Positions 1-64,000 of a DNA stretch of 64,000 nt are shown here, piece after piece. Below the pieces are notes generated by a model. It saw only the letters and a list, made by a program, of their open reading frames with translations. It had not been told where the DNA came from and ran no database searches. The position numbers and the translations under genes were made by a program. The DNA lies in NCBI GenBank assembly GCA_043101605.1, contig JBICIG010000060.1:5203-69202 (forward strand). Direction: 5' to 3'. How positions within the stretch are numbered: the stretch's first letter is position 1; each line of letters starts with the position of its first letter. The DNA is from Phycisphaerales bacterium JB037. Lineage in GTDB: Bacteria; Planctomycetota; Phycisphaerae; Phycisphaerales; UBA1924.

Positions 1-515
1 TCCAAGCCGCGAGCGTCCCGGAGAATCAGGATCGCCCGTTGTTCGGGGCTGAGTCGCCCCAGAGCCTCCGCCAGCCGTTGCTGGCGGTCCTTGTCTTCGA
101 CGCCCGACGCGGCCGAGGGTTCCCGGCTCTGCTCGAACGGCTCGCCGAAGCGGTCGCCCCCGGGCCGCTCGCGCATCCCGTCGATGCTCGCGTGCCTTCG
201 CAGCTTCTCGGACCGGAGCTTGCTGAGGCAGACATTCATGGTCACCCGGATCATCCAGGTGCTGAGTTTCGAGCGGCCGTCGTAGGTTTCGAGCCCCTGG
301 ATGATCTTGACCATCGCGTCCTGGGTCAGGTCGGCCGCCAGTTCGCGGTGGTGGACCATCCGGAAGCAGACCGCGTGCAGCCGATCCTGGTAGCCCTCGA
401 GCAGTTCGGCCCACGCGTCCGGGTCGCCGCGGCGGATCCGCGCGACGAGTTCCAGCTCGCGTGCGTCGTCGGCGTCGCGCTGCTCGGGCGTGCGGGATGA
501 GCGGTTGGTGGCCAT
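1..515 (-). CDS. ECF-type RNA polymerase sigma-70 factor, partial (C-terminal part runs off the left window edge)
   Basis: Absent from the ORF track because it has no stop codon inside the window. The reverse-strand ATG at 515..513 translates to MATNRSSRTPEQRDADDARELELVARIRRGDPDAWAELLEGYQDRLHAVCFRMVHHRELAADLTQDAMVKIIQGLETYDGRSKLSTWMIRVTMNVCLSKLR...LSPEQRAILILRDARGL. This is sigma-70 region 2 plus the start of region 4. Confidence 0.8.
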   Translation of the reverse strand, partial: MATNRSSRTPEQRDADDARELELVARIRRGDPDAWAELLEGYQDRLHAVCFRMVHHRELAADLTQDAMVKIIQGLETYDGRSKLSTWMIRVTMNVCLSKLRSEKLRRHASIDGMRERPGGDRFGEPFEQSREPSAASGVEDKDRQQRLAEALGRLSPEQRAILILRDARGL

Positions 516-700
516 GGAATCGTCGCCGCCGCGTGCCCGGCGGGAGGGGCGGAGGTCGGTCCGGGAGTGCTCGAAGAGCCGGCGGTGTCCGGCGAGGGCT
601 GCCGATCCATCCTATCGGCACGGGTGCGGCCCGCCGGTCGGCTCCCGGGACCCCGCCGTGCCCGCGGCGGTCGGTCCCCGTCATTCCCTACGCTAGAAAC

Positions 701-2245
701 ATGACCAACGGTTCCGATTCCGGCGTCCACCCCCCGAATCCTCACGACAGCCCCCACGACACCTACACCAGCCCTCTCGCGGCGCGGAACGCCTCGCCCG
801 AGATGCTGCGGCTGTGGTCGCACAGGCACAAGTTCAACACCTGGCGCCGCATCTGGCTCGCTGTCGCCGAGGCTCAGCAGGCCTGCGGGCTCGACATCTC
901 CGACGAGCAGATATCGGAACTCAAAGCCGTCGTCGAACGCGGCATCACCGACGAGGAACTCGCCCGAGCGAGCGAACTTGAACGCGAACTCCGCCACGAT
1001 GTGATGGCCCACGTGCACTGCCTCGGCGAGCAGTGCCCGAAGGCGAAGCCGATCATTCATCTGGGGTGTACGAGTCAGGATGTGGTGTGCAATGCGGACG
1101 CCGCCGTCATCACCGATGCGCTGCGGCACATCTGCGGCAAGCTTTGTCGATGCATCGTGTCCTTGGCAACTTTCGCGCAGGATCGGAAGTCGATTCCCAC
1201 ACTCGGCTTCACGCACTATCAATCCGCGCAGCCGGTGACAGTCGGCCGCCGCGCCGCGATGTGGAGCTACGACCTCTCGCTCTGCATCGAACGCCTGCGC
1301 CGGGAGACATGGGTGCTCAAGCCGCGCGGGATGAAAGGCGCCACGGGAACACAGGCGTCGTTCCTGACGCTCTTTGGCAGCGACTCCAAGACCGACAAGT
1401 TCGAAGCCGAGTTCATGTCACGCTTCGCCCGGTTCACGGGACGGCATGCTGGCAGTCGCCCGAAACTCGGCGATGTGCTCAACCACTCCATCACCGGGCA
1501 GACCTATCCGCGCGCCGAAGACGCGTTCCTGATCTCCGACCTCGCTTCGACCGCCGCCGTCCTCCACAAAATCGCCACCGACATCCGCCTCCTCTCCAAC
1601 CGCAAGGAAATCGACGAGCCCTTCGGCAGCTCCCAGATCGGCTCGTCCGCCATGCCCTACAAGCGCAATCCCATGCGCTGCGAGCGCATCTGCGGCCTGA
1701 CGCGCTTCGTCATGAACCTCGTCGGCAACGCCTACGACACCGCCGCGACGCAGTGGCTCGAACGCACGCTCGATGACTCGTCCAACCGCCGCCTGTCGCT
1801 GCCCGAGGCTTTCCTCGCCCTCGACGGCGCGCTCGACCTCATGCACAACGTTGCCAGCGGCCTGATTGTCAACGAGGCGATGGTCCGCCGGAACCTCATG
1901 GCCGAGCTCCCCTTCCTCGCGACCGAGAACATCCTGATGGAAGCGGTCAAGCGGGGAGGCGATCGCCAGGACCTCCACGAGCGCATCCGCGTCCATTCCA
2001 TGGAAGCCGGCCGCCGCGTCAAGCAGGAAGGGCTCGACAACGATCTCATCGAACGCCTCCGCAACGACCCCGCGTTCGAGAGCGTCCACCACCTGCTCAC
2101 CGAGGACCAACTCCTCGACCCGATGAAGTACATCGGGCGCAGCGTCGAGCAGACCGAGCGCTTCGTGCGGGAAGTGATCGAACCTCTGCGCGAGCAGTAC
2201 GCCGACGAACTGAAACAACTCGGCGACTCCGAGCCGCGGGTCTGA
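701..2245 (+). CDS. purB: adenylosuccinate lyase
   Basis: In-frame ATG at 701 within ORF 461..2245. The upstream 80 codons are Arg-rich shadow sequence. Fumarate-lyase signature SSAMPYKRNP is present. The N-terminus YTSPLAARNASPEMLRLWS..KFNTWRRIWLAVAEAQ is typical of PurB. Confidence 0.95.
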   Translation: MTNGSDSGVHPPNPHDSPHDTYTSPLAARNASPEMLRLWSHRHKFNTWRRIWLAVAEAQQACGLDISDEQISELKAVVERGITDEELARASELERELRHDVMAHVHCLGEQCPKAKPIIHLGCTSQDVVCNADAAVITDALRHICGKLCRCIVSLATFAQDRKSIPTLGFTHYQSAQPVTVGRRAAMWSYDLSLCIERLRRETWVLKPRGMKGATGTQASFLTLFGSDSKTDKFEAEFMSRFARFTGRHAGSRPKLGDVLNHSITGQTYPRAEDAFLISDLASTAAVLHKIATDIRLLSNRKEIDEPFGSSQIGSSAMPYKRNPMRCERICGLTRFVMNLVGNAYDTAATQWLERTLDDSSNRRLSLPEAFLALDGALDLMHNVASGLIVNEAMVRRNLMAELPFLATENILMEAVKRGGDRQDLHERIRVHSMEAGRRVKQEGLDNDLIERLRNDPAFESVHHLLTEDQLLDPMKYIGRSVEQTERFVREVIEPLREQYADELKQLGDSEPRV

Positions 2246-2268
2246 CCGGATCAAGACGGAGAAAGACC

Positions 2269-2379
2269 CACCACGGAGGCACGCAGTTCACGGAGCCGGG
2301 CACCGAGCAAAGTGAGTGGACTCAGAGGCCCTCTCTTCACCCTTGGTGCCCCCTCCGTGCCCTCCGTGTCTCCGTGGTG
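2269..2379. repeat. about 110-nt imperfect palindrome built from CACGGAG / CTCCGTG copies
   Basis: CACCACGGAG at 2269..2278 is the perfect reverse complement of CTCCGTGGTG at 2370..2379. CACGGAG occurs at 2272 and 2289, with a degenerate copy at 2301. CTCCGTG occurs at 2353, 2362 and 2370. Confidence 0.6.
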
Positions 2380-2417
2380 TACCCCCTTCGGTACCCTGCT
2401 CCGCTGAGGAGGTCCCC

Positions 2418-3803
2418 ATGAACCGCCGCGACGCGCTCAAGATCGTCTCCGCCGGAGCCGCCACCCCCGCCGCCTGGCGCATGATCCACGCGGGCGATGC
2501 CCGCGCCGCGTCAACGATCCCAACACCATCACACGCCCAACCCGGCGACCTGCCCACACCCCTGCCCCGCGTCGCGCGCTTCGAATCCCTCGCCTTCGGC
2601 ATGTTTCTGCACTGGGGGCTCTACGCGCAGATCGGCAAGGGCGAATGGGCGATGCACAACTTCCGCATCCCGCGCGACGAGTACATGAAGCTCATGGACT
2701 CGTTCACCGCCGCCGACTTCAACGGCCGCGCCATCGCACGCACCTGCAAGTCCGCCGGCATGCGCTACGCCACCCTCACCAGCCGCCACCACGACGGGTT
2801 CAGCCTCTACGACACCCGCGGGCTCTCTCGCTTCGATGTCACCCACACGCCCGCCAACCGCGACCTTGTCCTCGATTTCTGCGAGGGCTGCCGCGCCGAG
2901 GGCATCCTGCCGATGCTCTACTGCACGACCCTCGACTGGTCCGACGACCGCTTCAACGACGACTTCGACGCGTACCTCCAGTACCTGCGCGCCGCGATCG
3001 AGCTCCTCTGCACACGCTACGGCACCATGGGCGGATTCTGGTTCGACGGCAACTGGTCGCGCCCCAACGCCGACTGGCAGGAAGACAAGCTCTACGCCGT
3101 CATCCGGAAGCACCAGCCCGAGGCGATGATCATCAACAATGTCGGCATGGGCAACGAGGGCGCGCTCGGTCATCCCGAGATCGACGCGACCACCTTCGAG
3201 CAGTCCGAGCCGCACCCCCTCGACCGCCGCGGCTGGCCCAAGCATGTCGCCGGCGAGATGTGCCGAACCTTCAATCGCCACTGGGGCATCGGCGCGCACG
3301 ACTTCAACCTCTTCAGCCCCGCGCAGATCATCGAACTGCTCGCCGTCTGCCGAGGTGCCGGCGCGAACCTGCTCCTCAATGTCGGCCCGACCGCCGAAGG
3401 CAAACTCCCCGACTACGAACGCGCCGCCCTCGCCCGCGTCGGCGACTGGGTCCGGCTCCACGGCGGCGACGCCTGCTCGATCTACGACGCCCGCCCCTGC
3501 GGCATCGCCGGCGAGGGCCGCGACTTCGGCCTCGCGTCGGAGCCTCTCGACCGCGCCGAGTCCCTCGACCTCTTTGTCTATTCGCTCACCCCGACCGCTG
3601 AACGCTGGCCCGAGGAAGGCCCGCGCGGCCCCGGGCCGCGCACCTTCGCCGGCATCCCCGAACGCTTCACCCGCGCCCGCTGGCTCGACAACGACGAAGC
3701 CCTCAAGCTCGAACGCAAGCCCGATGGCTCGCTGGTCGTTCACACGACCGGCTATCCCTACGGCAGCGACATCGTTGTCCGCATCGCACGGCTCGAAGCC
3801 TGA
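2418..3803 (+). CDS. alpha-L-fucosidase (GH29) with Tat-type signal
   Basis: ATG at 2418 is preceded by GAGGAGG. N-terminus MNRRDALKIVSAGAATPAAW is Tat-like. The block FGMFLHWGLYAQ..GEWAM...YATLTSRHHDGFSLYDT is characteristic of GH29. Confidence 0.9.
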   Translation: MNRRDALKIVSAGAATPAAWRMIHAGDARAASTIPTPSHAQPGDLPTPLPRVARFESLAFGMFLHWGLYAQIGKGEWAMHNFRIPRDEYMKLMDSFTAADFNGRAIARTCKSAGMRYATLTSRHHDGFSLYDTRGLSRFDVTHTPANRDLVLDFCEGCRAEGILPMLYCTTLDWSDDRFNDDFDAYLQYLRAAIELLCTRYGTMGGFWFDGNWSRPNADWQEDKLYAVIRKHQPEAMIINNVGMGNEGALGHPEIDATTFEQSEPHPLDRRGWPKHVAGEMCRTFNRHWGIGAHDFNLFSPAQIIELLAVCRGAGANLLLNVGPTAEGKLPDYERAALARVGDWVRLHGGDACSIYDARPCGIAGEGRDFGLASEPLDRAESLDLFVYSLTPTAERWPEEGPRGPGPRTFAGIPERFTRARWLDNDEALKLERKPDGSLVVHTTGYPYGSDIVVRIARLEA

Positions 3804-3838
3804 ACGGTCTTGCCGGAACAGCGCGACCCGTACCGGGT

Positions 3839-4315
3839 TCAATCCGTGTCATCGTCGCCGCCGTTCTTGTCCGGCAGGATGTCGCCTTTCAATGCCGTCA
3901 CCGCGATCAGCGTCACCAGCACAAAGCCGGTGAGCACCAGCGCGAGCCGGTAGATCCCCAGCCCGCAGGCGATGCCGATGCATGCGGCCGCCCAGATGGT
4001 CGCCGCGGTCGTCAAGCCGCGCACCGATCCCCGGCTCTGGATGATCGACCCCGCGCCGAGGAACCCGATCCCGCCGATGATGCCGCTGATCACGCGCAGC
4101 GGATCGAGCTGGATCTCCTCGTTCGCACCCGCCAGCGCGACGACTTCGACCACCGCCATCATCGCGCCCGCCGAGCCGAGCGCGACCAGCATCATCGTCC
4201 GCAGGCCCGCGGCTTTGTTGCGCAGCTCGCGGTTCCACCCGATCGCGCCGCCCAGCACGCTCGCCAGCGCCCCGCGCAGCACCATCTCCATCGTGGAGAG
4301 TTCCTCGAACATCAT
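3839..4315 (-). CDS. MgtC/SapB family membrane protein
   Basis: 158-aa ORF. Contains GAIGWNRELRNKAAGLRTMMLVALGSA and GIGFLGAGSI..RGSVRGLTTAATIWAAACIG, typical of the MgtC family. Confidence 0.85.
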   Translation of the reverse strand: MMFEELSTMEMVLRGALASVLGGAIGWNRELRNKAAGLRTMMLVALGSAGAMMAVVEVVALAGANEEIQLDPLRVISGIIGGIGFLGAGSIIQSRGSVRGLTTAATIWAAACIGIACGLGIYRLALVLTGFVLVTLIAVTALKGDILPDKNGGDDDTD

Positions 4316-4321
4316 CGCAGT

Positions 4322-4912
4322 CTACGGCGGATCGAGCCCCGCCTCGCCCGCGTCGCTCCCGTTGTCATCGCGCTTGAGATGCAGCAGCCACGGGCCCCAC
4401 ATCGTGACCGCGACGAACGCGAAGAGCACCAGCGCGATCGCGTACGACCCGACGCCGCACGCCGCCCCGAGCGCCGCGACCGCCCAGATCGCCGCCGCCG
4501 TCGTCAGCCCGCGCACCGATTTCTTGGAGTGGAGGATCGCGCCCGCGCCGAGGAACCCGACGCCGGTGATGATGTACGACAGCACGCGTGTGGAGTCGGT
4601 CCGGATGGTGTCGTTGACCGGGGCGTGCATCATCAGGTCCTGGCCCATCAGCGCGAACGCCGCCGCCCCCACCGCGATCAGGATCATCGTCCGGGCGTCG
4701 GCCGGCTTGTCGGCGATGGACCGCTCGACCCCGATGATCGCGCCCATCAGCCCGGCCAGCCCCAGCCGCAGCGCCACCTGTCCGAGGGGCACCCGCTCGC
4801 CGAGCCCCATCTCGGTTGCCGCCGCCAGCACCCTGCCCATCAGGTCGAGGTCGATCGCCACGCCTCCTTGAGCCCTTCGGCTCCGCACCATTCCGCACTC
4901 GCCCATCCCCAA
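4322..4912 (-). CDS. MgtC/SapB family membrane protein (tandem paralog)
   Basis: Contains GAIIGVERSIADKPADARTMILIAVGAA and GVGFLGAGAILHSKKSVRGLTTAAAIWAVAALGAACG. The true start may be an internal Met downstream of 4912. Confidence 0.8.
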   Translation of the reverse strand: MGMGECGMVRSRRAQGGVAIDLDLMGRVLAAATEMGLGERVPLGQVALRLGLAGLMGAIIGVERSIADKPADARTMILIAVGAAAFALMGQDLMMHAPVNDTIRTDSTRVLSYIITGVGFLGAGAILHSKKSVRGLTTAAAIWAVAALGAACGVGSYAIALVLFAFVAVTMWGPWLLHLKRDDNGSDAGEAGLDPP

Positions 4913-5242
4913 CCAGACATCGTAGCAATTGTTAAGGAATCGTGAAGGATGCCGGGATTTTCCCCGGGGATCAGCCCGGGTACCGCGCCCACCCTCCGGG
5001 CCCGACGGCTTCCCCGGGTTCGGCGCGACCGGGTTGACTCACTCCGCCGCTTCGCGGATGCTCTCGGACCCCCGAGGGATCTTTCGCGGCGGTCGCCGCG
5101 TACCTATCCTCCGGGCGATCCCCCCGCGGCTCGGGCGCCGCGGGAGCCTCGCGGCCGGGCGTCGCGGGGTGCAACAAGCAAGACTCGGTTTGGAAGCGGG
5201 TCCGGCCCCTCCGCGGGGCACGGATCGCGGGAGTGTCTGCTC

Positions 5243-6583
5243 ATGGCATCTCGAGGCGGCGGCGGCGGCGTGTGGATCGCGACGGTCATCCTGGGTCTGA
5301 CGACCCTGGTCTTCCTCGTCTTCACCCTCATGTTCTACGGGCAGGTCAACTCTCTCAAGGCGGACGCCCAGACCGCCCAGAGCGACCTTCAGGAGTTCGT
5401 CGGCAACCAGCGCGAGGACGCCCTGACCTGGGTCCGCGGGAACCAGAGCGCGTACGCCGTCCTCAGCGGGCAGCTCCAGGAAACCATGCGGATGGTCAGC
5501 GGCAACGAGGCGCTCACCGCCGACAACCTCGCCTCCCGCATCAGCGAGATCGGCATCGAGTCCGGCACGCCCCTGCTCCGCGCCGTCTCCTCGCTGAAGG
5601 CCGAGAACACCCGCCTGCAGAGCGAGCTCGGCATTCTCCAGCAGACGATCGCCTCCAAGGAGCAGGAGATCGCCAAGCACGAGAAGTCCGCGCAGGAAGC
5701 CGCCCGCGTCTTCAGCGAGGCCCAGCGCAACAACCGCTCCACCGTCGACACCTACTCCGACGATGTCACCGAGACCGTCGCGAGCCTGCAGGAGCTCGAG
5801 CAGGACCTGCGCGACCGCGTCGAGGACATCCGCGCCGATGCCGAGGCCGACAAGGCCCGCCTCGAGGCCGAGATCACCCGTCTGGGCAACGAGAACCTCG
5901 TGCTCCAGGGGCAGATCCAGCAGCTCCGCCGTGAACGCCGCACCGACCTCGTCCGCCCCAAGGATGAGTTCGCCCTCGTCGACGCCCGCATCATCGGCAT
6001 CGCCGGCGCCGAGAAGACGGTCACCATCGACCGCGGCCGGCGCGACAAGATCGTCCTCGGGCTCAGCTTCGCCGTCTACTCCGACGCGACCGCCCTCCGC
6101 CCCGACGCCGAGGGCAACTATCCGCCCGGCAAGGCCGTCATCGAGGTCATCAATGTCGGCGAGACCAGCTCGACCGCCCGCATCCTCACCGAGACCCAGG
6201 GCAACCCCGTCGTCCGCGGCGATGTCATCGCCAACGCCATCTACGACCCCAACAAGGTCTACACCTTCCTCGTCTTCGGCAACTTCGACACCGACGGCGA
6301 CGGGCGGGCCACCCCCTTCGAGCGCGACGGCATCGAGGCCCTCATCCGCGACTGGAACGGTCGCGTCGTCAACGAGCTCACCGGCGATGTCGACATGCTC
6401 GTCCTCGGCGAGCGCCCGCTCCTCCCGCCGCGCCCCTCGGGCGAGGCCCCCGTCGAGCAGCTCCAGGAGTGGATCCGCCTGAGCCAGATCGTCAACCGCT
6501 ACGACGAGCTCCAGGCCCGCGCCGAGGCGACCTCCATCCCCATCCTCAACCAGAACCGCCTCAAGACGCTCATCGGCCGCTGA
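5243..6583 (+). CDS. membrane-anchored coiled-coil protein with possible BRCT-like C-terminal domain
   Basis: In-frame ATG at 5243 (MASRGGGGGVWIATVILGLTTLVFLVFTLMFYG) gives one TM helix. A long heptad-like region rich in Q/E/L/R follows. The C-terminal FLVFGNFD...IEALIRDWNGRVVNELTGDVDMLVLGE looks BRCT-like by eye. Confidence 0.6.
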   Translation: MASRGGGGGVWIATVILGLTTLVFLVFTLMFYGQVNSLKADAQTAQSDLQEFVGNQREDALTWVRGNQSAYAVLSGQLQETMRMVSGNEALTADNLASRISEIGIESGTPLLRAVSSLKAENTRLQSELGILQQTIASKEQEIAKHEKSAQEAARVFSEAQRNNRSTVDTYSDDVTETVASLQELEQDLRDRVEDIRADAEADKARLEAEITRLGNENLVLQGQIQQLRRERRTDLVRPKDEFALVDARIIGIAGAEKTVTIDRGRRDKIVLGLSFAVYSDATALRPDAEGNYPPGKAVIEVINVGETSSTARILTETQGNPVVRGDVIANAIYDPNKVYTFLVFGNFDTDGDGRATPFERDGIEALIRDWNGRVVNELTGDVDMLVLGERPLLPPRPSGEAPVEQLQEWIRLSQIVNRYDELQARAEATSIPILNQNRLKTLIGR

Positions 6584-6618
6584 CCGATCGCCGACGACAA
6601 CGCATGAAAGCTTCAGCA

Positions 6619-6645
6619 ACGCCGGGCACCCGCCCGGCGTTTTTC
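6619..6645 (+). terminator. rho-independent terminator
   Basis: ACGCCGGGC-accc-GCCCGGCGT is followed by TTTTCC, 36 nt after the stop at 6583. Confidence 0.75.
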
Positions 6646-6664
6646 CTGCGCCGGCTTTCGCTCG

Positions 6665-7732
6665 CTACAGCCCCGCGCTCTCACCCTGATCGGCCACGCT
6701 CATCCCCGCCGCCCGCACGCGGTCGCGCGCGGCACCCGCCTCGTGCGCCGGGTTCGTGTGGTTGAGGTGGATGAACCGGATCTTCGCCCGCTCGCTCGCC
6801 GACAGCGACGCGAATCGCTCAAGGCTGTGCGCGATGAAAGGGTGCGGGAAGCCCGACATGTCCCGCCCCGGGATCTCGCCGTCGGCGAAGAATGTCCCGT
6901 CGAGATACGCGACATCCACCCCCGCGATCAGGTCCTCGATCGGACGCCCCCAGTCATCGAGTTCATCCCACGAATCGATGTCCGGGATGAACAGCACCGA
7001 CCGCGTCGGGCCTTCCACCCGGAACCCCACGACCTCCGAGTACTCCTGGCGGTGCGGCACGAGGATCGGCACCACCCGCACGCGCCCGTTGAGCGCCACC
7101 CCCACGCCGTCCTCCAGCTCGCGCAGCTCGATGTTCTCGTAGCGCACGAGCTGATCCCAGGGCCCGTTGCCCCGCAGAAACTCGGCCATCCGCGGCATCG
7201 CGTAGACCGGCACCTTGTCCGCGCCCATCGACTCGTGCCCCAGGAACATCAACCCGGTGTAGTGCCCGATGTGCGCGTGCGTCAGCAGCACGCCCGACAA
7301 CGCCGCCTCCCCGCCCGATGCGGGGTCGCCGGCCGGTCGCCCCCGCCTGGCCGCCCGATCCAGCATCGTCAACTGCTCGCGGAAGTCCGGCGTCGCGTCG
7401 ATCATCCACCGCTCGCCCGTCGCCGGGTCGACGATCCCCAGCGACGCGACCAGCCGACGACGCCCCGGGTCCTGCCATCGCGGATCGTCGAACCGCCCCG
7501 CCTGAGGCGTCCCGCCGTCCTGACTCGTCCCCAGCACGATCACGAACGGGCCGAGCATCGCGGCTTGCGAGCGCACGCCGCGCGACGAATCCGCCGGCCC
7601 CTCAGCCGTCGCCGCGCACCCGCCCGCGAGCGCCGCGAGCGTCGCGATTGCGGCCGCCCCGACTCCTGCAACCCGCCCGAGCCCCGATCGCCGATCCCGC
7701 CCGCGTCGCCGCCCGTGTCCTGGTGTGCGCAT
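6665..7732 (-). CDS. secreted MBL-fold metallo-hydrolase, PqqB-like
   Basis: Start at Met31 of ORF 6665..7822 (MRTPGHGRRRGRDRRSGLGRVAG..LAGGCAA, signal-like). Contains LGTSQDGGTPQ, LLTHAHIGHYTGL and IHLNHTNP, as in the PqqB / beta-lactamase fold. Confidence 0.8.
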   Translation of the reverse strand: MRTPGHGRRRGRDRRSGLGRVAGVGAAAIATLAALAGGCAATAEGPADSSRGVRSQAAMLGPFVIVLGTSQDGGTPQAGRFDDPRWQDPGRRRLVASLGIVDPATGERWMIDATPDFREQLTMLDRAARRGRPAGDPASGGEAALSGVLLTHAHIGHYTGLMFLGHESMGADKVPVYAMPRMAEFLRGNGPWDQLVRYENIELRELEDGVGVALNGRVRVVPILVPHRQEYSEVVGFRVEGPTRSVLFIPDIDSWDELDDWGRPIEDLIAGVDVAYLDGTFFADGEIPGRDMSGFPHPFIAHSLERFASLSASERAKIRFIHLNHTNPAHEAGAARDRVRAAGMSVADQGESAGL

Positions 7733-7754
7733 GCGCGCAAGGTACCATCCCCCG

Positions 7755-8633
7755 ATGACACCGCTCCCGCTCGCGCTCGCTCTGCTCCTGCTCTTGGGGC
7801 TCCCCGCCCCCCGCGCGCACACGATCCAGCCCCCGCCAGATCACAGCACCCCCGCGATCGACCATGCTCCCGCCGCCGAGCCTCCCGCCGAGCCGTTTGA
7901 CCCCGACCGCTTCCTCACCACGCAGCTCGGCGACCTCCCCATCATCCTCAGCGCCCCGCACGGCGGAACCGTGCGCGTCCCGGGATCGAGCGACCGCACC
8001 TCGGGCGTCACCGTCCGCGACCTGCACACCGCCGAGATCGCCCTGCTGACCTACCAGCGGCTCATCCACCGCCTCGGCCGCGAGCCCTCGCTGGTCGTCG
8101 CCCAGTTCTCGCGCAAGGACGCCGACGCGAACCGCGACGCGTCTGAAGCCTACGAGAACGACGCCGCGCAGCGAGTCTACGACGCCTACCACGCCGCCCT
8201 CGACCGCGCCGTGCGCGACAGCGTCGATCGCTTCGGCATCGCGATCGTCATCGATATCCACGGGCAGTCCAGCCACCGCGATTCGATCGTCCGCGGCACC
8301 CGCTCCGGGCGTACCACCGACGACCTCATCGCCCGCTTCGGCATCGACGCCGTCGCCGGCCCGAACAGCCTCTTCGGCGAACTCAAGAGCCGCGGCTACC
8401 CCGTCATCCCCGACCCCGAGCCGGGCGAACTCGGGCGTGAGACCTTCCTCAACGGCGGGTACATCGTCGCCCACTTCGGCACCGCGATCCCCGGCGCCGA
8501 CGCGATCCAGGTCGAACTCGGGGCCGACCACCGGCGCGACCAGACCAAGATGGCCCGCGACCTGGCCGACTCGATCGCCGACTTCGCCGAGCGGTACCTG
8601 CTCGAAGCGCCTCCCCTGAGCGACCGGCCCTGA
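7755..8633 (+). CDS. N-formylglutamate amidohydrolase family protein (secreted)
   Basis: Met11 of ORF 7725..8633 gives the signal peptide MTPLPLALALLLLLGLPAPRAHT. Contains LSAPHGG, SRKDADANRD and VIDIHGQS, matching the FGase family pattern. Confidence 0.7.
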   Translation: MTPLPLALALLLLLGLPAPRAHTIQPPPDHSTPAIDHAPAAEPPAEPFDPDRFLTTQLGDLPIILSAPHGGTVRVPGSSDRTSGVTVRDLHTAEIALLTYQRLIHRLGREPSLVVAQFSRKDADANRDASEAYENDAAQRVYDAYHAALDRAVRDSVDRFGIAIVIDIHGQSSHRDSIVRGTRSGRTTDDLIARFGIDAVAGPNSLFGELKSRGYPVIPDPEPGELGRETFLNGGYIVAHFGTAIPGADAIQVELGADHRRDQTKMARDLADSIADFAERYLLEAPPLSDRP

Positions 8634-8661
8634 CGATGCGCCCCCCTCCTACCATCGCCCC

Positions 8662-10254
8662 ATGCCCCCGCTGACGCTCTACAACACGCTCACGCATCGG
8701 CCCGAGCCCTTCACCCCCGCCGACCCCGCGCGGATCACCTTTTACACCTGCGGCCCGACGGTCTACGACGATGCGCACATCGGGAACTTCCGAGCCTTCC
8801 TCGCCGCCGACCTCCTCCGCCGCTGGCTCGAGAGCCCGCTCTGCGAACTCGCCAACGCGCCCGCCGGCTCGCCGCGCCGCGTCGTGCATGTCATGAACAT
8901 CACCGATGTCGGGCACATGACCGACGACGCCTCGGCCGACGGCGGGGGCGAGGACAAAATGGCCGCCGCCGAGCGACGCCTCCTCGAAGCCAAGAAAGCC
9001 GGCACGCTCCCCAAGGGAGTCGACATCGACCCGAAGGACCCGCGCGGCATCGCCTCCTTCTACGCCGCCCGCTTCCTTGAGGATGCCCGCGCCGTGGGGC
9101 TCAAGGTCGCGATCGAAGCGCAGCGGGACCCCTCGCTCATGCCCCGCGCCACCGATCACATCGAGGGCATGAAGGCGCTCATCGAAACCCTCGCCGACAA
9201 GGGCCTCGCCTACGCCGCCGGCGAGCCGGGCGCGCGGGCCGTCTACTTTGATGTCCAGGCCTACGACCGCCTTGCCGGTGATGCTCCCTACGGCGTCCTC
9301 AGCGGCAACACGCTCGACCACCTGCGCGCCGGCGCCGGCGGGCGCGTCTCCGACGAGAACCAATCGCAGAAGAAACACCCCGCCGACTTCCTGCTCTGGA
9401 AGGAAGACGCCTCGCACCTCATGCGCTGGCCCAGCCCGCGCGTGGGCGCCGAAGCCCTCGGCGAGGGATACCCGGGCTGGCACATCGAGTGCTCGGCGAT
9501 GGCGCGCGCACGCCTCATGGACGCCGGCGACACCATCGACCTCCACTCCGGCGGCGAGGACAACATCTTCCCCCACCACGAATGCGAAATCGCCCAGACC
9601 CGCGGCGTAACGGGCGCCGACCGCTTCGCACGCCACTGGTTCCACCCGCGCTTCCTGCTCGTCGACGGCACGAAGATGTCCAAGAGCAAGGGCAACTTCT
9701 ACACGATCCGCCAGTTGATCGAGATGGGCCACGACCCGGCCGCGATCCGGCTCGAACTCATCAAGACCCACTACCGATCCAACGCGAACTTCACCATGCA
9801 GGGGCTCAAGGACTCGGCACGCATGATCGAGCGCTGGCGCCGAGTCGGCCGACTCGAAACGCTCCCGGCCGAGCGCCCGGAAGCGCCCGTGCTCGACGCA
9901 TTCGCGCGCTCGCTCGGCGACGATCTCAACATCGCCGGGGCGATCGGTGAACTCAACGCGTGGGTCTCATCGATCGCCGAGCCGACCGGCACCGATCGCG
10001 CGATCATGACCATCCTCGACGACATCCTCGGCGTCCTCTCGCTCAAGCAGACCGACGCCGCCCAGACCGCCCTGGGCGTCTACCTCCCGGGCGTCTCGCC
10101 CAGCGACGACATCGAAGCCAAGCTCCGCGCACGCAAAGAGGCGCGCGCCGGCAAGGACTTCGCCGCCGCCGACGCGATCCGCGACGAGCTCTCGGCGATG
10201 GGGCTGGCGATCAAGGACCGCCCCGACGGCACCGTCGAGGTCAGCCGCGCCTGA
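8662..10254 (+). CDS. cysS: cysteine--tRNA ligase
   Basis: Contains TCGPTVYDDAHIGNFR (HIGH motif), WHIECS and KMSKSKGNFY (KMSKS motif). Confidence 0.95.
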   Translation: MPPLTLYNTLTHRPEPFTPADPARITFYTCGPTVYDDAHIGNFRAFLAADLLRRWLESPLCELANAPAGSPRRVVHVMNITDVGHMTDDASADGGGEDKMAAAERRLLEAKKAGTLPKGVDIDPKDPRGIASFYAARFLEDARAVGLKVAIEAQRDPSLMPRATDHIEGMKALIETLADKGLAYAAGEPGARAVYFDVQAYDRLAGDAPYGVLSGNTLDHLRAGAGGRVSDENQSQKKHPADFLLWKEDASHLMRWPSPRVGAEALGEGYPGWHIECSAMARARLMDAGDTIDLHSGGEDNIFPHHECEIAQTRGVTGADRFARHWFHPRFLLVDGTKMSKSKGNFYTIRQLIEMGHDPAAIRLELIKTHYRSNANFTMQGLKDSARMIERWRRVGRLETLPAERPEAPVLDAFARSLGDDLNIAGAIGELNAWVSSIAEPTGTDRAIMTILDDILGVLSLKQTDAAQTALGVYLPGVSPSDDIEAKLRARKEARAGKDFAAADAIRDELSAMGLAIKDRPDGTVEVSRA

Positions 10255-10271
10255 CCCCCCCCGCGGGGCTT

Positions 10272-11945
10272 CTACCCTCGCCGCAACTCGCGCACCTGCG
10301 CGAACACGCGTCGCTCCAGCCTCGGCATCGCGATGCGCGCCGCCCCGAGCACCGCGGCGCACTCCTCAAGCGTCCGCGGCAACTCCGCCGACCCGCCCCC
10401 GACCCCCCACCCGAAGCGCAGCACCGCGAAGACGCGGAGTTCCTCATCGAGCCCCTCCAGCACCCGCCTCGCGTCGCCGGGCAACTCCAGGAATCGCTGC
10501 CACGCGTGCGCGCGCACCGACCAGTCGTCCATCGGCACGGTGTCGGGCCAGCGCGGCGCCGCCCGCCCGCTCAGCCGCTCCAGATCGCGCGCGTGCTCGC
10601 GTGTCCATCGCTCGGCCGCCCGATCGATCGCCAGCCCCGCGCGCGCCGCCAAGCGACCACCCCGCCCGGCGCGGAACTCATCGACCGCCGACGACAGCGC
10701 CGAAAGCCCCGCCCCGACCAGCGACGACGCCGACTCGGGCGAGAACGACTCGAGCTTCCCGATTCCCGCCGACGCGTGCACGCGCGCCTCGAGCGTGCGC
10801 ACCAGCGTCGGCAGTTGCATCCGCATCAGTTCGGTCTTGACCCGGCTCGCCCGTCGGAGCGATGTCTCGATCGCGTCGAGCCGCGACGCTTCGGGCGTGG
10901 CGCGGGTGACCGTCCCGAGCGTCCGCCGCGCGTGTGTCAACGACGCGCGCAACAGTTCATCGAGGTGCCGCTCCCGGACCGCGCCAGGCGTGCCGGCACT
11001 GCGCGCCTCGCCGAGCAGCGCGACCAGATCCGCGCCGAGCGCGCGCCCGAACGACGATCCCTCCGCCGCCGGGTCGATCCGGGTCGGTTCCGGCCCGGCG
11101 TCGCGCGCCGGGTCGGCGGCGCCCGTCAGTGCCCGCTCGAGCCGGGCGAGGCGATGGATGTGGATCCCCCGCCGCACCGCCGACACCGGGCGCGACATCC
11201 GCCTTGCCGATTCCGCCGCGCCGGCCCCGCGCTTCCACGCGCGGTAGGCGCGCGCCCGCTCGCGATCGGACATCGGCCCGCTCCGGTCGAAGAGGGCCCC
11301 GGCGTCGTCGCTCCGGGCGAGCAGAAGGCGCACCGCTTCGTGGCTGCGCCCGTACCGCCGCGCGATGCGGGCCGCGGCTTCGTTCAGCCCGAGCCCGGCC
11401 GCCGCGTAGCGCCTGGCGCGTTCGAGCACGCGCGACTCGGTCGCGTCGTCGATCCGCGTGAACCGCCGCGCGCGCTCAATCGCCGACGCCTGGGTCGACT
11501 CGAACCGCGCCACCGCCTCGGGCGTGAAGACCAGCCTTGCGCGTCCCTCGGCATCCAGCCCGCGCCGCGCGATCAGCCCCCGGCGACGGTACCGCGACAG
11601 CGTCTTGCGGCTGACGCCCCAGCGAGCCGCCAGCGCATCGGCATCGAGCACCTCGCCGAGTTCCTCGAGCGTCAACGCCGCCGCGTCGCACAGCCGCTCG
11701 ACCAGCGCCGACAGGTCGCCCAGCATCGCCTCGCCCACCAGCATCGTCCCGTCGTCGTCGGCGGGTCGGTAGCCCGTGATCCGCTCGACCACCCACGCGA
11801 CCGGGTACAGCCGATCGGGCTCGATCTCATCGGCGAGTTGCTCGACGCGCCCGAGGTCTCGCCGCAGCGCCTCGCGCGATGCGAAGCGGAGTTGTCCGGC
11901 AAGTTCGGCAAGAGCCGCGACGCGGAGGCGGGCGAGCGGGGGCAT
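10272..11945 (-). CDS. multi-HTH protein with several sigma-70 region-4-like segments
   Basis: Met43 of ORF 10272..12071. HTH-like segments are repeated: WGVSRKTLSRYRRRGL, LNEAAARIARRYGRSHEAVRLLL, SARRMSRPVSAVRRGIHIHRL, TLEECAAVLGAARIAMPRLERRVFAQV. The exact family is unknown. Confidence 0.55.
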   Translation of the reverse strand: MPPLARLRVAALAELAGQLRFASREALRRDLGRVEQLADEIEPDRLYPVAWVVERITGYRPADDDGTMLVGEAMLGDLSALVERLCDAAALTLEELGEVLDADALAARWGVSRKTLSRYRRRGLIARRGLDAEGRARLVFTPEAVARFESTQASAIERARRFTRIDDATESRVLERARRYAAAGLGLNEAAARIARRYGRSHEAVRLLLARSDDAGALFDRSGPMSDRERARAYRAWKRGAGAAESARRMSRPVSAVRRGIHIHRLARLERALTGAADPARDAGPEPTRIDPAAEGSSFGRALGADLVALLGEARSAGTPGAVRERHLDELLRASLTHARRTLGTVTRATPEASRLDAIETSLRRASRVKTELMRMQLPTLVRTLEARVHASAGIGKLESFSPESASSLVGAGLSALSSAVDEFRAGRGGRLAARAGLAIDRAAERWTREHARDLERLSGRAAPRWPDTVPMDDWSVRAHAWQRFLELPGDARRVLEGLDEELRVFAVLRFGWGVGGGSAELPRTLEECAAVLGAARIAMPRLERRVFAQVRELRRG

Positions 11946-11958
11946 CGCGCGGCTCCGG

Positions 11959-12795
11959 TTAGCGAGCCGCCATCGCGGCAAGGTCCCAGAGCGCGACGGC
12001 CGGCGAATCGACCAACCCGAGCCCCGCCGACTCTTCCAGGAACCGGGCCAGCCCGGCGCGGGCGCGCGCATCGAGGTCGTACCGCAGCATCGTCGAGAGG
12101 TACGCCCGGGCGATGTCGAGGGGCCAGCCCCGCGCCGCGGCCCAGCGCGACGCGATCCAGTCGAGCCGACCCGCGTTGTGCCGACGCTGGCGGTCGAGCA
12201 GCGCGGCCGCCATCTGCAGCCGCAGTCGATCCTCGCCGTCGAGCGCTTGCGATCGGCACGCCCACGCCGCGTAAACCATGGGCAGCCCCGTCCATGCGTG
12301 CCACGCCTCGCCCAGATCGAGCTCGTACCCGAAACCCTCGCCCGCGAGCGGCCGCGTCACGACCTTGTCGCCGATGCGCAGCACGGTGTCGGGCAGTTCC
12401 CCGGGCGAGACTCCCGCGGCGTCCAGGGGCTCGATTGAAACCCGCCGCCCGTGCGCGCGCTCGAAGATGATCCGGCACAGCGCGACGGAGGTGTGGCTCT
12501 CGGTGTCGGCGTGGACTGCTTCGATCCGGTCCACCGGCACGCGCGAGCTGACACGCACCGTCAGCGTGGGCCCGTCGCACCCGATCATGCCCACTGGCAG
12601 GATGGTCAGCGGCTCGGGCGAACGGGCGACATCGATGACGCTGACGAGCCCGAGATCGATCTCGCCGGCCGCGAGCGCGGGCCCGATCGCCGCGGGCACC
12701 ATCGGCACGAGTTCGAGCCCCTCGACGCGGGCGAGCCCCTCGATGAGCGGAGCCGTGTTGAGGTACTCGACGGCGCCGACGCGGGTGCGTTCCAT
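11959..12795 (-). CDS. mqnA: chorismate dehydratase (futalosine pathway)
   Basis: ATG at 12795 inside ORF 11959..13374. MERTRVGAVEYLNTAPLIEGL... matches the MqnA N-terminal pattern and the periplasmic-binding-protein-like fold. Confidence 0.85.
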   Translation of the reverse strand: MERTRVGAVEYLNTAPLIEGLARVEGLELVPMVPAAIGPALAAGEIDLGLVSVIDVARSPEPLTILPVGMIGCDGPTLTVRVSSRVPVDRIEAVHADTESHTSVALCRIIFERAHGRRVSIEPLDAAGVSPGELPDTVLRIGDKVVTRPLAGEGFGYELDLGEAWHAWTGLPMVYAAWACRSQALDGEDRLRLQMAAALLDRQRRHNAGRLDWIASRWAAARGWPLDIARAYLSTMLRYDLDARARAGLARFLEESAGLGLVDSPAVALWDLAAMAAR

Positions 12796-12849
12796 GGGCG
12801 ATGGTAGGGTCGGCTGGACGCGCGGGACGCCGGCGATGACAATGCGCCC

Positions 12850-13515
12850 ATGCCCGGAGCGACCGACAGAGCCGAGGACGCGCCACGCTGGTTCCAGCAG
12901 GGCGGACCCATCACGCTGGTGGGGGGAGGCGGGCACGCGCTCATGCTCGCCGAGACCGCCCGGCTGCTCGGGCACGAGATCCGAGGTGTGCTCGACGACG
13001 ACCGGGCCTGCAACGCGTGCGCGCGCCTGCGGCTGGTCCATCTCGGCCCGTGCGACCCCGCGGAGATCGAGCAGGAAGCCGCGGCGATCCTGGCTCTGGG
13101 CAACCTCGACGCCCGGCGACGCCTGCTCGAGGCGATGCGACCCGACCGCGTCGCGCCGGCGCTCGTTCATCCGCTGGCGATGGTGTCGGCGTCGGCGGAG
13201 ATCGGGCGCGGCGGGTGGGTCGGGCCCGGGGCGATCGTCAACGCCTTCGCCCGCCTCGGCGCGCACGCGATCGTGAACTCCGGCGCGATCGTCGAGCACG
13301 AGTGTGTCATCGGGACCAACACGCATCTCGGGCCGGGCAGTGTGCTGGGCGGGTCGGCGATCGTTGGCGACCACACGCTCATCGGGCTGGGGGCGCGTGT
13401 GCTCCCGGGCGTCAGGGTGGGGAGCGGGTGTGTCGTCGGCGCGGGGGCGGTGGTCGTTGAGCCGGTGGAGGACGGCGCGACGGTCGTCGGCGTCCCGGCT
13501 CGGTCGCGGAGCTAG
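12850..13515 (+). CDS. NeuD/PglB-family hexapeptide-repeat acetyltransferase
   Basis: N-terminal Rossmann-like LVGGGGHALMLAE is followed by left-handed beta-helix repeats (GAIVNAFARLGAHAIVNSGAIVEHECVIGTNTHLGPGSVLGG..). Confidence 0.8.
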   Translation: MPGATDRAEDAPRWFQQGGPITLVGGGGHALMLAETARLLGHEIRGVLDDDRACNACARLRLVHLGPCDPAEIEQEAAAILALGNLDARRRLLEAMRPDRVAPALVHPLAMVSASAEIGRGGWVGPGAIVNAFARLGAHAIVNSGAIVEHECVIGTNTHLGPGSVLGGSAIVGDHTLIGLGARVLPGVRVGSGCVVGAGAVVVEPVEDGATVVGVPARSRS

Positions 13516-14012
13516 CGCGGTCGTGCGCCCGCGTCGGACGACTCCGAGCCGGACTGCCCAGGTTCGGCGGGTTCATCCGCGTCGCCAGCGACCATTGCGG
13601 CCGCCTGCCGGGCGCGTTCGATCAGTTGCGTCTCGAGTTCCTCGGTGCCGAGGGTTCGCTCGGGCGTGGGCTCGAGGTCGAAGTGCCAGGTGACCTCGTG
13701 CCGGGGCCGCCATGGCCACGCGGCGGCGATCAGGTCGAGCCCGGGCTGCTCGTGCAGCGGGGCGTGGGCGGTGCGTCCCTCGTGGACGGGCTGGTACCCG
13801 TCGAGGCGGAGTTGCAGGTCGTAGGTGCCGTAGAACTTGAACGAGGCTTCGGTCGGAGTGCGCCCGATCTCGACATCGTTGAGCCAGACGGTCGCGCCGG
13901 GGGGGTCGCTGGTGACGACGATCCGGCGATCATTGGTGCGGGTAACGCACCCGCTGAGCAGGGCGGCGGACCCGACGAGGATCCCGAGCGTGCGCACGCG
14001 GGCGTGTCTCAC
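13512..14012 (-). CDS. PEGA-domain lipoprotein
   Basis: C-terminal part of the 570-aa track ORF. GTG at 14012 overlaps the lptB stop (GTGA). Lipobox LLSGC is present. PEGA-like VVTSDPPGATVWLNDVEIGRTP..YDLQLRLDGYQPV. An alternative GTG start lies at 13997. Confidence 0.7.
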   Translation of the reverse strand: MRHARVRTLGILVGSAALLSGCVTRTNDRRIVVTSDPPGATVWLNDVEIGRTPTEASFKFYGTYDLQLRLDGYQPVHEGRTAHAPLHEQPGLDLIAAAWPWRPRHEVTWHFDLEPTPERTLGTEELETQLIERARQAAAMVAGDADEPAEPGQSGSESSDAGARPR

Positions 14013-14860
14013 GGGCGGACTCCTTCCCTGGGCGGACCTGGCTTCTTCGGGGTGGGCGGCTTCGGAGCGGGCGACTTGGACGACGCTCGCTCGTCGGGTT
14101 CGTCGGCCAGGGAGCGCTCGGGCAGGTCGTCGAACTCGTCGCCCCGGAACAGCGAGCCGAGGTAGACCCGGCGGACCATCTGGTCGTTGATGAGGCCCTT
14201 GGGGGTTCCCTCGGCGAAGACCTTGCCCGCATCGATGATGTAGGCGCGGTCGCAGACGCGGAGAGTCTGCTGGACATTGTGGTCGGTGATGAGGAACGCG
14301 ATGCCGCGCTCGCTGAGCTTGCGGATCTCGGTCTGGAGGTCTTCGACGGCGATGGGGTCGACGCCGCTGAACGGCTCGTCCATCAGGATCAGCCGGGGCT
14401 GGGTGACCAGGGCGCGGGCGATCTCCAGCTTCCGACGCTCGCCGCCCGAGCAGGTGCGGGCGGGGTCGCCGGCTTTGTGGGTGAGCCCGAACTGCCCGAG
14501 CAGGTCGCGGGCGCGCTGCTTCCGCTCGCCTCGGGTCAGCGGGAGGGTCTCGAGGATCGCCAGCAGGTTCTGCTCGCAGGTGAGTCGCTGGAAGACGCTG
14601 GGCTCCTGGCTGAGGTAACCCATGCCCATGCGGGCGCGCTTGTACATGGGCAGCCCGGAGACGGTGCGGCCGTCGAAGGTGACCGTCCCGCCGTCGGCGT
14701 CGATCATGCCGATGGTCATGCGGAAGCTGGTGGTCTTGCCGGCGCCGTTGCGTCCGAGGAGCCCGACGATCTCGGCCTGCTCGACATGGAACGAGACGCC
14801 GTCGACGACGGTGCGGCCGGAGTAGGCCTTGCGGAGATCCTTCGCTTCCAGCAGCGGCAT
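14009..14860 (-). CDS. lptB: LPS export ABC transporter ATP-binding protein with Pro/Lys-rich C-terminal tail
   Basis: Met36 of ORF 14009..14965. Walker A GRNGAGKTT, signature CSGGERRKLEIARAL, Walker B LILMDEPFSGVDP and H-loop ITDHN are all present. About 45 extra C-terminal residues follow (..SKSPAPKPPTPKKPGPPREGVRP). Confidence 0.9.
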   Translation of the reverse strand: MPLLEAKDLRKAYSGRTVVDGVSFHVEQAEIVGLLGRNGAGKTTSFRMTIGMIDADGGTVTFDGRTVSGLPMYKRARMGMGYLSQEPSVFQRLTCEQNLLAILETLPLTRGERKQRARDLLGQFGLTHKAGDPARTCSGGERRKLEIARALVTQPRLILMDEPFSGVDPIAVEDLQTEIRKLSERGIAFLITDHNVQQTLRVCDRAYIIDAGKVFAEGTPKGLINDQMVRRVYLGSLFRGDEFDDLPERSLADEPDERASSKSPAPKPPTPKKPGPPREGVRP

Positions 14861-14916
14861 GGGGGGAGTGTAGGGGAACCGGCACACCGGATCGGGTTCG
14901 TGGGTACGCTGGCGGG

Positions 14917-15597
14917 ATGATCCAGAGCGCGTCCGACGCCGCCCGCCCGAGTCCGCACCCCGCACGATGGTGGCTCCTCGGACCCGGGCTCGCGCTGGCG
15001 GCGGCGATCATCTCGGGCGTGGTGTGGATGATCACCGGCGGGCATGTCTGGGCCGAGGACGGGCTGATCGAGTACGCGCAGCTGGGGCTGTGGGGCGTGT
15101 GCGTGCTCGTCGCCGGCGCGGTCGCGCTGACCACGCCCGGGCGGGCGCGGGCGGCGGCGGCGTGGCGCGGTGTGCTGGGGGCGGTGGCGGGCGCCCGCGA
15201 ACTCGATCTCCACATCAAGCTCAATCCCGAGACGCTCGGCGAGTGGGGCGTGCGCTACCGGCTTGACTGGTGGACGGACATGAGCGTGCCGCTGGGCGTC
15301 AAGTCGATGTGGCTGGCGATCGGGCTGGCGATCGGCATCGCGCTGGTGCTCCCGATCTATCTCGCCCGGCAGGACCCCATCCGGCTGCTCAAGGCCCGGC
15401 ACCCGGCGTCGGTGTTGTTCGCGATCGCGATCGGCGGGCTGGCGATGGGGTGGGCGATGGACGACCTGTTCCGCGGGTGGTTCGCCGAGGAGCCGGCCCA
15501 GGCGCTCGAGGAACTGTGCGAACTGGCGGGCGTGGGGTTCTACCTGGGCTCGGTGATCGCCTGCCGACGCATCCCGCCCGAGGGCATCGCGCCCTAG
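14917..15597 (+). CDS. hypothetical multi-pass membrane protein
   Basis: 226-aa ORF with at least 5 hydrophobic helices. Divergent from lptB. No family recognised. Confidence 0.55.
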   Translation: MIQSASDAARPSPHPARWWLLGPGLALAAAIISGVVWMITGGHVWAEDGLIEYAQLGLWGVCVLVAGAVALTTPGRARAAAAWRGVLGAVAGARELDLHIKLNPETLGEWGVRYRLDWWTDMSVPLGVKSMWLAIGLAIGIALVLPIYLARQDPIRLLKARHPASVLFAIAIGGLAMGWAMDDLFRGWFAEEPAQALEELCELAGVGFYLGSVIACRRIPPEGIAP

Positions 15598-16016
15598 CCG
15601 AGCAATCGGACGCACATGGGGTAGCGGTAGTAGCGTCCGCGGTTGGCCGCCGACGCGGCGAACGCGCCGCCGACGATCCCAAGCACCGCCCAGCCGGGAA
15701 GGGTGACCAGCACCCCCACGCCGCAGAGCAGCACCCCGACGACGATCGCGGGGATGAACAGGATCAACAGGCTGATCTGGAAGTTCAGGGCCTCGCGGCC
15801 GTGGTCGTCGATGAAGGGCGAGTCGTGTCGGCGGATGAGCCACAGCACCAGCGCCACCAGCGCGGGTACGAAGAACCCGACCCCGGCCGACGGCAGCACG
15901 ACGGCCGCGAACGCGATCAGCGATCCGAGGTGGATCCACATCGCGTACGACCGCTCCCACGGCTCGGCGTAGGGGTCCTGGTACGGCTCGTAGGTTTCGG
16001 CGTTGAAATCCATCAT
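15594..16016 (-). CDS. DUF4870-like membrane protein
   Basis: ATG at 16016 (MMDFNAETYEPYQDPY..). WIHLGSLIAF...IRRHDSPFIDDHGREALNFQISLLI is typical of DUF4870. Confidence 0.7.
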   Translation of the reverse strand: MMDFNAETYEPYQDPYAEPWERSYAMWIHLGSLIAFAAVVLPSAGVGFFVPALVALVLWLIRRHDSPFIDDHGREALNFQISLLILFIPAIVVGVLLCGVGVLVTLPGWAVLGIVGGAFAASAANRGRYYRYPMCVRLLG

Positions 16017-16087
16017 CCCGGGTGCATGCTTGGGCAAGCGGGACGCGGGCTTTCAGGCGAGCCGCCGACGCGACCCCGGGGCGTGGC

Positions 16088-16786
16088 TCAGCGCGGGCGT
16101 CGCGAGCGGAGCGCGATCAGCAGCCCCAGCGACGCGAGCGTGAAGGTCCCGGGCGTCGGGGCGGCACGCAGGCTCAGCGAGTACCCGCCTCCCTCGGCGT
16201 CGGTGTCTTCGAGTTCGCCCTCGGCCCGGGCGAGCAGCCGATACCGCCCCGCGGGGAGCGTCTCGTCGAAGATCCCGCTGCCCGAGAACAGTTCCAGGCC
16301 CTGCGGCGAGTAGAACACCACCTCGCCCAGGCCCGAGACCGCCGACTGCAGGAAGACCGTCGCTCCCTCGGGCAGGTTGAAGGACAGATCCACCAGCGAG
16401 AGCCCCGAACTGGTGGCGCTCACGCCGCCGGCGGACGGGTTGACCGTCCGGCTGAGCGAGATCGAGCCCTGGGCCTGGATCTCGGTCGGCTCGATCGACG
16501 AGAGTTGGACGGCCGAGGCCCCGGCGGCGGCACCGGAGCGGGCGACGCTGGCGAGCGCGCTGCCGTTGAAGTCCGCCGCGGGTGCCGGACGCGACTCGGC
16601 GTCGGGCCCGCTGGCCTGCGTGCCGTTGGCGCCGGTCGCGGTCGCGAAGGCCTCGACACGGCGGGTGTCGGAGACCAGCGCGATCTGCGCGCCCGCGGCC
16701 TGCGCCAACACCCCGACGGACGCGACGAGCCCAAGAACCTGCGCGCACCGGCCACGCGCCCCTACCTGCTGCACTTGCTGATTCAT
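16088..16786 (-). CDS. PEP-CTERM-type sorting-domain protein
   Basis: N-terminal signal (..LVASVGVLAQAAGAQ) and C-terminal PTPGTFTLASLGLLIALRSRRPR (TM helix plus Arg cluster). Confidence 0.75.
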   Translation of the reverse strand: MNQQVQQVGARGRCAQVLGLVASVGVLAQAAGAQIALVSDTRRVEAFATATGANGTQASGPDAESRPAPAADFNGSALASVARSGAAAGASAVQLSSIEPTEIQAQGSISLSRTVNPSAGGVSATSSGLSLVDLSFNLPEGATVFLQSAVSGLGEVVFYSPQGLELFSGSGIFDETLPAGRYRLLARAEGELEDTDAEGGGYSLSLRAAPTPGTFTLASLGLLIALRSRRPR

Positions 16787-17006
16787 GTCCCCACGGCTCC
16801 CACGATGCTCGGGTCAGTCCTCGACCCGGCGGTCTCTCTCGAACGCTTTCGCGTCCATCCTCCACGACTCGGCGGGAACTTTAGCCCTTCCGAAGATCCG
16901 GGCGCGACGGTTCCCACGCTGCCACGCGCTTCTTCATGCGGGCTTGACGGCCGGTGCGAGATTTGGCCCGGGCCCGGGTCCGAGAACGGCCGTGCGGGAG
17001 GCAGAA

Positions 17007-17047
17007 GGCAATCGGCAATGGGCAATGGGCAATGGGCAATGGGCAGG
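17007..17047 (+). repeat. heptamer array (GGCAATG)n, G-quadruplex consensus on the + strand
   Basis: ggcaatc ggcaatg ggcaatg ggcaatg ggcaatg ggcagg, read directly from the sequence. The GGG tracts are spaced by CAAT. Confidence 0.9.
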
Positions 17048-17118
17048 CGGGATCAAAGGCCGGTGCCGTGGTCTGGGCGAGCGAAGGCCACGACGCTTGC
17101 CGCCTGCCGAGCCCCGCC

Positions 17119-18252
17119 TCAGTGCCCGAACAGGTTCTTCTCGCCGAACATGCCCGCCTGCTCGAAGTACTCGAGGGCCTCGGCGGTGCTGGAGAAGATG
17201 CGGGTGGCGGTCTCGGTGATGAACGGGCTGGGTGCCTTCTTGGGCTTCCAGACGACATAGACCTCCTTGGTGTGCTCCCACGCGTGCTGGAGCTCGCGCT
17301 CCACGCCGCTGGAGAGGCCCGGGATGTCCTTGCCGTCCTTGCCCGGGAGCTCGGGCACATAGCTGACGATCATGTCGGACTGATCGATGAGCTTGAAGTC
17401 GCGCATGTAGATCTGCCCGTCGATGTCTCCCGCGATATCCAGCACCTCGCGGACGCGCACGCGGATGGGCTCGGCGGTCTTGGACCCGCCGAAGGAGTGC
17501 GGCGTGTGGTCGATGAACTCCTTGCCCTCGCGGGCCGCCTCGAGCGCCCGATCCAGCAGCAGCTTCTCGTCGACATCGCCCGGATCGAAGGTGATGAAGT
17601 GCTCGGCCAGTTCGGCCCGGAACGCGTCGATCTCCGCGAGCACCTCGGGCATGTCGACCACATGGCTCATCGGGAAGCTGGGGTAGACCCGGCGCATGTC
17701 GGGTCGGCAGACGAGGCGGAACATGGTGCGGGTCGTCTCCGTGTGCCGCCCGCGGCTGACGATGTAGAACTGGCTCCCGGGGATCGCCTTGCTCATCAAT
17801 TCGGTCGCGAGGATCTCCTCTTCGCGCCAGACCATGCAGTCCTTGAGCGTCGCGTCGATCTCGTGCTCGGAGTGCAGGCGGTGGTGCACCACCTCGATGT
17901 TGTCGACCAGGCAGATGAAGACATCGGGCGACATCTTCGAGACCTGATCGAAGTCGAACGCGGGGAACAGCCCGTGACGCCAGCGGAAGGTCGCGTGGGT
18001 GTTGACGATGATGTTGGGCTCGCCGGCGCTGTCGGCGATGATGTCCTTGAACGCGGCCCGGCGGAGGGAGTTGAGCCGGCTCAGCGGGAGGTTGAGGATC
18101 TGCCCGGGGCGGACATCCGGTCCTTCCTGGTACATGATGTCGCCGACATGGAAGACGCTCAGGGGCTCGCCCTGCGAGCCGGCCAGCCTCGCCACGCCGT
18201 CGAGGTAGGGCTTCTTGTCCATCCCGACTTGTCCGGTCACGATCGCGCGCAT
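17119..18252 (-). CDS. fusion protein: archaeal-adenylate-kinase-like N-domain plus nucleoside 2-deoxyribosyltransferase/DNPH1-like C-domain
   Basis: Met22 of ORF 17119..18315. The N-terminus MRAIVTGQVGMDKK sits at the P-loop position and is degenerate. IIVNTHATF and DVFICLVDN resemble AdkA-type kinases. The C-terminus has RVYPSFPMS, DQSDMIVSYVP and GLSSGVERELQHAW, which resemble the NDT/Rcl S-x-G-x-x-x-E motif. The alignment was made from memory. Confidence 0.6.
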   Translation of the reverse strand: MRAIVTGQVGMDKKPYLDGVARLAGSQGEPLSVFHVGDIMYQEGPDVRPGQILNLPLSRLNSLRRAAFKDIIADSAGEPNIIVNTHATFRWRHGLFPAFDFDQVSKMSPDVFICLVDNIEVVHHRLHSEHEIDATLKDCMVWREEEILATELMSKAIPGSQFYIVSRGRHTETTRTMFRLVCRPDMRRVYPSFPMSHVVDMPEVLAEIDAFRAELAEHFITFDPGDVDEKLLLDRALEAAREGKEFIDHTPHSFGGSKTAEPIRVRVREVLDIAGDIDGQIYMRDFKLIDQSDMIVSYVPELPGKDGKDIPGLSSGVERELQHAWEHTKEVYVVWKPKKAPSPFITETATRIFSSTAEALEYFEQAGMFGEKNLFGH

Positions 18253-18343
18253 GGTGCCTCCCGCATCAGCGTCCCACCCCGGCCGACCGACGCCACCACG
18301 CGTCGGGCCGGGCATGATACGCCTCCGGATTCCGCGGACCGAC

Positions 18344-19837
18344 TCAGCCGGCCGGGTCGTAGACGGGGAATTCGATCCCCTCGATCTGCGCCGCGTAGTT
18401 CGCGTGTCGCCCCGCGCTGGTGGCGTAGATCGGGCGGTTGACCTGGTCGTAGCTGAGCGTCCGTACCGTCCGGCGGCTCTTGTGGAACTCGCGGCAGGCG
18501 TCGTCCCATTCGAGCCCCAGGAACTCGATGATCCGCGGGAACTCCCGCTCTGGGTCGGTCACCAGCCGCTCGTAGTGGACATCCAGAATCGGAACATCCA
18601 GCGCGCTCTTCCAGTGCTCCATCATCCGCATCGACTGCTCCCACGCGCGGGCGACCCAGTCGATCTGCGTGGTCCACGCGTGCAGCCGGTTGTTGAACCC
18701 GCCCATGAAGCAACTGATCGCGACATCCCGCGGGTCGCGGATCGCGTGGATGATGCGGGTCTTCGGGAACAGCCGCGCGATCATGCCGACGAGCCGGTTG
18801 TTGCCCAGCGCCTTGTTGACGATCCGCTCGGCGGTCGGCGCCTGGCTCTGGATGTCCTTCAGGTACGCCTTGGCCGCCCGCGTCCAGCGGAACGAGTCGA
18901 ACTTGCCGAAGCTCGCCGGCGGCTCCTTCTCGGGGTCCCACGCCGAAGCGACCTGCAGCGCGAACTGCTGGATCGTGCCCAACTCGCCCACGCCCGCGGC
19001 CTTGGGGTGCGCATCAATGATCTGATCGATCAGGCTCGTCCCGCTCCGCGGCATCCCCGCCACGAACACCGGCACTTCGCTGTCGACCGAGCTGACCGGG
19101 AACCGCTCCATCTTCTCGCGCGACCAGTTCTCGATCAGCACCGACACCTGCTCCTCGTAGAGCTCGGGGTCAAAGTCGAGCTTGCCGAACTCGTTGGCGC
19201 GGAGCCCGGATTCGAACGCGCCGTCATAATCCTTCATCCGATCGCACGCCTTGGCGCGCAGGTGCAGCGCGTTCCGCTTGAGATCGTTCGCGTCGGTCTC
19301 CTCGAGCAACTCATCGATCAGCGCGATTCCCTCGGCGAATTGCTTCCCCTGCACCAGCAGCTTCGCCCACTCGTACCGCTCGGCGGGCTGGGCCGGAACA
19401 CCCTGCTTGTGCGCCCGCTCGAGCATCGGCCCGATAACGCCCCGCGCCTCGTCGAACCGTCCCGCTTCCTCCAGCGCGCCGCCCTTGATCAGGTTCGCCA
19501 CGCGATGGAACGGGTTCTTCCGGATCACGCGATCGCACAACTCGACCGCCTCGTCGGTCTCGCCCATCGCCCGCTTCGTGCGCGCGAGCAGCAGCACCGC
19601 GTCCTCGTGCTCGAAGAGGTCCAGGGCCTTGCGGGCGTACCTGGCGGCGTCACCCGGTCGGTGGGCCATCTCGAACGCGACGCCCATGAGGTACAACGCC
19701 TCGGCATCCGGCTTCTTCGCGTTGAGCAGGTCGCGGAGCGCGGGCTCAACCTTGCCGAGCTCCCGGTTCGACAGCGCCTCGTGCGCGGCACGGATCGCAC
19801 GCTGACGCTTGGATGCCGGTTCCTTGGGCTGGAGCAT
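18344..19837 (-). CDS. TPR-repeat sulfotransferase
   Basis: The N-terminal half contains TPR repeats. The C-terminal half has the PAPS motifs VAGMPRSGTSL (5'-PSB) and IHAIRDPRDVAIS (3'-PB). Confidence 0.85.
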   Translation of the reverse strand: MLQPKEPASKRQRAIRAAHEALSNRELGKVEPALRDLLNAKKPDAEALYLMGVAFEMAHRPGDAARYARKALDLFEHEDAVLLLARTKRAMGETDEAVELCDRVIRKNPFHRVANLIKGGALEEAGRFDEARGVIGPMLERAHKQGVPAQPAERYEWAKLLVQGKQFAEGIALIDELLEETDANDLKRNALHLRAKACDRMKDYDGAFESGLRANEFGKLDFDPELYEEQVSVLIENWSREKMERFPVSSVDSEVPVFVAGMPRSGTSLIDQIIDAHPKAAGVGELGTIQQFALQVASAWDPEKEPPASFGKFDSFRWTRAAKAYLKDIQSQAPTAERIVNKALGNNRLVGMIARLFPKTRIIHAIRDPRDVAISCFMGGFNNRLHAWTTQIDWVARAWEQSMRMMEHWKSALDVPILDVHYERLVTDPEREFPRIIEFLGLEWDDACREFHKSRRTVRTLSYDQVNRPIYATSAGRHANYAAQIEGIEFPVYDPAG

Positions 19838-19925
19838 GCGTGATCGTATTCAGAATGCTCGGACGGCGCACAGGAAAGCCGCGCCCGATGATCGAGCGCG
19901 GCTCAATGAATCAAACGAACTCAGT

Positions 19926-20543
19926 TCACCGTCGTCGTCGTGCTGTCAGCAGCCCGCCCAAGCCGAGCAGCGCCGCCGATGGCGGCGCGGGCGCGACGAA
20001 CGAAATGAACCCTGACGCCGCCGAATCGCTCGACAGATTCAGCGTCTGCAACTGCATCTCCAGCGCGTAGGTGCTTCCGGCGAACAACTGGAAGTCCATC
20101 GAGCCCGTGGGGCTGGGGTTCGGGCCGACGGTGCCGCTGGCGATCGTCGCCTGCGTCGCGGTGTCGGTGATCAGGAACGAGCCGGAGATGTTCACTCCCA
20201 GCGAGTCCCAGAGGACGCTCGCGGTCGTGTCCGCCGTCACGCCGAAGGAAGTCAGCCGGATCTCGCCCGAGGCGCTCTCCTGCTCGTCACCGTCGCCCAC
20301 CTCGATCCGCATCTCACGAGGCCGGGCGAACGCCGAAGCCGACGCGCCCGCCACGCTCGCGCCCAGGTCAAAGAACCCCTGCCCCGGGGGCTGATTGTCG
20401 GTGCCCGACCCGAATCGCAGGCTGTAGACATAGCTCGACGCTGTGTAGGTAAACGGCGAACTGAAAGTCCCCTGCTGCGCACCGGCCGCGCCGCTCAGAC
20501 CCGCGGCGACGAGCGTGCCGCCGAACAGACATGCCTTCTTCAT
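19926..20543 (-). CDS. PEP-CTERM-type secreted protein, paralog 1 (205 aa)
   Basis: ATG at 20543 inside ORF 19926..20735. Begins MKKACLFGGTLVAAGLSGAAGAQ and ends FISFVAPAPPSAALLGLGGLLTARRRR. Confidence 0.8.
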   Translation of the reverse strand: MKKACLFGGTLVAAGLSGAAGAQQGTFSSPFTYTASSYVYSLRFGSGTDNQPPGQGFFDLGASVAGASASAFARPREMRIEVGDGDEQESASGEIRLTSFGVTADTTASVLWDSLGVNISGSFLITDTATQATIASGTVGPNPSPTGSMDFQLFAGSTYALEMQLQTLNLSSDSAASGFISFVAPAPPSAALLGLGGLLTARRRR

Positions 20544-20589
20544 CCTGTCCCCTCCCTCCGCGGGATCGCTGGGAACTCTGGACGACGCG

Positions 20590-21207
20590 TCACCGGCGTC
20601 GGCGCGTCGCCAGCAACCCGCCCAGCCCGAGCAACGCCGCCGAGGACGGCGCGGGCACCACCAGCGAGATGAACCCCGAGGAAGCCGAGTCGCCGGACGA
20701 CACCTGTCCTGTCTGAATCGAGAAAGTGAGCTCATAAAAAACGCCGGCGGTGAGCGGGATGTTGAGCAAGCCGCCGGCCGATTGGTTGGGACCGAGATTC
20801 AGGTCCACGAGGGGCGTGTTCGTCGAGAGATCCCGCAGGACGAGAAGACCACTGGCGTAGGTTGTGGATGCATCCCATGTCAGGAGTGCGACGGTCGATT
20901 CGGTGACCGTGAACTCCATGTCCCGGATTTGCCCAGTCGATGTCGCGATCTCATCGCCGTCGGCGGCCTCGACCCGGAACTCGCTCGCCGACCCGAGCGC
21001 CAACGCGGACCCGTCGCGGAAGGCCGCGCTCAAAGAGAAGGGGCCTGAGAAGAACGTGGCATTATCCGAGTCGCTGCCGAACGAGGCCGTAGAAGTAGAC
21101 ACGATCGCCGAATAGACATAGGCGATTGAGAACTCCGCCTGCGCGCTCGCGGTGCCCGTCAAACCCGCGGCCACGAGCGTGCCGCCGAACAGACATGCCT
21201 TCTTCAT
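20590..21207 (-). CDS. PEP-CTERM-type secreted protein, paralog 2 (205 aa)
   Basis: Begins MKKACLFGGTLVAAGLTGTASAQ and ends SASSGFISLVVPAPSSAALLGLGGLLATRRRR. Confidence 0.8.
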   Translation of the reverse strand: MKKACLFGGTLVAAGLTGTASAQAEFSIAYVYSAIVSTSTASFGSDSDNATFFSGPFSLSAAFRDGSALALGSASEFRVEAADGDEIATSTGQIRDMEFTVTESTVALLTWDASTTYASGLLVLRDLSTNTPLVDLNLGPNQSAGGLLNIPLTAGVFYELTFSIQTGQVSSGDSASSGFISLVVPAPSSAALLGLGGLLATRRRR

Positions 21208-21266
21208 CCTGTCTCTCCTGACGCTCTCGCACGAATGAACGAATCCGATTCACGCCTCACCATCAA

Positions 21267-21884
21267 TCAACGCCGCCGGCGTGCCGCCAGCAACCCTCCC
21301 AGCCCGAGCAACGCCGCCGAGGATGGCGCGGGCACGACCAGCGAGATGAACCCCGACGAGGCCGAGTCACCGGTCAACACCTGTCCTGCCTGAATTGAGA
21401 AGTTGATGCGATACATCACGCCGGGGTTGAGCGGGATGTTGAGCGAGCCGCCGGCCGATTGGGTGGGACCCAGGTTCACGCCCACAAGAAAGATGCCCGT
21501 CGAGAGATCCCGCAGCTCCATGTATCCCCCGGCGTGGGGTGTGGATGCATCCCATGTCAGGAGAGCGACGGTCGCTTCGGTGACCGAGAACCGCATCTCC
21601 TCGATGCTCGCGAGCGCTCCCGCGATCTCATCGCCGTCGGTGGCCTCGACCCGGACCTCGGTGGCCGACGCGAACGCCGACGCCGATCCATCGCGGTACG
21701 CCGCGCTGAACGAGAACGGACCCGAAAGGCCGAAGCCCTGCTCCTCATCGCCGCCGAACGCGTAGGTGTAAGTCTGTGCCCTCGCCGCTTCGACATAGCT
21801 GATCCCGAACTCCGCCTGGGCACTGGCCGCACCGCTCAAACCCGCGGCCACGAGCGTGCCGCCGAACAAGCACAACTTCTTCAT
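21267..21884 (-). CDS. PEP-CTERM-type secreted protein, paralog 3 (205 aa)
   Basis: Begins MKKLCLFGGTLVAAGLSGAASAQ and ends SASSGFISLVVPAPSSAALLGLGGLLAARRRR. Confidence 0.8.
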   Translation of the reverse strand: MKKLCLFGGTLVAAGLSGAASAQAEFGISYVEAARAQTYTYAFGGDEEQGFGLSGPFSFSAAYRDGSASAFASATEVRVEATDGDEIAGALASIEEMRFSVTEATVALLTWDASTPHAGGYMELRDLSTGIFLVGVNLGPTQSAGGSLNIPLNPGVMYRINFSIQAGQVLTGDSASSGFISLVVPAPSSAALLGLGGLLAARRRR

Positions 21885-22054
21885 GATGCCCCTCTCTCCG
21901 ATGTGAAGTCCGCGCGCCCGTTCGGGCAGAGCCTCACAAGCTACCTGACGCCTCCCGATCGGCCGCGCAAGATGTCAGATACAGCTTGCAGATTTGCTGG
22001 CACCGTCTGATTTCCTGTCTTTGTTCGCCTCCACGTTCCCTCACCAGCTCTCGC

Positions 22055-22082
22055 TTGACATATAAGCGAATCGTGATATATT
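22055..22082 (+). promoter_or_regulatory. sigma-70-like promoter of the arsR-family operon (predicts a leaderless mRNA)
   Basis: TTGACA (22055..22060), a 16-nt spacer, then TATATT (22077..22082). The ATG lies at 22089, 6 nt after the -10 element. This is an AT-rich island in a GC-rich background. Confidence 0.6.
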
Positions 22083-22088
22083 TCCAGT

Positions 22089-22466
22089 ATGACCGCTCTG
22101 GAGGCCACTGTCTTCGAGGCTCTTGCCGACCCCGTCCGCCGGGCGTTGCTCGATGCGCTCCGCGCCGGGGATCGGTCGGTCTCCGAGCTCATCGAGGTCG
22201 TCGCGGCCCGCGTGCGACGGATCACCCAGCCCGCGGTCAGCCAGCACCTGGCGGCGTTGAAACAGGCGGGGCTGGTGCGCTCCCGCAAGGACGGGCGCCG
22301 CCGCATCTACACGCTCCGCGCCGGCCCGCTCCGCCGGGTGCATGACTGGGTCGCTCATTACGAAGCGTTCTGGGATGACCGGCTCGACGCGCTCGGCCAG
22401 CACCTCGACACGAACCCCCACGAAACCCACGGCTCCCGCGACCCCCGCGCGGGGCGGGAACCCTGA
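22089..22466 (+). CDS. ArsR/SmtB-family transcriptional regulator
   Basis: The wHTH segment FEALADPVRRALLDALRAGDRSVSELIEV...ITQPAVSQHLAALKQAGLV..RKDGRRRIY is present. Confidence 0.9.
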   Translation: MTALEATVFEALADPVRRALLDALRAGDRSVSELIEVVAARVRRITQPAVSQHLAALKQAGLVRSRKDGRRRIYTLRAGPLRRVHDWVAHYEAFWDDRLDALGQHLDTNPHETHGSRDPRAGREP

Positions 22467-23003
22467 ATGCCCCGCGACTCGCTCACCAAGACGGCCGAGT
22501 ATCCGCACCCGCCCGAGCGGGTCTGGGTGGCGCTGACCGATGCGCGGGCGCTCGCCGAGTGGCTGATGCCCAACACCTTCGGGCGGGCCGAGGTCGGTCA
22601 CCGCTTCGAGTTCCGGTACGACCCGATGCCGATGTGCGGGGCGGGCATCACCGAGTGCGAGGTGCTCGAGGTCGATCCGCCCCGGCGGATGCTCTGGTCG
22701 TGGCGGAATGTCAACACGCCCGGCAAGCGTCAGCCGCCGACGATGACGGTGGAGTGGACGCTCGAGCCCGCGACGGTCCGCGGCGAGCCGGGCACGCGCC
22801 TGACGCTCGTGCAGCGCGGCCTGAAGGGCCAGTTGCCGTTCCACGGCCTGATGATGTCGATGGGCTGGAGCCGCTTCCTCAAGCGCATGATCCCCGGGGT
22901 GCTCCCGCATGTGAACGACGACGGGTCGTACACCCCCGGTGCCATCCCGCTGGACAAACGCTGTTACAAAGCGCGCACGATCCCCGACGAGTTCGTGCGC
23001 TGA
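22467..23003 (+). CDS. SRPBCC / Aha1-domain protein
   Basis: The ATG directly abuts the arsR stop. YPHPPERVWVALTDARALAEWLMP..F....GHRFEF is the common ArsR-associated SRPBCC partner. Confidence 0.85.
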   Translation: MPRDSLTKTAEYPHPPERVWVALTDARALAEWLMPNTFGRAEVGHRFEFRYDPMPMCGAGITECEVLEVDPPRRMLWSWRNVNTPGKRQPPTMTVEWTLEPATVRGEPGTRLTLVQRGLKGQLPFHGLMMSMGWSRFLKRMIPGVLPHVNDDGSYTPGAIPLDKRCYKARTIPDEFVR

Positions 23004-23074
23004 TCGGCTACGGGCGCCGTGCAATGACGCCGCCGCCGTGCCCAAGAACCCGCATCCGAACCAGAGAGGAACCC

Positions 23075-23722
23075 ATGATGAAGAAGTCGCTGACCGTCGC
23101 CGTCGCCGCCCTGCTCGGAGCCGCCGCGATCGCGGGCTCGATCCAGCCCGAGCCCGCCTCGAACCCGGCGGGAAAGCTGGGCAAGGAGATCGTCGACGCC
23201 AAGATGGCGCGCATGCAGGGCGGGATGGCCGCGTGGATGGAATCCATGCAGCCCGGCAAGCCGCACGAGATGCTCAGCAAGCTCGTCGGCGACTGGGAGG
23301 TGCGCACTCAGATGTTCATGGGACGCGACGCCGACCCCATGGAGACGATCTTCCAGAGCTCGGCCGAGATGACCATGGGCGGGCGCTACCTCGAGCAGCG
23401 CGGCAAGGGCAGCTTCATGGGCATGTCCATGGATTCGCTGCTGGTCCTCGGCTACGACAATGTCCGCCAGCTCTTCCACGCCACCATGTTCGATTCGACC
23501 AGCACCGGTGTGCGCACGCTCTACGGCAACCTCGACGAGACCGGCCGCGTTCTCACTTTCGTCGGCCCCATGGACGAACCCATGACCGGCGAGATCGGTA
23601 AGTCCTTCCGCGTCGTGATGACCTTCGAGTCCGCCGACCGGTACTCGTACACGATCGACGAGATTCTCTACGGCGAGCCGTTCACGGTCGTCCGTGCCGT
23701 CGCGATCCGCCGAGGCGAGTGA
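23075..23722 (+). CDS. secreted DUF1579-like protein
   Basis: ATG at 23075 follows AGAGAGGA. Signal peptide MMKKSLTVAVAALLGAAAIAG. Contains LSKLVGDWEVRTQMFMG....MGGRYLEQRGKGSFMGM. Confidence 0.7.
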   Translation: MMKKSLTVAVAALLGAAAIAGSIQPEPASNPAGKLGKEIVDAKMARMQGGMAAWMESMQPGKPHEMLSKLVGDWEVRTQMFMGRDADPMETIFQSSAEMTMGGRYLEQRGKGSFMGMSMDSLLVLGYDNVRQLFHATMFDSTSTGVRTLYGNLDETGRVLTFVGPMDEPMTGEIGKSFRVVMTFESADRYSYTIDEILYGEPFTVVRAVAIRRGE

Positions 23723-23749
23723 CCCGGTCTCTCCTCTGACCCCCTCCGC

Positions 23750-23790
23750 GAGCCGGCGTCCCGATCATCCGGGGCGCCGGCTCACACTTT
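23750..23790 (+). terminator. possible terminator hairpin
   Basis: GAGCCGGCG..(CCCG-atcatc-CGGG)..CGCCGGCTC is followed by ACACTTTG. The T-tract is weak. Confidence 0.4.
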
Positions 23791-23930
23791 GCGCGCGCCG
23801 CCATGCCGCGACCGGTCCGGCGGAAGGCCCGCTCGTCGCAACCGGGGCTCTGCGCCCGCGGTAGCATCCGCATCGGTCGCGGCGCTCGGCTCGGGCCGAG
23901 CCCGTCGCGCCCGAAGCCGGAGCCCTCCCC

Positions 23931-25301
23931 ATGCCCCTTCGATCGCCCTTCCGGTCGGCGTTGCTGCCGATGCTGGCTCTGTTCGTGTGCGTCTCCGCCG
24001 CGCCGGCGCAGGAGACACGCGACCCGAACCTTCCCCGCCGGGCGTTTCTCGGCGCGGCGCTGGAGCCCGATGACGCCGGGGCGCGCGTGCTCCGCGTCAT
24101 CGAGGGCTCGTCCGCCGCCGCGATCGGGCTCGAGCCGGGCGATGTCATCACGGCGCTCGGCGACCAGCCCATCTCCAACCCCGGAACGCTCATCGACCTG
24201 CTCACAGCCCATCGCGCCGGCGAGCGGGTCTCGGTCTCGTTCGTGCGCCGGGACCAGCAACTCGAGAAGACCGCCACGCTCGTTGAGTTCCCGCGCGAGG
24301 AGATCGAGGGCTGCGAGGTTCTCTACGCCTCGGTGCCGACGGTCGACGGCGGGTGGCTCCGCACCATCGTCACGCGCCCGCTGCCCGACGCCGAGAACCC
24401 CGACAAGGTCTTCCCGGCGATCCTGATGATCCAGGGCGTCGGGTGCGGGTCGATCGACCAGCCCTTTGAGGACCGGCGCGACCCGTTCGTCCGGCTCTGC
24501 CATGAACTCGCCAGGCGCGGCATCGTCACCATGCGCGTCGAGAAGTCGGGCATGGGCGACTCGACCGGCATGCCCTGCTCCGAACTCGACTTCCTCAACG
24601 AGATGGAGGGGTACCGCAACGCACTGCTCTCGCTGGCGACCGAGTACCCGTTCGTCGACGACATGCGCCTGTTCATCTTCGGACATTCGATGGGCGGCGT
24701 CATGGCGCCGCGCATCGCCGAGGACATCGGCGTGCGCGGGATCGCGGTCTTCGGCACCATCGGGCGGAACTTCTACGAGTACGCGATCGAGAACAGCCGA
24801 CGCCAGTTCGAACTCCGCGGCATCGACCCGGTCGACCTCGACAACCGCCAGCAGGTCTTCCAGGAGTTTCTCGCGCGCGTTGTCTTCGAGCAGATGACCC
24901 CCGCCGAGGCGCTCGACAGCGCCCCTCACCTGGTCTCGGTCGACCGCTCGTTCTTCGACGACACCCACCTGTGGGGTCGCCACGCGAGCTTCTGGCACCA
25001 GCTCCAGGCGCTCCCGATCGCCGGGGGGTGGGAGCAACTCGGCCCGCGGACCCGGGTGCTGGCGATCCACGGCGAGTTCGACTGGGTCTCGGACCCCGTC
25101 GAGCACCGCGAGATCGTCGAGATCGCCAACTCGTCCAATCCCGGGCTCGCCGAGTTCCTGAGCCTCCCCCGCGCCGACCACGCGTTCACCACCCACCCGA
25201 GCATCGAATCGAGCCTCGGCGCGATCGGTCAGGGCGAATTCTCGCAAAGCATCGTCGTCGCGATCCTCAGCTGGATGGACGAATCGGTCAGTTGGGACTG
25301 A
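23931..25301 (+). CDS. secreted PDZ-domain alpha/beta hydrolase
   Basis: Has a signal peptide, a PDZ-like segment (VLRVIEGSSAAAIGLEPGDVITALGDQPI) and the nucleophile elbow GHSMGG. Confidence 0.8.
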   Translation: MPLRSPFRSALLPMLALFVCVSAAPAQETRDPNLPRRAFLGAALEPDDAGARVLRVIEGSSAAAIGLEPGDVITALGDQPISNPGTLIDLLTAHRAGERVSVSFVRRDQQLEKTATLVEFPREEIEGCEVLYASVPTVDGGWLRTIVTRPLPDAENPDKVFPAILMIQGVGCGSIDQPFEDRRDPFVRLCHELARRGIVTMRVEKSGMGDSTGMPCSELDFLNEMEGYRNALLSLATEYPFVDDMRLFIFGHSMGGVMAPRIAEDIGVRGIAVFGTIGRNFYEYAIENSRRQFELRGIDPVDLDNRQQVFQEFLARVVFEQMTPAEALDSAPHLVSVDRSFFDDTHLWGRHASFWHQLQALPIAGGWEQLGPRTRVLAIHGEFDWVSDPVEHREIVEIANSSNPGLAEFLSLPRADHAFTTHPSIESSLGAIGQGEFSQSIVVAILSWMDESVSWD

Positions 25302-25343
25302 TCGCCCCGCCTCCCGCCCGCCCCGGGCGGGTACGCTGGGCGC

Positions 25344-26387
25344 GTGCGCTTCTTCGCCCTGCTGACCGTCCGCGACGAGGTCGATGTGATCGACCGCTGC
25401 CTCTCCCACCTCCGATCGTGGGCCGACGCGGTGTTCATCCTCGACACGGGCTCGACCGACGGCACCTGGAAGCGCATCGGGGCCCGCGCGCGGACCGATG
25501 ACCGGATCGTCCCGCTGGCGCGCCGGCCCGTCCTGTTCAACGAGGGAGGCGTGCGCGGGCACCTGTTCGATCTCGCCCGGGATCGATTCGCGCCGGGCGA
25601 CTGGATCTGCCGCGCCGATGCCGACGAGGTCTATCTGATCGATCCGCGCGAGTTCGTGCGCACGCGGCTGAGGCGGGGCGAGGGCGCCATCGCCGCCCGC
25701 CAGTTCGTCTTCGGGATGACCCGCGCCGAGGCCCGCGCGTGGGCGCGGGGCGAGGAGTCCCCGGCCGACCGCGCCCGCCCGCTCGAAGAACGCCGGACGC
25801 GCTTCGTGATGGACGAGTTCCCCGAGGCCCGTTTCTTCCGCTACCGCGCGTCGATGGTCTGGCCTGTGCGCCTGTCGATGCCCGCGTTCCCCGGGCTGCT
25901 CGCCGCCGAGCGCATCCCGATGCGGCACGACCGGTACCGCGACCCGCCGCAGATGCGCCAGCGGTCGGCGCTCCGCGCGATCGTCGCGGCCCGGACCGAC
26001 ACCGTCGGCGAGCACTGGAAGCAGACCGACTGGCGCGCCCAGCTTCTTCCGAACCGTGCGCGCACGATGAAGCCGGGCGATCCGCTGCCCGTGGTCGTGG
26101 AAAGAAACCCGCGCAGCCACCTCGGCCCGCCGATGCGACGGCTGGTGCGTGTGGGGTTCTATCGGCTCGGGTTGGCGCCGCTGGCCGACCGGTTCCAGCG
26201 CCGTGCCGAGAGCGGGCTCGAGCCGATCCCCCGCGCCCTGCAACGCCGGCTCGCCCGCCGACCGGGGCTCTCGCCGCGCACCGGGAATCCGCGGGCCGAA
26301 GCGGATCCGGAGCCCGGTCCCGAGCCGGTTCTTGAGCCGGGTGCCGCCGTGCGCACGCGCCCGATCACCCCCGAGCCCGCCCAATGA
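25344..26387 (+). CDS. glycosyltransferase family 2-like protein
   Basis: GTG start. LLTVRDEVDVIDRCLSHL....VFILDTGSTDGT and RADADEV (DxD-like) are present. Confidence 0.65.
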   Translation: MRFFALLTVRDEVDVIDRCLSHLRSWADAVFILDTGSTDGTWKRIGARARTDDRIVPLARRPVLFNEGGVRGHLFDLARDRFAPGDWICRADADEVYLIDPREFVRTRLRRGEGAIAARQFVFGMTRAEARAWARGEESPADRARPLEERRTRFVMDEFPEARFFRYRASMVWPVRLSMPAFPGLLAAERIPMRHDRYRDPPQMRQRSALRAIVAARTDTVGEHWKQTDWRAQLLPNRARTMKPGDPLPVVVERNPRSHLGPPMRRLVRVGFYRLGLAPLADRFQRRAESGLEPIPRALQRRLARRPGLSPRTGNPRAEADPEPGPEPVLEPGAAVRTRPITPEPAQ

Positions 26388-27487
26388 GCCGCCCGTCCCG
26401 GCTGCACGCGCTGCTGATGGTCCGCGACGAGGCGGACATCATCGATCGCTCGCTCGACCACTTGCTCGCGCGGTTCGACACGCTCCTGGTCTTCGACACG
26501 GGCTCGACCGACGGCACGCGGGAGGCGATCGAGCGCCGAGCCGCCGCCGAGCCCCGGCTCGAGGTGTTCGCGCACCCGTTCGCGCACGGGCCGGTGCTGT
26601 TCCACGCCGGGCTCCGGGCGTTGATGTTCGAGCGTTTCCGAGACCGGTTCCGCCCGGGCGACTGGGTGGCGCGGGTGGACGCCGACGAGTTCTTCATCAC
26701 ACCGCCGCGCGAGTTCATCGCGTCGCTGCGCGCGCACGAGTCGGTGATCGTCACGCAGAACCACGACTTGCTGTTCGTCCGGCGTGACCCGCCGCCCGAG
26801 CCCGGGCCCGACGGCGAGCCCTCCTCGCTGCCGATCGAATGGCCCCCGCCCACGGGGGCCCGCGCGTACATCGACAACCCGACCTACGAGCCGCGCTTCT
26901 TCCGCTACCGAAGGTCGATGCGCTGGGCGCCGGATCGGTGGCTCCCGTTCAACCCGGGCGTGGCGGCGGCGCGGCGGCTGGGCGTGCTGCACGAACGCTG
27001 GCGTTCGCCCGAGCAGGCGATCCGTCGATGGGCGCTGCGCCTGGCGACCAGCCCCGACATGCCGATCGGTGGGGCGCACTGGGCCCGCGCCCGCACCTGG
27101 TACGCCGCGGCCCGCAAGCGTTCGAACCCGCAACTCCGCTGGCTCGCGCCGGGCGAGGTCCCCCCGCCGACGACCGACGCCGACCACCGGCCCTCTCGCC
27201 GCAAGCACCTGGCGCTGCGCGCGCTCCATGGCAGCGGGCTGGTTCGGCTGCTCGATCGCACCCGGCCCGGGCTCGCTCCCGAGTTCGCGCCCGAGCCCTT
27301 CCCGGCCGAGCGCCTCGCCGAGGCGCGTCGGCTCGAGGCCCGGGCCCTGGCGCAGCTTGCCCGCTGGCTGGATCGGCCCGAGGTGGTGCTGCCGCCCGAC
27401 CATCGCCCCGCGCCCGCGGCGGATTCGCCTACCATCGCCTCCACGCCCGCGCCGGCATCCCCCACGGGGGCCGAACCGGGCGTTTGA
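26384..27487 (+). CDS. glycosyltransferase family 2-like protein (tandem paralog)
   Basis: ATGA overlap with the preceding gene. LLMVRDEADIIDRSLDHL....LVFDTGSTDGT and RVDADEF are present. Confidence 0.65.
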   Translation: MSRPSRLHALLMVRDEADIIDRSLDHLLARFDTLLVFDTGSTDGTREAIERRAAAEPRLEVFAHPFAHGPVLFHAGLRALMFERFRDRFRPGDWVARVDADEFFITPPREFIASLRAHESVIVTQNHDLLFVRRDPPPEPGPDGEPSSLPIEWPPPTGARAYIDNPTYEPRFFRYRRSMRWAPDRWLPFNPGVAAARRLGVLHERWRSPEQAIRRWALRLATSPDMPIGGAHWARARTWYAAARKRSNPQLRWLAPGEVPPPTTDADHRPSRRKHLALRALHGSGLVRLLDRTRPGLAPEFAPEPFPAERLAEARRLEARALAQLARWLDRPEVVLPPDHRPAPAADSPTIASTPAPASPTGAEPGV

Positions 27488-27517
27488 CCCCCGCAGAGCC
27501 TTCCCGGGAGAGAACGC

Positions 27518-28492
27518 ATGGCCATCCTCGTCGACGCGAACACCAAGGTCCTCTGCCAGGGCATCACCGGCTCGTACGGGGCCGTCCACACGCGCGGGTG
27601 CTTCCACTACGGCACGAAGATGGCCGGGGGCGTCACGCCCGGCAAGGGCGGCACCAAGGACGCCAACGGTCTCCCCGTCTTCGACACCGTCGAGCGGGCA
27701 GTGATCGAAACCGGCGCGACCGCGACGATGATCTTCGTGCCCCCGCCGTTCGCCGCCGACGCGGTGATGGAAGCCGCCCACGCCGGCATCAAGCTCATCT
27801 GCTGCATCACCGAGGGCGTGCCCGTGCAGGACATGGTCCGCTGCCGGGCGCTGCTCGATGAGATCAACCAGGACCGCGGGCAGTCCGACCGCATCGTCCT
27901 CGTCGGGCCCAACTGCCCGGGTGTCATCACCCCCGGTCCCAAGACCGGCACCGGCGACAGCGGCAGCGACCCGTACACCAGCAGCGGCTGCAAGATCGGC
28001 ATCATGCCCGGTTACATCCACACCCACCGCTCCGAGCCCAAGTGCACCACGGGCAAGGCGGTCGGCATCGTGTCCCGCTCGGGCACGCTGACTTACGAAG
28101 CGGTCTGGCAGTGCTCGAACCTGGGCATCGCCCAGAGCACCTGCGTCGGCATCGGCGGCGACCCCGTCCGCGGGCTCGACCACATCGAGTCCATCCGGCT
28201 CTTCCAGGAAGACCCGGACACCGACGGCATCCTGATGATCGGCGAGATCGGCGGCACCGACGAGGAAGCCGCCGCCGCGTTCATCGCCGAACATGTCACC
28301 AAGCCCGTGGCTGCCTTTATTGCCGGCCGCACGGCTCCCCCCGGCAAGCGCATGGGCCACGCCGGCGCGATCATCTCGGGCGGCGAGGGCACGGCCGACT
28401 CGAAGATCGCGGCGCTGCAGGAAGCGGGGGTCGAAGTCGCGATGAGCCCGGCGGATATGGGCAGGGCGATGGCGAAGGGGTTGGGGGTCTGA
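27518..28492 (+). CDS. sucD: succinate--CoA ligase subunit alpha
   Basis: Contains [29 protein letters not shown] and the phosphohistidine loop [10 protein letters not shown]. Two short insertions are present relative to the usual family layout. Confidence 0.95.
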
Positions 28493-28524
28493 GACAACAG
28501 GCGGAATCGCGAGACACCCTTAGT

Positions 28525-28621
28525 GTGTGGCATGCTCAATGGAGGCGCAGCCGAGCTTGGGCATGTGCCTTGTTCAATCGAATGCTTCACCATGGCCAAG
28601 CGGCGCTTGACCATGCCACAC
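28525..28621 (+). repeat. REP/REPIN palindromic unit, copy 1 (97 nt)
   Basis: GTGTGGCATGCTCAA.....TTGACCATGCCACAC. The termini are inverted repeats and the interior is also self-complementary. Confidence 0.85.
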
Positions 28622-28640
28622 AATGAGCAACGCCCCGCTC

Positions 28641-28737
28641 GTGTGGCATGCTCAAGGGAGGCGCAGCCGAGCTTGGGCATGTGCCTCGTTCAATCGAATG
28701 CTTCACCATGGCCAAGCGGCGCTTGACCATGCCACAC
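28641..28737 (+). repeat. REP/REPIN palindromic unit, copy 2 (97 nt)
   Basis: Near-identical direct copy of 28525..28621, offset by 116 nt. Confidence 0.85.
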
Positions 28738-28752
28738 TGAATCAACGGCCGA

Positions 28753-29364
28753 TCAAACTGATCGAGGCGGGAGCCCTTCCCGATCGATTGTCAGCTGCGC
28801 CGAACGCGAACCCCCATACTCTCCCGCGCTCGACCACTCCCACTCCCCCGGAAGTGCGCATAACCCGGCTCGGACCGGGTTCATGTGGATGTAGTCGATC
28901 GCTTCCCAGACAGCCTTCGGCGTTCTCAGGTTGCGATCGAAACCGCCGCCGCGTTGCCAGAGACGATGTGAGCCGCCATCCGGTACGGCCGGGTCATGCA
29001 TCGCCTTGAGCAGATCCGGCATCTCTGATCTGGCAAGGTTGACAATCCGACGCGCGGCCGACTGCTTGATGCTCTGCAGGATCGGGGCGACCGCCCCTTG
29101 CGGAAGCATGAGCAGATGAACATGGTCGGGCATGATGACGAAAGCCCAAAGCTTGAAGTGGTGCTGATCTCTTGCTCGATCGATAGCTTGCAGAACGATC
29201 TCACGCAGACGCGGTTCATTGAGCAATGCTTGATTGTGGAAGCACGCAAAGTTCAGCAGACGGGCATCGCCCGGATTCTCGATACGGACCCGCGTCTTGT
29301 AACGATGCGTCGCCACGAAGGCACAATAGTGGCAGCACTTCGGATCCGCTATCAAGAGTGGCAT
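28753..29364 (-). CDS. REP-associated tyrosine transposase (RAYT, IS200/IS605 Y1-like)
   Basis: HUH motif MPDHVHLLM and catalytic-Tyr motif AIDYIHMNPVRAGL. Start taken at Met44 of ORF 28753..29493, because the upstream codons run through a REP copy. Confidence 0.85.
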   Translation of the reverse strand: MPLLIADPKCCHYCAFVATHRYKTRVRIENPGDARLLNFACFHNQALLNEPRLREIVLQAIDRARDQHHFKLWAFVIMPDHVHLLMLPQGAVAPILQSIKQSAARRIVNLARSEMPDLLKAMHDPAVPDGGSHRLWQRGGGFDRNLRTPKAVWEAIDYIHMNPVRAGLCALPGEWEWSSAGEYGGSRSAQLTIDREGLPPRSV

Positions 29365-29439
29365 GCTCAAGCGAGCTTGGGCATGGCCCTGCTCGTCGGG
29401 TGCCCCTCCATGGCCAAGCTGCGCTTGACCATGCCACAC
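29358..29439 (+). repeat. REP unit, copy 3 (diverged, 82 nt)
   Basis: GTGGCATGCTCAAGCGAGCTTGGGCATGG....CCATGGCCAAGCTGCGCTTGACCATGCCACAC. Confidence 0.8.
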
Positions 29440-29470
29440 GCTGAGGACGCTCACAGGACAAGCGTCGAGC

Positions 29471-30382
29471 TCACGCCAGCGCCAACCCCTCAAACGCCCG
29501 CGTCTCCGCGTCGTGCAGGTCGATCAGTTCCTGGTCCAGTTCGCTCCTGGGCGTCAGGTCGCCGTATTCCGCGACCGGGGCGCACACGCCGAAGCGTTGC
29601 GACTCGAGTTCGTACCGCTCCATCCACCGTTGCAGGGCGGCGACATCCGCGTCGGTCCGCCGCCATTCCTGGGCCGGGGCGACCTTGCCCTGCTCATCGA
29701 CGCCGATCGGAAACGGCGGACGACCGACGGGCATCCGCCAGGGCTTTGGCGTTAGGCGCGCGCGGAAGCACTGCTGGTACATGCACAGGTCTGAATAAAG
29801 ATCATCGGCGCCGAGGTCGTCCATCAGGTCAAGCGCCTCGTCGGAATCGGGCTCCATCGGCGGGTTGACCAGCAGGTATCGAAGCCCCGCGGCGGTGCGG
29901 TAGGCCCGCGCGCCGCGGCCGCTGCCCTCGGCGACCCAGAGCTCGAGCTTCGCAAGCGCCAGATCGACCTTGTTCTCGAGCTTGTTCTTCTTGCCGAAGA
30001 GTCGCCCGAAGACGCCGCCGACCGTGGGCGCCGCGTCCTCGCCGAAGTCGACATCGATGAAGACGAGCGACTTCGTGTTGAGCACCTTGCACCCGTAGCG
30101 GTTGATGGTCACCGCGGCGAGGGTCTGCTCGTTCTCCTCCCAGAGGTTGCGCCCCCACTCCTGCACGACCGGCTCGGGCTTGCCCGCCTCGGCGTAGTCG
30201 TACCAGTCGAGATCCTCGCCCGAACGCACCCGCTTGGCGAGATCCTCGACCGCCTGCTTGGCCAGCCGCATCGCGTGCTCGGGGCTGCGGTTCGAGCCGC
30301 GGCGGACGGCGAGGTCGAAGGTGCCGTGCTCGCCCGTCACCCCGTCGAGCGTGGCCCGGGCCCAGTAGCGAGCGATCTTCAT
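29471..30382 (-). CDS. conserved-looking hypothetical protein (possible degenerate primase-polymerase-like core)
   Basis: 303-aa ORF with normal composition. LVFIDVDF, YRTAAGLRYLLV and DDLGADDLY loosely resemble AEP motifs I-III. This is weak. Confidence 0.55.
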   Translation of the reverse strand: MKIARYWARATLDGVTGEHGTFDLAVRRGSNRSPEHAMRLAKQAVEDLAKRVRSGEDLDWYDYAEAGKPEPVVQEWGRNLWEENEQTLAAVTINRYGCKVLNTKSLVFIDVDFGEDAAPTVGGVFGRLFGKKNKLENKVDLALAKLELWVAEGSGRGARAYRTAAGLRYLLVNPPMEPDSDEALDLMDDLGADDLYSDLCMYQQCFRARLTPKPWRMPVGRPPFPIGVDEQGKVAPAQEWRRTDADVAALQRWMERYELESQRFGVCAPVAEYGDLTPRSELDQELIDLHDAETRAFEGLALA

Positions 30383-30691
30383 GGTCGGCTCCGGATGGTC
30401 GGCTCCAGGTCAGTTGGCCGCGCTTGGCGTCCCGCCGAGAGCCTAACGAACGCCTCCGCCCGGATCGACCTGCCCCGCGCCGGGCCAGCTCACGCACGGA
30501 CCTTCGGCCGAGCGTCCGGAAAGCCCGCTCCCCCGCCCCGCTTCGGGGGAGGAATCACCCCGCAAGCCGCCCCGAACCCCGCCGAGCGATGGCCGGGGGG
30601 GGCGGGTGCCGTCGTCGGCAATGAAATCGCGACGGGCCCGTTCCAACCAAGCATCCAGAGGAGTACCCGCGGCAGGGGCGGGGACCACACC

Positions 30692-31138
30692 ATGAATCGC
30701 ACCGACCTCATCCACATTTCGATCGGCTCGGCCGTCCTTATCGCCGCGGGTGTGCTGGGCCCGAAGCTCGCGACCAACGCCGCCGACCTGGGGCTGACCG
30801 CTCCGCAGCCCCCGGCGGCTCGATCGATCGACGACGGCGGCTTGACCATCCGGACCGCGCCCGGCAACGGGCAGACCTTCTTCGCGGAGGTGGAGATCCA
30901 CCGCACCGCCCCGTTCATCACGGGCCCGGACACCGACGAAGCCGCCGGCCCGCCGCTGCTCTACTCGATCGCCCACTTCGCCGGCGGGCTGGTGCCCGAT
31001 CGCTCGGCCGCCCGTCTGCTCGGGACCGACATGCCCTGGATCGACCCGCACCCCCGCGGGCGGACCGGCTCGCGCCCCAGCGCGACCAACGCGCTCCCGG
31101 GCCCGGTGAACTTCCGCTGGCAGAGCCGGGCGGGCTGA
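30692..31138 (+). CDS. hypothetical protein with N-terminal TM/signal
   Basis: ATG at 30692 inside ORF 30275..31138. MNRTDLIHISIGSAVLIAAGVLG. No family recognised. Confidence 0.4.
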   Translation: MNRTDLIHISIGSAVLIAAGVLGPKLATNAADLGLTAPQPPAARSIDDGGLTIRTAPGNGQTFFAEVEIHRTAPFITGPDTDEAAGPPLLYSIAHFAGGLVPDRSAARLLGTDMPWIDPHPRGRTGSRPSATNALPGPVNFRWQSRAG

Positions 31139-31145
31139 CGCCCGC

Positions 31146-32543
31146 TCAGGGTCGGCGGTAAACCTTCCCTTCCTTCATTACGAACCGCACGCTGCGCATC
31201 ACGCTGATGCGCTCGAGCGGGTTGCCGGGCACGGCGATGATGTCGGCGATCTTGCCGACCTCCAGCGTGCCCAACTGTTCGCTCAGGCCGCAGAGGTCGG
31301 CGGCGTGCACGGTCGCCATCTTCAGCGCGTCCATTTCCGAGACGCCCGCCTCGACGAGGTACTCGAACTCGAGCGCGTTGCTGCCGTGGGCGCCGACGCC
31401 GACATCGGTGCCGAAGGCGATCTTCACGCCCGCGCGGTACGCCCGCGCGACCGACGCCTGGATCTGCGGGCCCACCGCCGCCGCCTTGACCCGGATCGCG
31501 TCGTTGAAGTAGCCGGGCTCCTCGGCCTTCTCGGCGACGAACTTGCCCGCGTGGATCGTCGGGACGAGGTAAGTGCCGTGCTCCTTGAACAGTTCGATCG
31601 CCTCGTCGTCGAGATAGGTCCCGTGCTCGATGGAGTCGACGCCAGCCCGGACCGCCGCCTTGATGCCGTCGCTCCCGTGCGCATGGGCCGCGACCTTGCG
31701 CCCCATCGTGCGGGCGGTCTCGACCACCGCGCGGATCTCGTCCTCGAACATCTGCTGATCGACGCCCGCGGCGGTGTTCGACAGCACGCCCCCTGTCGCG
31801 GTAATCTTGATCAAATCCGACCCGCGCTTAACCCGCTCTCGCACCGCCTTGCGCATCTCATAAGGCCCGTCGGCGATCCCGTCCATGGGCGTCATCTCCG
31901 GACGCAGGATCGGGGAGATGCCGTTGGTCCGGTCGGCGTGCCCGCCGGTCACCGCGATCGACCGCCCGGCCGCGAGAATGCGCGGGCCCGGGATCACGCC
32001 CGCGGCGATCCGGTCGCGCAGCGCGTAGATATCCGACCCGAGCGACCCGACATTGCGCACAGTGGTGAACCCGGCCATCAGCGTGCGCTCGGCGTACACC
32101 GTCCCGTCGATCGCCGAGTGCGTGGGCTCCTCGGTCAGCGTCCGCCGCAGCCGCTCGCCCATCGGCACCTGCTGGCTCGTCAGGTGCGTGTGGCAGTCGA
32201 ACAGCCCGGGCATGACGAAGTGGTCGCGTAGATCGATCGGCGAGGCACCCTCGGGCAGGCGCGCTTCGCTCCCGGAGACAAATCCGTCGCGGATCTCGGC
32301 GATCTTCCCGCCGCGCACGATGATCGAGACCTCACGCCGCGGCTCCTCGCCCGGGACCAGCAACGCCGTCCCGCAGTGAAGCACCTGCACGCTGCCCGGG
32401 GCGCTCTCCTGCGCCGACGCGACCCCGCCGAGCGATCCCCCGACAAGCAAGCCACCCGCGAGCACCGCCGCGCGCGTGCGCCGCGCCGCGCCGAAGACCG
32501 CCGCCCGCATCCACCGACCCGCCGCCGCAACCACGCTAGTCAT
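31146..32543 (-). CDS. secreted amidohydrolase-family metallohydrolase
   Basis: Contains GLFDCHTHL, KVAAHAHG, SIEHGTY, FGTDVGV and the C-terminal GKIADIIAV motif of the amidohydrolase superfamily. Confidence 0.85.
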   Translation of the reverse strand: MTSVVAAAGRWMRAAVFGAARRTRAAVLAGGLLVGGSLGGVASAQESAPGSVQVLHCGTALLVPGEEPRREVSIIVRGGKIAEIRDGFVSGSEARLPEGASPIDLRDHFVMPGLFDCHTHLTSQQVPMGERLRRTLTEEPTHSAIDGTVYAERTLMAGFTTVRNVGSLGSDIYALRDRIAAGVIPGPRILAAGRSIAVTGGHADRTNGISPILRPEMTPMDGIADGPYEMRKAVRERVKRGSDLIKITATGGVLSNTAAGVDQQMFEDEIRAVVETARTMGRKVAAHAHGSDGIKAAVRAGVDSIEHGTYLDDEAIELFKEHGTYLVPTIHAGKFVAEKAEEPGYFNDAIRVKAAAVGPQIQASVARAYRAGVKIAFGTDVGVGAHGSNALEFEYLVEAGVSEMDALKMATVHAADLCGLSEQLGTLEVGKIADIIAVPGNPLERISVMRSVRFVMKEGKVYRRP

Positions 32544-32806
32544 GAAACTGCTCCCCGGTTCGTGCGCACGGGATCATCCCGTGCGCCCGCGCAGCGTACC
32601 GCCCCCCGCCGCCGCGCCAATCCCCGGGCAAGCCCCGAATGCGTGGTGGTTTCCGACCCGACTGCTGGACCATCGAGCCGCGCGCGTGAGCAAGCGGCCT
32701 GTGAGCGTTGCGAGAGTGCTTCACGCGTGAGTGCCGCGTGCGAATCCCTCGCTCCCTGACGGTCGCGGCTCGTTCAATCCCGCCGAGTCGACCCGCCGCC
32801 CAACTC

Positions 32807-32971
32807 TCACGCCGAGCCCGGCGGGAACAGCACCCAATCCCCCTCCACCTCATTGGGCAGGTCGGGGTCCGCTTCGACCGCTTCGCGCCAGCGCTCGGGC
32901 TCCCGACCGCCGCAATCGCCCAGCCCCGCGACGAGGCCGCACACGATGATCGCCGATGCAAGACCCTTCAT
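32807..32971 (-). CDS. small lipoprotein (54 aa), below the ORF-track cutoff
   Basis: The reverse ATG at 32971 reads MKGLASAIIVCGLVAGLGDCGGREPERWREAVEADPDLPNEVEGDWVLFPPGSA, with stop TGA at 32809..32807. It has a signal/lipobox-like N-terminus. Its C-terminus parallels that of the 482-aa protein at 34207..35655. Confidence 0.55.
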   Translation of the reverse strand: MKGLASAIIVCGLVAGLGDCGGREPERWREAVEADPDLPNEVEGDWVLFPPGSA

Positions 32972-33016
32972 GCCGCCAGTCTACCTCCCGCCACCCACTC
33001 CCGACCTCCCGATCTC

Positions 33017-33067
33017 CCCACTCCCCATTGCCCATTGCCCATTGCCCATTGCCCATTGCCCATTGCC
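33017..33067 (+). repeat. heptamer array (CCCATTG)6 plus a degenerate unit; the complement fits the G-quadruplex consensus
   Basis: cccactc, then six perfect cccattg units (33024..33065), then cc. The array ends directly before the -35 TTGACA. Confidence 0.9.
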
Positions 33068-33096
33068 TTGACATTACTTGTGACAACGATTATCGT
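33068..33096 (+). promoter_or_regulatory. sigma-70-like promoter of marR (predicts a leaderless mRNA)
   Basis: TTGACA (33068..33073), a 17-nt spacer, then TATCGT (33091..33096). The GTG start at 33103 is 6 nt downstream. Confidence 0.6.
33076..33087 (+). promoter_or_regulatory. candidate MarR operator ACTTGTGACAAC (dyad TTGTGACAA) in the marR promoter spacer
   Basis: The exact 12-mer recurs in inverted orientation at 35755..35766 in the pirin promoter. Confidence 0.5.
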
Positions 33097-33102
33097 GACC
33101 CC

Positions 33103-33594
33103 GTGCCTCCCGCCCAGCCATCCGGGCTCGCCTCGCAGGTCGGCAAGCGTCGCCCGTTCGACTCGCCCGAGCAGGAGGCCCACCTCAACATCCTCCGCAC
33201 CGCGTGCGTGCTCGAAGGCTCGCTCGCGCCGATCTTCAAGGACGCCGATCTCAGCCCGTCCTCGTACAATGTCCTCCGCATCCTCCGCGGCGCTGGGCCC
33301 GAGGGGCGACGCGCCACCGAGATCGGCTGCGACATGGTCGTGCGCGTCCCCGATGTCACACGCCTGGTCGATCGGCTGATCGAGCAGGGGCTCGCCGAGC
33401 GACGCCGGTGCGACGAGGACCGACGCGTCGTCTTTGTGCGCATCACCCGCAAGGGCTCGCAGCTTCTCCATCGCCTCGATGCGCCGGTGCTCGAAGCCCA
33501 CAAGGCCCAGCTCGGGCACCTGACGCGCAAGGAACTCGCCGAGTTGAATCGGCTGCTGGTCAAGGCGCGGAACGAACCCGAGCCGCCCGGGTAA
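33103..33594 (+). CDS. MarR-family transcriptional regulator
   Basis: GTG at 33103 is the only plausible in-frame start after the repeat-derived codons. The wHTH reads SPSSYNVLRILRGAGPEGRRATEIGCDMVVRVPDVTRLVDRLIEQGLAERRRCDEDRRVVFVRITRKG. Confidence 0.85.
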   Translation: MPPAQPSGLASQVGKRRPFDSPEQEAHLNILRTACVLEGSLAPIFKDADLSPSSYNVLRILRGAGPEGRRATEIGCDMVVRVPDVTRLVDRLIEQGLAERRRCDEDRRVVFVRITRKGSQLLHRLDAPVLEAHKAQLGHLTRKELAELNRLLVKARNEPEPPG

Positions 33595-33614
33595 CCCCAC
33601 TCCATCGAGCGACC

Positions 33615-34193
33615 ATGACCTCCATCGCCATCGTCTATCACTCCGGGTTCGGGCACACCAAGGCCGTCGCCGCGAGCGTGCTCACGGGCGTCGAGTCCGC
33701 CGGCGCCGTCGGCACGCTGATCGATGTTGCCGAACTCCCCGCGCCCGACGACGACCGCAACTACGCCGGGCGGTGGTCCGAACTGGAAGCCGCCGACGCG
33801 ATCATCTTCGGCACGCCCACCTACATGGGCACGGTCTCGGCGGCGTTCAAACAGTTCATGGATCACACGGGCACGATCTGGTATCGGCAGGCGTGGAAGG
33901 ACAAGGTCGCCGCGGGCTTCACCAACGCCGCGAGCCTCGACGGCGACAAGCGCGCCACGCTCGTCACCCTCACGACCTTCGCCGCCCAGCACCAGATGAT
34001 CTGGGTCACCCAGGGCGTCTTCCCCGACCGCGAGGGCGCCAACCGCCTCGGCTCGTGGCTCGGGCTGACCACCCAGGCCGACAACAACAAGGGCCCCGAC
34101 CTCGCCCCGCCCCCCGAGGACCACCGCACGGCGAGGATGTTCGGGGAGCGCGTGGCGAACGCGGCGAAGCGCTGGCAACGCGGCCGGGCGTAA
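33615..34193 (+). CDS. flavodoxin-like NAD(P)H:quinone oxidoreductase (WrbA-like)
   Basis: ATG at 33615. Contains IAIVYHSGFGHTKAVA and IIFGTPTYMGTVSAAFKQFMD. Confidence 0.85.
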   Translation: MTSIAIVYHSGFGHTKAVAASVLTGVESAGAVGTLIDVAELPAPDDDRNYAGRWSELEAADAIIFGTPTYMGTVSAAFKQFMDHTGTIWYRQAWKDKVAAGFTNAASLDGDKRATLVTLTTFAAQHQMIWVTQGVFPDREGANRLGSWLGLTTQADNNKGPDLAPPPEDHRTARMFGERVANAAKRWQRGRA

Positions 34194-34206
34194 CGGCCGG
34201 GCACGC

Positions 34207-35655
34207 TCAATCGGGTTTCGGCGGGAACAACACCCAGTCGCCGTTCACCTTGTCCGCCAGGGTCGGATCCTCCCGCACGGCATCGCGCCACGCGATGGGG
34301 TTGAAGTGCACCGGCGGCTCGCGCGACGACCGCTCGCCCCCGTCGTCGTCGCGATCCTCTCCGATCGACCAGATCCGAGGCCAGGCGTCGCGCAACGCAT
34401 ACCGCAACGGCTCACCATCGAACGGATCGAGCGGCCAGCCCGCGCGCACGCGCTCCGAAAAGTCCGCACGCGTCGCCGGATACGCCCCATGCTCACGCCG
34501 GTGCAGCTCCGCTTCGATCGCGAGCGCCGCGGCGGCGATCCGGGTCTCACGCAGGAACGCCACCTGCACCGCCCTGTCCATCGCGGGCATGTAGAGCCAC
34601 ACCAGCGGATGCCGCTTCCGTCCGCCCCGTTCGCCGAGCATCCCGCGGATGTCGCCCAGCCTCCAGGTCGCCTCGTCCCAGGGATCTCCCTCGAGCATGC
34701 GGCTCACCTGCTGCAGACCCTCCTCGTAGACCTCGACCGTCTCGGCGCGACGAGCGGCTCGCCACAGGTCGCCGAGCGATTCGAATTCGCTCCCGCCATA
34801 GAGCTGAGAGACCTGCATGAACTGCTCGCCGAGGATCATCCCGTTCGCGCCCTCCCCATAGGTGCGCTGCACGGTGTCGAGAAACATGAACCGCTCGAAC
34901 TCCAACGACCCGGCGATGATGCTGCGCGACTCGACCCGCAGCAGCGCGTCACGCAGCCGCCGATACTGGGCGGCCGAGAAGAACCCGGGCGAGTCGCCGA
35001 GCGCCTCTTGCAGCGTGCCGATCGCGAGCGAATCGATCGCGACCCCGACGAGCGAAGAGATGAGCATGCCCTGGTCGTACAGGTGCCGGCTCATCCCGAG
35101 CATCACCTCCAGATCGACCGTCGCTCGCTCGGCATCCCCGACCTCGATCGCCCGCCGGATGTCCGTCGTGAGGACGCGCGCAAACCGGCGAAACGAGCCC
35201 AGCGCCGCCAGGTCCGCCTGGGTGAAGTCAAAGGACTCCGGGCCCGGAAGCACCGCTTCCTCGGGCCGCGCCGGCACGAATTCGCCCGCCTCGCCCGGGT
35301 CGTCGCTGCGAGGCCATACCGGGTAGCCCATCCGCGCCCGCCCGCTCGCCTCCCGCAGCAACTCGAAGACCCGCTCGTTCCGATCGAGGTACGCGACGAC
35401 CTCGTCCCAGCGGTGCCCGCCCGGCTCGGCTGGCCACTCGAACTCGTCGTCCAGACGCCACGCCGCCGGCTGGGGCTCGAGCAACCCGATCGCCTCGCGG
35501 TAGACAGGCCACGCCCGATCCTCGGCCGGGATCGCCGCGATCCGCTCGTTCCACTCGGCCGCGTAGTTGCGAGTGATCCGGATCCCGTCGTCCGGATCCA
35601 CGGGCCGATCGCCGTAGAGAAACACCACCACCGCCGCCAACAGGAACTCGATCAT
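34207..35655 (-). CDS. hypothetical protein with N-terminal TM helix and C-terminal GDWVLFPP module
   Basis: 482-aa ORF. Begins MIEFLLAAVVVFLYG and ends ..NPIAWRDAVREDPTLADKVNGDWVLFPPKPD. Confidence 0.6.
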   Translation of the reverse strand: MIEFLLAAVVVFLYGDRPVDPDDGIRITRNYAAEWNERIAAIPAEDRAWPVYREAIGLLEPQPAAWRLDDEFEWPAEPGGHRWDEVVAYLDRNERVFELLREASGRARMGYPVWPRSDDPGEAGEFVPARPEEAVLPGPESFDFTQADLAALGSFRRFARVLTTDIRRAIEVGDAERATVDLEVMLGMSRHLYDQGMLISSLVGVAIDSLAIGTLQEALGDSPGFFSAAQYRRLRDALLRVESRSIIAGSLEFERFMFLDTVQRTYGEGANGMILGEQFMQVSQLYGGSEFESLGDLWRAARRAETVEVYEEGLQQVSRMLEGDPWDEATWRLGDIRGMLGERGGRKRHPLVWLYMPAMDRAVQVAFLRETRIAAAALAIEAELHRREHGAYPATRADFSERVRAGWPLDPFDGEPLRYALRDAWPRIWSIGEDRDDDGGERSSREPPVHFNPIAWRDAVREDPTLADKVNGDWVLFPPKPD

Positions 35656-35724
35656 GCCCGCATCCTAAACGAGAGGCAAAGGCCGACCAAACTCCTCCCG
35701 ACGAGCCCCCCGCACACGATCCGC

Positions 35725-35753
35725 TTGACGACGCCGACCTCGCGGAATATATT
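35725..35753 (+). promoter_or_regulatory. sigma-70-like promoter upstream of pirin
   Basis: TTGACG (35725..35730), a 17-nt spacer, then TATATT (35748..35753). Confidence 0.55.
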
Positions 35754-35754
35754 T

Positions 35755-35766
35755 GTTGTCACAAGT
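35755..35766 (-). promoter_or_regulatory. second copy of the candidate MarR operator (GTTGTCACAAGT, the reverse complement of ACTTGTGACAAC)
   Basis: Lies immediately downstream of the -10 element. Exact 12-nt match to 33076..33087. Confidence 0.5.
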
Positions 35767-35839
35767 ATTTGCCTCCCGATGAAACAGCCCGCTCGTGACG
35801 CGGGCAACACGAAGGGCACACGCCACGAGGAGGATCGCC

Positions 35840-36541
35840 ATGATCCGCACGCGCAAGGCATCCGAGCGAGGGCACGCCAACCACGGCTGGCTCAACGCGC
35901 GACACTCCTTCAGCTTCGGGCGATACCACGACCCCCGCTGGATGGGCTTCGGCCCGCTCCGCGTCATCAACGACGACCGCATCGCCCCGGGCCGGGGCTT
36001 CGCCGAGCACCCCCACGCCGAGATGGAGATCATCACCATCGTGCTCGAGGGTGCGCTCGCCCACGCCGACAGCACTGGGTCGGCCGGTGTCCTGCGCCGG
36101 GGAGACATCCAGCGCATGACCGCCGGCACCGGCATCCGCCACTCGGAGAAGAACGCCTCGACCACCGAGCCCATCCGCCTGCTGCAGATCTGGATCGAGC
36201 CCGCCACGCCCGGCCTCGCGCCGGGCTACGAGCAGCGCGCCTTCCCCGAGAGCGACCGCTCGGGCGAACTCCGTCTCATCGCTTCCCCCGACGGGCGCGA
36301 CGGCTCGCTGACGATCCACCAGGACGCTTCGCTCTACCTCGCCTCGCTCGCTTCGGGCGACCGCGTGAGGCACACGATCGAGCCGGGCCGACGCGTCTGG
36401 GTGCAGATCGCCGAGGGCTCGGTCACGATCGCCGGCGAGACCTACTCCGAAGGCGACGCCGCGATCCTCGAGAACGAGACCGAGGTCACGATCGAGGGAG
36501 CGAGTGATCGCTCCGAGACTGTCGTCTTCGACCTGCCCTGA
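35840..36541 (+). CDS. pirin-family protein (YhhW/quercetinase-like)
   Basis: ATG at 35840 follows GAGGAGGA. Contains HGWLNARHSFSFG.Y and GFAEHPHAEMEIITIVLEG. Confidence 0.9.
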   Translation: MIRTRKASERGHANHGWLNARHSFSFGRYHDPRWMGFGPLRVINDDRIAPGRGFAEHPHAEMEIITIVLEGALAHADSTGSAGVLRRGDIQRMTAGTGIRHSEKNASTTEPIRLLQIWIEPATPGLAPGYEQRAFPESDRSGELRLIASPDGRDGSLTIHQDASLYLASLASGDRVRHTIEPGRRVWVQIAEGSVTIAGETYSEGDAAILENETEVTIEGASDRSETVVFDLP

Positions 36542-36618
36542 CCACCCGTTTCTCCCAAGCCCATCCACTCATCATCCACCAACCCACGATCCACCACCCA
36601 CCCACCAAGGAGCCCCCC

Positions 36619-36999
36619 ATGAGCACCGTCACCGACCTCGTCCACGACCTCATCGAGCACCTCAAGGAAGGGAAGATCCTCGATGCGTTCGAGAAGCACT
36701 ACGCCGAGAACGTCGAGATGGCCGAGAGCCGTGGCGAGCCGACCGTCGGCAAGGACGCCAACCGCGAGCGCGAGAAGCAGTTCCTCGCCTCGGTCAAGGA
36801 ATGGAAGGGCCTGAGCATCACCGCGCTCGGCGTCAGCCCCGAGGGCAACGACTCGGGCACCGGCGTCTCGTTCCTCGAATACGACTTCGACTTCATCAAC
36901 CAGGACGATGAGCCCATCCGCTACGAGCAGGTCGCCGTCCAGACCTGGGAGAACGGCAAGATCGTCCGCGAACGGTTCTATTACGATCCGGGCGCGTGA
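36619..36999 (+). CDS. SnoaL/NTF2-like small protein
   Basis: 126 aa. The pattern ...FEKHYAENVEMAES....E.V.VQTWENGKIVRERFYY is typical of the SnoaL-like fold. Confidence 0.7.
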   Translation: MSTVTDLVHDLIEHLKEGKILDAFEKHYAENVEMAESRGEPTVGKDANREREKQFLASVKEWKGLSITALGVSPEGNDSGTGVSFLEYDFDFINQDDEPIRYEQVAVQTWENGKIVRERFYYDPGA

Positions 37000-37025
37000 T
37001 CCGCACGGCTTCCATCCATTCGCAC

Positions 37026-37050
37026 AAGGCCCCGAGTGGGGCCTTCTTCG
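37026..37050. terminator. terminator hairpin between convergent genes
   Basis: AAGGCCCC-gagt-GGGGCCTT is followed by CTTCG. Confidence 0.65.
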
Positions 37051-37074
37051 TGCGCATGCGCCGAGCGCTGGCGC

Positions 37075-37665
37075 TCACACCCCCAGCGTCGCCCGTACCA
37101 GTTTCTCAACCTCGTGCACCGAGTCGATCGCAAGAAAGCCGTACCGCGTCGTGCTCGTCGTGCGGTGCCCATCGGAATCGCGCCCCTCGGTGACGATCTC
37201 CTTGAACACCAGGTCCCCCGAGCCGTCGCGACGCTCGCGCCGGGTCATGTCGCCGAGTTCGTCCGCGTTGAACGACTGCACGCTGAACGATCCGAAGACC
37301 GACGCCTTGAAGACGATCGCCCGCTCGCTCGTCAACGCGTACGCCGTGTGCCGCGCCGCCCTCGCCGCGAGCAGGGGCGAGAGCATGATCGCCAGCCCCA
37401 CCAGCACGAAGGGCACCCCGAACAGCGGGAACCACGAGAACGACCCGTTCGCGCTCGAGAACCCGCCCGAGACGCCCGCCGCTCCGAAGATCCAGAACAC
37501 CGCGAACCCGGCGAAGGCCGCGCCGAAGAGCGTCGCGAACCAGAACGATCGGGCCGCCAGCCACGCCCGCGGCTGGGCCGTCCAGATCAGCTCCTCGCCG
37601 TCCCGCAACTCACCATCCACGCGGTGTTGCATCGCCATCGGCAGCACGGTCGTCTGGAGCATCAT
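37075..37665 (-). CDS. hypothetical membrane protein
   Basis: Start at Met51 of ORF 37075..37815. The longer reading would overlap the tRNA and the heptamer repeat. Two TM helices are present (FWFATLFGAAFAGFAVFWIF, FPLFGVPFVLVGLAIML). Confidence 0.55.
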   Translation of the reverse strand: MMLQTTVLPMAMQHRVDGELRDGEELIWTAQPRAWLAARSFWFATLFGAAFAGFAVFWIFGAAGVSGGFSSANGSFSWFPLFGVPFVLVGLAIMLSPLLAARAARHTAYALTSERAIVFKASVFGSFSVQSFNADELGDMTRRERRDGSGDLVFKEIVTEGRDSDGHRTTSTTRYGFLAIDSVHEVEKLVRATLGV

Positions 37666-37696
37666 CGCTGACTCCGCAGGCTCTGGGTCCGCAACC

Positions 37697-37731
37697 CCCA
37701 TCGCCCATTGCCCACTCCCCATTGCCGAATC
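37697..37731 (+). repeat. degenerate CCCATTG-family heptamer array
   Basis: cccatcg cccattg cccactc cccattg ccgaatc. The array lies between the tRNA-Leu 3' end and the next gene start. Confidence 0.7.
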
Positions 37732-37736
37732 TCCAA

Positions 37737-37821
37737 TGCGGGTGACAGGACTCGAACCTGCACGGCCTATTCGGCCACGAGGACCTAAACCTCGCGCGTC
37801 TGCCAATTCCGCCACACCCGC
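37737..37821 (-). tRNA. tRNA-Leu (anticodon UAG), class II
   Basis: Manual fold of GCGGGTG-TG-GCGGAATTGGCAGACGC-G-CGAGG-TTTAGGT-CCTCG-TGGCCGAATAGGCCGT-GCAGG-TTCGAGT-CCTGT-CACCCGC-A. No CCA is encoded. Confidence 0.9.
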
Positions 37822-38104
37822 GGCGCGCCGATCCTATCCGACCCCTCCCACCGTCCGGTCGGCCCCGCACCGCCGTCATCACCCGCACACACCCAACACA
37901 CACCCGCCATCGGCCCGGAGTCCGCCCGCGTCGGCTCACCCCAACCCCCCGCGTCTCTGTATGATGAAACGGGGTTCGGGGCAATCCCGTGCCCCCGATC
38001 CCGAACGAGACGCCGGCGGCCCGGGTTTCGCCCCTCGTCCGCCCGCCCCCGACGCGTCCGACGCATGCCCGACTGGACGCCCGACCCGCAAGGAGTGCCC
38101 CTCC

Positions 38105-38950
38105 ATGACCTTCCGCCAGAGCCTCGCGTGCAACATGACGCCCCTGCTTCTCCGCGTGGTGCTCGCGGTCACCTTCCTCTGGGCGGGGCTCGGCAAGCTT
38201 GTCGAGCACGATGTCACCGTCACGCAGGACAACGCCCAGGTGCTCGTCAACCTCGGCTCCATCACCGCCGCCGAGGCCCGCGAGAAGGGCTTCACCGTCA
38301 CCGATTCCCCGGCCGAGTCGCCCAACACCGACGAGCCCGCCGCCGACAACCCCGATCAGCCCGAGGCCCCCGCCGAAGGCGAAGACGACTTCTTCCGTCC
38401 CAGCGGCATGGCGCCCGACGCTACCAACGACTACGCCGGCGCCGCGTCGATCACCCTCGTCGCCCAGGACGACGCCGACGCCGGCCCGTGGAAGCTCCGC
38501 CGCGTCGAGGGGCTGGCGATGTTCATCTACGCCGCGACCATGCCCGTCGAGGAGTGGAACGGCAAGCGTCTTCTCCCGGCCGAGCTCGGCAAGAAGGGCC
38601 TCCCGCGCTACATGGCGTGGGCGGTCATGCTCACCGAACTCGCCGCCGGCGGGTTCATCCTCATCGGATTCCTGACCCGCATCTGGGGCCTGGCCCTCGC
38701 GGTCGTCATGGGCACCGCGCTCTACATGACCGCCATCGGGCCCGCGATCCTCTCGGGCAACAATCACCTGGGCTTCCTCCCCGATTACGAGGTCTTCGAC
38801 TCCAACGCGTGGTCCAAGCCCCTCTGGCAGTTCGCCCTCATGATGATCGGCTTTGCGATCATGTTCGCCGGCGCCGGAGCCGCCTCCATCGACCGCATGC
38901 TCTTCGGCTCCATCGCCGGCGGCGACGGCGACGGCGATGACGACGACTGA
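38105..38950 (+). CDS. DoxX-family membrane protein with acidic insert and tail
   Basis: ATG at 38105 inside ORF 36908..38950. Contains LLLRVVLAVTFLWAGLGKL and ELAAGGFILIGFLTRIWGLALAVVMGTA. Confidence 0.75.
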   Translation: MTFRQSLACNMTPLLLRVVLAVTFLWAGLGKLVEHDVTVTQDNAQVLVNLGSITAAEAREKGFTVTDSPAESPNTDEPAADNPDQPEAPAEGEDDFFRPSGMAPDATNDYAGAASITLVAQDDADAGPWKLRRVEGLAMFIYAATMPVEEWNGKRLLPAELGKKGLPRYMAWAVMLTELAAGGFILIGFLTRIWGLALAVVMGTALYMTAIGPAILSGNNHLGFLPDYEVFDSNAWSKPLWQFALMMIGFAIMFAGAGAASIDRMLFGSIAGGDGDGDDDD

Positions 38951-41783
38951 TCCCCACGATCCCGCCCTTCACCCCGACGACGCCCCGCCGCTGCAGCGCC
39001 TGGCCGCGGGCGCGCGCCGGCTCCTCGTCCCCTCCCTCGCCTCGGTCGGCGTCCACATCGCCCTGCTCGCGCTCCTCGCGACCGTCACATGGTCCCTCGT
39101 CGCGCCTCCGGCCGACGCTCCGCGCCCAGGGCTCGAGGTCCTCCTCGACGCGCCCTCCAGCAGCACCCCCGAGCCCCTCGATCAGCCGCTGCCCGCCGAC
39201 GCCCGCGCCGACTCCTCTCCCGCCCCGCTGGCCGTGCCCGAATCCCCCGCCGAGCCGCCCCCCGTCCCCGGGCGCTCGCCTGCGCGCGCACCGGCCCTGA
39301 ACACCATCGCCCGCGACCTCCCCGCCCCGATCGCCGCCCCGAGGCTCACCGATCTCAAGTCCGCCCGCCCCTCGACGATCTCTTTCGCCGGCGTGCGGGG
39401 CCCGCGCGCCGAGAGCGTCGTCTTCGTCGTCGACGCCTCGGGCGCGATGACCACCAGCCTCCCCTTCGTCCTCGAGGAACTCGCCCGCACCATCGACCGC
39501 CTCCGCGAGGATGTCCGCTTCGACATCATCGTCTTCCGCGATCGCAGCACCATCGAAGCCGCCCGCGTCGCGGGCACCGCCTCGCTCCCCCCCGCCGCGG
39601 GCGATGCCGGGCTCCGCCCCGCGACCCCGCTCAACCGCGCCGCCGCCAGAGACTGGCTCCGCACGATCACCCCCAGCGGGCGATCGAACCCCCTCGACGG
39701 GCTCGACGCCGCGTTCGAACTCGAAGAGCCCCCCGATGTCGTCTTCCTGCTGGCGCGCAGCATCCGCCGCACCGAGAACACGACCTGGGGCGCCGGGCTC
39801 GACGCGATCATGGAACGCCTCGATCGGCTCAACCCGCCGCGCCCCGCCGGCGACCGCCGAACCCAGATCCGCACCATCCAGTTCATCGACGACGATCCCA
39901 CCGGCATCATGCAGGCGATCGCCACGCGCCACGGCGGCGGCATCGACGCGTACTCCCTCCGCACCATCGATCAACTCCGCGCCTCCCTCGACGCACCCGA
40001 CCCGCAGGTCGCCCTCGACCGCACCGCCGACTCGGCCGCCGAACTCCTCGCCTCGCTCTCGGCCGACGCCACCGATCTCTTCGTCCTCTTCGGGCTCGCC
40101 TCCGACGAGCAGCGCACCCGCGCGCGCGAAGTCTCGGTCCGCGTCCTCGAGCGCCTCGGGCTCCGCCCCGAGGATCCCTACGCCGCGTACCTCGCCGAGC
40201 GCGCCCTGGCGATCCGCGCCCTCGCCTCGGGCTCGCCCGACACGCGCCCCGCGCGCGCGCTCGATCTCGACGACGGCTCGGTCCTCGCGTGGCTCATCCG
40301 CCACGCCCGCCGATGCGCCTTCGTCGCCGCCGGGCGCGGCGCCCTCGCCCCCTCCGACGCCGAGGAAGGCTGGACCCGCCGCCCCGACGACCTCGACCCG
40401 CTCTCATCACTCGAAGCCGCCCTGCTGTCGCTGCGCATCGCCGACGCCGGCACGCGCGACGACGCCCGCGAGCGCGTCATGCGCCTGCTCGCCTCGACGC
40501 CGCTCGCCCAAGCCGGCCGCGCCGACCCCGTGCTCCGCGTCCTCGCCGCCGATGCCGAGGCGCTGGGGGCGCGCGACGCGATCACCGGGCGCGCAAGCGT
40601 CGTCGCCGTCTTCGCCCCCCACCAGCGCCTGCTCGACGATCCCGAACTCGCCGGCGCGCTCGGGCTCGATGCCACGCAGTTCGAGGACTTCCTGCTGGCT
40701 CGCCTCGCGGCTCTGGCGACGCCCGACATGGACCTCGCCGCCGCCCCGCCCCGCGCTCTGCTGGCCGAGGCGCTCGAAGCCCTCGCCGCCGATCCACGCT
40801 CGCCGCGCGCCCGCCAACTGCTCCGCTCGATCATCGGGCATGCCCAAGCGGGCCGGCTCGCACGCCAGGCCGCGCTGCTGCTGGCGCGCACGCTGCTCGA
40901 CGATCCCGCGCCCTCGGCCGAGCCGGTGGAACTGCTGCTGCTCGTCGCGACGCGTTGGCCGACCGTGCCCGGCGCCGCCGATGCGATCGAGCGCGCGCTC
41001 CACGAGGCCCGCCGGCTCGAAGCCACCGGCGCCGTGCACGCGCCTCTCTACGAGCGCGTCCTCAACGCCGCGCTCACCGATCCATCGCTCCGCGACCGTG
41101 CGTTCTGGCGGGCCGAACTCGACCGCCTGCTGCTCGCCCGCGCGCGCGCGAGCAGCCCCGCCGCCGCGCTGGACGATCTGGAGCACATCGCCCCGGACAG
41201 CCCGCTCGCCCGCCCCGCGCGCGATCTCTACGAGGAGCGCATCGGCGCGATGATCGCCGACGCCTCGGCCGGGCTGCTCGGGCGCGACGGGCTCGTCCTC
41301 GCCGATCCGCCCCGCGACCGTTGGCTCGCCGCCGTCCGCATGGTCGAGCGGCGTCTGCAGTACGCCAGCGAGCGCGACGCCGGGGCGCTCCGCGATGCCT
41401 CGGTGCAACTGGCGCGCCTCGTGCTCACCGCCGACCCCGCGCGGGCCGAGACCTTCGCCCGCGCCGCCGCGATCAACGCGACCACCGCCGAGGAGCGCCG
41501 ACGCGCCCAACTCGTTCAGGCCGAGGCGCTCACGCTGCTGGGCAAGGGTCCGCGCGCCTTCGAGCTGCTCTCGCCCATGCTCGACGGGTCGGCCATGCCC
41601 GACTCGCCCGAGGCGTGGCACGCGTGGACGCTCGCGCTCGAGATCCTCGCCGCACGCGCGCGCGACGACGAACTCGCTCGCGCCCGCACCCACCTCGCCC
41701 GGCTGCGCGCCCTCGACCCCGAACTCGGCGGCGGGATCTGGCGCGAACGCCTCGAGCGCGTCGCGGACCGCCTCGAACCCTGA
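38937..41783 (+). CDS. large TM / Pro-rich / vWA-domain / helical-repeat protein
   Basis: ATG at 38937 overlaps the doxX end by 14 nt. TM helix SLASVGVHIALLALLATV is present. vWA MIDAS-like VVFVVDASGAMTTS...SGRSNPLDGL. A C-terminal region of about 600 aa rich in Ala/Leu/Arg is helical-looking. Confidence 0.65.
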   Translation: MTTTDPHDPALHPDDAPPLQRLAAGARRLLVPSLASVGVHIALLALLATVTWSLVAPPADAPRPGLEVLLDAPSSSTPEPLDQPLPADARADSSPAPLAVPESPAEPPPVPGRSPARAPALNTIARDLPAPIAAPRLTDLKSARPSTISFAGVRGPRAESVVFVVDASGAMTTSLPFVLEELARTIDRLREDVRFDIIVFRDRSTIEAARVAGTASLPPAAGDAGLRPATPLNRAAARDWLRTITPSGRSNPLDGLDAAFELEEPPDVVFLLARSIRRTENTTWGAGLDAIMERLDRLNPPRPAGDRRTQIRTIQFIDDDPTGIMQAIATRHGGGIDAYSLRTIDQLRASLDAPDPQVALDRTADSAAELLASLSADATDLFVLFGLASDEQRTRAREVSVRVLERLGLRPEDPYAAYLAERALAIRALASGSPDTRPARALDLDDGSVLAWLIRHARRCAFVAAGRGALAPSDAEEGWTRRPDDLDPLSSLEAALLSLRIADAGTRDDARERVMRLLASTPLAQAGRADPVLRVLAADAEALGARDAITGRASVVAVFAPHQRLLDDPELAGALGLDATQFEDFLLARLAALATPDMDLAAAPPRALLAEALEALAADPRSPRARQLLRSIIGHAQAGRLARQAALLLARTLLDDPAPSAEPVELLLLVATRWPTVPGAADAIERALHEARRLEATGAVHAPLYERVLNAALTDPSLRDRAFWRAELDRLLLARARASSPAAALDDLEHIAPDSPLARPARDLYEERIGAMIADASAGLLGRDGLVLADPPRDRWLAAVRMVERRLQYASERDAGALRDASVQLARLVLTADPARAETFARAAAINATTAEERRRAQLVQAEALTLLGKGPRAFELLSPMLDGSAMPDSPEAWHAWTLALEILAARARDDELARARTHLARLRALDPELGGGIWRERLERVADRLEP

Positions 41784-41835
41784 TCGTCGCGCCCGCGGGA
41801 CCTCCGCTCACATCGACGCGGGTACACTCGCCGCG

Positions 41836-42498
41836 ATGGTCACGGAGGACGCACCAACCTGGGCCCACGCCCTCGCCGGGCGGATGCTGGTCTTCGAGGG
41901 GCCCGACGGCTCTGGCAAGTCGACACAGCTCCGCCGATTCGTCGACGCCGTGCGCACGACCGGGCTCGAGGTCGTCGAGGTCCGCGAGCCGGGGGGCACC
42001 GAGGTCGGCGAGAAGATCCGCCGCGTCCTGCTCGACCACCTCGACGAGGAAATGTCCCCCACCTGCGAGATGCTGCTCTACATGGCAAGCCGGGCCCAAC
42101 TGGTCGCCCAGCGGATCGAGCCGGCGCTGGCCCGCGGCGCGCTCGTCGTCGCCGACCGGTTCGTCAGCTCCACGCTCGCCTACCAGGGCGCCGCCGGCGG
42201 GGTCTCGACCGAGGCAATCCGCGCCGTCGCCGAGATCGCCTGCGCGGGGCTCGAGCCCGACCTGGTGCTGATCTTCGATGTCGACGAGGAGACCGCCGCC
42301 CGCCGCCTGAGCCCCCTGCTCGATCGCATGGAAGCCAAGGGTCGCGCCTTCCACGCCCGCGTCCGCGCGGGGTATCACGAGCAGGCCCGGGCCGAGCCCG
42401 GCCGCCACCTGATCATCGATGCGCGCCTCGGCGAGGAGGAGGTCTGGCGCTCCCTCCTCTCAGCACTCGGCTCCCACCCGCTGACCTCCTCCCGCTGA
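41836..42498 (+). CDS. tmk: thymidylate kinase
   Basis: Contains the P-loop FEGPDGSGKST, REPGGT, and ADRFVSSTLAYQG. Confidence 0.9.
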   Translation: MVTEDAPTWAHALAGRMLVFEGPDGSGKSTQLRRFVDAVRTTGLEVVEVREPGGTEVGEKIRRVLLDHLDEEMSPTCEMLLYMASRAQLVAQRIEPALARGALVVADRFVSSTLAYQGAAGGVSTEAIRAVAEIACAGLEPDLVLIFDVDEETAARRLSPLLDRMEAKGRAFHARVRAGYHEQARAEPGRHLIIDARLGEEEVWRSLLSALGSHPLTSSR

Positions 42499-43178
42499 TG
42501 CTCTGGACCATCGCCATCGCCGTCTCCTTTCTCTCGGGCTCGGTGCCCTACGGCTTGCTGCTGGCGCGATGGTTCGCGGGCATCGACATCCGCGAGCACG
42601 GCTCGGGCAACATCGGGGCCACCAATGTCGGACGCGTGCTGGGCGCGCGCCTCGGGCTCGTCTGCTTCACGCTCGATGTCCTCAAGGGCTTTGTCCCCAC
42701 GATCGGCTTCGGGCTCGCCGCGGGCGTGGTCGGCACGCTGAGCATCCCTCCGACAGACGCGTGGCTCTGGCTGGCGACGATGGCCGCCGCCGTCCTCGGA
42801 CACCTCTTCTGCCCCTGGATCGGTTTCCGAGGAGGCAAGGGTGTCGCGACCGGGCTCGGCGCGCTGCTGGGCGTCTACCCCGCCCTCTCGCTGTCGGCGT
42901 TGGTCGCACTGGGCGTCTGGATCGTCACGCTCCGGCTGTGGAAGTTCGTCGGCGTCAGTTCCACCCTCGCCGCGATCAGCCTGCCCATCTCCGTCGCGGT
43001 CATCTTCCTGCTTCGCGATGCGTGGAACTCGGCGACGCCCTTCCTGGTCGTCACGCTTGCCCTGGCGGCGCTGGTGGTCTTCAAGCACCGGGGCAATCTC
43101 CGCCGAACCCTCGCCGGGACCGAGCCGAAGTTCGGCGACCGGGCCCGATCGGCGACGGTCGATCAGCCTGCGTCCTGA
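42498..43178 (+). CDS. plsY: glycerol-3-phosphate acyltransferase
   Basis: Contains GSVPYGLLLAR, HGSGNIGATNVGR and DVLKGFVP. The start overlaps the tmk stop by 1 nt. Confidence 0.9.
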   Translation: MLWTIAIAVSFLSGSVPYGLLLARWFAGIDIREHGSGNIGATNVGRVLGARLGLVCFTLDVLKGFVPTIGFGLAAGVVGTLSIPPTDAWLWLATMAAAVLGHLFCPWIGFRGGKGVATGLGALLGVYPALSLSALVALGVWIVTLRLWKFVGVSSTLAAISLPISVAVIFLLRDAWNSATPFLVVTLALAALVVFKHRGNLRRTLAGTEPKFGDRARSATVDQPAS

Positions 43179-43411
43179 CCGCCCTCCGATCTCCGCCCCC
43201 AACGAACCACTGGGTCCCGTCGCTTATCCGGACGCCCCCGAGGTCCGCATCGGTTTCAAAGCTGGGCAAGATGGGGAAGAAATCCGCCCCCCGATTTCGG
43301 GTTGGAAGGGTTGTGCGGACCCTGCTGCAGTTCTTGCGCCCCCCGGGCCGCGTTCAAGTCATGATCGTGACGATGAATGCCCAGGCGGCTCAACCGCCGA
43401 CGGGAGGATTC

Positions 43412-43651
43412 ATGATGCCCACACTCCGCCTTATCGACGACTCGCGGCTGGACACCGACGTGATTCAGGTCACCCGCGACGAGTTCCGCCGGGCCCCCCA
43501 GGCCCGGTTCGGGCGACTCGTCGGGCTCGACCCGATCGCACACGCCCACCACGCCCTCGACCGGGTGCAGGCCCAGCTCGACGATCTCGCCGATCTTGCT
43601 GAGAGCGAGTTCCGGTTCAACGCCGAGGACGACGGCCCCCGCGCCGCCTGA
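43412..43651 (+). CDS. hypothetical small protein (79 aa)
   Basis: ATG at 43412 follows GGGAGGA. It is the tail of track ORF 42569..43651. No family recognised. Confidence 0.4.
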   Translation: MMPTLRLIDDSRLDTDVIQVTRDEFRRAPQARFGRLVGLDPIAHAHHALDRVQAQLDDLADLAESEFRFNAEDDGPRAA

Positions 43652-43700
43652 TCCCGATCGCCGCCGTTCCGGCTGACGCGATCTCGCCCGGCCGGGGCGA

Positions 43701-45419
43701 TCACCCCAGCACGCGCATGACCAGGATCGTCTGGTCGTCGGGTCGCTCGTAGAGCCCCGTGAACTGGCGCAGCGTCCAGAGGACATGCTCGATGATGCCA
43801 GAGGCATCGACGCCCGGGTCCTGCGCGAGTGCCTCGACCACCGCCCGCCGGATGCGCTCCGCCCCGAACCGCTCGCGGTCGAAGTTCATCGCCTCGACCA
43901 ACCCGTCGGTGAAGACGACGACGACATCGCCCGGCTGCAAGGGCATGTCGCCGGCTTCGTACTTCTCGTCGCGCTCGATGCCCAGCACCAGCCCGCCACG
44001 CGGGAACGCCTCGGCCCGATCGGGCGACGCGGCCCGTACAACGAACGGCGGCTCGTGCCCGGCCGAGCAGTATCGCAGCACGCGCGACGCGGGATCGAAC
44101 TCGGCGTACCACAGCGTCGCGAACTCGCTCTCGAGCGTGTCGCGGCACATCGCGGCGTTGACCAACTCGATCACCCGCTCGATCGCCAGCTTCCCGTCGG
44201 CGTGCGCACGCAGCGAGGCGCGGACGCTCGCCATCAGCAGCGCCGCGGCGATCCCGTTGCCGACCATGTCACCGACCACCAGCCCGACGCGCTCGCCGGC
44301 GCGGAAGATGTCGTAGAAGTCGCCCCCGACCTGGTGGCTCGCGACGGATCGGGCGGCGAGGTCGAGCCCCGGAGCATCGGGGTGGACACGCGGGAGCATC
44401 CGCTGCTGGACATCGGCCGCGAGCGCGAGCTGGCGCTCCATCCGGCGTTCCTGCTCCTGCACGCGGATCAGCCGCGCCTGCTCGACCGCGACGGCCGACT
44501 GCTCGGTGACGGAGCGCAGCAGCTTGGTATCGGCGGCGGAGAACTCGCGCGGCTGGCGCGCATACAGCCGGAACACCCCGATCGGACGCCCCTGAAAGAC
44601 GAGCCCCGCCGACAGAAACGACCCGAGGTTCTCGCGCGCGCACCGCCCGGGGTCGAGCACGCGCTCGTCCTGCTGCAGATCGGCGACCGCGACGATTTCG
44701 CCCGCCAGCGCCAGCCGATCGAACTCGCGGTCGCGCGACAGGGGCTGGGGGCTCTCGAGCCAGTCGTTGCTCAGCCCGCGCGACGCCTTGAGCTCGAGCC
44801 CCTCCTCGCTCTGCCCGATCACGACCGGCTCGTTCTCGGGGAGCAGCACGACCGAGCCCGCGTCGAGCTCGAGCACCTCCAGCGCCATCGCGAGCGCTTC
44901 ATCGAGCACGCGCTCGGGCCGGCTCGCGTGGACGAGCATGGAGCTGAGCCGGTACATCAGCTCGACCTCCTGCACGCGGTGCCACAGCGCCAACTCCTGC
45001 GAGCAGAGCTCCGACGCGGCCGACGCGAGGAACCCGACCGCCCGGCGCAGTGTCTCGGGGACGGCCCCCGCATCATCGGGCGTGATGAGGATGGCGCCGA
45101 TCTCGGTCTGCTCGGCCGTCAGGGGCACCCGCACCGCGCCCGCGCCCGGCGCGGGCGCTTCGGGCGCGACTTCCCAGGGCGAGCCCTCGGCACCGGTTCG
45201 ATACCGGATAAGCCGCCCCTGCTCGTCGCGCAGTTCGAGCCTCGCCCCGCCGAGCGCCTGGAGTTGTTCGAGAAGAGCCGGCAACGAGCCGTCGGTCAGG
45301 AAATCAAGGATCGAACGCCCCGAGCGCCGCCGCCACAGCCCGGGAGGGAGCTCGGCGATCGGGCCGGTCGACGGAGGCGCCGGCTCGGGCGCGGGCTGAT
45401 CGGAAGACGCCACCTCCAT
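43701..45419 (-). CDS. GAF-domain PP2C/SpoIIE-family serine phosphatase
   Basis: Met74 of ORF 43701..45638. Contains GGDFYDIF, VGDMVGNGIAAAL, CSAGHEPP and VVVFTDGLVEA. Confidence 0.85.
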   Translation of the reverse strand: MEVASSDQPAPEPAPPSTGPIAELPPGLWRRRSGRSILDFLTDGSLPALLEQLQALGGARLELRDEQGRLIRYRTGAEGSPWEVAPEAPAPGAGAVRVPLTAEQTEIGAILITPDDAGAVPETLRRAVGFLASAASELCSQELALWHRVQEVELMYRLSSMLVHASRPERVLDEALAMALEVLELDAGSVVLLPENEPVVIGQSEEGLELKASRGLSNDWLESPQPLSRDREFDRLALAGEIVAVADLQQDERVLDPGRCARENLGSFLSAGLVFQGRPIGVFRLYARQPREFSAADTKLLRSVTEQSAVAVEQARLIRVQEQERRMERQLALAADVQQRMLPRVHPDAPGLDLAARSVASHQVGGDFYDIFRAGERVGLVVGDMVGNGIAAALLMASVRASLRAHADGKLAIERVIELVNAAMCRDTLESEFATLWYAEFDPASRVLRYCSAGHEPPFVVRAASPDRAEAFPRGGLVLGIERDEKYEAGDMPLQPGDVVVVFTDGLVEAMNFDRERFGAERIRRAVVEALAQDPGVDASGIIEHVLWTLRQFTGLYERPDDQTILVMRVLG

Positions 45420-45424
45420 GCGGC

Positions 45425-47008
45425 TCAGCCCCCGCTCGACTCGGCGGCGTCCTCGATCGACTCGCCGAGCCACACGAACCGCAGCAGCACGACCAGCGCG
45501 CGGTCGCCTTCGGCGGCGCTGCCCGCCAGCGCGTCGAGCCCGCGCTCGACCTGGACCCGCTCGCCCCGCTGGTATCCCATGTACGCCAGCAGCAGCGCGG
45601 ACTCCGAGCCGAGCCGATCGGGCCCGCCCGCGTCCCACGCGCTGACATTGGCGGCGAGCTGCTCCATGACGCGGTCGCCGCGCTGCCCGCTGGGAATCAG
45701 CGCGGAGGAGTACTTGTTGCCCACGATCTCCGGGTTGTCGGTGATCGCCATGCGGAGGTTGATCGCCGCGCTGAGGTAGAGCCCCGCGCCGATCTGCGCG
45801 TGGGCCCGCCCGATCCGGGCCGAGACATCCCCCTCGCGCACGCTCATCGCCCGGGTGTAGCGCTCCTCGGCGTCGAAGTAGCGCCCTTCCTGCATGAAGC
45901 GCTCGGCCCGGGTCATGTGCTCGCGGTAGATATCGCGCCCGCCCCCGCCGCGGGAGAGTGTCTCGATGGGCAGCCCCGCGGCGCGCAGGCGCTCGAGCAC
46001 CGCCGGGTCGATCCCGCGCAGCGCGTCGGGGACCTGGGGCTCGTCGGCACCGGGATCGTCCGTCTCGTCGGGCAGGGGCGCGGGGATGAGGGGCGAGTCG
46101 GGCGAGTCGGGTGAGTCGGGTGAGTCGGGCGTCTCAGCGTCGCTCGCGTCGTCGAGCATGAACATCTGCCGACGCAGCTCTTCGAGCGAGGTCCGGAAGC
46201 GGGCGAAATCCTCGTCGGTCTCCCCCGGGGCGCGGAGCCGGTCGCGCACCAGGTCGTGCGCGGTGACGATGGGCTCGATCCGCGTCTCGACGCGCGTGGG
46301 CGTGGCCGACCGATCGATCCGGGAACTCGCGCCGGGCCGCGTCGGCTCGTCGATCGGGAGCATGCGGATGCCCTCGAGCGCCGACGCGGTCATGCCGTAG
46401 CGGGTCTGGTCCGGGTCGAATCGGTACCCGAGGAGCGCGGGCTGGTAGCCGCGGTTGGCCTCGTACGCCGAGGTGGAGCGGAGGGTGCCGAACATCGAGC
46501 CCTCGAACCCCTCGTCCCGCGCGAGCGGGTCGAGGAAGAGCTCGCTGTCGGCGACACGCCGCGCGCCGGGCACATTCGCCGGTGCCGGGCCCCCGGCCCG
46601 ATCGATGATCGGGGCCCCGAGCAGCCCCGACGGCGCCCGCGAGCCGGTGGTCAGGGCGAACTGATATTGCACGGCTTCGGTGCCGCGGAGCCCGTACCCG
46701 CTCAGCCCCGAATAGAAGGTGTCGCGCCGGAAGGCGAACAGGTCGTTCGAGCCCAGGTCGCCCCGGAACTCCCCCGGCGCGGTGTACCCGACATCGCCGC
46801 GAAAGCTCATCCCGCCCGGGGCGTTCCCGGTGACGATCGCATTGCGGAACTGGATCTCGGTGTTGAGTCGGCGGGCGGCGGCCCCGCGATCGCGGGAGGC
46901 GGTGACCTCGACCGGTGCCTCCAGCCCGCGCCCGTCTCCCAGCGCGTCCTGGGCCCATGCTGGCCCGGCCAGAGCGATCAAAATGGCAGGGGCGATCCGG
47001 CGCATCAC
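45425..47008 (-). CDS. secreted protein with C-terminal TPR-like region
   Basis: Signal peptide MMRRIAPAILIALAGPAWAQ. Contains a (PDS)4 repeat. The C-terminus is TPR-like (..GRYFDAEERYTRAMS..). Confidence 0.6.
   Translation of the reverse strand: MMRRIAPAILIALAGPAWAQDALGDGRGLEAPVEVTASRDRGAAARRLNTEIQFRNAIVTGNAPGGMSFRGDVGYTAPGEFRGDLGSNDLFAFRRDTFYSGLSGYGLRGTEAVQYQFALTTGSRAPSGLLGAPIIDRAGGPAPANVPGARRVADSELFLDPLARDEGFEGSMFGTLRSTSAYEANRGYQPALLGYRFDPDQTRYGMTASALEGIRMLPIDEPTRPGASSRIDRSATPTRVETRIEPIVTAHDLVRDRLRAPGETDEDFARFRTSLEELRRQMFMLDDASDAETPDSPDSPDSPDSPLIPAPLPDETDDPGADEPQVPDALRGIDPAVLERLRAAGLPIETLSRGGGGRDIYREHMTRAERFMQEGRYFDAEERYTRAMSVREGDVSARIGRAHAQIGAGLYLSAAINLRMAITDNPEIVGNKYSSALIPSGQRGDRVMEQLAANVSAWDAGGPDRLGSESALLLAYMGYQRGERVQVERGLDALAGSAAEGDRALVVLLRFVWLGESIEDAAESSGG
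46095..46130. repeat. 4 x 9-bp in-frame tandem repeat (GAGTCGGGY)
   Basis: gagtcgggc gagtcgggt gagtcgggt gagtcgggc. It encodes PDSPDSPDSPDS on the minus strand. Confidence 0.85.
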
Positions 47009-47151
47009 GGCGTTCCTTCCACAGCGGGGAGTCTATCGGCTCGACGGGCCCGGTTCGGCCATTGGCCGGCGATCGGGCGCGGGCTGTGCCGCGCTGGAGC
47101 GAGAGCCTCCCACAAGGATGTTCGCGTGCCGGAGCGGGCCCGTTCGCGCGA

Positions 47152-48111
47152 TCAGCCGCCCCGGGGCGAATCGCCCTCGGCCGGGGGCATCCCGCAGGCG
47201 GCCCGGAACCGCTCGCAGATATCCAGATCCTCGCCGACGAGGTAGTACTTCAGCCCGCCGACCCGCCACGCGTAGACGCGCTCGGCCGAGTGGGCGTACT
47301 CGATGGTCGGCTCGAAGACATAGGTCCGTCCCTCTTCGAGGTGGAGGTCCGACTCGCGGGCCTCCTGCACGAACAGGCTGATGCTCACGCCTCGGGGGGA
47401 GAGCGCCGAGCCGTCGGTCTCGAAGCGGAGATGGGCGCTGCGGCCCTTGCCGGGCACATGGCACTTGCCCGCATCGAGGAATCGGAAGCCGAGATCGGCC
47501 AGATCGGGGAGGGTGGGCTCGCTCCCGAGGATCGACGCGAGCATCGCCGGGGCGGCCGGGAGCTCGCGGATCGTGAACTTCGACGCCCGCGCGGGGTCGT
47601 CCACGCAGTTCGAGTGCTCGCCGGCGACGAACGACGCGAGCATCGCCCCCGCGTCGGACTCGGTCAGAGCGGGCGAACTGAGCCGGGCGACCTGCCAGAT
47701 GAACGCCCCGCCCACCAGCACCGCGACGGCGGCCGCCAGCGCCTGAAGCACCCGCCGATTCTCGCCCAGCCAGAATCCCCGCTTCCGGGTCTCGCCCGCG
47801 TGAGCCCCGAGGGCTCCCGCGAGCGATGCCTCGTTCGAGGTGGCCTCGTTGGCAATCTGGGCAATCCTCGCGCGGAGCGAGTCGGGGCAGATCGGGCCGA
47901 CCATCGCCTTGGCGCACGCGCCGCGGAGCTGTTGCTCGAACGCGATGCGGTCGGCATCGGCGGGGTGGGTGGCGAGGTGGGCGTCGAGCCGGGCCTGCTG
48001 CTGGGGGGTCAGCTCGCCGTCGGCCGCGGCCCGGAGCATCGCCGCGAGGGGCCACGCGCCCGATTCCTCGGGCTGATACCCCCCCGGGTACTCACGGGTG
48101 TGATCGGTCAT
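47152..48111 (-). CDS. anti-sigma factor (single TM)
   Basis: Immediately downstream of the ECF sigma gene. Contains ELTPQQQARLDAHLATHPADADRIAFEQQLRGAC and a TM helix ALAAAVAVLVGGAFIW. An alternative TTG start at 48156 overlaps the sigma stop. Confidence 0.65.
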   Translation of the reverse strand: MTDHTREYPGGYQPEESGAWPLAAMLRAAADGELTPQQQARLDAHLATHPADADRIAFEQQLRGACAKAMVGPICPDSLRARIAQIANEATSNEASLAGALGAHAGETRKRGFWLGENRRVLQALAAAVAVLVGGAFIWQVARLSSPALTESDAGAMLASFVAGEHSNCVDDPARASKFTIRELPAAPAMLASILGSEPTLPDLADLGFRFLDAGKCHVPGKGRSAHLRFETDGSALSPRGVSISLFVQEARESDLHLEEGRTYVFEPTIEYAHSAERVYAWRVGGLKYYLVGEDLDICERFRAACGMPPAEGDSPRGG

Positions 48112-48152
48112 CGCGCGCGCTCCAAGGGCAGGGTCGGATATTCCCCGCCCGG

Positions 48153-48758
48153 TCAACCGCCTCCCGCGGCGGATTCATCCCGTTCCCTTCGATCCAATCC
48201 CAAATTTCTGACCGCCTCCTCGTCGCCCAGCAGAAGGTCCGAGAGGATCTTGCGGGCCCGGTGCAGCCGGCTCATGACCGTCCCGATGGGAACCCCCAGG
48301 ATCTCGGCGATCTCGCGGTACTTCAGCCCGTCGACGCCCCAGAGCATCAGCACCTCGCGGAACTCGGGCTTGAGCTCGGCGATCGCCTTCTTGAGCGTCC
48401 CGTCGACCTGCTCCCAGTCCAGTTCGGCCTGCGACCACGCCGGGGGCGCCTCGTCGGGGAGCGGGCCGTCGGCCGACTCGGCGAAGAACTCCCCGACCGC
48501 CTGCGGTCGGCGGGACTGCTTCTTCGCCCGCGTGTAGAAGACATTGTGCGTGATGGTGAACAGCCACGAGCGCATGCTCGCTTCGGCGTCCTCGGTCCGC
48601 ACCTCGAAGGTCTCGATCGAACGCGGGCGGAAGGCCCGCGCGTAGACCTCCTGCACGACATCGTCCGCCTCGCCGGCGTTGCGTGTCAGGTGCAGCGCCA
48701 TCCGGTAGACGGCGTCGAGCTGCCCGACCGCCAGGGTTTCGAATTCCGGTCGATCCAT
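48153..48758 (-). CDS. ECF-type RNA polymerase sigma factor
   Basis: Region 2 reads DDVVQEVYARAF....SWLFTITHNVF. Region 4 reads EFREVLMLWGVDGLKYREIAEILGVPIGTVMSRLHRARK. Confidence 0.9.
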   Translation of the reverse strand: MDRPEFETLAVGQLDAVYRMALHLTRNAGEADDVVQEVYARAFRPRSIETFEVRTEDAEASMRSWLFTITHNVFYTRAKKQSRRPQAVGEFFAESADGPLPDEAPPAWSQAELDWEQVDGTLKKAIAELKPEFREVLMLWGVDGLKYREIAEILGVPIGTVMSRLHRARKILSDLLLGDEEAVRNLGLDRRERDESAAGGG

Positions 48759-48885
48759 GCTCGCCCTGCGTCGCGCCCGCCCCGTGCGGCCGCCGTGACC
48801 GCCGCTCGGCCCACGCGTTCAGAATAGGACACCGCCCGCCCGATTGCCCCGCGTTCCCCGCCGACCGACCCGTAGAATCGCCCCG

Positions 48886-50574
48886 ATGACACCCTATTAC
48901 GCCACGACACCGATTTACTATGTCAACGACCGCCCCCACATCGGGCACTGCTACACCACGCTCGTGGCCGATGTCGCCGCCCGCTTCGCCCGGCTCGCCG
49001 GGCGCGAGACCTTCTTCCTCACCGGAACCGACGAGCACGCCGAGAAGGTCTCCCGGGCCGCTCACGAGCACGGCATGACGCCCCAGCAATGGGCCGACCG
49101 AAACGCCGACCGCTTCCGCGAGGCGTTCGATTTCATGCGCTTCAGCCACGACGACTTCATCCGCACGACCGAACCCCGCCACATCGACCGCGCGTCGTCG
49201 TACATCAAGAAACTGCTCGATTCGGGCGACATCGAACTGGGCGACTACGAGGGGTGGTACGACCCGGGGCAGGAGGAGTATGTCACCGAGACCGCCGCCA
49301 AGGAGCACAACTTCCTGAGCCCGGTGACGGGCCGCCCGCTCGAGAAGCGCGTCGAACAGAACTACTTCTTCCGCCTCGACCGCCACGCCGACTGGCTCGA
49401 GGAACAGATCAGTTCGGGCGCGATCCGCGTGCTGCCCGAGGCCCGGCGCAACGAGGTGCTGTCGCGCGTGCGGGGCGGGCTGCAGCCCGTGCCCGTCTCG
49501 CGCCGGATTAAGGAAGGCGACGCCGACTGGGGCATCCGCATGCCGGGCGACCCCGAGCACCGGATCTATGTCTGGATCGAGGCGCTGTGCAACTACCTGA
49601 CCGCCGTCGACACCCCCGAGCGCCGGCACCTCTGGCCGGCGCAGATCCACGCGATGGCCAAGGACATCCTGTGGTTCCACGCGGTGATCTGGCCGGCGAT
49701 GCTCCGCGCGCTGGGCGAGGCGCCCCCGAGGATGATCTACGCCCACGCGTACTTCGTCGCCGAGGGACGCAAGATGTCCAAGAGCCTGGGCAACTTCATC
49801 GAGATCGATCAGCTCCGCGCCTACGCCGACCGCTTCACCGTCGATGGCGTGCGCTGGTACCTCGCGACCCAGGGCCCGCTCGGCTCGACCGACGCCGACT
49901 TTGCCTACTCCCGCTTCGTCGAGGTCTACAACTCCGACCTTGCCAACGGCATCGGCAACGCGACCAGCCGCGTGGGCAACATGATCGAGAAGTACCTCGG
50001 CGGCACGCTCGATCGCACCTGCAACGGCGAGTTCGGGTTCGAGGGGGGCAGGGCCCTGCAGACCGCCCTGGCCGCCCGCGAGAAATCGAACAAGCCCGTC
50101 GATGACCCGTCGCGCACCTTCGACTTCGCGTCCGCCACCGCGATGGCGGTCGAGAACGCGATCGGTGCCCACGAGCGCTTCGACCTCGAATCCATGCTGG
50201 GCGAGGGGCTCTCGCTCGTCCGCATGGTCGACGACTTCATCAGCTACAGCGCCCCGTTCACCCTCGCCAAACAGCTTGACGAGCACGAGCACGGCCCGCG
50301 GGCCCTCTCGACCATCCTCTATTCCTGCGCCGAAGCGCTCCGCATCGCGTCGCTCCTGCTCGCGCCCGCGCTGCCCGACGCCATGGCGTCGCTGTGGCGC
50401 ACCTGGAACTGCGCGCACCTGAACGATCCGAACGACGCCGATGCGGGCTTCGTCGCCCCCTTGCGCGAACTGGCGGCGTGGCGCGGCGAGCACTCGCTCA
50501 AAGAGGGCCACCAGATCGCCAAGGGCGACGCCCTGTTCATGCGCGCCGACGCGAGCGAGCCCGCCCCGGCGTGA
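48886..50574 (+). CDS. metG: methionine--tRNA ligase
   Basis: Met15 of ORF 48844..50574. Contains TTPIYYVNDRPHIGHCYT (HIGH motif) and KMSKSLGNF (KMSKS motif). Confidence 0.95.
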   Translation: MTPYYATTPIYYVNDRPHIGHCYTTLVADVAARFARLAGRETFFLTGTDEHAEKVSRAAHEHGMTPQQWADRNADRFREAFDFMRFSHDDFIRTTEPRHIDRASSYIKKLLDSGDIELGDYEGWYDPGQEEYVTETAAKEHNFLSPVTGRPLEKRVEQNYFFRLDRHADWLEEQISSGAIRVLPEARRNEVLSRVRGGLQPVPVSRRIKEGDADWGIRMPGDPEHRIYVWIEALCNYLTAVDTPERRHLWPAQIHAMAKDILWFHAVIWPAMLRALGEAPPRMIYAHAYFVAEGRKMSKSLGNFIEIDQLRAYADRFTVDGVRWYLATQGPLGSTDADFAYSRFVEVYNSDLANGIGNATSRVGNMIEKYLGGTLDRTCNGEFGFEGGRALQTALAAREKSNKPVDDPSRTFDFASATAMAVENAIGAHERFDLESMLGEGLSLVRMVDDFISYSAPFTLAKQLDEHEHGPRALSTILYSCAEALRIASLLLAPALPDAMASLWRTWNCAHLNDPNDADAGFVAPLRELAAWRGEHSLKEGHQIAKGDALFMRADASEPAPA

Positions 50575-50801
50575 ACCGGCGCCCGAGCCGCTCTCTCATG
50601 GGGCCGTCACTCAAAATCGAGGAAACTTCCTGGCCAACTAAACCAACCCGATGGTAACCCCGATGGACCGGGTTGCAAATTCGATCGGTTTATCGACTTT
50701 GCGTGTTATCGGTCGGGGCCATGCCCTCGCCGCGGAGAGCCCAAGCGTCTGAGAGACGCGAACCTTTCAGAGTTTCGTCCCCAGTTCCGGAGAAAGGGAT
50801 C

Positions 50802-52595
50802 ATGGCTCGCATCCTCATCATCGACGACAGCGCGTTCGTCCGCGAGTGCCTACGAGCCGTCCTCAATAACTCCGGCTTTCATGTGCGCACGCTCTCGGAT
50901 CTTGATGCCGCCCTGGAACAAGCCCGCAAGGACCGCCCGGATGCGATCGTGGTCGAGCCGCTCAAGCTGCGGCGGGCCGAGCGAACGGCGCGTCTTCGCG
51001 AACTGGGCCAAGCCACCGTGGGCGGCGTCGTCGCGCTCACCGCGGCCAAGAGCAGCAGCGCGATCGTGTCCCTGCTCGAGGCCCCAATCCGCAAGGTCGT
51101 TCTCAAGAGCGAGTTCTCGCTCGACTCGTTCCGGGCCTTGCTCGGAGAGATCGTCGGCTCGATCCGGCCCGACGCGATCGAACCGGACCAGCAGACGGAG
51201 GACGCATCGGAGTCGAGTCCTGAAAGCCCCGTCCCCGAGCCGCGCCCGAAGGAAGTGGCAACAGCGTCACCGGTCCCGGCCCGCACGCGGGTCGACAAGC
51301 AGCAGTGCGTCAAGCGCCTCGATCCGACGGAGACCCGTGCGAGCGTCGAGAAACAACTGCGTGAATTCGCACGCCTGAACTCCCTCTCGCCGGTCGTCTC
51401 GCGTGTCCTCCGGCTCATTCGGAGCAAGGACTCGAATGTCGATGATGTTGTCAGCGCGATCCAGGCGGACATGGCGATCGCTTCGGGTGTCATCGCCACG
51501 GCCAACTCGAGCCTTTACCTGCGCGGCGCCCCGACGACCTCGCTCCGCCAGTCGGTCCTGCGCATCGGTCTCGACGAGATCCGGGAGGTCGTCGCCCGCA
51601 CCGCCGTGATCGAGAAGTTCGCGGAGGTCGGCGAGGACGGGCTGCTGGACCCTTCGCGGTTCTGGCGGCATTCGATGGCCGTCGCGACCATGTCGTGCGA
51701 GATCGCGGGGATCGTCCGTCCTCCGGTCGATCGCGGGGATGCCTACCTCTGCGGGCTGCTGCACGACATCGGGCAGTTGGCGCTCAACGAGTGCGTCCCC
51801 AAGGCGTACCGCCGGACGACCGAAGTCGCCGCGCAGTTGCATGTCGGCACCGAGCAGGTCGAGACGAAGTTGCTCGGGCTCTCGCACGCCGACGCGTCGC
51901 GGATCGTCCTTGAGGCGTGGGGGATCCCCGCCGAACTCGCCGAGCCCGTCGCGCTCCATCAGAGCGACGCAGCGGTCATCGAGGTGCTCAGCGCGAACTG
52001 GAAGCGCATGGCGGGCATCGTGTCGCTGAGCAATCGGCTCGTGCACGCCATGGGTATCGGCTCGGCGCACCAGTCGGTGGTCCGCCCCATCGATCACCTC
52101 CTGAAAATGCTCGGGATTTCGGGGGACTCGATCGACAAGCTCATCCCCAAGGTCGAGCAGCACATGCGCGAGATGGAGTCGCTCATGCTCGCGGGACTGC
52201 CGCGGACCGATCGACGGCGTGCCATCGAGCCGCTCCGTGTCCGCGTCCGGCATGTCAGCGACCACCCCGAAGCCGACATTATCCGCCGCGCGCTGGAGTC
52301 GATCGGGGCGCGGACCGACCAGGGAACGCCCGGCTGCATCGTCCTGTCGGCCGTCGACGCGAACAGGCTCCCCGATCTTGCCCGGCAAGCCGCGGCCGAC
52401 AAGTCGCTCGAGGGATTGCCCGTTATCGTGATCGCCCGTTCGCTTGAGCAGCCGCTGCCCGACGGGCTCGAGTCGGGCGTCGCCGCCAGACTCATCTTCC
52501 CGGTTCGCGACATCGCACTGCGCAGCGCGATCGAGAGAGCGACGAGCATCGCGCCGAAACAGCCCTCCGGCAGCGGCGTAGCTCGGGCGGCATAG
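50802..52595 (+). CDS. response-regulator-receiver / HDOD-domain protein
   Basis: ATG at 50802. The receiver reads ILIIDDSAFVRE...PDAIVVEP.. with Glu where the phospho-Asp is expected. The HDOD core reads VSRVLRLI....DDVVSAIQADMAIASGVIATANSS....LLHDIGQLAL. Confidence 0.8.
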   Translation: MARILIIDDSAFVRECLRAVLNNSGFHVRTLSDLDAALEQARKDRPDAIVVEPLKLRRAERTARLRELGQATVGGVVALTAAKSSSAIVSLLEAPIRKVVLKSEFSLDSFRALLGEIVGSIRPDAIEPDQQTEDASESSPESPVPEPRPKEVATASPVPARTRVDKQQCVKRLDPTETRASVEKQLREFARLNSLSPVVSRVLRLIRSKDSNVDDVVSAIQADMAIASGVIATANSSLYLRGAPTTSLRQSVLRIGLDEIREVVARTAVIEKFAEVGEDGLLDPSRFWRHSMAVATMSCEIAGIVRPPVDRGDAYLCGLLHDIGQLALNECVPKAYRRTTEVAAQLHVGTEQVETKLLGLSHADASRIVLEAWGIPAELAEPVALHQSDAAVIEVLSANWKRMAGIVSLSNRLVHAMGIGSAHQSVVRPIDHLLKMLGISGDSIDKLIPKVEQHMREMESLMLAGLPRTDRRRAIEPLRVRVRHVSDHPEADIIRRALESIGARTDQGTPGCIVLSAVDANRLPDLARQAAADKSLEGLPVIVIARSLEQPLPDGLESGVAARLIFPVRDIALRSAIERATSIAPKQPSGSGVARAA

Positions 52596-52623
52596 ACCGC
52601 TCCGAATTCGGCGGGCAGCGGGC

Positions 52624-54858
52624 TCACTCGCCCCCGGCGGGCGACCAGCCCTCGGGCATCCACGCGGGTAGGTGGGCGACCGCGGCGCGGGCTTCATCGC
52701 TCGTCGGCACGCCCCACGCTTCAAAGAAGGGCCCGAGGTTCCGCCCGGCGCCCCGGCTCATCCGCACCAGCCACTGGTCGCGCTTGTCCGCGTCGCTCGC
52801 GGGGCGCTCGGCGGCGGGCAGCGAGCGGTACTCTGCGAAGACCTTCTCATAGAGCTCCCACCCGAACGCCTCCTTCATCTGCACATACATCGTCAGCGCC
52901 AGGAACGGATCGCTCTTCCACTTCTCGAACGGTGCGCCGAGTTCAGCGTGCTTGCGCATGTCGCTCAGCATCTTCTCGGGCGTGAACCCGCGCGCCTCGG
53001 CGGGGGGCAAGCCGCAGACCTTCTCGAAGGTGTAGAGCGTGAAGAGGTTGACGGTGACCTCGCCGGTGCCGCCGAAGGTCCACATCGCGTTCTGGTGCCA
53101 GTGCCCGAGTTCGTGGTAGAGCCCCCAGATGTCGCCGCCCTCGTTGGTGCGCAGCCGATGCGACGACACCATCGCCGTCGAGGCCTTCATGGGCACGGTC
53201 AGCGGTCGGTCGGCGGGGGCGTACATGTACCCCCAGCTCACGCTGACATCGGGCACGAACCGCGCCTGGCGATCGCCCAGCCCGTTGAGCCGGCGCGGTT
53301 CGAGCGACCCCTGCGTGCGCACGATCTGGTCCCACAGTTCCATCAACTCGACGGGGTTCTCCAGATCGCGGATCACCTCGCTGGGGACGGTCAGCGCGAT
53401 CTCGCGCGTCTCCAACTCCGCCCACGGCCCCGGATAGCTCCGGATCTCGTCGAGCCACTGTTGCTCGTCGGTCACGCCGAGCACGAAGTGCGGCGCGCGG
53501 ACGGCTCCCTGGATCTTCAGCCGAACTTCTTTCTCTTCAAACCCCTTGGGCACGACGAGGTAGATCAACCCGCCGACGGGATTGGCGACCACCGTCTTGG
53601 GACCATCGAGCGGGAAGGTGCGCACGACGCGCGGCAACCGGTTCAGATCGCCCCGGCTCTCGGGGTCCAGGTGCGAGCCGATCTGGATCGACAGCCCCTC
53701 GTGCCGACCGACCAGTTCGACGAGCGCTCGCTCGCCCGGCACCGCGTACAGGCCCGTCGCGCGCCAGCCCGGGATCGTCGTGTCGATCGTCAGTCGCACC
53801 TCGCGGCGATCGACATCGATCGGGACCCCACCCGGGAAGCCCGCGGCGCTCGGATGGGCGATCACCTCGTTGGGCTCGGCGTCGAAGTGGCGGAGCATCC
53901 AGACCTCGACCCCCAGCCGCTCGAGCGCGTGCTCGCGCCACGACAAGCCGCGCGTGCTCATTCTTCGATAAGTCTCGTCGAACGCGCCGCCCCGGCGTTC
54001 GATCTCCTGGGCCAGGTCGCGCGCGAGGTCCGATTGCGGCAGCGTGCGCACGATCCGCGAGATCGCGCTCGCGGCGGTCGCGCGGTCGGGCTCGTTCAGG
54101 GAGCCCTCGATCAGCCCGGCGAGCGCACGCCCCGCGTGCGCCATCCGTGACGGCTCGGGGTCGATCTCGTAGCGGTCGCCCGCGTCCTCGGGCACGGTGC
54201 CGTCGGTCCACGCGATGCCGGCATCGGCGAGCAGCAGGTTGCCCGGGTGATGGTCGATGGTTTCTTCGGGGTTGAGCTGGAGCCATCCCCACGCGAGCCC
54301 GCTGGTGATGAGCGACCCACCGCGCTTGAGGAACGCGCGCACGAGCAGCCGGTCTTCCTCGGTGCGGATCTGGTGGGTGTCGAGGATCAGGATGTGCGCG
54401 TGGGCGATGCCCTCGCGCCAGTCGCCACCGATCGGCTGGAACCCGCGGGCGTGCTCGGTCGCGTGGTCGTGAAGCTGGGGGGACGCGCCCCAGATGCGGA
54501 GCGCCGGGCGTACGGGCGGGTCGTTCATCCAGTCGATCGCGTTGGTGAGCAGGTCGAGCGTGCCGGGGTCTTTGGAGCCGAGGAACCCGCCGTGCCCGAA
54601 CGCGAGGACTCGTCCGCCGAGCCATTCGCCGGCGACGACAACGCTGGCGTCGTTCTCGGGCGTGACGATCGGGACGACGCCCGGGCCGAACGCCATGACG
54701 GGTCCGGGCGCGCCGGGGGCGTCGATGGATTCGACGCCGCGGGTCAGGCGCCGGGCGAGGTCGGCGGGGGGGTCGGCCCAGCGGTCTGTCGCGGGCTGAG
54801 CCGGCGCGAGCGAGGCGAGCGACCCGAGCAGCGCGAGCACGATCGTGTGAATCCGCAT
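52624..54858 (-). CDS. secreted peptidase M60 (enhancin-like) family protein
   Basis: Met19 of ORF 52624..54912 gives the signal MRIHTIVLALLGSLASLAPAQP. The zinc site is in IWGLYHELGHWHQN (HExxH). Confidence 0.8.
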   Translation of the reverse strand: MRIHTIVLALLGSLASLAPAQPATDRWADPPADLARRLTRGVESIDAPGAPGPVMAFGPGVVPIVTPENDASVVVAGEWLGGRVLAFGHGGFLGSKDPGTLDLLTNAIDWMNDPPVRPALRIWGASPQLHDHATEHARGFQPIGGDWREGIAHAHILILDTHQIRTEEDRLLVRAFLKRGGSLITSGLAWGWLQLNPEETIDHHPGNLLLADAGIAWTDGTVPEDAGDRYEIDPEPSRMAHAGRALAGLIEGSLNEPDRATAASAISRIVRTLPQSDLARDLAQEIERRGGAFDETYRRMSTRGLSWREHALERLGVEVWMLRHFDAEPNEVIAHPSAAGFPGGVPIDVDRREVRLTIDTTIPGWRATGLYAVPGERALVELVGRHEGLSIQIGSHLDPESRGDLNRLPRVVRTFPLDGPKTVVANPVGGLIYLVVPKGFEEKEVRLKIQGAVRAPHFVLGVTDEQQWLDEIRSYPGPWAELETREIALTVPSEVIRDLENPVELMELWDQIVRTQGSLEPRRLNGLGDRQARFVPDVSVSWGYMYAPADRPLTVPMKASTAMVSSHRLRTNEGGDIWGLYHELGHWHQNAMWTFGGTGEVTVNLFTLYTFEKVCGLPPAEARGFTPEKMLSDMRKHAELGAPFEKWKSDPFLALTMYVQMKEAFGWELYEKVFAEYRSLPAAERPASDADKRDQWLVRMSRGAGRNLGPFFEAWGVPTSDEARAAVAHLPAWMPEGWSPAGGE

Positions 54859-54941
54859 GCGTCCCTCCATCATCGGACGCAGTATGGCACATCCCGCCCC
54901 GTGGGTACACACGCTTCGGGGCCCCTACCCTCTGCCCCGGG

Positions 54942-55556
54942 ATGCGAGACCTCCGCCGATTCTTCAGCCCCGTGCTGGCCGAGCAGGCTGCGGCGTATCT
55001 GCGCGAGCACGGCGTGCTGGCGCGGGTGGTCGGTCAGCTCGATGTTCTGGGCGGGATCTCCCCCAATCTCGCGCCGCGCGGTCAGTTTGTCATCTCGATC
55101 GCCAGCGAGCGCGACGCCGCCGACGCGCTGGAACTGCTTGAACTCTTCGACGCCGAGGTCGAGGAACTGGACGAGGAGCGGGGCCGGGAAGCGGGCGAGG
55201 GCGCCGACCACTGGGAAGCGCCGGACCTCTCGCTGCTCGACCCCGCGCAGTCGCCTCGCTGCCCGACCTGCCACCGCGCGCTGCCGATGCGGGCCGAGCT
55301 GGCCGCGTGCCCGAGCTGCGGCGGGGAGGTCGATGTCCTCGCCCTGCTCGTCGAGGAACACGGGCCCGAGGTGCTCGATGCGTGCTACGGCGGCGGGGAG
55401 ATCACCATCCCCGACGCCCTGCTCCACGACGCGGCGATCCCGTGCCACGCCTGCGGCTCCTCGCTGGCCGGCCGCCCGCCCCGCGGACGCTGCCCGGCGT
55501 GCGGCGAGCTCTACGACAAGCCCGCGTTCATCCGCCGATTCCTGGGCGACGCCTGA
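54942..55556 (+). CDS. hypothetical protein with several CxxC zinc-ribbon motifs
   Basis: Contains CPTCH...CPSCG and CHACG...CPACG pairs. The N-terminal approximately 70 aa resemble DUF2007. Confidence 0.5.
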   Translation: MRDLRRFFSPVLAEQAAAYLREHGVLARVVGQLDVLGGISPNLAPRGQFVISIASERDAADALELLELFDAEVEELDEERGREAGEGADHWEAPDLSLLDPAQSPRCPTCHRALPMRAELAACPSCGGEVDVLALLVEEHGPEVLDACYGGGEITIPDALLHDAAIPCHACGSSLAGRPPRGRCPACGELYDKPAFIRRFLGDA

Positions 55557-55658
55557 CCGGCGCGACCCTTGGTCCGCCCCGGACGGATCCTCTACCATTG
55601 CGAACCCGGCCCGGTCCCTCGGGTGCGGGCGAATCTGTGAGTTTCAGGAGCGGCCGCC

Positions 55659-55922
55659 ATGCCCCACATCATCGCCGAGCCCTGCATCGGAACCAAGGAC
55701 ACCTCCTGCGTCGAGGTCTGCCCGGTCGACTGCATCCACCCGACCAAGGACGACGAGGACTTCGACCAGCACGATCAGCTCTTCATCGAGCCGGACACCT
55801 GCATCGACTGCGGGCTGTGCGTCGACGAGTGCCCCGTCAAGGCGATCTACCCCGAGGAAGACCTGCCGCAGGAGTGGAGCAAGTACATCCAGGTGAATCT
55901 GGATTACTACACGAATAAGTGA
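55659..55922 (+). CDS. 7Fe-type ferredoxin ([3Fe-4S][4Fe-4S])
   Basis: Contains CIGTKDTSCVEVCPVDCI and CIDCGLCVDECP. Confidence 0.9.
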   Translation: MPHIIAEPCIGTKDTSCVEVCPVDCIHPTKDDEDFDQHDQLFIEPDTCIDCGLCVDECPVKAIYPEEDLPQEWSKYIQVNLDYYTNK

Positions 55923-57083
55923 TCAGTCCGCGGGCATGGGCCACGGCTGGTCGGGCAGGCTCCGCGCGATGCACCAGCCGATGATCGCGTCGATCACCGC
56001 CGGCTCGATCGGGCCGGTGAGCCCGTCCCGCTCCCGCGTCAGCGCGTGCCCGAGCCCCTGAAAATAGCGTGTGGTCATGTTGTCGCGCTGCATCGCCGCC
56101 GACCACCACGCCAGCCGCGGGGCGTAGGCGCTCAACGGATCGAGCTCGCCCCACAGCAGCAACGCCGGCATCGTCGTGCGGTCGATCAGGATCGTGCTCG
56201 GCGGCGTTTCCTCGGGCGCGTACCGATCGCTCTGCGGCAGCGCCGGCATGTCGTCGAGGGATTGCTCCATCGCCGCGAGGACTTCCCAGCCGCGGAGTTC
56301 CCCGTCGCCGTCGGCATCGATCGAAGCGAACGAGCCCCAAGGCGGGGGCGTGCTCTCGAACTCGGCCTGCGTCACCACGCCGTCGCCGTCGGCATCGTGA
56401 TTCCCGATCGCCTCGCGGGCCCGCTCGCGCACGCTCCCCTCGATCAGCGACGCGAACGCCCCGGCGAGGAACACGCCCCCGGCCGCCTTCCCTTCGCTCA
56501 CCTGCAGCGCCCGAGCCGCGCCGAGGCTGTGCCCGAGCACAATCACACGCTGGGGGGCCAAGCCGGAGCGTTCGAGGAGTTCATCCCATGCCGTGCGCGC
56601 CATCGCGAGCGTGCCGGGATAGTTCAGTGCCTCGGCCATCACGGGCGACTGCGCGAACAGCGGGTCGCCCTCGCGGATGCTCGCGTAGCGCAGCACGGTG
56701 AACCCCGCATCGCGAAGGGCCGTCGCGATCGTGAGCCCGTCGGCGGTCGGCTCGCCCGAGATGGTCAGTTGATGGCGTTCGCCGTCGAGTTCGTAGAAGC
56801 CCGGCACCCGCCAATCGATCGTCGCGCTCAGCCCGCCGGAGAACATCATCACCGCCATGCCCCGGTCCTGTTTCGGATCGGGGCGGTCGATCGCGGCGTT
56901 CAGCCGCCACACTTCACCCGTAAACCGATCCGCGTCGGCGTGCATCGCAGCCGTCGGCGTGAACTCGAGAAGGAACTCCTCGCGCCCCGGCGGCTCGGCG
57001 AGGGCGGTCACGACGACCGACCCGGAGACCAGCACAGCCGCCACCGGCACCTCACACCGCAATCCTCCGATCGGCATCCGCAT
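55923..57083 (-). CDS. alpha/beta hydrolase with two EF-hand loops
   Basis: Met31 of ORF 55923..57173. Nucleophile elbow GHSLGA. EF-hand loops DADGDGVVTQAEF and DADGDGELRGWEV. Confidence 0.7.
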   Translation of the reverse strand: MRMPIGGLRCEVPVAAVLVSGSVVVTALAEPPGREEFLLEFTPTAAMHADADRFTGEVWRLNAAIDRPDPKQDRGMAVMMFSGGLSATIDWRVPGFYELDGERHQLTISGEPTADGLTIATALRDAGFTVLRYASIREGDPLFAQSPVMAEALNYPGTLAMARTAWDELLERSGLAPQRVIVLGHSLGAARALQVSEGKAAGGVFLAGAFASLIEGSVRERAREAIGNHDADGDGVVTQAEFESTPPPWGSFASIDADGDGELRGWEVLAAMEQSLDDMPALPQSDRYAPEETPPSTILIDRTTMPALLLWGELDPLSAYAPRLAWWSAAMQRDNMTTRYFQGLGHALTRERDGLTGPIEPAVIDAIIGWCIARSLPDQPWPMPAD

Positions 57084-57246
57084 CACGCCGATGCTACCGG
57101 CCGGGCCGTTCGCCGTTCCATCGGAATGGCTCGGAACGAGCCGCGACCGTGAGGGAGCGGGTGCATCTTCCACGCGCGGGTTCGTCGGTTGGTCGTCGCG
57201 AAGACCGCGTGCTCACGCGTGCGGCCCGTCGGAGAAACCCGCCGGG

Positions 57247-57672
57247 TCAGGCGGCCCGCTCGTCCCAGCGATCGGGGCGGACATTCGACGGGGCGTTGGG
57301 GGGTTCGCGCCAGTCCTCGGCGTTTGGGAGCGTGATCTCCGACGCCACGGTCTTGCGGTAGCCCAGCAGCCGCACCACCTCGAGCACATCCGACCAGGTC
57401 GGGAAGCTCTTGTGGTTGGCTTTCTTGAAGGCGTCGATCGCCATGAGGAACAGGAACTGCTCCTTGCTCAGTTCGCCTTCCTCGGCCGACTTGGTGAAGT
57501 CGCTGAGGCGACGCCCCGGGCCGCGGCGGCGATCGAGGTCGCCGGTCCACGACTCGTCGGCGTCATCCCGCCGCTGCTGCCGCGCGATCTCGCGCCGGTC
57601 GAGCCCGAGCCGGCGATCGACGGTCTGGCGCGGCGCATCGCCCGAAGCGGGGGGGCCGTGGCGGTTGGTCAT
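57247..57672 (-). CDS. hypothetical protein (basic N-terminus, conserved-looking C-terminus)
   Basis: 141-aa ORF. ..KEQFLFLMAIDAFKKANHKSFPTWSDVLEVVRLLGYRK.. No family recognised. Confidence 0.5.
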   Translation of the reverse strand: MTNRHGPPASGDAPRQTVDRRLGLDRREIARQQRRDDADESWTGDLDRRRGPGRRLSDFTKSAEEGELSKEQFLFLMAIDAFKKANHKSFPTWSDVLEVVRLLGYRKTVASEITLPNAEDWREPPNAPSNVRPDRWDERAA

Positions 57673-57721
57673 GACGATCTCCGTGCGAACGGCCCCGCGG
57701 GATCAGCCCCCGCGCGGGCGC

Positions 57722-57967
57722 TCAGAGATCGTCATCGTCCTCTTCTTCGTCGTCTTCGAGGGAATCCTCCTCGAAGTCGTCCTCGAACTCGTCGAAGGTC
57801 TGCTCTTCCCCGTCGTCATCGTCATCGAAGTAATCGTCTTCGTAGTCCTCGTCATCCTCATCATCGGCGCAGACCGCGCCGCCCGACCCTCCCGGGACGG
57901 ACCAATCCTCGAGCAGCACCGGGAACGCCAGCACGCGCTCCGGATCGAGAAGGGTGGACCAGCTCAT
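57722..57967 (-). CDS. hyper-acidic small protein (81 aa)
   Basis: Met37 of ORF 57722..58075. MSWSTLLDPERVLAFPVLLEDW.. is followed by about 50 residues that are almost entirely D/E. Confidence 0.5.
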   Translation of the reverse strand: MSWSTLLDPERVLAFPVLLEDWSVPGGSGGAVCADDEDDEDYEDDYFDDDDDGEEQTFDEFEDDFEEDSLEDDEEEDDDDL

Positions 57968-58152
57968 CGCGCTTCCCTCGTGCCGGACACGCCGTCCGGC
58001 CGGTGACTCATCAGACCCCCAGGCGGAGCCCCCGCCTGATGCGCGGTACACTACGGACTCGGGCGGCAAAGTCAACGCCCGGATCGACCACTCTGCGGCG
58101 CCCCGCGCGGGCGATCAGGGGTCCTTCCCCCCGCCCTCCGGAAAACCGCCCC

Positions 58153-58740
58153 GTGACCGCCGCCCCCCGACAGGACGAATCACCCGGGCTCGACCCCCTC
58201 GCCGGCTTCCTCGCCCTCGTCCTGCCCGGGCTCGGGCACGCCTTCCGCGGGCAGGTCCTCCGCGGCGTCCTCATCGGCGCCGGGATCCTCGGGCTCTTTG
58301 CCGGCGGGATCCTCATCGGGGGCATCACCGTCGTCGACAGCCGCTCCGATCGCACCGAGACCCGCATCTCCTTCATCGGGCAGGCGTTCGTCGGCCCCGT
58401 CGCCTTCGCGGTCAACACCGTCCACCAGTCGAGCTTCAAGGGCCTCGACCCGCTGACCAACACACGCCGCCACGCCCTGCCCGACGAGCGCATCGAGAAC
58501 GGCCGCATCCGCCCGATGAGCCTCGGCGCCGCCGACGGCGACCCGCCCGTCCATGTCTCCATCGGCAAGATGCACGAGATCGGCGTCCTCTATTGCCTCG
58601 TCGCGGGCATGCTCAACTTCATCGCCTTCCTCGATGCGCTCCGCCCGCCGGCCAAGTCGCGCGATGACGATGAACCGGTGCGCACCACGGGCGTCGTCGC
58701 CGGGATGCTCAGCGGGCAGAGCGCCGGGGGGACCGCGTGA
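58153..58740 (+). CDS. hypothetical membrane protein
   Basis: GTG at 58153 inside ORF 56857..58740. Contains LAGFLALVLPGLGHAFRGQVLRGVLIGAGILGLFAGGILIGG. Confidence 0.55.
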   Translation: MTAAPRQDESPGLDPLAGFLALVLPGLGHAFRGQVLRGVLIGAGILGLFAGGILIGGITVVDSRSDRTETRISFIGQAFVGPVAFAVNTVHQSSFKGLDPLTNTRRHALPDERIENGRIRPMSLGAADGDPPVHVSIGKMHEIGVLYCLVAGMLNFIAFLDALRPPAKSRDDDEPVRTTGVVAGMLSGQSAGGTA

Positions 58741-58997
58741 TGCACCTGTCGGCGGCGCTGGCAACCCCCTTCATCGACCCGCTCGAAGCCCACCGCCTGT
58801 GGTGGGTCTTCCTCGTCCCGCTGGCGCTGCTGATCTCGCTGGCGTACAAGGCCGTCCGCCAGCCCACGCTCGACCACATCGTGCGCGATGTGGCGCTGAT
58901 GACCGCCCAGGTTCTCATCGGCATGGTCGCCCTCGGTGCCGCGCTGTTCCTGTTCATCGAGTGGATCGTCCCCGCCCTCGTCACCCCGGGGACCTGA
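58737..58997 (+). CDS. small membrane protein (86 aa)
   Basis: The start overlaps the previous stop (GTGATG). Two TM helices are present. Confidence 0.5.
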   Translation: MMHLSAALATPFIDPLEAHRLWWVFLVPLALLISLAYKAVRQPTLDHIVRDVALMTAQVLIGMVALGAALFLFIEWIVPALVTPGT

Positions 58998-59015
58998 GGC
59001 CAATCCGAAATGCCC

Positions 59016-59090
59016 GGTGCCGTGGTCTGGGCACCGCGAAGGCCGCGAACGGGCGTGCGCTTCCTCGAAGACTCGTCAGACCACGGCACC
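59016..59090. repeat. 14-bp perfect inverted repeat (GGTGCCGTGGTCTG / CAGACCACGGCACC) around a 47-nt spacer
   Basis: The arms lie at 59016..59029 and 59077..59090, between the convergent gene ends at 58997 and 59100. The left arm is part of an 18-nt motif also found at 17061. Confidence 0.7.
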
Positions 59091-59099
59091 AAAGACCGC

Positions 59100-60659
59100 T
59101 CACGCATACCGCGACACCCGCGTCCGGATCGGGCGGTCCAGGTTCTGCACCAGGTACCGCAGCGCATCGCACGCGTGGTCCGAGCCATCCTTGATAGGCG
59201 TCATCGATTCCTTGTCGTCGGCCGGGTAGTGGTACCGCTCGATCGCCTCGATCAGCCCCGCGCACCGTTCGTGAACGAACAGCCGGGGCCCCTCCACCGC
59301 CGGGCGCAGCCGCGACCGCACCAGCCCGATGCCCTCGTCCAGCCGGAGCACGCGGTCGCGCACCTTCAGCCCCGCGCGGCGCATCTGCTCGATGTTGCTC
59401 AGGCCCGTCTGCTCGCTCCGCTGCCGACCCGCCGGATCGACCCCGACCCACGAGACCGGTCGCGCCCGCAGCGCCTCGATCGACCGCTCGAGCAGTTCGC
59501 CGGTGCGGATCATCTCGTCGGTCACCCACAGCACCCCCTCGGCATCGAGGGTGGCCCACAGCACGACCGTCGGCGAGCGGTACCCGAAGTCCATCCCCGC
59601 CACGCGCAGGTCATCCTCGCGCGCCGCCGGCTCGCGCGACACCACATGCCGACGCGCCTCGAACTCCGGGTAGACCGCGTCGGATCGACTCGGGCGGAGC
59701 GAGAGCATCTCGGCGTTCCAGGTCGCCTCGCCGACGCGTCCCTTCAGGTCCATCGCGTCGCGGACGGTGATGTGCCCGGCCCCCTGTCCGGTTGCATCTC
59801 GCTCCTTGGCCCGCCCGCCGCATTCGGGCAGCAGCGGGCAGTCTCCGCCCGCCCCGGAGCACTCGTGCGAATCGTCGCACGCCCCGAGCACATCGACGAC
59901 GCCCCACTTGAACAGCCGACGCCTCCCGGCCGACGCCTCGCGCACGATGCGGAACATCAGCCCGTGCGGGCGGTGCATGGTGCTCAGGCACTCGATGGTC
60001 CCGCGGACGAACACCCCGCCGCACTGCTTGGAGCGTGTGACGAGTTGAGCCGCCTCCCACACCTCGGGGTCGAAGAGTTCGACCTCGTCGCAGCGCAGGC
60101 GCTGGACGCGCGTGCCGCGCACGCTCGTTTCAGATTGCGCCAGCACCTCGCACGCCGACCCGTTCGCGAGCGCCACGCGCCGCTGAGTGATCCGCCCCTC
60201 GACCATGTCGCAGAACGGCTCGCGCGCAAACAACCCCGCCAGGTGCGCGTGCATCCGCCGCGACTGCTCGAGCGAGCCGCCCAGGATCCGCACCGCGATG
60301 CCCGGCTTGAAAACCAGGTCCAGCAGCGTCGCGACCGCGCCGAGAAAGGTCTTCCCCCCGCCCCGATTCGCCCACACCACGCTGTCGCGCGGGGCGCCCG
60401 CGGCATCCGAGTTCGGTCGCCACGAGCCATCGCCCGCTTTATCACCCCCAAACTCGCCGCCGCCCGGCTCCTTCCACTCCTCCTCGAAGAACGCGTGGCA
60501 GAGGTAATCAAAGGGCGAGGCGTGCCCGGCGATCAGCGCCCGCGTCGGCACCTCCAGCTCCAGATGCTCGGCCAGCCACGCGTGCAGCTCGCCCGGCGTG
60601 CGCGGGCGCGCGAGCCCGAACGAGCCCTCGCCTGCCTTCTCCGCGTCCGCCCCGCTCAC
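59100..60659 (-). CDS. terL: phage terminase large subunit-like protein, apparently intact
   Basis: GTG start in a GTGA overlap with the upstream gene. Walker A VWANRGGGKTF, Walker B RLRCDEVE, and RNaseH-like nuclease motifs AGMDFGY, VGVDPAG and DGSDHACDALRY. A Cys-rich insert reads CDDSHECSGAGGDCPLLPEC. Confidence 0.85.
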   Translation of the reverse strand: MSGADAEKAGEGSFGLARPRTPGELHAWLAEHLELEVPTRALIAGHASPFDYLCHAFFEEEWKEPGGGEFGGDKAGDGSWRPNSDAAGAPRDSVVWANRGGGKTFLGAVATLLDLVFKPGIAVRILGGSLEQSRRMHAHLAGLFAREPFCDMVEGRITQRRVALANGSACEVLAQSETSVRGTRVQRLRCDEVELFDPEVWEAAQLVTRSKQCGGVFVRGTIECLSTMHRPHGLMFRIVREASAGRRRLFKWGVVDVLGACDDSHECSGAGGDCPLLPECGGRAKERDATGQGAGHITVRDAMDLKGRVGEATWNAEMLSLRPSRSDAVYPEFEARRHVVSREPAAREDDLRVAGMDFGYRSPTVVLWATLDAEGVLWVTDEMIRTGELLERSIEALRARPVSWVGVDPAGRQRSEQTGLSNIEQMRRAGLKVRDRVLRLDEGIGLVRSRLRPAVEGPRLFVHERCAGLIEAIERYHYPADDKESMTPIKDGSDHACDALRYLVQNLDRPIRTRVSRYA

Positions 60660-60895
60660 GCGCCGCCCTCCCGGTCCGACGAGCCGCGGGATCCGCCGCC
60701 GCCCCGCCGATCGGTCGGCTCCTCGACCACGCCGAGCGCGAGCAGCAGCGCCCGCTCGCGCGGCTCGTCGAATGCGTCGAGCTTCTTGAGCACCCGTCGA
60801 CGCTCGCCCGCTGACAGAAAGAATGTCAACGGATACGGCAGCGCCGACTCGCGCGCCTCCCGCGGCACGGGCACACCACCCCGATCATCACTCAT
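60656..60895 (-). CDS. small ribbon-helix-helix-like protein (79 aa)
   Basis: Only the last 79 codons of ORF 60656..61444 are accepted (ATG at 60895, GGGGGAG upstream). YPLTFFLSAGERRRVLKKLDAFDEPRERALLLALGV has a beta-alpha-alpha pattern. Confidence 0.5.
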   Translation of the reverse strand: MSDDRGGVPVPREARESALPYPLTFFLSAGERRRVLKKLDAFDEPRERALLLALGVVEEPTDRRGGGGSRGSSDREGGA

Positions 60896-60957
60896 CCCAC
60901 TCCCCCCTCGATCAATCCTCTGGGTCGATCGGGCCACGCGACGCCGCCGCCCAATCC

Positions 60958-61638
60958 TCACCCCGCACTGTGCGCGTAGGCGACGGGCCGGGCGACCAGC
61001 GCCCCCGCCGCCCGCTGCGCGATCGCGCGTCGGCTCAACCCCGCTCGTCCCCGTGTCGCGCGCGACCGCCGGGCCCACCGCGCCAGTTCGCGTGCCAGGA
61101 ACGCGTCCCGCCACGCCCGCGCCGCCATCCGAGGCTCCATCAGCCGCCACGCCTCGACGCCGCGTCGTACGAGCGCATCGCCCAGGCGCGCGTCGTGCTC
61201 GCTCCACCCGAGCCGGTACGCGGTCATCCCGGCGCGCTCGAAGAACGGGCAGAACGCGCCCATCGACGCGACCGCCTCGGTCGCGGGCGTCAGCGGGTCT
61301 GCGAGGTAGTGCTCGACCAACCGACGCGCCACGCCCAGCCCTCGCCAGCGCGGCTCGACGATCACCCGAGACAGACACCGCACCTCCCGATTCAGCCGAC
61401 GCGCGGCGCGACGCGTGTCCCCCGAGCGATACCGCCCGGGCCATGCCAGTTCACGCCACGACCCGTTGAGCGTCGGATAGCTCGCCACCAGCACCCCAAC
61501 GAGTTCGCCCGCCTGTCCACGCGAGCCGTGCTCGCGTGCCCGCCACACGCCGGCGATCGTCGCCGGGCGTCCGCTCCGGTAGTGAAACCCGAGCAGCGCA
61601 TCGAGGTCGCGAGCCGAGCCCCGTTCGATCACGATCAT
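60958..61638 (-). CDS. GNAT-family acetyltransferase-like protein
   Basis: ATG at 61638 in an ATGA overlap with the ATPase gene. GNAT motif A reads RVIVEPRWRGLGVARRLVEHYL. Motif B-like sequence reads ASMGAFCPFFERAGM. Confidence 0.7.
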   Translation of the reverse strand: MIVIERGSARDLDALLGFHYRSGRPATIAGVWRAREHGSRGQAGELVGVLVASYPTLNGSWRELAWPGRYRSGDTRRAARRLNREVRCLSRVIVEPRWRGLGVARRLVEHYLADPLTPATEAVASMGAFCPFFERAGMTAYRLGWSEHDARLGDALVRRGVEAWRLMEPRMAARAWRDAFLARELARWARRSRATRGRAGLSRRAIAQRAAGALVARPVAYAHSAG

Positions 61639-62336
61639 GCGCGAGGCTCCCGCGTGCCGACGCATCGTTCGAGACGCACTCCGCCGCGGAGATCGACCCA
61701 TGCGCACACCTGCGGCGACAGCGCTCCGGACAGTTCCTCGCGGTTCGTCGCCGCGACCAGCCGCACGCGTCCGCGTCGCGCCCACCGGGACAGGCTCGCG
61801 CACACGCCGAGTGCTGTGACGCGATCGAGCGACGAGCCGAGTTCGTCGATCACGAGCACGGCGGTCCGGGATCGCATGCGTTCGACCATCGCCATCGCCC
61901 GCGCCAGCCGCAATCGTTGCCGCTGACCCTCGGAAAGTTCCGCGGGAGTCCGCGCCAGCAGCCCCGCCTCGCTCAACCCCGCCGCCGCGAGGATCCCGAG
62001 CACCTGCTCGGCAGAGCCCGGCACCTGATCGATCACGCGCACGCCGCGCCGCAATTCGGGCGGGCGCACGATCCTCCTCCCTTGCGCGGCGTGCTGCGCC
62101 GCGAGCGATGCGAGCAGGGTGCTCTTGCCCGCGCCGCTCGGGCCGAGGATGAGCACACGCTCTGCACCCGCCAACCCGCCGAGCAGCGCTCGGGCAAAGC
62201 GTGGCGGCGTGTGCGCCGCCGCCAACTCCTCCGGTGCCAGCCCGAAGATCGCGCACGCGCGGAGCAGGTTCTCCGAACGCCGCGTGCCCGGGGCTCGGTT
62301 CGCCGGCGAACGCGGCGTGTCGGTTCCCCCCACCAT
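61635..62336 (-). CDS. soluble ABC-type ATPase (no permease partner)
   Basis: Walker A GPSGAGKST, Q-loop IDQVPG, signature LSEGQRQRLRLARA and Walker B VLVIDELGSSLD. The H-loop position reads ATN. Confidence 0.8.
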   Translation of the reverse strand: MVGGTDTPRSPANRAPGTRRSENLLRACAIFGLAPEELAAAHTPPRFARALLGGLAGAERVLILGPSGAGKSTLLASLAAQHAAQGRRIVRPPELRRGVRVIDQVPGSAEQVLGILAAAGLSEAGLLARTPAELSEGQRQRLRLARAMAMVERMRSRTAVLVIDELGSSLDRVTALGVCASLSRWARRGRVRLVAATNREELSGALSPQVCAWVDLRGGVRLERCVGTREPRA

Positions 62337-62339
62337 CGC

Positions 62340-62849
62340 TCACGCCCGAGCCGCGTCGGCCCATCGGCCACGCTTCTCGAGGGGTAGGACGGCGCCCCGG
62401 GTCGACGCCCCGGCCTCTGCCTCGTGCTGGGCGTCGATCGCCTGGACATGTCGGCGGACGGTGTGCAGCGTCACGCCCAGTTCCTCGGCCGCCTGCCGCA
62501 TCGAGCGCCCGCACAGCACGCACGACTCGGCGACGAGCCGACGCGTCCGCGTCCACGAACTCCGCGCCAGCACCACGAAGCGGAAGCGATCGGACATCAC
62601 CCGCGTCACGACGCGGCGGAGCCGGGTGCGGACGATCCGCGGCGTCGTGCCCGCCAATGCCGCCACTTCGCGGGCGCTCCGCCCGTCGCGGTAAACCGCC
62701 TCGATGAGCGCCCGATCATCGGGAGGGAGCCACGACGCGCGATCGAGGATGGCCTCGGCCAGGTCGCGTCGACGCCGACGCCTCAGGTCCGCTGCCTGAT
62801 CCGGATCGATCCCGCCTCGCCCTGTCCCGCTCAGGCTTCGCTGACTCAT
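62340..62849 (-). CDS. regulator with two sigma-70 region-4 / LuxR-type HTH units
   Basis: ATG at 62849 follows AGGAGGAAACAGGA. HTH units are RSAREVAALAGTTPRIVRTRLRRV and RSMRQAAEELGVTLHTVRRHVQAI. Confidence 0.7.
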   Translation of the reverse strand: MSQRSLSGTGRGGIDPDQAADLRRRRRRDLAEAILDRASWLPPDDRALIEAVYRDGRSAREVAALAGTTPRIVRTRLRRVVTRVMSDRFRFVVLARSSWTRTRRLVAESCVLCGRSMRQAAEELGVTLHTVRRHVQAIDAQHEAEAGASTRGAVLPLEKRGRWADAARA

Positions 62850-62921
62850 TCCTGTTTCCTCCTGTTTCGGTTGGACTCAGAGCTGTGTTCACCGTAAAGC
62901 GGAAGTGTGTACCTATTGAAA

Positions 62922-62939
62922 ACGGCCCTGGTGGGCCGT
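62922..62939 (-). terminator. rho-independent terminator (minus strand)
   Basis: On the minus strand ACGGCCC-acca-GGGCCGT is followed by TTTTC. It lies about 50 nt after the stop at 62987. Confidence 0.6.
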
Positions 62940-62986
62940 GATCGCGGGTCCTCGGTTGTTGCGCATGCAGCCGGAGGGACGGTCAG

Positions 62987-63175
62987 CTACTTCTTCTGCT
63001 CAGCATGACCTTCGCCCTCTGGGTCTTCATCTTCATCGTCCGGCTCCCAGCCCTCCGGCGGCTTGCCCGCGCCGAGCAGGTCGCTCGCCAGGTCCTCCCA
63101 GTCCTTGTCGGACTGGACGGTCTCGGGCTTGGGCCCGGATGGCCGACTCGATTCTTTGTTCTGAGCGTCTTCCAT
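62987..63175 (-). CDS. small acidic hypothetical protein (62 aa)
   Basis: Track ORF with GC3-rich codons and its own terminator. The sequence looks disordered, so this call is uncertain. Confidence 0.4.
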   Translation of the reverse strand: MEDAQNKESSRPSGPKPETVQSDKDWEDLASDLLGAGKPPEGWEPDDEDEDPEGEGHAEQKK

Positions 63176-63429
63176 AATTCACGCCCCTTGGCATTCGCAT
63201 GTGGACGGGTGTAACAAAAGCAAGAACACCTGTCGGTTGCCAGAATTCGGTGCAGGTTAGGCGCATTCTGCGTCGGACGGGTATACTCGTCGATGGCGAC
63301 CCGAGTGGTGGTATAGCCCAGCGGATGGATTCATCATCTGGCCCGAACGCATGAGGCGTTCGCGGGAACTGTTTACGGAGGAACTTCGCCGCACCGACGA
63401 GGCGGCTCGCGCTCAACTCACAACGCGCA

Positions 63430-63464
63430 GTCAAAAGCATCGAGCGCCAACTCGATGCTTTGAC
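63430..63464. other. strong hairpin (14-bp stem with one bulged A) in non-coding DNA
   Basis: GTCA(A)AAGCATCGAG-cgccaa-CTCGATGCTTTGAC. Confidence 0.6.
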
Positions 63465-63608
63465 CTAATCATCTGACCCCAGTCTCCCCACCAGGAGTAT
63501 CGCGATGGAAAACCATCGGGGGGTATCTGCTTGGCCCATGCTAATCAGAGGCCCACCAAAAGTCAACGACAGCAACTGTTCCACACACATTCCCTGACCC
63601 AAAGGGAG

Positions 63609-63632
63609 GGCCCCGGGCTGATGCCCGGGGCC
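63609..63632. other. perfect 10-bp GC hairpin 6 nt upstream of the anomalous tRNA
   Basis: GGCCCCGGGC-tgat-GCCCGGGGCC. Confidence 0.6.
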
Positions 63633-63638
63633 TCGGAT

Positions 63639-63738
63639 GCGGCTGTGGCGGAAATCGGTAGACGCGCCGGGTTTGGGGCCCGGTGGGGCAGGTGTTTCAG
63701 CCAGACGCCCCGTGCAGGTTCGATCCCTGTCAGCCGCA
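63639..63738 (+). tRNA. anomalous class-II tRNA: Leu-type body, anticodon UGG (Pro), about 30-nt variable arm
   Basis: Manual fold of GCGGCTG-TG-GCGGAAATCGGTAGACGC-G-CCGGG-TTTGGGG-CCCGG-TGGGGCAGGTGTTTCAGCCAGACGCCCCGT-GCAGG-TTCGATC-CCTGT-CAGCCGC-A. The D and T arms nearly match tRNA-Leu at 37737..37821. Stem differences are compensated. Confidence 0.6.
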
Positions 63739-63780
63739 TCGTTGAAGACACGACTCAGTCTCTTTCAGAGGTTTCAAGCC

Positions 63781-64000
63781 ATGAGTATCTATTTGTTTAC
63801 CCGTGAGAACATCCAGCGATTCGCACCCAATGCCAAGGGGGTCTATTCGCTCCAGGATGACTTCGACATCACCTATATCGGAAGCAGCCAGGTCAGCGTC
63901 CGCGACCGGTTGCTGTCTCACTTCAACGGCTACGAAGGCCGCTGCACCCAGCAGGCCAAGTACTTCTCCGCGGAGACCTGCAGCAATCCGCTCCAGCGGG
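63781..64000 (+). CDS. GIY-YIG nuclease-domain protein, partial (runs off the right window edge)
   Basis: ATG at 63781 reads MSIYLFTRENIQRFAPNAKGVYSLQDDFDITYIGSSQVSVRDRLLSHFNGYEG... The GVY...YIG...R..L..H spacing matches the GIY-YIG N-terminal motifs. Confidence 0.7.
   Translation, partial: MSIYLFTRENIQRFAPNAKGVYSLQDDFDITYIGSSQVSVRDRLLSHFNGYEGRCTQQAKYFSAETCSNPLQR

Follow-up and report, generated by a model that had tools for sequence, protein, structure and literature searches.

Five adjacent genes of Phycisphaerales bacterium JB037, encoding a tandem helix-turn-helix (HTH) protein, a soluble ABC-type ATPase, a GNAT-fold acyltransferase, a small basic protein and a terminase large subunit (TerL), form one conserved unit under purifying selection. 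The operon occupies one neighbourhood across a planctomycete group with no capsid genes nearby, and is therefore a phage fragment kept under selection. It is best read as the front half of a module for phage packaging, domesticated long ago and presumably inducible by DNA damage. Among the three readings offered by the original prediction, that of a domesticated packaging enzyme or new cassette survives, with TerL intact and the five-gene unit conserved.

Operon organization

The genes are chained on the minus strand, from 62849 to 59100, of the analysed window (the whole stretch of 64,000 nt). Every ORF and junction, as read from the sequence, matched the earlier description. The stop codon of the HTH gene lies 3 nt (GCG) from the ATG of the ABC gene, the ABC and GNAT genes share an ATGA overlap, a gap of 62 nt separates the GNAT gene from the small gene, and the latter shares a GTGA overlap with TerL. 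The strong ribosome-binding site reported at the first gene is AGGAGG, 8 nt 5' of the ATG. The large hairpin described after the last gene is present 3' of the TerL stop codon (59016..59090, minus strand), with a 14-bp perfect inverted repeat around an inner stem (dG -47.7, z -2.15). The hairpin lacks a T-run and hence does not qualify as a canonical intrinsic terminator. Homology to a close relative (L119) stops at the TerL stop codon, before the hairpin.

An intact terminase large subunit

Gene 5 (59100..60659, minus strand) encodes a full-length TerL with an ATPase, a four-Cys cluster and an RNase H-like nuclease. The protein matches phrog_2 (2e-21), its profile matches solved TerL structures (5oe8 at 2.6e-15; also 4dkw and 2wbn) as well as the T4 gp17 ATPase, and its nuclease matches Terminase_6C (1.3e-4). 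Retention of the TerL motifs had been claimed by eye and was borne out for every catalytic motif in an alignment of 19 sequences with identities down to 33%. Walker A residues R99, G101, K103 and T104, Walker B residues D191 and E192, the coupling motif S226/T227 and nuclease residues D357, D408, H495 and D498 (the acidic triad being D357, D408 and D498) were all invariant, with none substituted. The same was true of the four cysteines, C261, C267, C274 and C280. These had been singled out as an unusual insert; the cluster is real, but it is an invariant trait of the family, also present in a phage relative, rather than a local oddity. TerL is 47-65% identical across Phycisphaerales; to a phage TerL with a portal gene following it, identity is 28% over 543 aa (E 2e-51).

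The ABC ATPase and GNAT form a pair of phage origin

Gene 2 (61635..62336, minus strand) encodes the ABC-type ATPase, with Walker A GPSGAGKS, signature LSEGQ and Walker B VIDE. It matches ABC_tran in Pfam (1e-11) and phrog_293 (2e-22), and is 35% identical (E 2e-28) to gp081 of Rhizobium phage RHEph10 and to SSU5_127. Gene 3 (60958..61638, minus strand) encodes a 226-aa protein with a C-terminal helical extension. Pfam matches it to GNAT weakly (1e-3), but AF2 models it as a GNAT fold (pLDDT 94), and its sequence conserves motif A, R-x-x-G-x-G/A. Foldseek matches of the model were GNATs, including TmcA, NAT10 and phage Mom, with Mom no closer than the others. The protein matches phrog_886 (1e-10) and is 26-29% identical (E 1e-12, blastp) to SSU5_129 and RHEph10 gp078, while the pair also matches phrog_11143 (1e-11). 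The motif HxY...P-x-[WF]-[RQ]-G-x-G, which marks the phage ABC-ATPase/GNAT pair (phrog_11143, phrog_886 and phrog_293), is found here as well. The two proteins are encoded by a single ORF in 15 of 28 relatives, and because they are fused in about half of the genomes they make up one functional pair.

The original prediction did not regard an ABC ATPase coupled to a GNAT as a normal part of packaging modules, a view that found no support: homologs lie just upstream of the terminase in several unrelated phage groups, and in SSU5/RHEph10-like phages, NHagos and L073 the pair is placed between ParB-like genes and the terminase genes. The order in RHEph10 is ParB-ABC-GNAT-small-DNA-binding-TerL-portal, and in Gordonia phage NHagos a ParB gene, a fused ABC-GNAT gene, a terminase gene and a portal gene are present. 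IMG/VR contig 3300010346_000524 (L073) runs ParB/MTase-ABC-GNAT-TerS-TerL-portal-MuF, has phrog_11143 divided into ABC and GNAT as in the cassette, and carries a TerL of the same family. Such homologs are nevertheless rare, occurring in 41 of 50,697 phage records, so the pair does not belong to the common accessory genes of phages.

A GNAT coupled to an ABC ATPase is predicted to acylate DNA bases, according to the summary of Iyer et al. 2013 in PMC7824862, which also describes Mom-type GNATs as often paired with endonucleases. Tenacibaculum phage pT24, the example of an ABC-coupled GNAT given there, proved to carry a homolog of the phage ABC protein.

The small protein and the HTH protein

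Gene 4 (60656..60895, minus strand) encodes a 79-aa basic protein with the conserved core LTFFL-x3-ER-x2-VL-x2-L...R-x2-ALL-x-ALG, found in at least 14 relatives. It had been described as RHH-like, which was not confirmed. The order of elements fits, with helices at 29-40 and 45-54 following an extended segment, but AF2 models the protein poorly (pLDDT 58), and Pfam and PDB profile searches gave no match to an RHH or antitoxin family. The sole PDB profile match was to ribosomal protein S15 (E 2e-4), in its C-terminal helical hairpin.

A GNAT fold beside a small protein of possible RHH topology had suggested a type II toxin-antitoxin pair like AtaT, TacT or KacT, which would lie next to the ATPase and terminase by chance. 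AtaT and KacT do appear among the Foldseek matches of the GNAT, only far down the list. However, 15 of 28 relatives have the GNAT fused to the ABC ATPase, and the protein belongs to a phage family (phrog_886/11143) and has 226 aa with its helical extension where a toxin of roughly 170 aa would be expected. The small gene lies downstream of the GNAT gene, 62 nt away and coupled to TerL, whereas an antitoxin gene is expected directly upstream of the toxin gene and coupled to it, and the locus is fixed rather than patchy. With no antitoxin family matched either, this resemblance gains no support, and a toxin-antitoxin system is extremely improbable.

Gene 1 (62340..62849, minus strand) encodes a 169-aa protein with two sigma-70 region-4-type HTH units, matched by Sigma70_r4_2 in two stretches (Pfam, 1.1e-11), and is kept in 28 related loci. 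Its likeness to the protein preceding TerL in viral relatives is confined to the level of the HTH (hhalign 81%). No canonical TerS was recognised in the cassette, the HTH protein consisting of two HTH units with no obvious oligomerisation domain. It may be a transcription activator or a DNA-recognition subunit.

Conservation and selection across Phycisphaerales

The cassette was present in all of the related Phycisphaerales genome loci whose sequence reaches far enough (33/33), and the order HTH-ABC-GNAT-(small)-TerL was also found in three loci beyond these (L114, L119 and L120). This synteny recurs, as had been asked earlier, with no portal or capsid gene within 10 kb in any relative. Flanking genes common to the loci encode UbiA, a MarR-like protein, DUF6677 and ferredoxin, with nusG-secE-tuf in one complete genome. 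Values of dN/dS were well below 1 in all five genes, including in the lineage of JB037: 0.10-0.13 for gene 1, 0.21-0.35 for the ABC and GNAT genes, 0.29-0.54 for gene 4 and 0.12-0.20 for TerL (0.10-0.36 as summarised for the five genes). TerL and a flanking host gene varied together in identity (Mantel r 0.56, 0/2000 permutations); the rank correlation of TerL and flank divergence was weak (Spearman 0.19). As is required of gene transfer agents, these phage-derived genes are vertically inherited under purifying selection in the clade.

No portal, capsid, protease or tail gene was found in 59 kb of the window or, in relatives, up to 10 kb from the cassette, no structural genes were found near the cassette in 36 related loci, and the other large ORFs of the window gave no match to phage structural, integrase or lysis families. 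The downstream neighbours, a small hydrophobic protein and a DUF6677 membrane protein, are convergent with the operon. Both the absence of morphogenesis genes and the convergent membrane genes had been noted before and were confirmed in the window. Upstream of the operon the window holds just 1.15 kb; there JB037 has a tRNA-like gene and a stretch of low GC content, at a distance of 0.8 kb.

The readings offered had included a decayed prophage or satellite, taken here as a prophage remnant in decay or a still mobile satellite that has no function for the host. The phage origin of the genes, the cut of the module exactly before the portal gene and the upstream tRNA-like gene with its low-GC stretch would suit it. 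However, the upstream tRNA region is peculiar to JB037 and stands where the repressor gene was. The low dN/dS of the five genes, the intact state of all ORFs with their invariant catalytic residues, and the occurrence in dozens of species in the same neighbourhood, with no integrase or repeats near the cassette, are unlike a satellite or mobile element. This reading is largely refuted and is very improbable.

A CI/LexA-type repressor and its operator

A divergent CI/LexA-type repressor gene (HTH_XRE plus Peptidase_S24) adjoins the cassette in 22 of 33 loci and in L114, L119 and L120. The repressor of these relatives retains both the Ala-Gly site for cleavage and its catalytic Ser and Lys. Over the upstream region of their operon lies a palindromic operator, GTTC-N10-GAAC. 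Across 555 kb of related loci the strict palindrome has 17 occurrences, of which 15 lie 45-149 bp upstream of gene 1. In the JB037 window there is no adjacent repressor gene and the operator is reduced to a remnant (62887..62904, minus strand), of which the right half-site, GTGAAC, alone is intact. Homology to L119 breaks off at window position 62899, within the operator site. JB037 has lost the adjacent repressor and half of the operator through rearrangement, and control must therefore differ there.

Possible roles of the cassette

The front half of a tailed-phage packaging module would have been captured by an ancestor of Phycisphaerae and selectively kept since. Judging from the type of repressor, DNA damage would, through activated RecA, lead to self-cleavage of the repressor and switch the operon on. 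The HTH protein, the small protein or both may then bring the machinery to DNA or turn on additional genes; TerL would cleave and translocate DNA, and the ABC-GNAT pair, following the earlier prediction for its family, may attach acyl groups to a DNA base or to a partner protein.

A complete motor with its coupling motif, together with translational coupling to a small upstream protein, appears to be what a working terminase would need. That TerL still feeds DNA into capsids, either encoded elsewhere in a split system like that of a gene transfer agent or supplied by phages, is the preferred reading, though close to an even call and leaning slightly against. The lack of structural genes nearby, the lack of a canonical TerS, the lack of an adjacent repressor in JB037 and the weak rank correlation between TerL and flank divergence speak against the explanation as a whole.

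Alternatively, the cassette could be a conflict or repair machine that is independent of capsids, in which TerL acts as an ATP-driven nuclease/translocase with the ABC-GNAT pair as DNA-base acyltransferase. Its logic would resemble that of restriction-modification or Mom-REase fusions, turned on by the CI-type repressor at DNA damage or infection. This proposal is tentative and somewhat doubtful. It is favoured by the 36 loci that lack structural genes, by the long joint retention of ABC-GNAT and TerL, and by the predicted DNA modification by ABC-coupled GNATs and the frequent endonuclease partners of Mom-type GNATs (PMC7824862). Other points count against it. PADLOC-DB 2.0 defence models gave no match for the GNAT, the small protein or TerL, and the ABC protein matched mad3/mad8 (1e-12) by virtue of its generic ABC core. 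A patchy and mobile distribution is usual for defence systems, as opposed to a locus fixed throughout an order; a modification enzyme that is induced along with its nuclease gives self DNA no prior protection; and an intact packaging motor is superfluous for a pure nuclease effector. An ABC ATPase with a nuclease is a common defence design (OLD, Gabija, PARIS), which was counted in its favour.

Exaptation of the terminase without a capsid, as the ATP-driven nuclease/translocase arm of a damage-inducible DNA conflict or repair machine whose other arm would be a DNA-base-acylating ABC-GNAT, is rather unlikely. If true, it would represent a modification-plus-nuclease system whose every part comes from phage packaging and which has become fixed in a class of bacteria.

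Comparison with known systems

The cassette is like the packaging regions of SSU5/RHEph10-like siphophages, NHagos and L073 in the order and orientation of the ABC, GNAT, small protein and TerL genes. Identities to these regions are 35% for ABC (E 2e-28), 26-29% for GNAT (E 1e-12) and 24-28% for TerL (E 1e-11 to 2e-51). ABC-GNAT fusions occur both in phages and in bacterial cassettes, and the Cys cluster is common to L073 and cassette TerL. Unlike the phage regions, the cassette begins with the tandem sigma-r4 HTH protein, has no ParB-like gene and no recognisable TerS, and ends at TerL, the portal, MuF and capsid genes being absent; it is also part of the chromosome, inherited vertically and accompanied by an S24 repressor.

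The toxin-antitoxin pairs AtaT-AtaR, TacT-TacA and KacT-KacA share a GNAT fold beside a small, possibly DNA-binding protein, but differ in gene order, size, ABC fusion, family and fixed locus. Relatedness in design to ABC-coupled GNATs and Mom of phage Mu lies in the adjacent or fused ABC ATPase and GNAT, with Mom among the Foldseek matches; acylation of DNA bases by ABC-coupled GNATs is itself a prediction.

Gene transfer agents of the RcGTA type resemble the cassette as clade-fixed phage-derived genes under purifying selection, with no integrase or replication genes and with a terminase that has a short upstream partner. For such agents, links to SOS and sigma-like HTH regulators of the GafA type are on record. 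In known agents TerL clusters with portal, protease, capsid and tail genes, the portal gene adjoining TerL, whereas the cassette has no capsid, portal or tail genes within 10-59 kb.

R/F-type pyocins are a host-kept phage piece under a CI-type HTH-S24 repressor (PrtR) that answers activated RecA, followed by a positive regulator (PrtN). The cassette is likewise a domesticated phage piece under a CI-type HTH-S24 repressor. Pyocins comprise tail genes and no terminase, while the cassette comprises terminase-side genes and no tail, and its HTH protein would be the putative counterpart of the pyocin activator.

Structure of the operon and its proteins

The window has a G+C content of 70 %, and a check of its ORFs and junctions matched the original prediction of five chained minus-strand genes exactly. 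The first gene, encoding an HTH protein (62849–62340), ends 3 nt before an ABC ATPase gene (62336–61635), which shares an ATGA overlap with a GNAT gene (61638–60958). A 62-nt gap separates the GNAT gene from a gene for a small protein (60895–60656), which in turn shares a GTGA overlap with the last gene, encoding a terminase large subunit (TerL; 60659–59100). An AGGAGG motif lies 8 nt ahead of the first ATG, and a 14-bp perfect inverted repeat (dG −47.7, z −2.15) lacking a T-run follows the TerL stop codon.

TerL is complete, with matches to phrog_2 (2e-21) and to solved TerL structures (2.6e-15). In an alignment extending down to 33 % identity, Walker A, Walker B, the coupling motif, the three nuclease aspartates and four cysteines were invariant, confirming the earlier by-eye claim that the catalytic motifs are intact. 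A match spanning ~2.2 kb rather than 1.5 kb was observed for the TerL relatives of four retrieved loci (L033, 1659–3953; L060, 1801–4060; L086, 6108–7974; and L099, 10001–12256). This suggests an insertion within the gene, such as an intein, intron or homing endonuclease.

The gene 1 product consists of two sigma-70 region-4 HTH units. Its assignment as a small terminase subunit (TerS) was dropped because profile comparison with the protein preceding TerL in viral relatives reached HTH-level similarity only. Gene 2 encodes a minimal ABC nucleotide-binding domain. The gene 3 product has a weak GNAT match in Pfam, but in its AF2 model (pLDDT 94) a GNAT core is extended by helices at the C terminus, and R-x-x-G-x-G/A, the acetyl-CoA loop, is conserved. 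In the gene 4 product, ~35 residues form a conserved core in which two helices come after an extended segment; AF2 modelled this protein poorly because the homolog search returned only two matches. Its sole profile match was to the helical hairpin at the C terminus of ribosomal protein S15. The matching hairpin (60728–60820, residues ~26–56) resembles the S15 helices GQRRRLLRYLQREDPERYRALIEKLGI with an E value of 2e-4 in a PDB profile search, a likeness that probably arose by convergence, the hairpin being basic and of a nucleic-acid-binding kind.

Genes 3 and 4 had been likened to GNAT/RHH toxin–antitoxin pairs. This reading is not supported, as family and profile searches with gene 4 gave no match to any RHH family, and ABC and GNAT form a single ORF in 15 of 28 Phycisphaerales loci. 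The gene 4 product itself may still be RHH-like. PADLOC returned no system match for the cassette.

Conservation of the cassette in Phycisphaerae

The claim that TerL is an orphan was upheld. The other large ORFs of the window encode a fucosidase, CysRS, MetRS, a menaquinone biosynthesis protein, glycosyltransferases, succinyl-CoA ligase, an M60 peptidase, an HDOD regulator and others, with no phage structural, integrase or lysis families among them. In relatives, too, none of the conserved families flanking the cassette was phage-like.

The protein collection contained approximately 2,000 TerL relatives, of which the top 120 are 54–65 % identical and derive from Phycisphaerales metagenome-assembled genomes (MAGs), some with contigs of >3 Mb. 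A genome scan identified 33 loci, all labelled Phycisphaerae/Planctomycetota except one from a MAG titled Cyanobacteria (L008). The HTH–ABC–GNAT–(small)–TerL order recurred across these loci wherever the sequence extended far enough. Clustering of flanking ORFs identified UbiA, a MarR-like regulator, a MerR-like membrane protein, DUF6677, a small membrane protein, a conserved 141-aa protein and a ferredoxin as shared flanks. The cassette is located near nusG-secE-rpmG-tuf in a complete 3.3-Mb genome and is also found in a MAG named Tepidisphaera. A three-gene block, comprising the 141-aa protein without a family, the DUF6677 membrane protein and an 86-aa membrane protein (window 57247–58997), accompanies the cassette in at least 15 genomes, and the side on which it lies differs between genomes. 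This linkage may be functional or may reflect common descent of the region.

Among closely related pairs, dN/dS was 0.12–0.20 for TerL, 0.10–0.13 for HTH, 0.21–0.35 for ABC and GNAT, and 0.29–0.54 for the small protein. Values for the window against its close relative L119 (88.6 % identical) were 0.10–0.36. TerL divergence was correlated with divergence of a flanking host gene by Mantel test (r 0.56, 0 of 2000 permutations), with a weak rank correlation. The original prediction had allowed for a decayed prophage or satellite. The retention of one gene order in the 33 loci as far as their sequence extends, the common neighbourhood and the low dN/dS argue against this, and neither a satellite nor simple decay is supported.

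Control region of the operon

Directly upstream of gene 1 and divergent from it, 22 of the 33 loci carry a gene for a protein of ~290 aa with HTH_XRE and Peptidase_S24 domains, as do three further relatives (L114, L119 and L120). The protein contains an Ala-Gly site (VAAGYP), a GDSM serine and an FKR lysine. Such a site, serine and lysine are hallmarks of self-cleaving LexA/CI repressors, and a repressor of this type suggests damage-inducible control of the cassette. The strict palindrome GTTC-N10-GAAC, the putative operator, occurred 17 times in 555 kb of related loci, with 15 occurrences at 45–149 bp upstream of gene 1.

The repressor gene was not found in the window. Homology to L119 ends at 62899, 50 bp upstream of the gene 1 ATG and within the operator, of which only GTGAAC remains, and G+C falls to 0.60 beyond this point (62899–64000). 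Judged from the sequence, position 62899 is a rearrangement breakpoint. The place of the repressor gene is taken by a 62-aa acidic ORF (62987–63175, minus strand), a stretch of low G+C and an unusual tRNA. This 100-nt tRNA (63639–63738, plus strand) scored 47.6 bits with Rfam but was missed by ARAGORN at default settings, and was called as tRNA-Pro(UGG) only once the threshold had been relaxed. In the acceptor, D and T arms and at A73 it is almost the same as the tRNA-Leu(UAG) of the window (37737–37821), but its anticodon loop is UU-UGG-GG and its variable arm has 27 nt versus 14 nt. Possible identities are a Leu-type tRNA with a switched anticodon and a pseudo-tRNA.

ABC–GNAT pairs beside phage terminases

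The pairing of an ABC ATPase with a GNAT had been considered abnormal for a packaging module. This view is not supported, given the homologous pairs preceding terminase genes in Rhizobium phage RHEph10, Gordonia phage NHagos and an IMG/VR viral contig (L073). The GNAT matches phrog_886 and the ABC protein matches phrog_293 and phrog_11143. The gene order in RHEph10 is ParB, ParB/methylase, ABC (gp081), GNAT-like (gp078), a 78-aa protein, a DNA-binding protein, TerL and portal, and the left part is the same in SSU5-like phages; identities between these phages and the window are 35 % for ABC (E 2e-28), 26–29 % for GNAT (E 1e-12) and 24 % for TerL (E 1e-11). NHagos encodes ParB, a 399-aa ABC–GNAT fusion, gp3, terminase and portal, and Arthrobacter phage EastWest has a 372-aa ABC–GNAT fusion. 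NHagos gp3 (L116, 1826–2473, between fusion and terminase) matches phrog_9240, labelled 'phosphoribosylglycinamide formyltransferase' (2e-36), an unexpected terminase neighbour. The order in L073 is ParB/methylase, ABC, acetyltransferase, TerS, TerL, portal and a MuF-like protein. Its ABC protein corresponds to the N-terminal half of phrog_11143 (5e-53) and its acetyltransferase to the C-terminal half, and its TerL, which has a Cys cluster, is 28 % identical to that of the window over 543 residues (E 2e-51).

The pair is not a common accessory of phage packaging, being found in 41 of 50,697 phage records. This count used a phage ABC ortholog as the query in place of the window ABC, for which tblastn against phages gave no matches, probably owing to low-complexity masking. 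According to a published comparative analysis (PMC7824862), an ABC ATPase-coupled GNAT had been predicted to perform an uncharacterised acyl modification of a DNA base, with Tenacibaculum phage pT24 cited as an example; pT24 was among the phage ABC matches of this analysis.

A capsid link was also sought in ~40 IMG/VR contigs with a TerL relative (L038–L079 and L110). These provided none because the candidate portal, a conserved 470-aa gene downstream, is a phrog_8638 ATPase. Their order is amidoligase-like, ParB-like, HTH protein and TerL relative, with the phrog_8638 ATPase further on. The TerL relatives are 35–40 % identical, with the match limited to residues 20–340 (ATPase and Cys cluster), and in one contig (L041) the nuclease part seems to be located in another frame. 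A further IMG/VR contig, L037, has matches to TerL (47 %) and GNAT (38 %), but its TerL is frameshifted and its neighbours are uninformative.

Function and significance of the cassette

The best reading is that the cassette represents the front half of a packaging module from a phage, ending short of the portal gene, which became fixed in the chromosome of Phycisphaerae and has been maintained in working order. Clade-wide conservation is typical of gene transfer agents (GTAs), and this conservation together with the intact motor suggests, tentatively, that TerL continues to serve as a terminase, with capsids that are either encoded elsewhere or provided by a phage. That structural genes are entirely absent from the neighbourhood is instead consistent with TerL acting without a capsid, together with an ABC–GNAT modifier, which we consider somewhat less probable; we therefore lean slightly towards a capsid-linked role.

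The retention of a lone large terminase and an ABC–GNAT pair for as long as a bacterial order or class has existed would be important under either reading. A capsid-linked TerL could mean that the phylum Planctomycetota, in which, to our knowledge, gene transfer has barely been studied, contains a new, split GTA lineage, while a capsid-free TerL could show that a packaging motor is reusable outside the capsid. The cassette also ties the uncharacterised phage ABC–GNAT module firmly to terminase genes and offers a tractable, conserved bacterial model for it. No description of the cassette was found in the literature searched, including that on Phycisphaerae terminases, orphan or domesticated terminases and COG2401/MK0520. 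The domesticated phage parts known to us so far are tails (tailocins and contractile injection systems), whole head–tail sets (GTAs) and the small terminase subunits of satellites.

Follow-up and report, generated by a model that had tools for sequence, protein, structure and literature searches.

A class II, leucine-type tRNA gene with a proline anticodon (UGG) and an oversized variable arm lies near the end of the window, that is, the whole 64,000-nucleotide stretch of DNA analysed here, where it is carried inside an IS1595-family transposon. It is a real, intact gene. Judging from sequence comparison, class II Leu-type tRNAs with Pro anticodons form a widespread, previously unreported family tied to one clade of IS1595 transposases. 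We favour, with some reservation, the view that this functional-looking tRNA is a transposon passenger that would supply the element with its own means of decoding rare Pro codons of the transposase gene, with charging by LeuRS the likelier case. The parts of the gene, and the tRNA-Leu used for comparison, are as follows.

63639-63738, plus strand: class II Leu-type tRNA gene, anticodon UGG (Rfam, family model, covariation)
63639-63645 / 63731-63737, plus strand: acceptor arm, GCGGCUG/CAGCCGC, 7/7 paired
63648-63665, plus strand: D arm, 3 bp, Leu type
63667-63683, plus strand: anticodon arm, stem CCGGG/CCCGG
63672-63678, plus strand: anticodon loop UUUGGGG, with anticodon UGG at 63674-63676, U33 and G37
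63684-63713, plus strand: oversized variable region, 30 nt, basal stem 63685-63689 / 63707-63711
63714-63730, plus strand: T arm, GCAGG/CCUGU
63738, plus strand: discriminator A73, read from the sequence
37737-37821, minus strand: tRNA-Leu(UAG) of the window, comparison gene

The preliminary description of this DNA had proposed that the gene folds as a cloverleaf, combining the class II body of a tRNA-Leu with the anticodon loop of a tRNA-Pro and an oversized arm. The Rfam model RF00005 recovers exactly this gene: all of 63639-63738(+) is matched, over model positions 1-71, with 47.6 bits where the gathering score is 29; a covariance model built from relatives scores it at 84.3 bits. The gene has the 7-bp acceptor, 5-bp T stem, loop bases and score of a bacterial tRNA under RF00005, the acceptor branch keeps the intact 7/5 geometry, and the CCA end is not encoded. 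The variable region, earlier put at about 30 nt, measures 30 nt against 16 nt in the window's tRNA-Leu(UAG), and consists of a 5-bp basal stem (GGGGC/GCCCC), an A-rich bulge on the 3′ side (AGAC) and a 3-bp distal hairpin. Identity to the host tRNA-Leu(UAG) is 83-84% (84% outside the extra arm), the D loop is one nucleotide longer, and the stem differences are compensatory, just as had been claimed. The check suggested earlier, by covariance models and by ARAGORN, came out differently for its two halves: Rfam returns the same fold and anticodon, whereas ARAGORN makes no call and is also blind to every relative with a variable arm of at least 27 nt. Folding by minimum energy without constraints does not give a cloverleaf, and the z-score, -1.2, is nothing out of the ordinary, so that support for the cloverleaf rests on covariation. 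Across 19 distinct relatives with oversized arms, pairing holds in 94.9% of cells (a percentage inflated by pre-filtering of the set on the acceptor, T and anticodon stems, the variable-arm stem being unfiltered) and 16 of 25 pairs have changed on both sides, values that 0 of 500 shuffles reached; the basal stem of the variable arm covaries as well. The earlier suggestion of selection on the fold rather than decay is thereby upheld.

The transposon, 2,542 bp long, becomes visible only from sequence past the window end, where a continuing contig (L162), reached via the 96-aa ORF, joins the window through 342 nt of identical overlap. It runs from the left repeat through a small conserved ORF, the tRNA (forward), two orphan ORFs and the transposase (reverse) to the right repeat; its GC content is 61% against 71% in the flanks, and its insertion point has a conserved terminase-like cassette on one side and a LexA-like gene on the other, the genes after the transposase on the continuing contig being LexA-like, Metallophos and UbiA.

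62875..62882, no strand: possible 8-bp target-site duplication, left copy ACTCAGAG, by match to the right copy
62886..62922, no strand: left terminal inverted repeat TGTTCACCGTAAAGCGGAAGTGTGTACCTATTGAAAA, 37 nt, 31/37 to the right repeat
62987..63175, minus strand: small 62-aa ORF with the motif GP..E.L.I.G.W...VK..L.K..P..GWP, conserved in the transposon family
63176..63638, no strand: spacer within the transposon, upstream of the tRNA, with hairpins at 63443-63468 and 63607-63630
63781..64000, on to window-equivalent 64071, plus strand: 96-aa orphan ORF, variable cargo, weak GIY-YIG-like motif
L162 429-668, minus strand: ORF79, orphan ORF past the window
L162 713-1681, minus strand: IS1595 transposase, 322 aa (PF12762 146.8 bits, PF12760 36.9 bits)
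L162 1733-1769 (window-equivalent 65391-65427), no strand: right inverted repeat, reverse complement of the left

The carrier has both the DDE_Tnp_IS1595 and the Zn_ribbon_IS1595 domain and flanking terminal inverted repeats, and NCBI names its transposase an IS1595 family transposase. The repeat core GCGGAAGTGTGTAC occurs only twice in the window plus extension, in the two terminal repeats, and a single copy of the transposon is present in the 70 kb covered. Members of the IS1595 family make 8-bp duplications (ISfinder); here the right copy, ACTCCGAG, follows the right inverted repeat past the window and matches the left at 7/8 positions with the left copy offset by 3 nt, a tentative assignment. 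Two relatives have the flanking genes and lack the transposon, and another has an element at the same LexA-like site; alignment to the empty sites is uninformative, the sequences being too diverged. The earlier proposal of mobile-element cargo in a lower-GC stretch therefore stands with respect to the 61%-GC transposon; it fails in taking the "terminase cassette" as the carrier's context, as this cassette is chromosomal, conserved and single-copy in Phycisphaerales, and in relatives the tRNA is absent from it, and prophage cargo is ruled out. Nor does the neighbouring "GIY-YIG gene" survive: the 96-aa ORF scores 20.6 bits against that profile, below the 22.6 cut-off, has its sole database match in the same MAG, and is extra transposon cargo. 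The 62-aa ORF has homologues in L012, L046, L030, L044, L108, L014 and L073 and no match in Pfam. In the spacer 63176..63638 no gene or known RNA was found (no Rfam match at E up to 1), and no promoter-like site was recognised upstream of the tRNA on the plus strand.

Enclosure of the tRNA by the repeats is not peculiar to this element. A narrow search, at most 150 nt from the tRNA, gave weak or misleading pairs, whereas a wider one gave conserved enclosing repeats: the same repeat family surrounds tRNA and transposase in L012, L046, L030, L044, L082, L121, L128, L008 and L088, and in L010 both lie within a 43-nt repeat of another sequence. In one sub-lineage (L052/L034) a 28-nt repeat pair seemingly leaves the tRNA outside; we tentatively read the pair of L052, which lies on a short contig, as internal or coincidental.

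Searches by DNA pattern, by covariance model and anchored on proteins yielded 54 intact class II tRNA(UGG) genes (45 distinct sequences) from many phyla. All 54 have A73, A15 and U48 are invariant, and the 7/5 geometry is common to the window tRNA and all 54 relatives; G37 and the sequences of the D and T loops were imposed by the DNA patterns used in searching, so that their conservation is partly by construction. The oversized, bulged variable arm, with the same architecture throughout, is found in 19 of the 45 distinct sequences (about 40%; 27-40 nt), and oversized arms also occur together with AGG and GGG anticodons. A transposase of this clade adjoins 31 of the 54 genes, while L053, L006 and L009 have no transposase nearby. 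When the search was anchored on the transposase, a Leu-like class II tRNA appeared at 12 of 80 viral loci, including all five closest transposases; the anticodon at these 12 is UGG in eight, followed by AGG, UGC, GGA and UUA, and in none is it a Leu anticodon. The close relatives of the window transposase (61-69% identity) have an adjacent tRNA(UGG) in 5/5 cases, among them the cultured Algisphaera agarilytica, whose element lies at about 320.8-322.0 kb of JACHGY010000001.1, and the one with its element at the same LexA-like site, whereas plasmid-borne relatives (at most 42% identity) have no tRNA. Neither the side of the transposase on which the tRNA lies nor the orientation between the two is constant, and the DNA immediately 3′ of the tRNA is variable as well. 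A recurrent protein partner such as a synthetase, toxin or integrase was sought, and none was found beyond the transposase and the small ORF; the window element contains no synthetase gene accompanying the tRNA. A transposase that merely targets tRNA-Leu genes was considered and rejected as the main explanation, there being no linked Leu anticodon and the repeats enclosing the tRNA.

It is informative to examine the proline codons of the transposase gene in light of this association. CCA makes up 77 of 260 Pro codons (30%) in 24 tRNA-linked transposases and 51 of 564 (9%) in 64 unlinked ones, a difference (p = 4e-13) that holds at equal GC3 and is computed, like the other codon statistics here, ignoring phylogenetic relatedness; control A-ending codons stand at 13.8% and 10.8%. 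At three alignment columns the prolines are encoded by CCA in 11/11, 6/7 and 10/13 cases, and neighbouring synonymous sites vary. The hallmark columns have CCA in 27/29 cases against 43/220 elsewhere (p = 5e-15), and at the four most conserved Pro columns CCA is instead depleted (4/59 against 73/201 at the others, p = 3e-6). In the window transposase the CCA sites include P21 (GV[P]MACADE) and P321 (YRQ[P]I-stop), and CCA accounts for 6 of 27 Pro codons (22%) in the element as against 6 of 408 (1.5%) in the host. In the sole AGG-linked transposase analysed, a single element, just two of the 16 Pro codons are CCT, and each of these falls at a hallmark position. The residue at the hallmark columns of unlinked homologues is Pro, Ser, Glu or Asp rather than Leu. 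Pro codons at conserved-Leu columns number 0/117, so Leu is not "needed" at those sites, and a reassignment of CCN to Leu in the transposase is unsupported.

Since the transposase gene keeps CCA, which UGG matches and which GC-rich hosts use least of all Pro codons, at a small number of fixed sites and avoids it at essential prolines, we propose that the transposon brings along its own decoder for these codons in the form of the tRNA. The tRNA gene would be transcribed and its product processed, charged by a synthetase and used at the hallmark codons, making the amount of transposase, and possibly the nature of the product, dependent on the element's tRNA and so perhaps affecting transposition. 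If LeuRS delivered leucine, CCA would become a site-specific Pro-to-Leu codon, or an ambiguous one, for the element, with damage limited in a host that hardly uses CCA. The specific version in which a Leu-charged tRNA(UGG) and the fixed CCA codons form a private pair, with the active or regulatory form of the transposase arising through programmed Pro-to-Leu recoding or rare-codon gating, is conceivable, although we lean against it.

The identity of the tRNA bears directly on this proposal. Its body is that of a bacterial tRNA-Leu (class II arm, A73, A15:U48 and Leu-type D arm), but the anticodon is UGG rather than the NAG or YAA of Leu. A tRNA-Pro body is class I (4-5 nt variable loop) with C1:G72 and G15:C48, whereas here there are a 30-nt variable region, G1:C72 and A15:U48; what the molecule shares with tRNA-Pro is an NGG anticodon with G35, G36 and G37, plus A73. 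LeuRS ignores the anticodon, and established E. coli work has G35, G36 and A73 as determinants for ProRS. We think that tRNA(UGG) is probably charged by LeuRS and that leucine is more likely than proline to be the amino acid delivered. This leaning comes from the siblings with UUA, UGC (no G3:U70) and GGA (A73) anticodons, which would be chargeable only by an anticodon-ignoring enzyme, from the invariant Leu tertiary set, and from the avoidance of CCA at critical prolines, including those of the small ORF, whose conserved prolines are mostly CCG (16/24). Considerations favouring proline are the G35, G36 and A73 set, the dominance of three Pro anticodons, C1:G72, a tRNA-Pro hallmark, in 6 of 45 family members, the non-Leu residues at the hallmark columns of unlinked homologues and the 0/117 at conserved-Leu columns. 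The extra D-loop nucleotide relative to the host tRNA-Leu could affect recognition by LeuRS.

The considerations on the side of proline can be extended into a different account, in which the gene is a harmless extra tRNA-Pro, charged by ProRS via G35, G36 and A73 and supplying a CCA decoder in the manner of phage-encoded tRNAs. The predominance of UGG, AGG and GGG, the members with C1:G72, the surplus of CCA in the element over the host, the Pro at hallmark columns of unlinked homologues and the empty conserved-Leu columns all fit it. We nonetheless consider it unlikely, as it leaves unexplained why a Leu body (A15:U48, class II arm) was kept across phyla when an ordinary tRNA-Pro could have been captured, why CCA avoids the most conserved prolines, and why siblings in the same elements have UUA, UGC or GGA anticodons; moreover, the long variable arm would probably lie on the approach side of class II synthetases. 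At the other extreme is a general Pro-to-Leu mistranslator acting on the whole proteome, as a generator of stress or diversity or as a toxin-like addiction module, for which the link to the transposase would be co-transport. The Leu-type body and an anticodon-blind LeuRS would permit this, and a precedent exists: allo-tRNAs placing Ser at Leu codons are lethal to E. coli and likewise tied to mobile DNA and toxin-antitoxin loci (PMC5389517). It does not, however, predict position-specific CCA in the transposase or CCT in the AGG-linked element, and only the transposase and small ORF recur, with no recurrent toxin-antitoxin partner, which makes it improbable.

Two further readings deny the gene a part in translation. 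It could be a tRNA-shaped RNA or DNA element, for instance one that directs the processing or stability of the transposon's transcripts, one that the transposase uses as a landmark or target, or one that lures away enzymes attacking tRNAs; the varying side and orientation of the tRNA, the variable DNA just 3′ of it and the sub-lineage whose repeats seemingly exclude it are compatible with such a role, and some allo-tRNA relatives are inactive in translation (PMC5389517). We give this little chance, given that the anticodon is conserved despite fully diverged stems and matches codons in the partner gene, that the family retains A73, the T loop and the tertiary-pair positions examined, A15 and U48 (the DNA patterns having forced the T-loop and part of the D-loop), and that the tRNA lies within the inverted repeats of at least ten elements, the window's included. 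Close to untenable, and contradicted by the data, is the view that the gene arose as a duplicate of the host tRNA-Leu(UAG) and is now a decaying pseudogene that has acquired an anticodon point mutation and a variable-arm insertion. The 84% identity, the single transition that separates UAG from UGG and the missing ARAGORN call might invite this reading, but all stems are perfect and their differences compensatory, genes of this design, with covarying stems, occur in many phyla, and the location is a foreign 61%-GC transposon. The gene is also as near to family members elsewhere as to the host gene: it is 85% similar to L067, from another phylum and with an identical anticodon stem, and 83% to the host tRNA-Leu(UAG), so direct descent from the host gene is unsupported.

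It is also worth considering how the proposed transposon-borne decoder compares with known systems. In Streptomyces, rare TTA codons in particular genes depend on one dedicated tRNA, the bldA tRNA-Leu(UAA), which is chromosomal, correctly charged and in control of many genes. The proposal shares with bldA a GC-rich host, a very rare codon in particular genes and one dedicated tRNA; it differs in that tRNA and target gene travel on one transposon and in the mismatched identity of the tRNA. The nev-tRNAs of nematodes, described by Hamashima and colleagues, are reportedly class II Leu-type tRNAs with Gly or Ile anticodons that LeuRS charges with leucine. They too combine a class II Leu-type body with the anticodon of another amino acid, but they are eukaryotic nuclear genes and not transposon-borne; we know of none with a Pro anticodon, and of no coupled codons in a partner gene. 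Passenger genes occur in IS1595-family insertion sequences, in the ISfinder subgroups marked "+". The window element resembles these in its DDE transposase with an N-terminal zinc ribbon, its terminal repeats and the extra genes between the repeats, and possibly in an 8-bp duplication, and is unlike reported IS1595 elements in having a tRNA passenger; our literature search gave no report in which IS1595 elements are connected with tRNAs or in which a class II tRNA has a Pro anticodon.

Among bacteria, allo-tRNAs have a long variable arm and an anticodon mismatched to the body, act as missense and nonsense suppressors in E. coli, are common in Acidobacteria and soil metagenomes, and lie near transposon-related genes and toxin-antitoxin loci (Mukai et al. 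2017, PMC5389517). They have an 8/4 or 9/3 acceptor/T-stem arrangement, mostly Ser (G73) or Ala identity, and anticodons over 35 codons (PMC5389517). The tRNA(UGG) family shares the long variable arm and the anticodon at odds with the body; its acceptor branch, however, is 7/5 rather than the 12-bp 8/4 or 9/3 form, its type is Leu (A73, A15:U48) with mostly Pro anticodons, and its association is with a single clade of IS1595-family transposases, whose genes contain the matching codons. The tRNAProX/ProA of Streptomyces, with a Pro body, an Ala, Thr or Asn anticodon and the dedicated ProRSx (PMC11415595), are likewise natural bacterial tRNAs whose body and anticodon specify different amino acids, but they represent the reverse arrangement and come with their own synthetase, whereas tRNA(UGG) has no accompanying synthetase gene.

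tRNAs with mismatched body and anticodon are rare natural exceptions to the fixed genetic code, and their purpose is mostly unknown. The mismatched tRNA described here has a concrete genetic partner, a transposase gene that keeps the matching rare codon at fixed sites, and this makes a purpose, element-specific decoding or recoding, directly testable. Insertion sequences can evidently carry translation components, and standard tRNA finders overlook a whole class with variable arms of 27-40 nt. If a private codon-anticodon pair exists, the genetic code would be altered in a gene-specific way by a mobile and self-contained system present across many bacterial phyla. A natural Leu-type scaffold with a large, tolerant variable arm could also be useful in engineering. 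For testing, Algisphaera agarilytica offers a cultured organism, and its transposase, read by eye, has CCA at all three hallmark sites.

The tRNA(UGG) gene at 63639-63738(+) is structurally constrained and lies inside a transposon; its family is tied to one transposase clade, and the partner transposase gene keeps the cognate rare codons at fixed sites. It is more interesting than the preliminary description had proposed, since it comes with an identified carrier, a family and a partner gene whose codons match; the observation in that description was right and its interpretation right in part. Specifically, the Rfam tRNA model covers the gene end to end with 47.6 bits (gathering score 29), bearing out the cloverleaf with a UGG loop, a Leu-type body and a 30-nt arm, and the Rfam alignment gives these parts:

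Acceptor stem: 7 bp
D arm: Leu-type
Anticodon stem: CCGGG/CCCGG
Anticodon loop: UUUGGGG, giving anticodon UGG with U33 and G37
T stem: 5 bp
Discriminator: A73

In the window's tRNA-Leu(UAG), at 37737-37821(-), the variable region is 16 nt long, against 30 nt here; leaving the extra arm aside, the two genes are 84% identical, and where their stems differ the changes are compensatory, as had been claimed. The check by covariance model and ARAGORN suggested earlier was split, as the Rfam model supports a tRNA and ARAGORN makes no call; the free-energy fold is also unremarkable on its own (z-score -1.2), and it is thus the relatives that make the case for a genuine tRNA. ARAGORN misses every family member with a variable arm of at least 27 nt (for example those at loci L006, L009, L012, L081, L099 and L121), all of which covariance models detect, and oversized-arm tRNA genes are probably absent from many annotations. 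Two strong hairpins precede the window tRNA, one at 63607-63630 (GGGCCCCGGGC-UGAU-GCCCGGGGCC), stopping 8 nt short of its 5′ end, and one with a 10-bp stem at 63443-63468; a U run is absent after both.

Three collections were scanned for class II spacing together with a Leu-type D loop, a YUUGGG anticodon loop and a T loop; this DNA pattern matched in viral contigs (1), a one-genome-per-species set (15) and metagenomes (58). With the window tRNA counted in, 54 of 75 matches are intact cloverleaves (45 distinct sequences), intact meaning 7/7 acceptor pairs (6/7 in one member), 4-5 of 5 pairs in the T and anticodon stems, and A73 in all; conservation of the D-loop, G37 and T-loop letters, which the pattern fixed, is partly by construction. 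The hosts are Acidobacteriota, Planctomycetota, Actinomycetota, Bacteroidota, Alpha- and Deltaproteobacteria, and Binatota. Variable-region lengths are bimodal (13-19 nt or 27-40 nt), and the 21 members of the long-arm class (19 distinct), the window tRNA among them, are alike in architecture, not in sequence: a GGGN/NCCC basal stem of 4-6 bp, a 3′-side bulge rich in A and a distal hairpin. In the 19 distinct sequences of this class, paired cells make up 94.9%, a figure inflated by pre-filtering of the set on three stems, and 16 of 25 pairs, including variable-arm stem pairs, have changed on both sides, which the filter does not create; no shuffle or slid register came near the observed pairing or covariation. 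One 82-nt class II tRNA(UGG) with the acceptor stem of the window tRNA (locus L053, 1342-1437, on the 852-kb metagenome contig BNJS01000721.1) has an AcrB-like gene on one side and trigger factor on the other, with no transposase in view; its setting is chromosomal and housekeeping-like, and the transposon model leaves it unexplained.

In an all-against-all ORF comparison, the sole recurrent neighbour of the family tRNAs was a roughly 320-aa protein containing the domains Zn_ribbon_IS1595 and DDE_Tnp_IS1595; it adjoins the tRNA in 31 loci, in some of them with about 1 kb of unrelated cargo between. The window stops 262 nt past the tRNA, and a query with the 96-aa ORF that starts at 63781 recovered a 6.5-kb contig that overlaps the window by 342 identical bases. 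The features of the region, the last four read from or beyond this junction, are:

59100-60659, minus strand: terminase-like ORF, part of a four-gene cassette
62886-62922: left inverted repeat, 37 nt, matching the right repeat at 31/37
62987-63175, minus strand: small ORF with the motif GP..E.L.I.G.W...VK..L.K..P..GWP, found in at least eight elements of the transposon family
Beyond the window, downstream: 79-aa ORF on the continuation contig
Beyond the window: 322-aa IS1595 transposase, convergent (domain matches of 146.8 and 36.9 bits), on the same contig at NCBI
Window-equivalent 65391-65427, beyond the window end: right inverted repeat
Past the transposase, on the continuation contig: LexA-like, Metallophos, MarR and UbiA genes, as in relatives

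The repeats delimit an element of 2,542 bp (GC 61% vs 71% outside) that contains the small conserved ORF, the tRNA, two orphan ORFs and the transposase gene; a possible 8-bp duplication at its ends (7/8 match) is tentative. The small ORF is acidic in this element and basic in relatives, and Pfam gives no match for it. In a wider search, repeats of this family, with a core like GGAAGTATGTACTT.ACGCAAA, enclose tRNA and transposase in nine further loci; a 43-nt repeat of different sequence does likewise at L010, and L008 has a perfect 25-nt pair. The carrier is an IS1595-family transposon.

To the left lies the cassette (59100-62849, minus strand) of a sigma-70 region-4-like HTH gene, a P-loop ATPase, an ORF of about 250 aa and the terminase-large-subunit-like gene. 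It has 1,936 homologues at E ≤ 1e-10, is single-copy and syntenic in related Phycisphaerales, and, rather than a prophage, would seem to be a module of phage origin that has been domesticated. There it adjoins a LexA-like gene and the tRNA is absent; the window tRNA therefore sits in a variable insertion. The suggestion of mobile-element cargo is borne out for the transposon; the tRNA does not lie in a prophage. At L171 and L172 (JGI metagenomes 3300033049 and 3300029226), a related element occupies the same position as the window's, with the LexA-like gene on one side and the HTH/terminase-like cassette on the other; its transposase is 69% identical and its 87-nt tRNA(UGG) has A37 and U73. 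This location reflects either an insertion that is old and shared or a site that such elements prefer as target.

The association was also approached from the transposase. An alignment of the transposases found relatives on 452 viral contigs, and among 80 loci examined with the tRNA-family covariance model a Leu-like class II tRNA lies beside 12, all five closest transposases included. The anticodons are UGG in eight (mostly with A37), then AGG, UGC, GGA and UUA; this anticodon-blind search found no Leu anticodon among the 12, and a further scan gave AGG and GGG versions with oversized arms. Siblings adjoining the same clade (L093/L164, L168, L166, L082, L109, L128) carry AGG, GGG, UGC (Ala), GGA (Ser) and UUA (ochre), and the L109 transposase has TTA (Leu) at the C-terminal site where others have CCA. 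Close relatives of the window's transposase (61-69% identity) have an adjacent UGG tRNA in 5/5 examined, so the region is conserved in relatives and not decaying; one of these tRNAs has an oversized arm, another is a weak 70-nt match (28 bits) with no long variable arm, and in one relative the element occupies the LexA-like site, as it does in the window. In the cultured Algisphaera agarilytica, which is among the five and offers a host for further work on this element type, an 84-nt tRNA(UGG) with G37 lies 137 nt upstream of the transposase.

The transposase genes themselves show a matching codon pattern. CCA makes up 29.6% of Pro codons (77/260) in 24 tRNA-linked transposases vs 9.0% (51/564) in 64 unlinked ones matched in mean GC3 (0.69), and 25.7% vs 1.8% in the highest-GC3 class; A-ending codons of the other four-fold families, as a control, stand at 13.8% vs 10.8%. 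The excess sits at particular sites. The proline near codon 21, in (L/I)-P-x-A-C-(S/A)-D-E, is CCA in 11/11 aligned genes and, in a full-ORF check, in every further motif-bearing transposase, that of the window element included; CCA also encodes 6/7 and 10/13 of the prolines that follow the I-R-x-A-M helix, and 7/9 of those in the C-terminal Y-(R/K)-x-P (13/16 in full ORFs). Neighbouring synonymous sites vary freely at all these hallmark positions, which argues that such sites are saturated. Taking genes as independent and ignoring shared ancestry, the first three hallmark columns of UGG-linked genes hold CCA in 27/29 vs 43/220 elsewhere (p = 5e-15), and the four most conserved Pro columns, the zinc-ribbon C-P-x-C among them, in 4/59 vs 73/201 (p = 3e-6). 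The conserved prolines of the small ORF are likewise seldom CCA (3/24). The window element's transposase has CCA at P21 and P321 (last-but-one codon), with CCA at 6/27 Pro codons in the element vs 6/408 in the host; that of A. agarilytica, read by eye, has it at all three hallmark sites. The one AGG-linked transposase analysed uses CCT at exactly 2 of 16 Pro codons, both at hallmark positions. Unlinked transposases (L085-L157) often end in Y-R-x-P, with CCT for this Pro in 10/14 against 17% of their Pro codons overall, a pattern that may come either from a nucleotide constraint on the end of the gene or from dependence on an AGG-type tRNA whose source lies elsewhere.

We infer that the window tRNA is expressed and reads the hallmark codons of its transposase gene, so that transposase synthesis would be coupled to the element's own tRNA; bldA and the TTA codons of Streptomyces are the nearest analogy. 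As to the amino acid carried, the sequences place leucine or mixed charging slightly ahead of charging purely with proline by ProRS. The Leu-type body, A73 and A15:U48, kept everywhere, count for leucine, as do the UUA, UGC (without G3:U70) and GGA (with A73) siblings, which only an enzyme indifferent to the anticodon could charge; if the reading were unreliable or not proline, CCA should be avoided at essential prolines, as it is, and, judging from known structures, the long arm on the approach side of a class II synthetase should hinder ProRS. Proline, for its part, is favoured by the dominance of three Pro anticodons in the family, by C1:G72 in 6 of 45 members, by the Pro, Ser, Glu or Asp, not Leu, that unlinked homologues hold at the hallmark columns, and by the absence of Pro codons (0/117) from conserved-Leu columns.

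The window tRNA falls in a known kind, tRNAs with mismatched body and anticodon, and nematode nev-tRNAs are eukaryotic, Leu-charged class II tRNAs with foreign anticodons. The coupling of such a tRNA to a transposase gene would, if confirmed, be new in kind; a literature search that fell short of all journals turned up neither a tRNA-bearing IS1595-family element nor a class II tRNA with a Pro anticodon. The closest described objects are the allo-tRNAs (PMC5389517), which likewise combine a mismatched anticodon with a long arm, occur in soil bacteria and show hints of a link to transposons, but whose geometry is 8/4 or 9/3, whose identity is mostly Ser and whose anticodons are scattered; Streptomyces tRNAProX has the reverse mismatch and is accompanied by its own synthetase (PMC11415595). 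Plasmid relatives of the transposase (at most 42% identity) have no tRNA. Plasmids of Methylobacterium oryzae (L159) and Roseomonas marmotae (L160) carry, without a tRNA, more distant IS1595 transposases of about 40% identity, with a hypothetical gene and then a VapC/PIN toxin gene behind them, a neighbourhood that recalls the toxin-antitoxin surroundings reported for allo-tRNAs.
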